DNA of 13,233 nucleotides, taken from IMG/VR virus record IMGVR_UViG_2713896898_000002, positions 1 through 13,233 of that record; one strand, given 5' to 3'. This stretch comes from a virus. Taxonomy: Duplodnaviria > Heunggongvirae > Uroviricota > Caudoviricetes. Positions 1-13,233 of this stretch are shown piece after piece. The stretch's first letter is position 1, and each line of letters opens with the position of its first letter. The position numbers and the translations under genes were made by a program. The notes beneath the pieces were generated by a model. It was not told the origin of the DNA. It did no database searches and saw nothing but the letters and a program-made list of their open reading frames with translations.

Positions 1-57
1 GGGCTGATGACTCGCCGTGAGATTGAGCGTGAAGTCTGTTTATGGGGGCAACAATGA
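1..57 (+). CDS. 3' end of an upstream lysis-cassette gene (probably the endolysin), partial
   Basis: Frame 1 is open from base 1 to a TGA at 55-57 ([18 protein letters not shown]). Its stop overlaps the Rz start as ATGA, the usual endolysin-Rz junction in lambdoid lysis cassettes. The C-terminus does not match lambda R as I recall it, so the family is unassigned. Confidence 0.4.
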
Positions 58-521
58 GCAGAGTTACCGCGATTATCTCCACACTGGTTATCTGCATCAT
101 CGTCTGCCTGTTGTTGGCTGTTAATCATTACCGTGATAACGCCATCTCCTACAAAGAGCAGCGTGACAAAAACGCCAGAGAGTTGAAGCTGGCGAACGCC
201 ACCATCGCTGACATGCAGCAGCGTCAGCGTGATGTTGCTGTGCTCGATGCAAAGTACTCGAGAGAATTAGCCAATGCGAAAGCTGAAAATGAAACTCTGC
301 GCGCTGATGTTGCCGCTGGTCGTAAGCGCCTGCGGGTCAATGCCAGTTGCTCCGCAGCCGTGCGTGAAGCCACCGGACCCACCCGCGTGGATAATGCAAC
401 CAGCCCCCGACTGGAAGACACCGCTGAACGGGATTATTTCACCCTCAGAGAGCGGCTGATGACGATGCAGATGCAACTGGAAGGGGCACAGGAGTATATC
501 CGCACTCAGTGCATTAAGTAG
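54..521 (+). CDS. Rz: i-spanin (Rz), inner-membrane spanin subunit
   Basis: Translation [49 protein letters not shown]... has an N-terminal transmembrane segment followed by a coiled-coil periplasmic domain and is near-collinear with lambda Rz as recalled. ATG 54 overlaps the upstream stop; ATG 42 (MGATMSRV...) is an alternative start. Confidence 0.9.
274..459 (+). CDS. Rz1: o-spanin (Rz1), outer-membrane lipoprotein, embedded in the +1 frame of Rz
   Basis: 61-aa ORF lying wholly inside Rz in another frame. It has a signal peptide with lipobox LVVSAC and a proline-rich mature region ([32 protein letters not shown]) very similar to lambda Rz1 as recalled. Confidence 0.9.
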
Positions 522-563
522 CCTTTTTATCGTGGTAAACATTTCGCAGGGTATGAGGTATTT

Positions 564-914
564 ATGCCATCACTAATCCCACGCGCCTGCCGTAAGCGTG
601 GATGTGCAGGCACAACAACAGACAGTTCTGGTTACTGCGATAAACATCGTGGCGAAGGATGGGTACAGCATCAACGCGGACTGAGTCGCCACCAGCGTGG
701 CTATGGCTCGAAATGGGATGCCATACGTGCGCGCATACTGAAGCGTGATAATCATCTGTGTCAGAACTGCCTGCGCAATGGGAGAGCCGTTGAAGCCAGA
801 ACGGTGGACCACATCATTCCGAAAGCTCATGGTGGCACGGATGCAGACAGTAACCTGCAGAGTCTGTGCTGGCCCTGCCATAAAGCAAAAACAGCGCGCG
901 AACGCATCAATTGA
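564..914 (+). CDS. HNH endonuclease, terminase-associated (HK97 gp74-like)
   Basis: 116-aa protein with N-terminal Cys pairs (CRKRGC...YCDKH) and a C-terminal HNH motif (DHIIPKAHGG...NLQSLCWPCH). It sits directly upstream of the small terminase gene, as in HK97-like phages. An SD-like GAGGT lies 6 nt before the ATG. Confidence 0.9.
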   Translation: MPSLIPRACRKRGCAGTTTDSSGYCDKHRGEGWVQHQRGLSRHQRGYGSKWDAIRARILKRDNHLCQNCLRNGRAVEARTVDHIIPKAHGGTDADSNLQSLCWPCHKAKTARERIN

Positions 915-1062
915 TAACAGTTCCCATCTGCAGGGGAGGGGCGGGTCAAATCTCTGCAACCCAGGCTGCTCAGGACCGCCGCCTGACCCTTCCTCACATC
1001 GCCGCAGGTTCGAAAACTTTTTTTTGGAAATGTGATTAAACGATTGATAGGTAAAACCGATT
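915..1062. other. Candidate cos / packaging-initiation region between the HNH and small terminase genes
   Basis: 148-bp non-coding gap, the only sizeable one in the packaging module, with a G-rich tract (gcaggggaggggcgggtc), GC-rich direct-ish repeats (ccgccgcctg / cgccgcagg) and a T8 run at 1018-1025. The position matches where cos lies in HK97-like genomes. Positional inference only; no cos sequence was recognised. Confidence 0.3.
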
Positions 1063-1584
1063 ATGCCAGGACCCCCGAAAACCCCGCCACGCCTGCATTT
1101 GATACGAGGCAACCCAAAACCCCCGCCACGCCTGCATTTGATACGAGGCAACCCCTCAAAACGCCCCGTTAAAGACCCCAAAAAAACCGCTAAAAAGGAT
1201 GAAAAAGGTCTCCCTAAAATTCCGCAACATTTAGGGGCACAGGGGAAGTACTGGTTCAGGCGAATGGCGGAAGAATTGAATGCGGAAGGGATCATTTCTC
1301 AGCTTGATGCGCGTGCACTCGAGTTACTGGTGGAAGCCTACACCGAATACCGGCATCACTGCGAAACACTCGATGTTGAGGGTTATACCTACCGCACGGA
1401 AACGCAGAATGGCGATGTGATGATCAAGGCACATCCGGCTGCGGCGATGAAGGCGGATGCCTGGAAGCGGATCCGGGCGATGCTTGCAGAGTTTGGTATG
1501 TCACCGGCAAGCCGGGCTAAAGTAAATACCGCCGGACCGGATGATGTTGATCCACTGGCAGAGCTTTTAAAAGCGAGAGACTGA
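1063..1584 (+). CDS. Terminase small subunit (P27 family-like)
   Basis: 173-aa protein with the N-terminal motif L(H/K)LIRGNPSKRP typical of P27-family small terminases, followed by a basic region and a C-terminal helical domain. Its stop overlaps the large terminase start as TGATG. The N-terminal motif is present twice (see repeat). Confidence 0.85.
   Translation: MPGPPKTPPRLHLIRGNPKPPPRLHLIRGNPSKRPVKDPKKTAKKDEKGLPKIPQHLGAQGKYWFRRMAEELNAEGIISQLDARALELLVEAYTEYRHHCETLDVEGYTYRTETQNGDVMIKAHPAAAMKADAWKRIRAMLAEFGMSPASRAKVNTAGPDDVDPLAELLKARD
1077..1154 (+). repeat. Two-copy 39-bp tandem direct repeat inside the 5' end of the small terminase gene
   Basis: The 34-nt core ccccgccacgcctgcatttgatacgaggcaaccc occurs at 1082-1115 and again at 1121-1154 (period 39 bp, in frame). 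It encodes the duplicated peptide (T/P)PPRLHLIRGNP(K). Confidence 0.9.
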
Positions 1585-3341
1585 TGGCAAAAGTGGCTGA
1601 CGGGATCCGCTACGCCGAACGTGTTGTTGCAGGAGAAATTGTTGCTGGCGAATTTGTCCGTCTGGCCTGCCAGCGTTTTCTTGATGATCTGAAGTACGGC
1701 GAAGAGCGGGGGATTTATTTCAGTGAACCCCGTGCACAACACATCCTGAATTTCTATAAATTTGTGCCTCATGTAAAAGGGGCGCTGGCAGGCCAGCCCA
1801 TTGAGTTGATGGACTGGCATGTATTTATCCTCATTAATATTTTTGGCTTTGTCATTCCGCTGGTAAATGAAGAGACCGGGGAAGTTGTCATGCGCAGCGA
1901 TGGCAGCGGACGCCCGGTGATGGTGCGCCGGTTCCGGACGGCCTACAACGAAGTTGCCCGTAAAAACGCAAAATCAACCCTGTCATCGGGTATCGGCCTG
2001 TATATGACGGGGGCAGATGGTGAAGGCGGTGCTGAGGTGTATTCAGCCGCAACCACGCGTGACCAGGCCAGAATTGTGTTTGAAGACGCCAAAAATATGG
2101 TCAGAAAAGCCCGGTCGACACTCGGGCGATTGTTTGATTTCAACAAGCTGGCGATCTACCAGGAGCAGAGCGCATCAAAATTTGAACCGCTTTCCTCGGA
2201 TGCAAACAACCTGGACGGTCTGAACATCCACTGCGCCATTATTGATGAGCTGCATGCACATAAAACCCGCGACGTGTGGGACGTTCTGGAAACGGCAACC
2301 GGTGCCCGTCTGCAGTCCCTGTTATTTGGCATCACCACGGCTGGCTTTAACAAGGAAGGGATTTGTTACGAGCAACGCGATTACGCCATCAAGGTATTGC
2401 GAGGCTATAACAGCGACGTGGAGGGCGCGGTAAAAGACGACTCCTACTTTGCAATTATTTACACGCTCGATGAGGGAGATGATCCGTTTGATGAAACGGT
2501 CTGGCAGAAAGCGAATCCGGGCCTGGGCATCTGTAAGCGCTGGGATGATCTGCGTCGTCTGGCGAAAAAGGCGAAGGAGCAGGTCTCGGCGCGGGTGAAT
2601 TTTTTCACGAAACACATGAATGTGTGGGTCACTGCCGAATCTGCCTGGATGGACATGATTAAGTGGGAGAAGTGCGAATACATTGCTCCACAGCATGAGC
2701 TGAAAACATATCCCATGTGGGTCGGTGTAGACCTTGCTCATAAGATTGATATCTGTGCGGCGGCAAAACTCTGGCGAACCGATAACGGACATGTTCATGC
2801 CGATTTTAAATTCTGGCTTCCGGAAGGACGGCTGGAGCGGTGCTCGCGGCAGATGGCGGAGCTTTACCGGAAATGGGCGGAGATGGATAAGCTTATCCTG
2901 ACGGATGGTGATGTTATCGATCATGCTCAGATAAAAAGTGATTTACTGGAATGGATTGGTGGTGAAAACCTCAGGGAACTGGGATTTGACCCGTGGAGCG
3001 CAATGCAGTTCAGTCTGGCGCTGGCTGAAGAAGGGATACCGCTGGTGGAAGTTCCGCAGACGGTCCGCAATCTGTCAGAGGCCATGAAGGAAACGGAATC
3101 ACTGGTCTATGCCGGGCGTTTCCATCACAGCAATCACCCGGTTATGAACTGGATGATGTCTAACGTTACGGTAAAACCGGACAAAAACGACAATATCTTC
3201 CCGAATAAATCCACGCCTGAAGCCAAAATCGACGGCCCTGTTGCGCTTTTTACGGCCATGAGCCGCTTTCTGGTAAATGGCGGGGACGTGAATGACTTTC
3301 TGTCCACGCTTGATCCTGATGAGGACCTGTTAATTCTGTGA
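1584..3341 (+). CDS. Terminase large subunit
   Basis: 585-aa ORF in the expected position and of typical size. It carries a Walker A-like ATPase motif (the GADGEGG region) and a C-terminal nuclease-type region, and is start-coupled to the small terminase. Confidence 0.93.
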   Translation: MAKVADGIRYAERVVAGEIVAGEFVRLACQRFLDDLKYGEERGIYFSEPRAQHILNFYKFVPHVKGALAGQPIELMDWHVFILINIFGFVIPLVNEETGEVVMRSDGSGRPVMVRRFRTAYNEVARKNAKSTLSSGIGLYMTGADGEGGAEVYSAATTRDQARIVFEDAKNMVRKARSTLGRLFDFNKLAIYQEQSASKFEPLSSDANNLDGLNIHCAIIDELHAHKTRDVWDVLETATGARLQSLLFGITTAGFNKEGICYEQRDYAIKVLRGYNSDVEGAVKDDSYFAIIYTLDEGDDPFDETVWQKANPGLGICKRWDDLRRLAKKAKEQVSARVNFFTKHMNVWVTAESAWMDMIKWEKCEYIAPQHELKTYPMWVGVDLAHKIDICAAAKLWRTDNGHVHADFKFWLPEGRLERCSRQMAELYRKWAEMDKLILTDGDVIDHAQIKSDLLEWIGGENLRELGFDPWSAMQFSLALAEEGIPLVEVPQTVRNLSEAMKETESLVYAGRFHHSNHPVMNWMMSNVTVKPDKNDNIFPNKSTPEAKIDGPVALFTAMSRFLVNGGDVNDFLSTLDPDEDLLIL

Positions 3342-3499
3342 AACAGCTTATTACTGATATGACCGGGCTGATCGGTTTCGGTCTGCTCACTGCTGGCGTT
3401 TATCTGTATGCAGGTCTGCCAGCGTCTCTGATGTTGTCTGGCTGTTTGTTGCTGCTTTATGCACTGGTGGTGTCCATGAGGAGAAAACATGCTTCTTGA
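3338..3499 (+). CDS. Small hydrophobic ORF (53 aa from GTG 3338; 46 aa from ATG 3359), putative membrane protein
   Basis: Below the 60-aa cutoff of the ORF track. Translation VKQLITDMTGLIGFGLLTAGVYLYAGLPASLMLSGCLLLLYALVVSMRRKHAS* suggests two hydrophobic helices and a basic C-tail. GTG 3338 overlaps the large terminase stop as GTGA (coupling-type junction), and the 3' end overlaps the portal start by 11 nt. It fills an otherwise unexplained 147-nt gap. Confidence 0.35.
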   Translation: MKQLITDMTGLIGFGLLTAGVYLYAGLPASLMLSGCLLLLYALVVSMRRKHAS

Positions 3500-4715
3500 T
3501 GCTCTGTTTCGCAGTGAGCCTCTGGAAAATCCCTCGATTCCGGTAACCGGAGAGGCCGCTGAGACGGATAATATTTTTGCCCGGGAAGTGTATGTCAGTC
3601 CGGAAACATCCATGAAGCTGGCTGCTGTCTATGCCTGTATTTATGTTATTTCATCCAGTGTGGCTCAGATGCCCCTGCATGTGATGCGAAAAACGAATGA
3701 GCATGTTCAGCCGGCACGCGATCATCCGTTGTTCTGGCTCGTTCATGATGAACCTAATGCCTGGCAGACCAGCTATAAGTGGCGGGAACTGAAGCAGCGT
3801 CATGTGCTGGGGTGGGGCAATGGTTATACGTGGGTAAAACGCAATCGTCGTGGCGAGGTTACCAGCCTTGAATGCTGTATGCCATGGGAAACCACGTTAC
3901 TTAACACCGGTGGGCGTCATACTTACGGGGTGTATAACGAAGAGGGGGCATTTGCGGTAAGTCCGGACGACATGATCCATATCAGGGCGCTGGGAAACAA
4001 TCAGAAAATGGGACTGAGCCCGATCATGCAGCATGCTGAAACCATTGGTATGGGAATGAGTGGCCAGCAGTATACCAGCGCCTTTTTTAACGGTAATGCC
4101 CGTCCTGCCGGTATTATTTCTGTGAAAAATGAACTGAACGAACAGAGCTGGGGCAGGCTTAAAAATATGTGGCAGCGGGCGGTGACAGCGCTTCGCAGCC
4201 AGGAAAATAAAACCATGCTGCTGCCTGCGCAACTGGATTACCGCGCTCTGACAGTTTCTCCGGTGGATGCTCAGATCATTGATATGACCAAGCTGAACAG
4301 GTCGATGATTGCCGGGATTTTTAATGTCCCGGCGCACATGATTAATGACCTGGAAAAAGCCACATTTTCGAATATTACGCAGCAGGCGATTCAGTTTGTT
4401 CGCTACACGATGATGCCCTGGGTTGCGAACTGGGAGCAGGAGCTTAACCGTCGCCTGTTTACCCGTACAGAACGGGCTGCCGGGTATTACGTTCGTTTCA
4501 ACCTCACGGGGTTGCTCCGTGGGACCCCACAGGAGCGTGCGCAGTTCTATCACTTTGCCATTACAGATGGCTGGATGAGCCGGAATGAAGCCAGGGCATT
4601 TGAGGATATGAACCCGGTTGACGGTCTGGATGAAATGCTGGTCAGCGTAAATGCAGCAAATCCGTTGAATAACTTTAAAGATACAAAAGGCAAAGAGGAA
4701 AAGAACGATGAATGA
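3489..4715 (+). CDS. Portal protein (HK97 family)
   Basis: 408-aa ORF directly after the large terminase, of the size and character of HK97-family portals. SD AGGAG at 3478-3482 precedes the ATG; the 3' end overlaps the protease gene. Confidence 0.93.
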   Translation: MLLDALFRSEPLENPSIPVTGEAAETDNIFAREVYVSPETSMKLAAVYACIYVISSSVAQMPLHVMRKTNEHVQPARDHPLFWLVHDEPNAWQTSYKWRELKQRHVLGWGNGYTWVKRNRRGEVTSLECCMPWETTLLNTGGRHTYGVYNEEGAFAVSPDDMIHIRALGNNQKMGLSPIMQHAETIGMGMSGQQYTSAFFNGNARPAGIISVKNELNEQSWGRLKNMWQRAVTALRSQENKTMLLPAQLDYRALTVSPVDAQIIDMTKLNRSMIAGIFNVPAHMINDLEKATFSNITQQAIQFVRYTMMPWVANWEQELNRRLFTRTERAAGYYVRFNLTGLLRGTPQERAQFYHFAITDGWMSRNEARAFEDMNPVDGLDEMLVSVNAANPLNNFKDTKGKEEKNDE

Positions 4716-5307
4716 CCGTGAAACGCGCTGTTACAGCGGGGAGGTGCGGGCGGAACAATATGATAATGCCCCGACCCACATTCTGGGGTATGGCTCGGTA
4801 TTTAACAGTCGTTCAGAACCTCTGTGGGGATTTCGTGAAATCATCAAGCCGGGGGCTTTTGACGATGTACTGAATGATGATGTACGTGGCTTGTTTAATC
4901 ATGATCCTAATTTCATTCTCGGACGAAGTTCTGCCGGCACGTTGTCATTGTCGGTGGATGAACGCGGTTTACGTTATGACATTGTTGCACCGGATACTCC
5001 GACTATTTGTGACCTGGTGCTGTCTCCAATGTTGCGTGGTGACATTAATCAGTCCTCATTCGCGTTTCGTGTCGCCCGTGATGGAGAGAGCTGGTATGAA
5101 GACGACGAGGGGATTGTTATCCGGGAAATCACGCGCATTTCCCGTCTGTATGACGTCAGCCCGGTGACATATCCGGCCTATCAGGACGCAGACTCTGGTG
5201 TCCGCTCAATGAAAGCCTGGCAGGAAGCGCGGGCGAGTGGTGCGCTGAAGAAAGCTGTTAATGAACGAATGGCGCGTGAGCGCCTTTTGACCCTTCTGAA
5301 TGCATAA
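4708..5307 (+). CDS. Prohead maturation protease (HK97 family)
   Basis: 199-aa ORF between portal and capsid genes with HK97 prohead-protease-like sequence (e.g. ...GYGSVFN..., ...LFNHDPNFILGRS...) and the conserved HK97-type gene order. Confidence 0.88.
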   Translation: MNDRETRCYSGEVRAEQYDNAPTHILGYGSVFNSRSEPLWGFREIIKPGAFDDVLNDDVRGLFNHDPNFILGRSSAGTLSLSVDERGLRYDIVAPDTPTICDLVLSPMLRGDINQSSFAFRVARDGESWYEDDEGIVIREITRISRLYDVSPVTYPAYQDADSGVRSMKAWQEARASGALKKAVNERMARERLLTLLNA

Positions 5308-5321
5308 GGATACTACTGACG

Positions 5322-6539
5322 ATGAAACTTCATGAGATGAAGCAAAAACGAAACACCATTGCAAAGGATATGCGTGCACTGCATGAAAAAATTGGTGATA
5401 ACGCATGGACTGATGAGCAACGGGCAGAGTGGAACAGGGCGAAAGCTGAGCTGGATGCGCTGGATGAGCAAATCGCCCGTGAAGAAGAGTTGCGCCGTCA
5501 GGATCAGGCATATGTGGATGAGTCCGGGCCGGAAGAGCGCCAGAATAATGAGGCGGAGAACGGGAAAAAGGCGGTGGAAGAGAAGCGCGCTGCGGCATTT
5601 AACCGTTTTCTGCGTGCCGGATTTGCAGAACTGAATGCTGAAGAGCGTAATCTGATGCGTGAACTGCGGGCTCAGAGTGTAACAACGGATTCTCAGGGCG
5701 GATATACGGTGCCCACGCAGATGCGTAACAAAATCATTGACACCATGAAGGCTTATGGCGGGATTGCCAGTGTGGCGCAACTTCTGACCACGTCAACCGG
5801 GCAGGATATCACCTGGTCAACGTCTGACGGCACGACTGAAGAGGGCGAACTGCTGGCGGAAAATACAGCCGCAACGGAACAGGATGTGACGTTCGGGACT
5901 GCTATTCTGGGGGCTAAAAAGCTGTCATCAAAAATAATTCGTGTGTCCAATGAGCTGCTCCAGGACAGTGGGGTAGATATTGAATCTTATCTGGCAAACC
6001 GTATTGCCCAGCGTATTGGTCGTGGAGAGGCAAAATATCTGGTTCAGGGGACCGGAACGGGATCACCGTTACAGCCAAAAGGGCTGGCAGCGTCGGTGAC
6101 GGGAACTATCCAGACTGCAGCCTCTGCCGCTTTCACCTGGAAAGAAATGAATGCCCTGAAACATGCCATTGATCCGGCATATCGTGGTGGGCCGAAATAC
6201 CGCTGGGCATTCAATGATGCCACATTGCAGACTATTGAAGAGATGGAGGATGGACAGAAACGCCCGTTATGGCTGCCGGATATTGCAGGCGGTACGCCGG
6301 CTACTGTGCTGGGGATCCCTTATGTTATTGATCAGGCTATTGACGGGATTGGTACCGGGAAAAAATTCATTTTCCTGGGGGATTTCAACCGCTTTATCAT
6401 TCGCCGCGTTACTTATATGGAACTGAAACGTCTGGTTGAGCGTTATGCTGAGTTTGATCAGGTGGCATTTCTGGCTTTCCATCGTTTTGACTGTGTGCTG
6501 GAAGATGTGGCAGCCATTAAGGCGCTTACTGGCAAATAA
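5322..6539 (+). CDS. Major capsid protein (HK97 fold) with N-terminal delta/scaffold domain
   Basis: 405-aa ORF. The first ~110 residues are highly charged, coiled-coil-like (EQRAEWNRAKAELDALDEQIAREEELRRQ...), as in the HK97 gp5 delta domain; the remainder resembles an HK97-type capsid protein. It follows the protease gene. Confidence 0.93.
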   Translation: MKLHEMKQKRNTIAKDMRALHEKIGDNAWTDEQRAEWNRAKAELDALDEQIAREEELRRQDQAYVDESGPEERQNNEAENGKKAVEEKRAAAFNRFLRAGFAELNAEERNLMRELRAQSVTTDSQGGYTVPTQMRNKIIDTMKAYGGIASVAQLLTTSTGQDITWSTSDGTTEEGELLAENTAATEQDVTFGTAILGAKKLSSKIIRVSNELLQDSGVDIESYLANRIAQRIGRGEAKYLVQGTGTGSPLQPKGLAASVTGTIQTAASAAFTWKEMNALKHAIDPAYRGGPKYRWAFNDATLQTIEEMEDGQKRPLWLPDIAGGTPATVLGIPYVIDQAIDGIGTGKKFIFLGDFNRFIIRRVTYMELKRLVERYAEFDQVAFLAFHRFDCVLEDVAAIKALTGK

Positions 6540-6557
6540 CCACACGTTGTTCTGTTA

Positions 6558-6583
6558 CAGACCGCGCCGACGCGGTTTTTTTA
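6558..6583 (+). terminator. Intrinsic terminator-like hairpin downstream of the capsid gene
   Basis: Stem accgcg (6561-6566), loop ccga, stem cgcggt (6571-6576), followed by a T7 run (6576-6582), 22 nt after the capsid stop codon. Confidence 0.6.
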
Positions 6584-6584
6584 T

Positions 6585-6604
6585 GCCCGCACAGTGTTGC
6601 GGGC
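6585..6604 (+). promoter_or_regulatory. Second hairpin abutting the Shine-Dalgarno of the head-tail connector gene
   Basis: gcccgca (6585-6591), loop cagtgt, tgcgggc (6598-6604). The SD AGGAG (6605-6609) follows immediately, with the ATG at 6616. Confidence 0.4.
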
Positions 6605-6615
6605 AGGAGTTTCTG

Positions 6616-6933
6616 ATGGCAGCAATAGTTGAAAAACTCAGGGCGCAGTGCCGTATTGATACAGATGATGCAACTGATGATGAGTTACTGATGCTGTATT
6701 TCCGGGCGGCCTGCCGCAAGGCAGAAAATTTTATCAACCGTAAGCTTTATGAGGAGACGGTGCCGGAAGGTGATCCTGAAGGGGTGCTTATAGCTGATGA
6801 TGTTTTGCTGGCGCTCATGTTGCTGGTCGGACACTGGTACGAAAACCGGGAAAATTCCTCAGATGTCAGCAAGGCACCAGTCCCGTTTGGTTTTTCTTCT
6901 CTGCTGGAGCCTTATCGTTTTATTCCTTTGTAG
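6616..6933 (+). CDS. Head-tail connector protein (gp6-like)
   Basis: 105 aa from ATG 6616, with SD AGGAG 6 nt upstream. The track ORF beginning at 6436 overlaps the capsid gene and terminator and is not the true start. The sequence (...DELLMLYFRAACRKAENFINRKL...LLALMLLVGHWYENRE...) fits the gp6-like connector family pattern. Confidence 0.8.
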   Translation: MAAIVEKLRAQCRIDTDDATDDELLMLYFRAACRKAENFINRKLYEETVPEGDPEGVLIADDVLLALMLLVGHWYENRENSSDVSKAPVPFGFSSLLEPYRFIPL

Positions 6934-6941
6934 GAGGAACC

Positions 6942-7280
6942 ATGCAGGCGGGCAGATTACGTGATCGTGTGGTTATTCTGAATGCCACCACCGTTCGGTC
7001 TCCGTCAGGGCACCCTGTGGAAACAATGACGGAGGGGGCAACCATATGGGCAGAAGTTAAGGGGATCAGTGGCAGGGAGAGAATATCCGGAGGCGCAGAA
7101 ACAGCTCAGGCTACAGTGAGGGTCTGGATGAGATTCCGGCGAGATGTAACAGCAACTTCATGTCTGAAAGTGCTGACTGGTGCATTCAAAGGCGCGATTC
7201 TGAGTATAGACGGTCCGCCGATACCGGATGCCCGTGCCACACGGCTTGAGATACTCTGTTCTCAGAAGGGGAATGTGTGA
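6942..7280 (+). CDS. Head closure / head-tail adaptor protein (SPP1 gp16-like)
   Basis: 112-aa ORF (MQAGRLRDRVVILNATTVRSPSGHPVETMTEGATIWAEVKGISGRE...) matching the typical pattern of head-tail joining proteins. Position is conserved. Confidence 0.75.
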   Translation: MQAGRLRDRVVILNATTVRSPSGHPVETMTEGATIWAEVKGISGRERISGGAETAQATVRVWMRFRRDVTATSCLKVLTGAFKGAILSIDGPPIPDARATRLEILCSQKGNV

Positions 7281-7726
7281 TGGATTTCAGTCTTGATTTT
7301 TCAGGTCTGGCGGATATTGCACGGGATCTGGAGACGCTCAGCAGGGCAGAAAACAATAAGGTTCTGCGCGATGCCACCCGTGCCGGTGCTGAAGTTATGC
7401 GGGATGCAGTTGTTGAACGTGCGCCGGAGCGAACCGGGAAACTGAAGAAAAATGTGGTTGTTCTCACGCAGCGTTCAAAGCGTCGGGGAGAAATTATCTC
7501 GGGTGTCCACATTCGCGGACGGAACCTGCGAACCGGAAACAGTGATAACAGCATGAAAGCCAGCGATCCCCGAAATGCGTTTTACTGGCGCTTTGTGGAG
7601 CTGGGAACGATAAACATGCCCGCGCATCCATTCATTCGCCCGGCTTTCGATACGACAGAGGAGCTGGCGGCGCAGGTTGCCATACAGCGAATGAATCAGG
7701 CTATTGATGAGGTCTTAAGTAAATGA
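7277..7726 (+). CDS. HK97 gp10-family neck / tail-component protein
   Basis: 149-aa ORF whose start overlaps the upstream stop (GTGATG). Contains a ...RAPERTGKLKKN... motif and a C-terminal ...AHPFIRPA... motif typical of HK97-gp10-like proteins. Confidence 0.75.
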   Translation: MMDFSLDFSGLADIARDLETLSRAENNKVLRDATRAGAEVMRDAVVERAPERTGKLKKNVVVLTQRSKRRGEIISGVHIRGRNLRTGNSDNSMKASDPRNAFYWRFVELGTINMPAHPFIRPAFDTTEELAAQVAIQRMNQAIDEVLSK

Positions 7727-8067
7727 GGGAAGCCACACTGTATTCCCTGCTGTCTCAATTGGCCGGAGGACAGGTTTATCCTTATGTGGTCCCGCTGACG
7801 GAGGGAAAGCCTGCGGTATCTCCGCCGTGGCTGGTGTTTTCTGTGGTGTCTGACACGGCGTCTGATGTGCTTGATGGTCAGGCTGAATCCAGAATTACCG
7901 TGCAGATCGATGTCTGGGCAACGGTGCCTGATGACGCAGATGATATCCGAGAACAGGCGCTTGATGCGGTAAGGCAACTTGTACCCTCCGTTATTTCTAA
8001 AACGCAGGGTTATGATCCTGATTCCCGTCTGAGCAGAGCCACGCTTGAATTTCAGGTAATAGCCTGA
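7723..8067 (+). CDS. Tail terminator / tail completion protein (DUF3168-like)
   Basis: 114-aa ORF immediately upstream of the major tail gene. The pattern ...LYSLLS...VYPYVVP...PWLVFSVVSD...ITVQIDVWA... resembles the DUF3168 family. Confidence 0.6.
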   Translation: MREATLYSLLSQLAGGQVYPYVVPLTEGKPAVSPPWLVFSVVSDTASDVLDGQAESRITVQIDVWATVPDDADDIREQALDAVRQLVPSVISKTQGYDPDSRLSRATLEFQVIA

Positions 8068-8087
8068 GGTCGTTAATGATTTTACCC

Positions 8088-8114
8088 ACCCGCCGCTGGC
8101 GGGTTTTTTATTTT
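8088..8114 (+). terminator. Intrinsic terminator-like hairpin upstream of the major tail gene
   Basis: Stem acccgcc (8088-8094), loop gct, stem ggcgggt (8098-8104), then TTTTTTATTTT (8104-8114). It sits between the tail terminator stop and the major tail SD. Confidence 0.55.
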
Positions 8115-8126
8115 CAGGAGACGAGT

Positions 8127-8831
8127 ATGTCCTCTAATTTTGAGCGTTCGCAACTGACGAAAATTATGATTTCGTCTGCACCGGTAACAGCAGAAACCCT
8201 GGATTCTGCCAGCTATCTTGGCCTGAGCTGTACAATCAAAGAGGTGCAGTTTACCGCAGGACAAAAGCAGGATATTGATGTCACCACGCTGTGTTCTGTT
8301 GAGCAGGAAAATATTAACGGTCTTGGTGCCGCGTCAGAGATTTCCATGTCAGGCAACTTTTACCTCAATGCTGCCCAGAACGCGTTGCGCAGTGCCTATG
8401 ACAATGACACCACGTATGGCTTTAAAGTTATTTTTCCGTCAGGAAACGGATTTACCTTTATGGCAGAGGTGCGTCAGCATACCTGGTCTGCAGGAACCAA
8501 TGGTGTTGTGGCTGCAACGTTTTCCCTGCGCCTGAAAGGTAAACCTGTGCTGATGACAGAGCCGCTGAAAGTGAAGGTCGATTTAAACAGCACGCTGCAG
8601 GTTTCTGCCGGAGCGAAACTCGAAATGATGGTTGAGGCTGCCGGTGGTGTGCCGCCTTATTCTTATGCCTGGAAAAAAGGTGGTTCTCCTGTTTCCGGAC
8701 AGACGGCGGCAACGTTCAGTAAGGCATCAGCAGCATCCGGTGATGCGGGTGCGTATACCTGCGAGATTTCTGATTCAGCAAGCCCGGTTAACAAAGTGAC
8801 CTCCACTTCCTGCACTGTTACCGTCAGTTAA
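8127..8831 (+). CDS. Major tail protein with C-terminal Ig-like domain
   Basis: 234 aa from ATG 8127, with SD AGGAG at 8116-8120. The track ORF start at 8076 would read through the terminator hairpin and is rejected. The C-terminal ~85 residues (KVKVDLNSTLQVSAGAKLEMMVEAAGGVPPYSYAWKKGGSPVSG...GAYTCEISDSA...VTVS) have an Ig-like signature, as seen on lambda gpV and other siphovirus tail-tube proteins. Confidence 0.85.
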   Translation: MSSNFERSQLTKIMISSAPVTAETLDSASYLGLSCTIKEVQFTAGQKQDIDVTTLCSVEQENINGLGAASEISMSGNFYLNAAQNALRSAYDNDTTYGFKVIFPSGNGFTFMAEVRQHTWSAGTNGVVAATFSLRLKGKPVLMTEPLKVKVDLNSTLQVSAGAKLEMMVEAAGGVPPYSYAWKKGGSPVSGQTAATFSKASAASGDAGAYTCEISDSASPVNKVTSTSCTVTVS

Positions 8832-8845
8832 TGAGGATAGATGTG

Positions 8846-9217
8846 ATGACTAAAAATATCCGTAATCTGGCACTGGCAACGATGTCGGGGTTTCGCCATA
8901 AAACTGTTGATGTGCCTGAATGGGAAGGGGCAACGGTTGTGTTACGGGAACCTTCTGCAGAAGCCTGGTTGCGCTGGCAGGAGATCGTTAAAGCAAAAGA
9001 TGATGAGACACCGTTATCCGTTGCGGAGCGCGCCCGCCGAAATCTGGAGGCGGACGTTGAACTGTTCATTGATGTTCTGTGTGATACCGGGCTGCAACCT
9101 GTATTTTCAGAGGATGATCGTGAACAGGTGATTGCCGTGTATGGCCCGGTGCATGCACGGCTTCTTCGCCAGTCTCTGGAACTGATCAGTGATGCCGGAG
9201 AGGTTAAAAAAAAGTAG
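8846..9217 (+). CDS. Tail assembly chaperone (gpG-like), zero-frame product
   Basis: ORF directly after the major tail gene, ending ...AGEVKKK* at TAG 9215-9217. SD GAGGA at 8834-8838 precedes ATG 8846; ATG 8831 is an alternative start. The position and acidic character fit gpG-like chaperones. Confidence 0.8.
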   Translation: MTKNIRNLALATMSGFRHKTVDVPEWEGATVVLREPSAEAWLRWQEIVKAKDDETPLSVAERARRNLEADVELFIDVLCDTGLQPVFSEDDREQVIAVYGPVHARLLRQSLELISDAGEVKKK

Positions 9218-9519
9218 CGCTTCCGGGGATGCGTTTTCTGATGATGCTGGCGCTCAGGATGGGGCGCACATTGTCAGAGTTACGCCGGGAAATGTCCGCA
9301 TCAGAAATCATGATGTGGGCAGAATTTGACAGGTTCAGCCCGCTGGGGGACGAACGGGCTGATATCCGGGCTGCCCAGATTGTTTCAGCTGTTTACGGTG
9401 CGCAGGGGGTCAAAGTGCCACTGAATGATGCGCTTCTTCAGTGGGAGCAGGAGCAGACAGAAGGCGCCTCAGATCCATTTGCCGGACTGGAAAACGCGCT
9501 TTTAATAGTGTCTCAGTGA
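8846..9519 (+). CDS. Tail assembly chaperone GT fusion (gpGT-like), produced by -1 frameshift at 9208-9214
   Basis: After a -1 slip the reading continues ...GEVKKK-VALPGMRFLMMLALRMGRTLSELRREMSASEIMMWAEFDRF... to TGA 9517-9519. The G/GT frameshift pair directly upstream of the tape measure gene is a conserved feature of long-tailed phages. Confidence 0.75.
9208..9214 (+). promoter_or_regulatory. -1 programmed ribosomal frameshift slippery heptamer A_AAA_AAG
   Basis: In the G frame the last codons are GTT AAA AAA AAG TAG. The heptamer A AAA AAG (9208-9214) is the same slippery motif as in E. coli dnaX. The -1 frame has a TAA at 9205-9207 just before the site and is then open to 9519. Confidence 0.75.
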
Positions 9520-9527
9520 GTCAACAT

Positions 9528-9549
9528 AACCGCTTCGGCGGTTTTTTTT
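9528..9549 (+). terminator. Intrinsic terminator-like hairpin with UUCG tetraloop between the GT and tape measure genes
   Basis: Stem aaccgc (9528-9533), loop ttcg (9534-9537), stem gcggtt (9538-9543), then a T-run through 9549. Confidence 0.55.
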
Positions 9550-9559
9550 CGTCCGGAGA

Positions 9560-12500
9560 ATGAGTGTGGCGACATTACGTGAACTGATTATTAAAATTTC
9601 GGCAAACTCCCGGTCATTCCAGTCAGAGATCGCCCGGGCTTCGCGTATGGGGCAGGATTACTACCGCACCATGCAGAACGGAGGCCGGCAGTCTGCTGCT
9701 GCATCCCGTGAAATGCGGCGTGCACTGGCAGAAGTGACGGATCAGATAAATACGGCGAAGTCTTCGGCACTGAATATGGCGGGGGCATTTGCCGGTGCTT
9801 TTGCCACTGGACATCTAATATCTCTTGCGGATGAATGGAGTTCAGTAAATGCCCGTCTGAAGCAGGCCACGCAGTCAAGTGATGATTTTCAGGCATCACA
9901 ACGTGAATTAATGGCAATCAGCCAGAGAACGGGGACGGCTTTTTCTGATAACGCCAGCCTTTTTGCCCGCTCTGCAGCTTCCATGCGGGAGTATGGTTAC
10001 AGTTCTGAGGAGGTACTGAAAGTCACCGAGGCGCTCTCCACGGGCCTGAAATTATCCGGTGCCAGTACAGCAGAAGCCAGTTCGGTGATCACGCAGTTCA
10101 GCCAGGCACTGGCGCAGGGAGTGCTGCGCGGTGAAGAATTTAACGCCGTGAATGAGAGCGGTGATCGTGTTATTCGTGCGCTGGCCGTGGGAATGGGCGT
10201 TGCCCGTAAGGATCTGAAGGCCATGGCGGATAACGGAAAACTGACCGCCGATAAGGTTGTTCCTGCACTGATTAGTCAGCTTGGGGCGTTGCGTGATGAA
10301 TATGCAGCAATGCCTGATACGGTTTCATCCTCTGCAACCAAAGTTGAAAACGCCTTTATGGCCTGGGTTGGTGGTGCGAACGAGGCAAGCGGAGTGACGA
10401 AGACGCTCTCCGGGGTGCTGAATGGTATTGCAGGCAATATTGACACCGTGGCAACCGCTGCCGGTGCTCTGGTTGCCGTCGGGGTAGCCCGATATTTTGG
10501 CAATATGGCGTCTTCTGCTGGATCTGCAACTGCCGGATTAATTACTGCAGCCAGAAACGAAGTGGCTCTTGCGGAAGCGCAGCTCCGGGGGACGCAGATA
10601 GCAACAGCCAGGGCGCGTGCGGCGGTTTATCGTGCGCAACAGGCGGTTGCTGCTGCTCGCGGTACCGAAAGGCAGGCAGCCGCAGAATCGAAACTGGCTG
10701 CTGCCCAGGCGTCACTTACCCGTAATATTGCGGCCAGAACAGCAGCACAGACAACACTGAATAATGTCACGTCAGTGGGGAGTCGTCTGTTAAGTGGGGC
10801 ACTGGGACTGGTTGGGGGTGTGCCGGGGCTTGTCATGCTGGGGGCTGCGGCCTGGTACACGATGTATCAGAATCAGGAGCAGGCCAGAGAATCTGCACGC
10901 CAGTATGCCGCAACAATCGACGAAATTCGCCAGAAAACGTCGGCAATGTCGCTTCCTGAAGCGTCAGATAATGAGGAAAAGACGCGGCAGGCACTGGAGG
11001 AACAAAATCGCCTGATTAGCGAACAGGAAGGAAAAATTCGCGGACTGAAAAATCAAATTGCTGATTATCAACGTTGGCTTGATGAAAGTTCGCAGAGTGG
11101 TTCGGGTGCTGAAATCATCCTTAAAGGGCTTGCAGAAGCAACAAATCAACTGGCAGTTGAACAGTCTCGCCTAACTCAAATGCAGGGCAAAGCGCAATCC
11201 ATTCAGGATGTGCTTGCCGGGCTGGAGGAGCGACGGGTGGCGTTGATCCGTCAACAGGCGGCGGAACAAAACAAAGCGTATCAGTCCCTGTTGATCATGA
11301 ACGGGCAGCATACCGAGTTTAATCGCCTTCTCGGGCTTGGTAATGAATTACTTCAGCAGCGACAGGGGCTGGTGACTGCACCATTACGGCTGCCACAGGC
11401 CACCCTGGATGATAAGCAGCAGACTGCACTGAATAACAGCAAGCGCGAACTGGCTCTGTCCCGTCTGAAGGGGGAAGCGCGTGAGCGTGCCCGACTGGGC
11501 TATGTTGCGGATGATCTTGGTTTTGTGGGGGAGGCGTATCAGACAGCCAGACAGAATTATATCAATAACTCACTGGATGCATGGCGAAATAACCAGGCAA
11601 ATAAACCCAAAACACATAAAAAGACCGAAGCGGAAAAAACAGAAGATATTTATAAACAGCTGATTAAACAGCAAAAAGAACAAATAGCACTGGCAGGGCA
11701 AAATACTGAACTGGCTAAGATGAAATATCAGGTCAGTCAGGGCGAATTATCAACCCTGTCAGAAGCGCAGAAAAAAACGCTTTTACAGAATGCGGCACTC
11801 ATCGACCAGAAAAAAATTCGCGAGCAGCTTGCCGCGTATGAAAGCAGTCTGGCGGACAGTAACGCCAGTGTCAGAGCATCAAATGAGGCTCAGTTACTGG
11901 GATATGGTGAAGGCTCACGGATGCGTGAACGACTTCAGGAAATGTGGAGTATCCGGCAGGCGTTTGAGCAGAAAAATAATGAGCTGCTGAGACAGTATCA
12001 GACCGGAGAAATTGAAGAATCCCTGTGGAAACAGGAAAAAGCACTGAATGAAAAATATCTGGAAGAGCGTCTCAACGATCAGCAGGATTATTATGCAAAG
12101 GCTGATGCTTTACGCAGTAACTGGAATGCCGGACTCCAGGAGGGACTGACGAACTGGGCAGACAGTGCCACTGATTATGCTTCGCAGGCGGCAGATGCTG
12201 TCGTTTCCACTATGGACGGGCTGGTATCAAATATTTCCGATGCACTGGCCGGGAATGTTGTGGACTGGAGAAACTGGGGGAGTTCAATTCTCCAGGAAGT
12301 TTCAAAAATTCTGATGAACGCTGCCATCGTTAACGGGCTGAAGTCACTTTCCAAAAGCATGTCCGGTGCCGGAGGATGGCTTGGTACGGTCGGCGACTGG
12401 CTTTCCGGTGCAGTGGCAAACGCAAAAGGTGGTGTTTACACATCGGCAAATCTGAGTGCTTACAGTAACACCATTGTGGATACACCGACGTATTTTGCTT

Positions 12501-12778
12501 TTGCGAAAGGTGCCGGGCTGATGGGCGAGGCCGGGCCTGAAGCTATCATGCCACTGACTCGGGCAGCGGACGGCTCTCTTGGAGTCAGAGCCATTGGCAA
12601 TGTGAATGGTGGCGGTGGATTTGTTTATTCTCCCGTGTATCACATCAGCATTCAGAATCAAGGGAGCAATGGCGAGACAGATACGCAGTCAGCCAGGGGG
12701 CTGGTGGATCTGATCGACAGCAGGGTTGTGTCAATTATGCAGTCATCACGTCGGGACGGAGGATTATGCAGTGCCTGA
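9560..12778 (+). CDS. Tail tape measure protein (lambda gpH-like)
   Basis: 1072-aa ORF, Ala/Gln-rich and largely helical, with internal hydrophobic segments. The C-terminal region (...WADSATDYASQAADAVVSTMDG...NWRNW...RDGGL...) resembles the lambda gpH C-terminus as recalled. It follows G/GT and precedes gpM-like. GTG 9566 (6 nt after SD GGAGA) is an alternative start to ATG 9560. Confidence 0.93.
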   Translation: MSVATLRELIIKISANSRSFQSEIARASRMGQDYYRTMQNGGRQSAAASREMRRALAEVTDQINTAKSSALNMAGAFAGAFATGHLISLADEWSSVNARLKQATQSSDDFQASQRELMAISQRTGTAFSDNASLFARSAASMREYGYSSEEVLKVTEALSTGLKLSGASTAEASSVITQFSQALAQGVLRGEEFNAVNESGDRVIRALAVGMGVARKDLKAMADNGKLTADKVVPALISQLGALRDEYAAMPDTVSSSATKVENAFMAWVGGANEASGVTKTLSGVLNGIAGNIDTVATAAGALVAVGVARYFGNMASSAGSATAGLITAARNEVALAEAQLRGTQIATARARAAVYRAQQAVAAARGTERQAAAESKLAAAQASLTRNIAARTAAQTTLNNVTSVGSRLLSGALGLVGGVPGLVMLGAAAWYTMYQNQEQARESARQYAATIDEIRQKTSAMSLPEASDNEEKTRQALEEQNRLISEQEGKIRGLKNQIADYQRWLDESSQSGSGAEIILKGLAEATNQLAVEQSRLTQMQGKAQSIQDVLAGLEERRVALIRQQAAEQNKAYQSLLIMNGQHTEFNRLLGLGNELLQQRQGLVTAPLRLPQATLDDKQQTALNNSKRELALSRLKGEARERARLGYVADDLGFVGEAYQTARQNYINNSLDAWRNNQANKPKTHKKTEAEKTEDIYKQLIKQQKEQIALAGQNTELAKMKYQVSQGELSTLSEAQKKTLLQNAALIDQKKIREQLAAYESSLADSNASVRASNEAQLLGYGEGSRMRERLQEMWSIRQAFEQKNNELLRQYQTGEIEESLWKQEKALNEKYLEERLNDQQDYYAKADALRSNWNAGLQEGLTNWADSATDYASQAADAVVSTMDGLVSNISDALAGNVVDWRNWGSSILQEVSKILMNAAIVNGLKSLSKSMSGAGGWLGTVGDWLSGAVANAKGGVYTSANLSAYSNTIVDTPTYFAFAKGAGLMGEAGPEAIMPLTRAADGSLGVRAIGNVNGGGGFVYSPVYHISIQNQGSNGETDTQSARGLVDLIDSRVVSIMQSSRRDGGLCSA

Positions 12779-13112
12779 GTCTGAAGTTTTTAACTGGATC
12801 CCCCGCGAGGGGATGGAGACGACACGAAAGCCATCTGTTATTACGGTAAAGTTCGGTGACGGATATGAACAGCGACGGGCTGGTGGTCTGAATGCGGATC
12901 TGAAAACGTTTAAACCGGTGTTTCGTGTCACAGATGAATATTCCCGTGCTGCGCTGGACAGTTTTTTATCCCGTCATGCCGGGATACGTGCTTTTTTGTG
13001 GCGTCCGCCAAAACACAACAGAACCGTCCGGGTTGTCTGCAGGGAGTGGAGTATTTCGGATAATGCCATGTATACCGATTTTAACTGTACCTTTGAAGAG
13101 GTCACTCACTGA
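12771..13112 (+). CDS. Minor tail protein (lambda gpM-like)
   Basis: The sequence ...KPSVITVKFGDGYEQRRAGGLNADLKTF...FLWRPP... aligns with lambda M (...VRKVRFGDGYSQRAPAGLNANLKTY...FLWTPP...) as recalled. Proposed start is GTG 12771, with SD GGAGGA at 12758-12763; the track start TTG 12726 lies inside the tape measure gene. Start codon uncertain. Confidence 0.8.
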   Translation: MPESEVFNWIPREGMETTRKPSVITVKFGDGYEQRRAGGLNADLKTFKPVFRVTDEYSRAALDSFLSRHAGIRAFLWRPPKHNRTVRVVCREWSISDNAMYTDFNCTFEEVTH

Positions 13113-13233
13113 TGCAGGATATACAGCAGGAAACACTGAATGAGTGTACAAAAGCGGAGCAATCCGCGCTGGTCGTGCTCTGGGAAGTCGATCTGACAGA
13201 GGTCGGCGGAGAGCGTTATTTTTTCTGTAATGA
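13112..13233 (+). CDS. Minor tail protein (lambda gpL-like), 5' partial, runs off the window
   Basis: MQDIQQETLNECTKAEQSALVVLWEVDLTEVGGERYFFCN is near-identical to the recalled lambda L N-terminus (MQDIRQETLNECTRAEQSASVVLWEIDLTEVGGERYFFCNE...). Its ATG overlaps the gpM-like stop as TGATG. Confidence 0.85.
   Translation, partial: MQDIQQETLNECTKAEQSALVVLWEVDLTEVGGERYFFCN

Follow-up and report, generated by a model that had tools for sequence, protein, structure and literature searches.

Introduction

HK97 is the best-studied of the cos phages associated with an HNH endonuclease. Its small terminase (TerS) possesses a disordered N-terminal arm that folds on the DNA, with Arg7 entering the minor groove (PDB 6z6e; PMC11331095). 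In phage lambda, the small-terminase binding sites known as the R sites of cosB are direct repeats located near cos. Direct repeats are also left behind by draft genome assembly, and an overlap between contig ends that remains unmerged and is interrupted by a one-base gap has been described for the LINKS scaffolder (PMC8352505).

The DNA analyzed here, hereafter the window, is a stretch of 13,233 nt assigned to the Caudoviricetes (IMG/VR record IMGVR_UViG_2713896898_000002). It shares with the HK97-like module the gene order HNH endonuclease, small terminase (terS), large terminase (terL), portal, S78 protease and major capsid, and its terS is found in a genomic setting similar to that of the HK97 small terminase, although the two proteins have no detectable homology. 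An earlier note on this DNA described an in-frame tandem duplication at the beginning of terS and offered several readings of it, among them a recent mutational event, an error of assembly and a set of terminase-binding sites. The evidence presented below indicates that this 39-nt “tandem duplication” is very probably an artefact of scaffolding or gap closing in a short-read draft. The 39-base repeat is almost certainly neither a real duplication nor of biological interest, and the locus that carries it is an ordinary, widespread packaging module of E. coli prophages.

The Packaging Module and Its Small Terminase

The identification of the gene as a P27-family small terminase, made beforehand from the sequence alone, is confirmed by two curated models, PF05119 (Terminase_4; 91.1 bits for a cut-off of 24.7) and TIGR01558 (107.4 bits for a cut-off of 45.6), and the ORF also matches phrog_83, “terminase small subunit.” Its rank in the gene order given above is that of the family, and it does lie directly 3′ of the presumed packaging region, preceded by the HNH gene and a short intergenic region (Table 1). 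The peptide that appears twice was likewise correctly recognized as the conserved N-terminal signature of the family: G-N-P-S-K-R is invariant in 20 aligned relatives, and the pattern (K/R)PT.L..L.GNPGKRP is found repeatedly, at residues about 5-25, among 150 family representatives (clusters at 50% identity). Both the family assignment and the N-terminal motif are correct and ordinary.

The AlphaFold model of the protein has a mean pLDDT of 66, with a helical core predicted over residues 59-143; residues 1-50 have block means of 45-51 and neither helices nor strands. Sequence and profile searches for solved relatives in the PDB returned nothing below E = 0.1 and did not recover the HK97 TerS, and Foldseek against the PDB returned nothing below E = 0.2. 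By analogy with the HK97 protein, the basic, proline-rich N-terminal arm of the TerS encoded in the window may contact DNA.

Minor features of the family and of the gene were also observed. Many P27-family proteins (e.g., P0026 and P0030) exhibit a weak internal likeness of 6/9 positions between residues 3-11 and 33-41 (GPPKTPxHL vs. GVPPTPKHF), which may be the trace of an ancient repeat or just the outcome of a Pro/Lys-rich composition. Three loci (L023, L030, and L051) have CCA at Pro17 of terS.

Table 1. Features of the terS locus, with positions in the window, and the sequences that distinguish the two-copy from the single-copy arrangement.
Feature	Positions	Strand	Remarks
HNH endonuclease gene, upstream of terS	564-914	+	PF01844, E = 1.9e-16
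HNH-terS intergenic region, 148 nt, presumed cos	915-1062	.	cos by gene order only
Small terminase (terS) ORF as printed	1063-1584	+	173 aa; PF05119 residues 62-160, TIGR01558 residues 53-164
Unit 1, codon register	1078-1116	+	KTPPRLHLIRGNP; proposed left-contig end (through 1115) and gap position 1116
Exact 34-mer, copy 1	1082-1115	+	repeat family D1
Gap position	1116..1116	.	N in record, A in window; unit junction
Unit 2, codon register	1117-1155	+	KPPPRLHLIRGNP; proposed right-contig start
Exact 34-mer, copy 2	1121-1154	+	first base of an independent Logan contig (run DRR017177) is 1121
Large terminase gene	1584-3341	+	PF03354 and PF20441
Two-copy junction sequence in printed text			GATACGAGGCAACCCNAAACCCCCGCCACGC
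Two-copy junction k-mer			GATACGAGGCAACCC[ACGT]AAACCCCCGCCACGC
Single-copy junction sequences			GGACCCCCGAAAACCCCGCC and GGCAACCCCTCAAAACGCC
Single-copy k-mers			GGACCCCCGAAAACCCCGCCACG and GAGGCAACCCCTCAAAACGCCCC
Sequence pair for the two terS alleles			AAAACCCCGCC and AAACCCCCGCC

The Repeat and the Gap in the Source Record

As a description of the printed text, the earlier account of the repeat is accurate. Reading of the window sequence finds two identical 34-mers offset by 39 nt, and Tandem Repeats Finder reports an array at 1074-1154 (period 39, 2.1 copies, 95% matches, score 148), which is the sole array of the window with a score >50. An exact repeat of 34 nt at a spacing of 39 nt in 13 kb is far beyond chance. 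In codon register, the two units differ at 1081/1120 (A/C, Thr to Pro) and at 1116/1155 (A/C, synonymous); when 1117-1154 is compared with 1078-1115, 37/38 bases are equal (34 of them in the exact stretch), the mismatch being at 1120. The repeat is in frame with the 173-aa ORF, the N-terminal peptide is indeed doubled in its translation, which reads MPGPPK-TPPRLHLIRGNP-K-PPPRLHLIRGNP-SKRP, and the N-terminus of the printed product is MPGPPKTPPRLHLIRGNPKPPPRLHLIRGNPSKRP....

The source of the window was located through its exact 585-aa TerL protein, to which 12 contigs matched. The public record BBVH01000056.1 (GCA_001514625.1, a draft E. coli assembly) equals the window base for base except at position 1116, where the record has an N and the window an A (base-by-base comparison; L102, L120). 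The 13,233-nt contig contains no other N, and this one falls on the junction between unit 1 and unit 2, where the record reads ...GGCAACCC N AAACCCCCGCC.... By our own arithmetic, a single N would land within the 5-nt junction by chance with a probability of about 5/13,233 = 4e-4. The deposited record thus has what a scaffolding artefact leaves behind, namely a gap character at the junction of the copies and, to its right, a recurrence of the sequence found to its left (37/38 bases). Ambiguous bases seem to have been converted to a normal base during preparation of the window, which masks assembly gaps. The evidence says that the repeat is present in the deposited text and absent from the genome, and that the base at its junction was never called.

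BBVH01000056.1 is nonetheless annotated with a 173-aa gene at 1063-1584. No exact match to the 173-aa TerS was found in a collection of 15 billion proteins, an absence that fits with the ambiguous codon in the record. The exact product of the 1072-aa tape-measure ORF of the window is not on record either, in this case because the record calls a 1070-aa product with a later start.

Single-Copy Alleles in the Same Prophage and in Its Relatives

Nine other contigs encode an identical 585-aa TerL; they belong to BBWD, BBVZ, three more NCBI drafts and four Logan assemblies. Eight of them cross the site (L119, L121, L122, L123, L124, L125, L106, and L107), and each has one copy of the unit and a 160-aa TerS, so that assemblies of the same element made independently lack the repeat. 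The ninth, a Logan contig of DDBJ run DRR017177 (L108), starts at window position 1121 and aligns to 1121-3855 at 100%. This start fits an artefact and a real duplication alike, since a real 34-nt repeat would also cause a break at k = 31.

Deletion of one unit leaves 2 differences between the window and L121 or L122 in about 12,800 positions (1120 and 8468), and a single one, again 1120, between the window and L107 in 3,414 positions; on the left side, window positions 1-1115 are 100% identical to L101/L119. Position 1120 is located four bases past the N. A bad contig end is a far more economical explanation than a true duplication that would, in addition, have picked up a Thr-to-Pro substitution next to its junction, in an element otherwise altered at no more than one site in about 12.8 kb.

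The sister record BBWD01000054.1 (L119), which bears the same accession-series prefix, also contains exactly one N in this prophage, at L119:8707, within a GC-rich hairpin equivalent to window positions 8087-8103. A spurious 14-nt direct repeat lies on either side of this N (CCCGCCGCTGGCGG N CCCCC CCCGCCGCTGGCGG); together with the C's miscalled right after the N, it gives the segment L119 8688-8726 a false insertion of 20 nt when compared with the window and with L121. A third record of the series, BBVZ01000040.1 (L106), has no N in the part read. The same gap signature is thus found in an assembly of the same prefix, at the one further gap examined, and such an error, recurring at a second, independent gap, implicates the assembly pipeline. 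A literature search on the accession prefixes gave no identification of the assembler or pipeline of the project.

Beyond these close copies, the terS region is present in 926 of 5,426 complete E. coli genomes (about 17%), with up to 4 matching places per genome. The best 60 of the 927 matching E. coli records have spans of 220-223 nt for a 261-nt query, that is, one copy. A 45-nt query centered on the junction, which is unable to seed on single-copy alleles, had no match in the 5,426 complete genomes, and the two-copy pattern, defined as two copies of a 14-mer from the repeat unit, was absent from IMG/VR and from 185,579 GTDB representative genomes. One copy each was found in 97 loci gathered around a 26-mer core (96 from IMG/VR and phage phi467), and 11/11 matching phage records align in two pieces, with a total span about 39 nt short of that of the query. 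A fully called and independently reproduced junction, as a genuine tandem duplication would have, was not encountered in these searches.

The proteins agree with the DNA. All 270 family proteins inspected (120 cluster representatives and 150 at 50% identity) have a single motif, so that the possibility, raised in the earlier note, of finding two copies in homologues did not materialize; no N-terminal internal repeat exceeding 6/9 residues exists among them, and the window protein has 9/9. The alignments of nearly all homologues begin at query residues 14-18, leaving the first unit as an overhang. The TerS proteins of relatives measure 153-167 aa when full length, and the printed protein, 13 aa longer, exceeds them all, an excess that we attribute to the artefact.

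Matches to the two-copy pattern in metagenomes were limited to three and were rejected as unrelated tandem repeats with periods of 45 and 51 nt. These long repeats, located at 13560-13899 of L002, 1-140 of L004 and 1-170 of L003, are unrelated to terminase and share the 14-mer CGCCTGCATTTGAT by chance.

Origin of the Repeat

Of the readings offered in the earlier note, assembly error is the one that gains support, from the N on the junction, from the lack of a second copy in elements that are otherwise identical, and from the same signature in a sister assembly, all of which are directly observed. As to the exact assembler step, we infer that two contigs truly overlapping by about 38 nt were left unmerged. 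The left contig would end at 1115 and the right contig would start at 1117, with a wrong or foreign base at 1120; a join across the smallest possible gap, a single N at 1116, would make the overlap appear twice and yield a period of 38 + 1 = 39. That 39 is a multiple of three would be a one-in-three coincidence, by which the ORF would stay open, and the writing of the N as an A when the window was prepared would have hidden the gap. The real gene would then be that of an ordinary 160-aa P27-family small terminase with a single N-terminal LxLIRGNPSKRP motif; a length of 483 nt (160 aa) is the most likely one for the real terS.

The C at 1120 would stem from a miscall at the end of a contig or from a second, related prophage of the same genome that has the Thr7Pro allele. 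This allele (AAACCCCCGCC) occurs naturally in L054 (IMG/VR 2531839667_000014), one of the 97 loci, in which the sequence at codon 7 of terS is identical to the left edge of unit 2 of the window. If the strain harbored another prophage copy of slightly different sequence, the graph could have branched at 1120 and a foreign base could have been placed on the right contig; a miscall of the kind found in the sister assembly explains the C equally well. The locus resembles the artefact described for LINKS in its single N between equal flanks, in the lack of the repeat from independent assemblies and in the second example under the same prefix. It departs from that artefact in that the overlap has one mismatch (1081 vs. 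1120), hence the appeal to a poor contig end or to a second allele.

It is unlikely that the repeat is instead a real, very recent in-frame duplication of 39 bp confined to one strain and generated by slippage or by unequal exchange between co-resident prophages, with the N as nothing more than a base left uncalled at a genuine junction and a TerS bearing two arm motifs. Such a duplication would account for the ORF staying open, as an in-frame repeat is equally expected of a real, tolerated duplication, and the N nearby could have been left by a low-k de Bruijn graph that a real 34-nt repeat had broken. The C at 1120 is also that of the natural allele of L054, and the combination of a left parent of the L055/L089 type with a right parent of the L054 type gives the window sequence except for one mismatch, at the N position; the several terS-region places of some E. 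coli genomes show that partners for unequal exchange exist. Moreover, AlphaFold predicts no structure with confidence for residues 1-50, where an insertion might be tolerated. Against all this, the only N of the contig sits exactly on the duplication junction, the sister assembly has an N and a flanking spurious repeat at another site, the otherwise identical elements are all single-copy with their only terS difference 4 nt from the N, and no second two-copy instance came out of any collection searched. Recombination between the natural alleles (L055/L089 and L054) fits numerically and was set aside as unnecessary once the N had been found. The proposal of a recent slipped-strand or recombination event altering the protein is consequently unsupported, given the single copy in relatives and the N on the junction. 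We consider it very doubtful that there exists a P27-family TerS with two tandem invariant basic arm motifs, one of them carrying Thr7Pro, in a prophage that is otherwise intact; if true, it would provide a natural test of the effects of arm length and copy number on cos recognition.

Still another suggestion, that the direct repeats act as small-terminase binding sites by cos in the manner of the lambda cosB R sites, appears extremely improbable. The repeat does lie about 20-90 nt 3′ of the presumed cos-containing intergenic region, and the HK97 TerS site is located 15-29 bp downstream of the cos cut (PMC11331095). However, the HK97 site is a single 15-bp site and not a repeat array (PMC11331095), and relatives of the window are single-copy (97 viral/phage loci; best 60 of 927 E. 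coli records), which leaves no conserved array. The likeness to the R sites holds in the window text only: here the repeats are coding, encode a motif whose conservation at the protein level extends to distant genera, are not conserved as repeats in relatives and are probably not real. Comparison of the units with the upstream region revealed solely inverted repeats of 16-18 nt with 75-78% complementarity (929-946 vs. the units). By our own binomial estimate, about 5 such inverted repeats are expected by chance per 500 nt, and they were rejected as a signal; several conserved copies of a motif in the non-coding cos region, as in cosB, were not found. If the repeat is artefactual, the question of binding repeats does not arise.

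With the scaffolding artefact as the preferred reading, the locus illustrates how the conversion of a single source N into a normal base made a scaffolding gap with duplicated flanks resemble an in-frame duplication of a conserved motif. Gene callers were affected likewise and log a 173-aa terminase for BBVH01000056.1. Screening for the positions of N in source records, together with direct repeats flanking them, would remove such false findings.

Other Features of the Window

Within the HNH-terS intergenic region, the most conserved block among 66 distinct relatives is found at 997-1030 (CATCGCCGCAGGTTCGAAAACTTTTTTTTGG) and contains a T8 tract. By analogy with the A-tract site of HK97, this block is a candidate cos or TerS recognition element.

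Further downstream, a 53-aa ORF without Pfam match (3338-3499) reaches from the end of terL into the beginning of the portal gene, and is called in several, not all, related contigs. Between the tail-completion gene, which ends at 8067, and the major tail gene, positions 8087-8109 form a terminator-like hairpin, CCCGCC-GCT-GGCGGG followed by T6. The mechanically called ORF (8076-8831), with its start at 8076, runs through this hairpin; the ATG at 8127, which is preceded by AGGAG and opens the 234-aa product annotated in L119 and L121, seems to be the true start of the major tail gene. The -1 frameshift that gives rise to the G-T tail chaperone fusion usually takes place at the end of the Phage_TAC_1 gene. 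In the window, the end of this gene (8846-9217) bears an A8 run at 9203-9217 (GGTTAAAAAAAAGTAG), before the Phage_tail_T ORF (9241-9519), and this run is a putative -1 frameshift site for the G-T fusion.

Follow-up and report, generated by a model that had tools for sequence, protein, structure and literature searches.

A conserved small gene at the terminase-portal junction of temperate phages encodes a predicted membrane hairpin

Small proteins in the terminase-portal slot

In phage T4, assembly of the portal on the inner membrane needs a viral chaperone, gp40, for the membrane-bound gp20 initiator (PMC9958956). Small two-helix proteins are encoded in the slot between the large terminase (TerL) and portal genes of phages P27, ST64B, SfII, and phiKO2, and of Vibrio, Bacillus, and Clostridium phages. 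One family of these, PHROG 502 ('membrane protein'), includes the phiP27 'putative integral membrane protein,' ST64B Sb3, phiKO2 gp3, and members in SfI, SfII, SfIV, and phi467; the slot product is elsewhere labelled 'head-tail joining protein W' in annotations. In lambda, too, a small gene, that for gpW, separates the large terminase and portal genes, and gene 40 of T4 is not a neighbor of its portal gene.

We examined a slot of this kind in a 13,233-nt stretch of phage DNA (IMG/VR record IMGVR_UViG_2713896898_000002), referred to here as the window. A small ORF (3338..3499; 53 codons plus a stop codon, with a GTG start) lies between the TerL gene (1584..3341) and the portal gene (3489..4715; PF04860), all on the + strand. 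A preliminary description of this DNA regarded a membrane protein within a packaging module as unexpected, a view that the analogous two-helix proteins sharing the slot in many phages do not bear out. It also called the ORF unannotated, which is true only of the ORF track then at hand: the small gene is already known, its product being entered as a hypothetical or membrane protein in each of RefSeq, UniProt, and PHROGs. The identical protein is catalogued as WP_000811487.1 in RefSeq and A0A0G3JUA5 in UniProt ('hypothetical protein'), is found on more than 1000 contigs, and is annotated at this position both in phage Evi and in prophages of E. coli; a 46-aa form has been deposited as 'putative membrane protein.' The small ORF is missing from the SfV record.

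The small protein matches the PHROG 7105 profile with E = 9.4e-20, residues 1-52 aligning with profile positions 1-52 of 52, and relatives from five other phages match it at 1e-22 to 1e-26. Its position in the slot between TerL and an HK97-family portal and its length, within the range of about 50-60 aa, agree with this placement, and we find no difference that would separate the window protein from PHROG 7105 and WP_000811487.1; the family carries no function label. No Pfam match was found at E <= 1 and no match among the PADLOC defence-system models, and NCBIfam gave one chance-level match (PVV_CTERM, E = 0.1, scoring 12.4 bits where the cut-off is 27). PDB profile searches with the family alignments gave chance matches only (E > 1), no solved phage structure containing a relative, and every match in a BFVD fold search had E > 1, which is unsurprising for a hairpin this short (53 aa). 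Literature searches found no functional study of the small protein or its slot-mates.

PHROG 502 proteins resemble the window protein in their TerL-portal slot, their length of about 60 aa, their two hydrophobic helices with glycines at equivalent positions in helix 1, and their exchange together with the portal. The small protein matches PHROG 502 by hmmscan at E = 1.3e-6, far weaker than its match to PHROG 7105, and by hhalign with 60% probability, E = 8.8e-5, and 23% identity, scores that membrane-helix composition can inflate; one protein of Vibrio phage K308 has matches to both. The two families differ in their turn motifs (YPPAG against YLxFG) and in their tails, which are acidic or glycine-rich in PHROG 502 and short and basic in the window protein, and the PHROG 502 partner portal is only 28% identical to the window portal. 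From these comparisons homology is plausible and no more, since the compositional bias of membrane helices inflates such scores.

The slot is also occupied in phages of Firmicutes, with a 53-aa two-helix ORF in Bacillus phage phi4I1, unannotated in its record, and a 68-aa two-helix ORF in Clostridium phage phiCT19406C; both follow P27-type TerS and TerL genes and precede an HK97-family portal gene. Small proteins of Firmicutes phages make up the families PF06341 (DUF1056) and PHROG 1142 / 26072. Against DUF1056 the two slot proteins score 13.4 bits, short of the 22.2-bit cut-off (E about 0.1), and against PHROG 502 they reach E = 0.04; the window protein has no match to DUF1056 (Pfam, E <= 1) or to PHROG 1142; the Firmicutes slot proteins may be analogues rather than homologues.

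Gene structure, coding signature, and predicted protein

The small ORF is interlocked with both of its neighbors. Its start codon lies on the TerL stop codon as GTGA (3338..3341), an arrangement suited to termination-reinitiation coupling, and its TGA stop codon (3497-3499) lies 11 nt inside the portal gene, giving an 11-nt overlap (3489..3499); TerL and the portal gene are otherwise 147 nt apart. The portal Shine-Dalgarno sequence, GAGGAG (3478..3483), is encoded by AGG AGA (Arg-Arg) codons of the small ORF, and relatives also have a purine tract at this position. The 4-nt overlap of start codon and TerL stop codon is present in 39/56 loci, the remainder being spaced by -1 to +9 nt, and the ORF end overlaps the portal start by 4-11 nt in 53 of the 57 loci. 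From this overlap geometry we predict that translation is chained from TerL through the small ORF to the portal.

The preliminary description had given these coordinates, overlaps, and gap correctly, and the arrangement for translational coupling that it proposed is present at both ends and conserved in most of the 57 loci. Its statement that every other junction of the operon overlaps was loose, there being a 14-nt gap at the protease-capsid junction and a 148-nt gap at the HNH-TerS junction. An antisense ORF at 3134-3613 (159 aa) was dismissed as spurious, as it is open in 0/30 relatives.

The 53-aa translation is VKQLITDMTGLIGFGLLTAGVYLYAGLPASLMLSGCLLLLYALVVSMRRKHAS. Codon 1 is a conserved start (GTG in the window, ATG in 50/57 relatives), and K/R2 and D/E7 show 100% conservation in the aligned relatives, which sets the length of the product at 53 aa. 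Of the 46-53 codon range first proposed, the 53-aa GTG start is thus upheld, and the 46-aa form falls away: the position of the ATG at 3359 is I, V, T, or L in relatives.

Since chance alone could produce a 53-codon open frame without great difficulty (P about 0.08), the case for the ORF rests on its conservation. A word-indexed protein search with the small protein matched near-identical E. coli copies only, and an exhaustive HMMER search gave just 20 cluster representatives; relatives were therefore gathered through the portal gene. The small ORF is intact and in the same slot in about 55/58 species-level prophage loci and in 79/80 viral contigs, and is syntenic in Enterobacterales, Halomonas, Marinobacter, Pseudomonas, Idiomarina, and Ralstonia, over which portal identity falls as low as 57%. 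The small-ORF frame is free of stops in all 54 distinct versions, as against stops in 54/54 and 26/54 in the other two forward frames. The protein alignment is gapless, with G13, G20, G26, and G35 invariant.

Substitution patterns point the same way. Variability by codon position is 0.30, 0.22, and 0.46, and pN/pS is 0.52 in frame versus 0.99 and 1.42 off frame. The dN/dS of the small ORF is about 0.33 (0.32 for the TerL C-terminus and 0.22 for the portal N-terminus), and E. coli-type copies differ by 12 synonymous versus 2 conservative non-synonymous changes (P = 8e-6). The preliminary description had named frameshifts or stops in relatives, or a lack of coding-type conservation, as signs of a noncoding spacer; the relatives have neither frameshifts nor stops, and coding-type conservation is present, so its reading of a genuine coding ORF holds. 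We regard it as virtually certain that 3338-3499 is a genuine protein-coding phage gene of the late head operon, and it is an old, fixed component of the head module across Gamma- and Betaproteobacteria.

Hydropathy, column statistics, and AlphaFold2 place a hydrophobic helix 1 at codons 8-25 (3359..3412), which is glycine-rich (G10, G13, G15, G20) and only marginally hydrophobic. A hairpin turn follows at the invariant glycine of codon 26 (3413..3415), seen in the alignment and in the AlphaFold2 model, and then a strongly hydrophobic helix 2 at codons 27-46 (3416..3475), with L31, G35, and A42 conserved. The basic C-terminal tail, MRRKHAS (codons 47-53; 3476..3496), has a mean net charge of +3 across the family, and its basic residues are retained where a longer tail leaves the portal ribosome-binding site un-overlapped. 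AlphaFold2 models helices at 2-25 and 27-52 with a pLDDT of 86. The product is thus predicted to be a two-helix hairpin in the cytoplasmic membrane with both ends, including the basic C-tail, in the cytoplasm; the two-helix topology with a basic tail had been anticipated in the preliminary description, and the hydropathy and AlphaFold2 predictions agree with it.

Linkage to the portal gene

Recombination joints separate the small ORF from the body of TerL. The TerL of phi467 is 98% identical to that of the window over residues 1-574, and from about 3287 onward the two part, phi467 encoding another small two-helix protein and a portal with only 28% identity; the same joint recurs in about 300 E. 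coli genomes. The final ~18 TerL codons (3287..3341), which lie 3' of this recurrent mosaic joint, are inherited with the small ORF and the portal gene and apart from the TerL body. In contigs L158-L160 a 1.4-kb insertion splits TerL from the small ORF, which still overlaps the portal start. The recombination joints and this one natural insertion always leave the small ORF joined to the portal gene, never to TerL.

Divergence of the small protein follows the same pattern, with a Spearman correlation with portal divergence of 0.50 (partial 0.48) versus 0.25 (partial 0.20) with that of the TerL body. Loci L032 and L034, for example, differ by 66% in TerL, 4% in the portal, and 11% in the small protein. 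Judged from these sequence comparisons, the small ORF, its co-inheritance partner the portal gene, and the last ~18 TerL codons behave as one genetic unit. Physical adjacency by itself yields some co-inheritance. The head module is paired with different tails, those of SfV, which we take to be a myovirus, versus those of the siphovirus-named vB_EcoS phages.

HK97 has no such ORF at its TerL-portal junction, and the ORF is also missing, with a homologous portal present, from Serratia LittleDog, Pseudomonas BR123a, Moraxella Mcat30, Klebsiella Kp4866-6, and a Methylopila prophage. Presumably these phages assemble normally, and the small protein is accessory rather than universally required, given its absence from HK97 and other phages with homologous portals.

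Candidate roles of the small protein

That the small ORF stays attached to the portal gene through recombination joints and an insertion leads us to infer a portal-linked role at the cytoplasmic membrane. The best explanation overall, which we favor without holding it to be probable, is that of a late coding gene for a membrane hairpin with such a role. The protein would be produced at the portal's time and place and would work with the portal at the inner membrane, as a candidate small anchor or chaperone for portal-ring assembly and prohead initiation, or alternatively in docking the packaging motor. Taken on its own, the portal-linked membrane role is a tentative proposal, with perhaps one chance in three of being right. 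Profile searches of Pfam and PHROGs with the small protein returned no T4-type family, and the likeness to T4 gp40, a phage-encoded factor that works alongside the portal on the inner membrane, would be a parallel of proposed logic only.

A different possibility, itself somewhat unlikely, is a late membrane effector whose target is something other than the portal, the portal-adjacent position merely giving late coupled expression; such an effector could be a holin- or antiholin-like modulator of lysis timing, a depolarising or superinfection-blocking peptide active in the lytic cycle, or a counter to a membrane-bound host defence. The two helices, predicted N-in/C-in topology, basic C-tail, and small-residue faces resemble class II holins (two transmembrane domains, N-in/C-in, and a charged C-terminus) and other small membrane-active peptides. 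The absence of the ORF from many phages with homologous portals is as expected for an accessory function, and the weakly related PHROG 502 has been placed in the category 'moron, auxiliary metabolic gene and host takeover,' although via the generic label 'membrane protein' only. However, the window protein has no holin-family match in Pfam or PHROGs and sits in the head operon, not a lysis cassette, and near-identical prophages have a complete lysis cassette elsewhere; the defence-system models are likewise unmatched. The holin idea was rejected, as the protein does not align to the annotated holin of a near-identical prophage (L001). Nor does an effector of this kind predict a tight, recombination-resistant association with the portal that persists even after an insertion at the junction. 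The location within the head module and co-inheritance with the portal would also suit a minor virion or ejection protein that travels inside the head, at the portal, and passes into the inner membrane of the host as the DNA enters, and small portal-proximal pilot or ejection proteins exist in other phages (P22 gp7, gp16, and gp20; SPP1 gp7). We consider this improbable: an almost wholly hydrophobic 53-aa hairpin is an unlikely soluble passenger of the capsid, the same head module is joined to different tail types, and the solved phage structures contain no relative.

The remaining explanations fare worse. The preliminary description had raised a moron-like or superinfection-related insertion, and a prophage-expressed lysogenic-conversion gene recently inserted between TerL and portal would account for a small, predicted membrane-targeted product and for the empty junction in HK97. 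It is very improbable nonetheless, with no forward-strand promoter-like and no terminator-like site in 2900-3900, a GC content of 0.49-0.51 both inside and outside the ORF, overlaps with the neighboring genes at both ends, a presence among close relatives that is not patchy, broad and long-fixed synteny, and divergence in step with the portal. Of still lower probability is that the peptide is irrelevant and that its translation, or an RNA structure, merely sets the rate of portal translation. The overlaps with the TerL stop and portal start and the Shine-Dalgarno sequence inside the ORF are consistent with such a spacer, but the constraint is at the amino-acid level (the invariant glycines, K/R2, D/E7, Y22, L31, and A42), dN/dS is low and 12/14 polymorphisms are synonymous, no Rfam family matches at E <= 1, RNA folding gives a z-score of -0.77, and the basic tail is kept where the ribosome-binding site is no longer overlapped; the substitution pattern has already largely refuted this idea. 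The position would also fit a counterpart of the lambda head-tail joining protein gpW, whose gene lies between those of terminase A and portal B, and several GenBank phage records name the PHROG 502 product of the slot 'head-tail joining protein W.' But gpW is a soluble 68-aa protein and the window protein a predicted hydrophobic hairpin, without sequence or profile match to it (no Pfam match, gpW included, at E <= 1, and no PHROG head-tail joining match), and separate adaptor and head-closure genes are present farther downstream in the module; identity with gpW was rejected on sequence and hydrophobicity, and we think this, too, extremely unlikely.

Rather than stray cargo, this tiny protein is a fixed partner of the portal gene, maintained under selection, and many HK97-type head modules have similar two-helix proteins in the slot, in phages of E. 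coli through to those of Bacillus and Clostridium. Returning to the portal-linked role, we speculate, as a possibility more doubtful than probable, that PHROG 7105 is a portal-specific membrane partner that tethers or chaperones the portal ring or the portal-terminase vertex, and that this may perhaps extend to its slot-mates (PHROG 502, 4810, and 1142, and DUF1056). To our knowledge, membrane-associated head initiation or packaging has so far been documented mainly for T4. If the proposal is true, head initiation or packaging would be membrane-associated across a very large set of HK97-type temperate phages, those of Gram-negative as well as Gram-positive hosts, a membrane step that is absent from the textbook pathways of HK97 and lambda.

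Gene order and the small ORF between TerL and portal

The window, the late region of an HK97-type E. coli prophage, codes for Rz (42-521), an HNH endonuclease (564-914), a P27-type small terminase (1063-1584), the large terminase TerL (1584-3341), and the portal (3489-4715), followed by ORFs in the prohead-protease (4708-5307) and major-capsid (5322-6539) positions, both named from near-identical prophages, and a long ORF (9560-12778) in the tape-measure position. The GC-rich, 148-nt non-coding gap between the endonuclease and small terminase genes (915-1062) is where the cos site of HNH-dependent HK97-type packaging would be expected. An ORF at 8831-9217, upstream of the long ORF, ends in an A-rich slippery run (GTT AAA AAA AAG TAG, 9202-9217), and the next ORF (9229-9519) lies in the -1 frame, which looks like the usual programmed G/GT-type tail-chaperone frameshift arrangement. 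In an otherwise near-identical prophage of E. coli FDAARGOS_943 (L001), an IS21 element (istA, istB; 10504-12473) lies between the head-closure and gp10-like genes; antiterminator Q is frameshifted there, so this copy is probably defective.

The preliminary description placed a small ORF exactly, at 3338-3499 (+): its GTG start at 3338 overlaps the TerL stop (GTGA), its TGA stop lies 11 nt inside the portal gene, and it translates as VKQLITDMTGLIGFGLLTAGVYLYAGLPASLMLSGCLLLLYALVVSMRRKHAS. A 53-codon open frame would arise by chance with a probability of ~0.08, so the sequence by itself proves nothing, and the case rests on relatives. A 159-aa antisense ORF (3134-3613, - strand) running across the TerL end, the small ORF, and the portal start is interrupted in all 30 relatives that share this geometry, and is therefore spurious.

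ORFs of 52-53 aa, 45-62% identical to the window protein by tblastn, occupy the same interval between TerL and portal genes (the slot) in Morganella phage IME1369_02, Edwardsiella phage EPP-1, Klebsiella phages, Salmonella phage F1055, and SfV. A portal-alignment search, taking one genome per species, yielded 61 loci from Enterobacterales, Halomonas, Marinobacter, Pseudomonas, and Idiomarina (58 usable; portal identity 57-84%), and about 55 of the 58 have an intact hydrophobic ORF of 47-69 aa in the slot. Of the exceptions, one is a degraded copy from an insect endosymbiont, one lacks TerL, and one has a shortened tail. Symbiopectobacterium purcellii carries at least five copies of the head module in one genome (L014, L016-L019), with identical small ORFs; in the related endosymbiont Ca. 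S. endolongispinus (L064) the copy is degraded, with TerL truncated and the small-ORF 5' end missing.

The alignment is gapless over positions 1-47, and none of 54 distinct nucleotide versions has an in-frame stop, while the other two forward frames are interrupted in 54 and 26 of them. Variability at codon positions 1, 2, and 3 is 0.30, 0.22, and 0.46, highest at the third, and pN/pS is 0.52 in frame versus 0.99 and 1.42 off frame. Among pairs with unsaturated dS, dN/dS is 0.33 for the small ORF, 0.32 for the last 150 TerL codons, and 0.22 for the first 150 portal codons. The ORF is intact in 79 of 80 IMG/VR contigs, and E. coli-type copies there differ by 12 synonymous and 2 conservative replacement polymorphisms (27% synonymous expected by chance; P = 8e-6). 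These measures show a selected frame, in agreement with the proposal that the ORF is coding; frameshifts or stops across the relatives, or a lack of coding-type conservation, were looked for and not found. A pure spacer is unlikely, and the small-ORF RNA neither matches Rfam nor folds more stably than shuffled sequence (z = -0.77). At codon 1, 50 of 57 loci have ATG and seven have GTG. K/R2 and D/E7 are 100% conserved, whereas Met8, the start of a suggested 46-aa form, is I/V/T/L elsewhere; the product is therefore 53 aa.

The gene had been described as unannotated, but databases already list both it and its family, as uncharacterised entries. The surrounding 1-kb stretch is present in 630 of 5426 complete E. 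coli genomes at 95-98% identity, and PGAP names the product 'hypothetical protein' in the listed records (WP_000811487.1 in the FDAARGOS_943 prophage). It is also annotated in phage Evi and other sequenced coliphages; the exact protein is UniProt A0A0G3JUA5, recorded on >1000 contigs, and the 46-aa form has been deposited as 'putative membrane protein'. The protein has a full-length match to PHROG 7105 (E = 9e-20) and weak ones to PHROG 502 'membrane protein' (1e-6) and PHROG 4810 (3e-4); Pfam and PADLOC gave no match and NCBIfam a chance-level one (E = 0.1). In the SfV reference record (NC_003444, L004) the small ORF, at 2289-2450, is without annotation. The portal there is annotated from 2392, 16 codons upstream of and in frame with GTG 2440, which aligns with the conserved portal N-terminus of relatives, and the annotated start is probably wrong.

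A predicted membrane hairpin in a coupled operon

Four glycines (G13, G20, G26, and G35) are invariant in the small protein, Y22, L31, and A42 are nearly so, turn position 24 is polar (Q/K/R), and the mean net charge of the tail beyond residue 46 is +3. On the Kyte-Doolittle scale, residues 27-46 are strongly and residues 8-23 marginally hydrophobic, and AlphaFold2, with a 14-sequence alignment, gives helices at 2-25 and 27-52 with a break at G26 (mean pLDDT 86); both results fit the two-helix membrane peptide initially suggested. A cytoplasmic-membrane hairpin with both ends inside is the favoured prediction, and a virion protein is unlikely. We found no solved structure of the protein or its relatives, and a fold search gave no meaningful match. 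The tail Arg codons AGG AGA form the portal Shine-Dalgarno GAGGAG (3478-3483), where relatives have AGAAGGGGGA. Tails from Halomonas and Marinobacter are longer by 5-16 residues, and R47, K50, and R51 are kept there though they lie outside the ribosome-binding site; selection therefore also acts on the basic tail as protein.

TerL stop and small-ORF start overlap by 4 nt in 39 of 57 loci (the others range from -1 to +9 nt), and small-ORF stop and portal start overlap by 4-11 nt in 53 of 57. With these overlaps conserved at both ends, as the proposed translational coupling would have it, the gene is a link in a coupled chain from TerL through the small protein to portal, within the late operon. 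No coding-strand promoter-like site and no terminator-like site was found in window 2900-3900, and GC content is equal inside and outside the ORF. A moron-like insertion had been considered, but coupling and old, stable synteny tell strongly against a classical moron, which is very unlikely for a gene with flank-like GC and without its own promoter or terminator.

Linkage to the portal and distribution of slot-mates

Over residues 1-574 the TerL of phage phi467 is 98% identical, and similarity stops at about window 3287, ~18 codons before the TerL stop; downstream of this joint the phage encodes another two-helix protein, of 60 aa (PHROG 502, E = 7e-27), and its portal is only 28% identical. 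A further ~300 E. coli genomes match the query over TerL only, and among records sampled down the ranking nearly all such matches end at window 3280-3286, none between the small ORF and portal. To judge from these alignments, window 3280-3287 is a recurrent mosaic joint, common to phi467 and the ~300 genomes.

Across 54 loci, small-protein divergence follows portal divergence (Spearman 0.50, partial 0.48) more closely than TerL-body divergence (0.25, partial 0.20), and the last 20 TerL residues likewise correlate at 0.71 with portal versus 0.30 with the TerL body; a portal-docking role for the C-terminal ~18-20 residues of TerL would fit. Discordant pairs illustrate the pattern: between loci L032 and L034 the difference is 66% for TerL, 4% for portal, and 11% for the small protein, and between L007 and L042 the values are 6%, 19%, and 46%. 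A 1.4-kb insertion splits TerL from the small ORF in three metagenomic contigs (L158-L160), where the small ORF still overlaps the start of a portal 51% identical to the window's. On this comparative evidence, the small gene forms one genetic unit with the portal gene and the TerL C-terminal tail. Within the insertion (L158 3691-4913; also L159 and L160) are an ORF of 109 aa and another for a 271-aa protein with a glucosaminidase domain fused to a 2Fe-2S ferredoxin domain, odd cargo for a packaging module. Lysis genes differ among related loci, and the head module seems to join different tail types, since SfV is a myovirus whereas coliphages carrying the module have vB_EcoS (siphovirus) names.

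A small membrane protein was thought unusual at this position, yet two-helix slot-mates occur in many phages. PHROG 502 proteins fill the slot in phiP27 ('putative integral membrane protein'), ST64B (Sb3), SfI, SfII, SfIV, phiKO2 (gp3), PY54, Yersinia phages, and a Marinobacter phage. In ON470580, ON470603, ON470584, and PQ793804 they are labelled 'head-tail joining protein W', likely a mis-annotation in which the lambda name was transferred by position only; a counterpart of lambda gpW is unlikely. Profile-profile comparison of PHROG 7105 with PHROG 502 (E = 9e-5, probability 60%, 23% identity over 48 columns, glycine positions matching) suggests common ancestry, which for such short hydrophobic sequences is not proof. 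We also sampled phages with progressively more distant portals (identities relative to the window portal). The slot holds a clear 52-aa homologue in Ralstonia phage YO190_1 (57%), a 67-aa two-helix protein matching PHROG 7105 and PHROG 502 in Vibrio phage K308 (36%), an unannotated 53-aa two-helix protein in Bacillus phage phi4I1 (31%; L164 2218-2379; PHROG 1142), and a 68-aa one in Clostridium phage phiCT19406C (31%; L165 2150-2356; PHROG 26072 and 1142), the last two, Firmicutes phages whose portals are of the HK97 family, with below-threshold matches to Pfam DUF1056 (E ~0.1). None is present in Serratia LittleDog (38%), Moraxella Mcat30 (31%), Klebsiella Kp4866-6 (29%), HK97 (28%), a Methylopila prophage (L068, 28%), or Pseudomonas BR123a (27.5%), nor in a Streptococcus suis phage (33%), which instead has a toxin-antitoxin pair and a soluble 114-aa protein. 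With such a protein present in some phages and absent from others, the small protein is a widespread, non-universal accessory of HK97-family portals.

Possible roles of the predicted hairpin protein

The gene is thus selected, late, and translationally coupled, and its product is a small hydrophobic protein predicted to form a hairpin; we found no experimental study of it or its slot-mates in the literature. We tentatively propose, at less than even confidence, that it may work with the portal at the cytoplasmic membrane, where it would anchor or chaperone portal-ring assembly and prohead initiation or, alternatively, dock the packaging vertex. The only precedent we cite is the T4 portal initiator, whose inner-membrane assembly is aided by the viral chaperone gp40 (PMC9958956); the parallel is in the proposed role only, and we claim no homology. 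The main competing explanation, a late membrane effector unrelated to the portal and acting in lysis timing, exclusion, or anti-defence, draws on the holin-like architecture and patchy distribution of the protein; the strict linkage to portal and the lack of any match to holin or defence families do not fit it, and we give it much the same, less-than-even confidence.

Follow-up and report, generated by a model that had tools for sequence, protein, structure and literature searches.

Does the A AAA AAG heptamer at the very end of a tail chaperone gene carry a fraction of ribosomes into the overlapping -1 frame, so that a phage makes a G-T fusion protein alongside the shorter G protein? An earlier note raised this question from the letters of the stretch of DNA analysed here (the window, 13,233 nt). 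Long-tailed phages of the lambda G/GT type reportedly carry such a chaperone pair with a programmed -1 frameshift, as described by Xu, Hendrix and Duda in 2004. We examined the locus by direct reading, by protein family and structural RNA searches, and by comparison with relatives and with published frameshift systems. Taken together, the results indicate that a low-level -1 ribosomal frameshift on A AAA AAG, in an HK97-like E. coli prophage, very probably makes GT alongside G. The feature itself is already known: it is a routine, catalogued member of the HK97-type G/GT frameshift family.

Anatomy of the shift site and its gene neighbourhood

By direct reading and translation, the chaperone ORF (8846-9217, plus strand) ends in GAG GTT AAA AAA AAG TAG. 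The features of the locus are these:

8127-8831, plus strand: major tail (tube) protein gene with a C-terminal Ig-like domain, the upstream neighbour of G
8846-9217, plus strand: G, tail assembly chaperone, zero-frame product of 123 aa (PF06222)
9205-9207, plus strand: TAA, the -1 frame stop just 5' of the shift site, which shuts the T frame
9206-9213, plus strand: 8-A run containing the slippery site, a possible low-level RNA polymerase slippage site
9208-9214, plus strand: slippery heptamer A AAA AAG in X_XXY_YYZ phase, from direct reading and from relatives
9215-9217, plus strand: zero-frame UAG (TAG) stop of G, immediately 3' of the heptamer, with a putative "shifty stop" role
9214-9519, plus strand: T segment, the -1 frame after the slip, 101 codons plus TGA at 9517-9519
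8846-9519, plus strand: conceptual GT fusion, join(8846..9214, 9214..9519), 224 aa
9528-9551, plus strand: terminator-like hairpin AACCGC-TTCG-GCGGTT followed by T8, between T and the tape measure gene
9560-12778, plus strand: tape measure protein gene, the downstream neighbour and presumed binding partner of G and GT

The -1 frame is open from 9208 to the TGA at 9517-9519, a total of 103 sense codons of which 101 follow the slip, and the G and T frames overlap by only 10 nt. Because the -1 frame is closed by the TAA at 9205-9207, the T frame is reachable from upstream solely at this site. Conceptual translation of a -1 slip gives the junction peptide ...GEVKKK-VALPGMRF.... The earlier note had these points right: the ending of the ORF (to the base) with A AAA AAG at the last codons of G, the stop directly abutting the heptamer after 9214, the -1 frame closed by TAA and then open to 9519, and the junction peptide. 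Its claim that T can be entered only by frameshifting also stands, given this TAA and the lack of a conserved start or Shine-Dalgarno (SD) sequence for T described below.

The motif is not enriched in the window overall (AAAAAAG occurs five times in 13.2 kb on both strands, against 2.6 expected). For one copy to fall at the single in-phase position of the obligatory 10-nt overlap, the prior is about 1e-4, and E. coli genes show strong avoidance of A_AAA_AAG in this phase (z = -10.1; Sharma 2014, PMC4066793, Table S3). The sole other plus-strand copy, at 8673-8679 in the Ig-like domain of the major tail gene, is phased TGG AAA AAA GGT (AAA_AAA_G), which is not the phasing of -1 programmed ribosomal frameshifting (PRF).

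Both halves of the pair belong to recognised families. G matches PF06222 (Phage_TAC_1; Pfam, E = 2.8e-58, 195.7 bits against a cut-off of 25) and PDB entry 2OB9, "Tail assembly chaperone" (E = 4.7e-49, residues 1-125). T matches PF06223 (Phage_tail_T, the lambda-T-type domain; E = 1e-19, 71.2 bits against a cut-off of 25.9) as well as phrog_337. When joined, the two match the fused GT phage family phrog_14766 in one stretch over positions 1-220 of 224, scoring 310 bits (E = 1.3e-92), more than either half alone (151 and 146 bits). A search of NCBIfam gave zero matches.

The gene order is major tail, G, T and tape measure, with the pair at 8846-9519 flanked by 8127-8831 and 9560-12778. The upstream gene matches Pfam Ig_2/Ig_3 and, weakly, Phage_TTP_11/Phage_tail_2; the downstream gene matches PF06120 (Phage_HK97_TLTM, E = 3e-82), TMP_3 and Tape_meas_lam_C in Pfam. 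The likely start of G is ATG 8846, which has a GAGGA SD 7 nt upstream, is the PGAP start and is where the Pfam alignment begins. ATG 8831 is the upstream and less likely alternative.

Two terminator-like hairpins lie in this region. The one at 9528-9551 is canonical-looking and intrinsic, and falls within the 40 nt that separate the T stop from the tape measure start, inside what would be expected to be a single late operon. At the equivalent position HK97 and HK446 have a moron (gp15) and a putative terminator, of which the window keeps the terminator only. The other (8088-8113, ACCCGCC-GCT-GGCGGGT followed by a T-rich tail) sits just upstream of the SD and ATG of the major tail gene (8116-8129), paralleling a putative terminator annotated before HK97 gp12. 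Since this hairpin precedes the SD and ATG, the mechanical ORF start of the major tail gene at 8076 is probably wrong and 8127 is the likely start; ATG 8127 is preceded by an AGGAG SD, and the PGAP homologue is 705 nt long.

The G-T arrangement in relatives

We compared 135 homologous loci taken from phage records, 80 IMG/VR contigs and 44 loci from a one-genome-per-species scan, using an alignment of G from six enteric sequences to find them. The IMG/VR scan gave mostly near-identical copies; the diversity came from the one-genome-per-species scan. T lies in the -1 frame relative to G at 131 of the 135 loci, and the four exceptions are indel variants: an A run of seven (A7; L049 and L069), an A run of nine (A9; L120) and an upstream disruption (L104). 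Among 74 close relatives, the run is A8 in 70, A7 in two and A9 in two. The site arrangement is kept in the same proportion of close relatives (70/74) and recurs across genera. Together with the gene order, the PF06222/PF06223 pairing and the full-length match to phrog_14766, this supports the earlier assignment of the locus to the conserved G/GT strategy of long-tailed phages.

The length variants differ in their consequences. In the two A7 IMG/VR contigs (~1546-1570), G continues in the +1 frame for some 37 further codons. In the A9 variant (L120, ~1550-1590, Candidatus Symbiopectobacterium endolongispinus), G and T are fused in a single frame, and this natural in-frame fusion aligns without gaps to the predicted GT through ...KKKV...; at the level of sequence, it is a natural demonstration of the G-T junction. 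Two further loci (L077 and L078) read GTT AAA AAA AAA TAG, so that A AAA AAA replaces A AAA AAG. These two and the variants in run length may be real mutations or homopolymer sequencing errors.

The shift site falls at the homologous Lys codon throughout the relatives, and 40 of 43 non-redundant representatives use AAG there. Of the two Lys codons AAG is the less common, accounting for roughly one in four in E. coli. While the homologous site always has a shifty Lys (or Asn) codon, its 5' half and its distance from the stop are variable:

A AAA AAG + stop: window clade, Stx phages, Serratia, Pectobacterium, Brenneria, Symbiopectobacterium
GAA AAA AAG + stop: Enterobacter, Kosakonia
GCA or GTA AAG + stop (tetramer only): Klebsiella, Pantoea, Erwinia
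G GGA AAG CCG stop: LMessi type
G GAA AAG, 5 codons ahead of the stop: HK97-like
G GAA AAG CCG stop, 1 codon ahead of the stop: Cronobacter ENT39118 type
A AAA AAG or A AAA AAA, far from the stop: Burkholderia
G GGA AAC: Pseudomonas

The suggestion that the motif is unusual for this family is not borne out, as it had already been catalogued and is common to the Stx phage, Serratia, Pectobacterium and Burkholderia relatives.

The nine codons that separate the shift site from the first conserved Met have no -1 frame stop in any relative and encode a conserved peptide (K-V-x-x-P-G-x-x-F-L-M). Only 9/43 non-redundant relatives have ATG 9229, and an SD-like sequence precedes the conserved Met (9241) in 3/43. 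This is not the pattern that the earlier note had named as evidence against frameshifting (a conserved T start and SD with a non-conserved slippery site).

The locus is present in 11 deposited E. coli phages at 95-99% identity (phi467, Evi, PhiR49_2 and others). Of 5,426 complete E. coli genomes, 903 gave a match, and in 876 of these the identity was 95-99%.

Efficiency, stimulators and competing routes to the fusion

In the proposed mechanism, most ribosomes would translate G (8846-9214) and end at the UAG at 9215-9217, releasing the 123-aa chaperone. A minority would slip back one base on A AAA AAG (9208-9214), with tRNA-Lys in the P and A sites re-pairing from AAA AAG to AAA AAA. The next codon would then be GUA (Val), and translation would continue for 101 codons to the UGA at 9517-9519, giving a 224-aa GT that reads ...GEVKKK-VALPGMRF... 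across the junction. If the pair works as in lambda, G and the G portion of GT would coat the tape measure protein (9560-12778) while the T domain would recruit the major tail protein (8127-8831). These are the roles described for the lambda proteins, where G and GT are made at about 30:1 (Atkins 2016, PMC5009743). The fixed G:GT ratio would then be set by the efficiency of the frameshift.

Earlier work on homologues bears indirectly on that efficiency. Antonov 2013 (PMC3711429) described a frameshift cluster, named "phage tail assembly chaperone", that resembles HK97, and assayed two cassettes from it in E. coli; ...AGA_AAA_AAG_TAG... gave 7% frameshifting and G_GGA_AAG_CCG_TAA gave 6% (Suppl. 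Table S2). The first cassette is identical to the phage 2851 or Stx phage type (L004). Sharma 2014 (PMC4066793, Table S4) lists A_AAA_AAG_25 (ECs1801, the tail assembly chaperone prophage cluster) as a true case of -1 PRF. Since 7% was measured in the homologous cassette, which shares the heptamer and the stop, a few per cent would be expected in this phage. Without stimulators, A AAA AAG and G GGA AAG gave only 0.29% and 0.28% in E. coli (PMC4066793). The low figure for the bare heptamer and the lack of a conserved stimulator, set against the several per cent expected, count against the proposed mechanism, and the case for GT in this phage is comparative throughout.

These values also show that calling the heptamer "highly efficient dnaX-type", in contrast to that of lambda, is misleading: the two motifs are equivalent both bare (0.29% vs 0.28%) and in family cassettes (7% vs 6%). 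The E. coli dnaX gamma/tau site has the same heptamer and uses the same tRNA-Lys. However, dnaX is flanked by an SD-like sequence on the 5' side and a hairpin on the 3' side, shifts at about 50% and makes a shorter product by doing so, whereas the window has no conserved SD, no conserved or well-placed hairpin, a longer frameshift product and an expected efficiency of a few per cent. Since the efficiency of dnaX comes from stimulators that are absent here, the contrast drawn between dnaX and lambda amounts to no real functional difference.

We looked for stimulators on both sides of the shift site. A dnaX-like SD would be expected about 10 nt 5' of the site; the GGAG and GAGG at 9197-9203 sit 7 and 4 nt upstream, which is too close. 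This SD-like GGAGAGG (9197-9203) is not kept in relatives, being replaced by GGC in 52 loci and by GAA GTT ATT in five, and the Stx phage and Serratia types have nothing SD-like upstream of the site. Sharma 2014 (PMC4066793) likewise scored cluster A_AAA_AAG_25 as SD = N. Downstream, a predicted local hairpin (~9231-9284) does not stand out (z = -1.4) and begins 16-21 nt beyond the heptamer. RNAalifold found 0 consensus pairs downstream of the shift site across 43 relatives, and no family was matched in an Rfam search. When the downstream structure of the window is placed on the alignment of 43 relatives, the outer helices are 46-57% paired; the inner 6-bp stem is 83% paired, without compensatory change and inside the invariant LALRxGR coding motif. 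The earlier observation that no strong downstream stem-loop is obvious therefore holds.

One further structure was considered. A 171-nt fold (z = -3.6) places the slippery run in a loop closed by CCGGAG/CUUCCGG and GUUA/UAGC (9195-9226). We rejected it as a stimulator, as both arms would be inside the ribosome during the slip; its outer stem is also weakened by the commonest variant (GGC for GGA).

Among characterised systems, HK97 gp13/gp14 (NC_002167; PDB 2OB9) shares the PF06222 and PF06223 families, the gene order, the -1 relation, the shift at the homologous Lys AAG codon and the K-V-x-x-P-G-x-x-F-L-M junction peptide at equal length. The HK97-like phage HK446 is 64% identical to the window in G and 63% in T. 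HK97-like phages differ in their shift site (CGG GAA AAG, that is G GAA AAG), in a G that runs 5 codons further to its stop and in an overlap of 52 nt rather than 10 nt; HK97 also has the moron (gp15) between T and the tape measure gene, which is absent from the window. The Stx phage/O157 type (phage 2851, BP-4795, ECs1801; G 68% and T 64% identical) shares the protein families, the A AAA AAG directly followed by UAG and the T in the -1 frame, but has a 6-A run (AGA AAA AAG) instead of 8 A, and its -1 frame opens 25 rather than 10 nt before the end of G.

Lambda G/GT resembles the locus in strategy, gene position, a T in PF06223, a shifty A-site AAG read by tRNA-Lys and a low efficiency without a known stimulator. 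Its heptamer, G GGA AAG, lies 5 codons before the stop and has an intrinsic shiftiness equal to that of A AAA AAG. Lambda G matches only PF06894 (Phage_TAC_2), whereas the G of the window has no PF06894 match. BLASTP between the two G proteins was not significant (E = 4.9), nor was that between the two T proteins, so the link of the T of the window to lambda T is through the shared Pfam profile PF06223.

An 8-A run could also produce the fusion during transcription. If RNA polymerase added an extra A within 9206-9213, the resulting mRNA would have G and T in one frame and standard translation would give the identical ...KKKVALPG... fusion, so the two routes are not separable by sequence alone. 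The A8 run is present in 70/74 close relatives, and the A7 and A9 genomic variants indicate that DNA polymerase, at least, is prone to slip on it. In bacteria, slippage is efficient on runs of 9 A or 9 T (Atkins 2016, PMC5009743), and runs of more than 7 A have been implicated in transcriptional realignment (as cited by Antonov 2013, PMC3711429). In another gene family the fusion yield rises with run length, from 10% at 7 A to 40% at 9 A and 63% at 11 A (PMC3711429). However, homologues without a long homopolymer (G GGA AAG, G GAA AAG, GCA AAG) keep the -1 G/T arrangement, and the Stx phage cassette still gave 7% with only 6 A. Furthermore, the AAG found as last Lys codon in 40/43 relatives is predicted by ribosomal tRNA-Lys slippage, while polymerase slippage would favour a longer pure A run. 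We consider transcriptional slippage improbable as the main route, though a minor additive share from it is plausible.

Two other readings dispense with programmed frameshifting. T could be an independent gene started at ATG 9229 or 9241, with the fusion neither made nor needed; PGAP and phage records do list a separate "phage tail assembly protein T" from the equivalent of 9241, with a G-rich stretch (GGGG, 9225-9228) 12 nt ahead of that ATG. This reading is highly improbable, given that ATG 9229 occurs in 9/43 relatives and an SD-like sequence ahead of the conserved Met in 3/43, that the nine codons before this Met are open and conserved as protein, that the fused sequence scores as a single family member, and that frameshifting has been measured in cassettes from homologues. 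Alternatively, a single G-T ORF might have been split by mutation or by an error in the length of the A run. Homopolymer runs are indeed error-prone, and a few database entries have A7 or A9. We give this possibility next to no weight, since A8 and the same frame relation occur in 70/74 close relatives, ~900 complete E. coli genomes carry the locus, the -1 relation holds in distant relatives without a homopolymer, and the short G product of HK97 is a solved, folded protein (2OB9). Comparative sequence evidence thus effectively excludes both independent T initiation and a broken gene or artefact, and low-level ribosomal frameshifting on A AAA AAG is the reading that we prefer.

The adjacent stop codon and the annotation of the locus

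The stop codon may do more than end G. It directly follows the shift codon in 25/43 non-redundant homologues, including every tetramer-only (A AAG) case. Klebsiella/Raoultella loci (L005, L106, L107, L109) have only the A AAG tetramer (GCA/GTA AAG TAA) before the stop, as do loci from Pantoea, Erwinia, Kalamiella and others (L112, L115, L116, L117, L122, L124, L129); in these tetramer-only relatives T is still in the -1 frame, with an overlap of 10-106 nt. We considered whether heptamer quality relates to stop adjacency: tetramer-only GCA/GTA AAG sites all abut the stop, G GAA AAG sites do not, and the sequences are phylogenetically non-independent.

A tentative reading, which we regard as possible but rather doubtful, is that the zero-frame stop is part of the signal (a -1 "shifty stop"), with the 8-A run possibly adding some transcriptional slippage, so that two mechanisms would yield one product. 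Slow termination would give the peptidyl-tRNA-Lys on AAG time to slip back. If true, this would explain why the stop abuts AAG in so many homologues, how the tetramer-only GCA AAG UAA sites of Klebsiella, Pantoea and Erwinia could work where P-site re-pairing is impossible, and why the family cassettes gave 6-7% against 0.3% for the bare heptamer in a different context.

The records of close relatives show G and T as two separate CDS, with the T start at the equivalent of ATG 9241, and none of those checked has a fusion annotation. The earlier note had predicted that gene callers would split off T, which they do, but from 9241 and not from 9229 as it proposed. The missing annotation reflects gene-caller behaviour and is not evidence that the fusion is absent. 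Recoding is annotated in more distant homologues: HK97 is described as "translated due to a -1 frameshift", and HK446 and Burkholderia phage KS9 have joined CDS. In one phage record (ON470580.1, 1993-2320), three overlapping "tail assembly chaperone" CDS cover the G-T region, one of them starting within G in another frame, which looks like gene-caller noise around an unannotated frameshift.

For the G/GT paradigm, the locus adds nothing biologically new, and its practical value lies in annotation: it should read join(8846..9214, 9214..9519) with ribosomal slippage, and the T start at 9241 in existing annotations is false. Of mild interest is that the family offers a compact natural series (A AAA AAG + stop, GAA AAA AAG + stop, GCA AAG + stop, G GGA AAG one codon off and G GAA AAG five codons off) that bears on the share of a 3' stop and of an A run in low-level -1 frameshifting.
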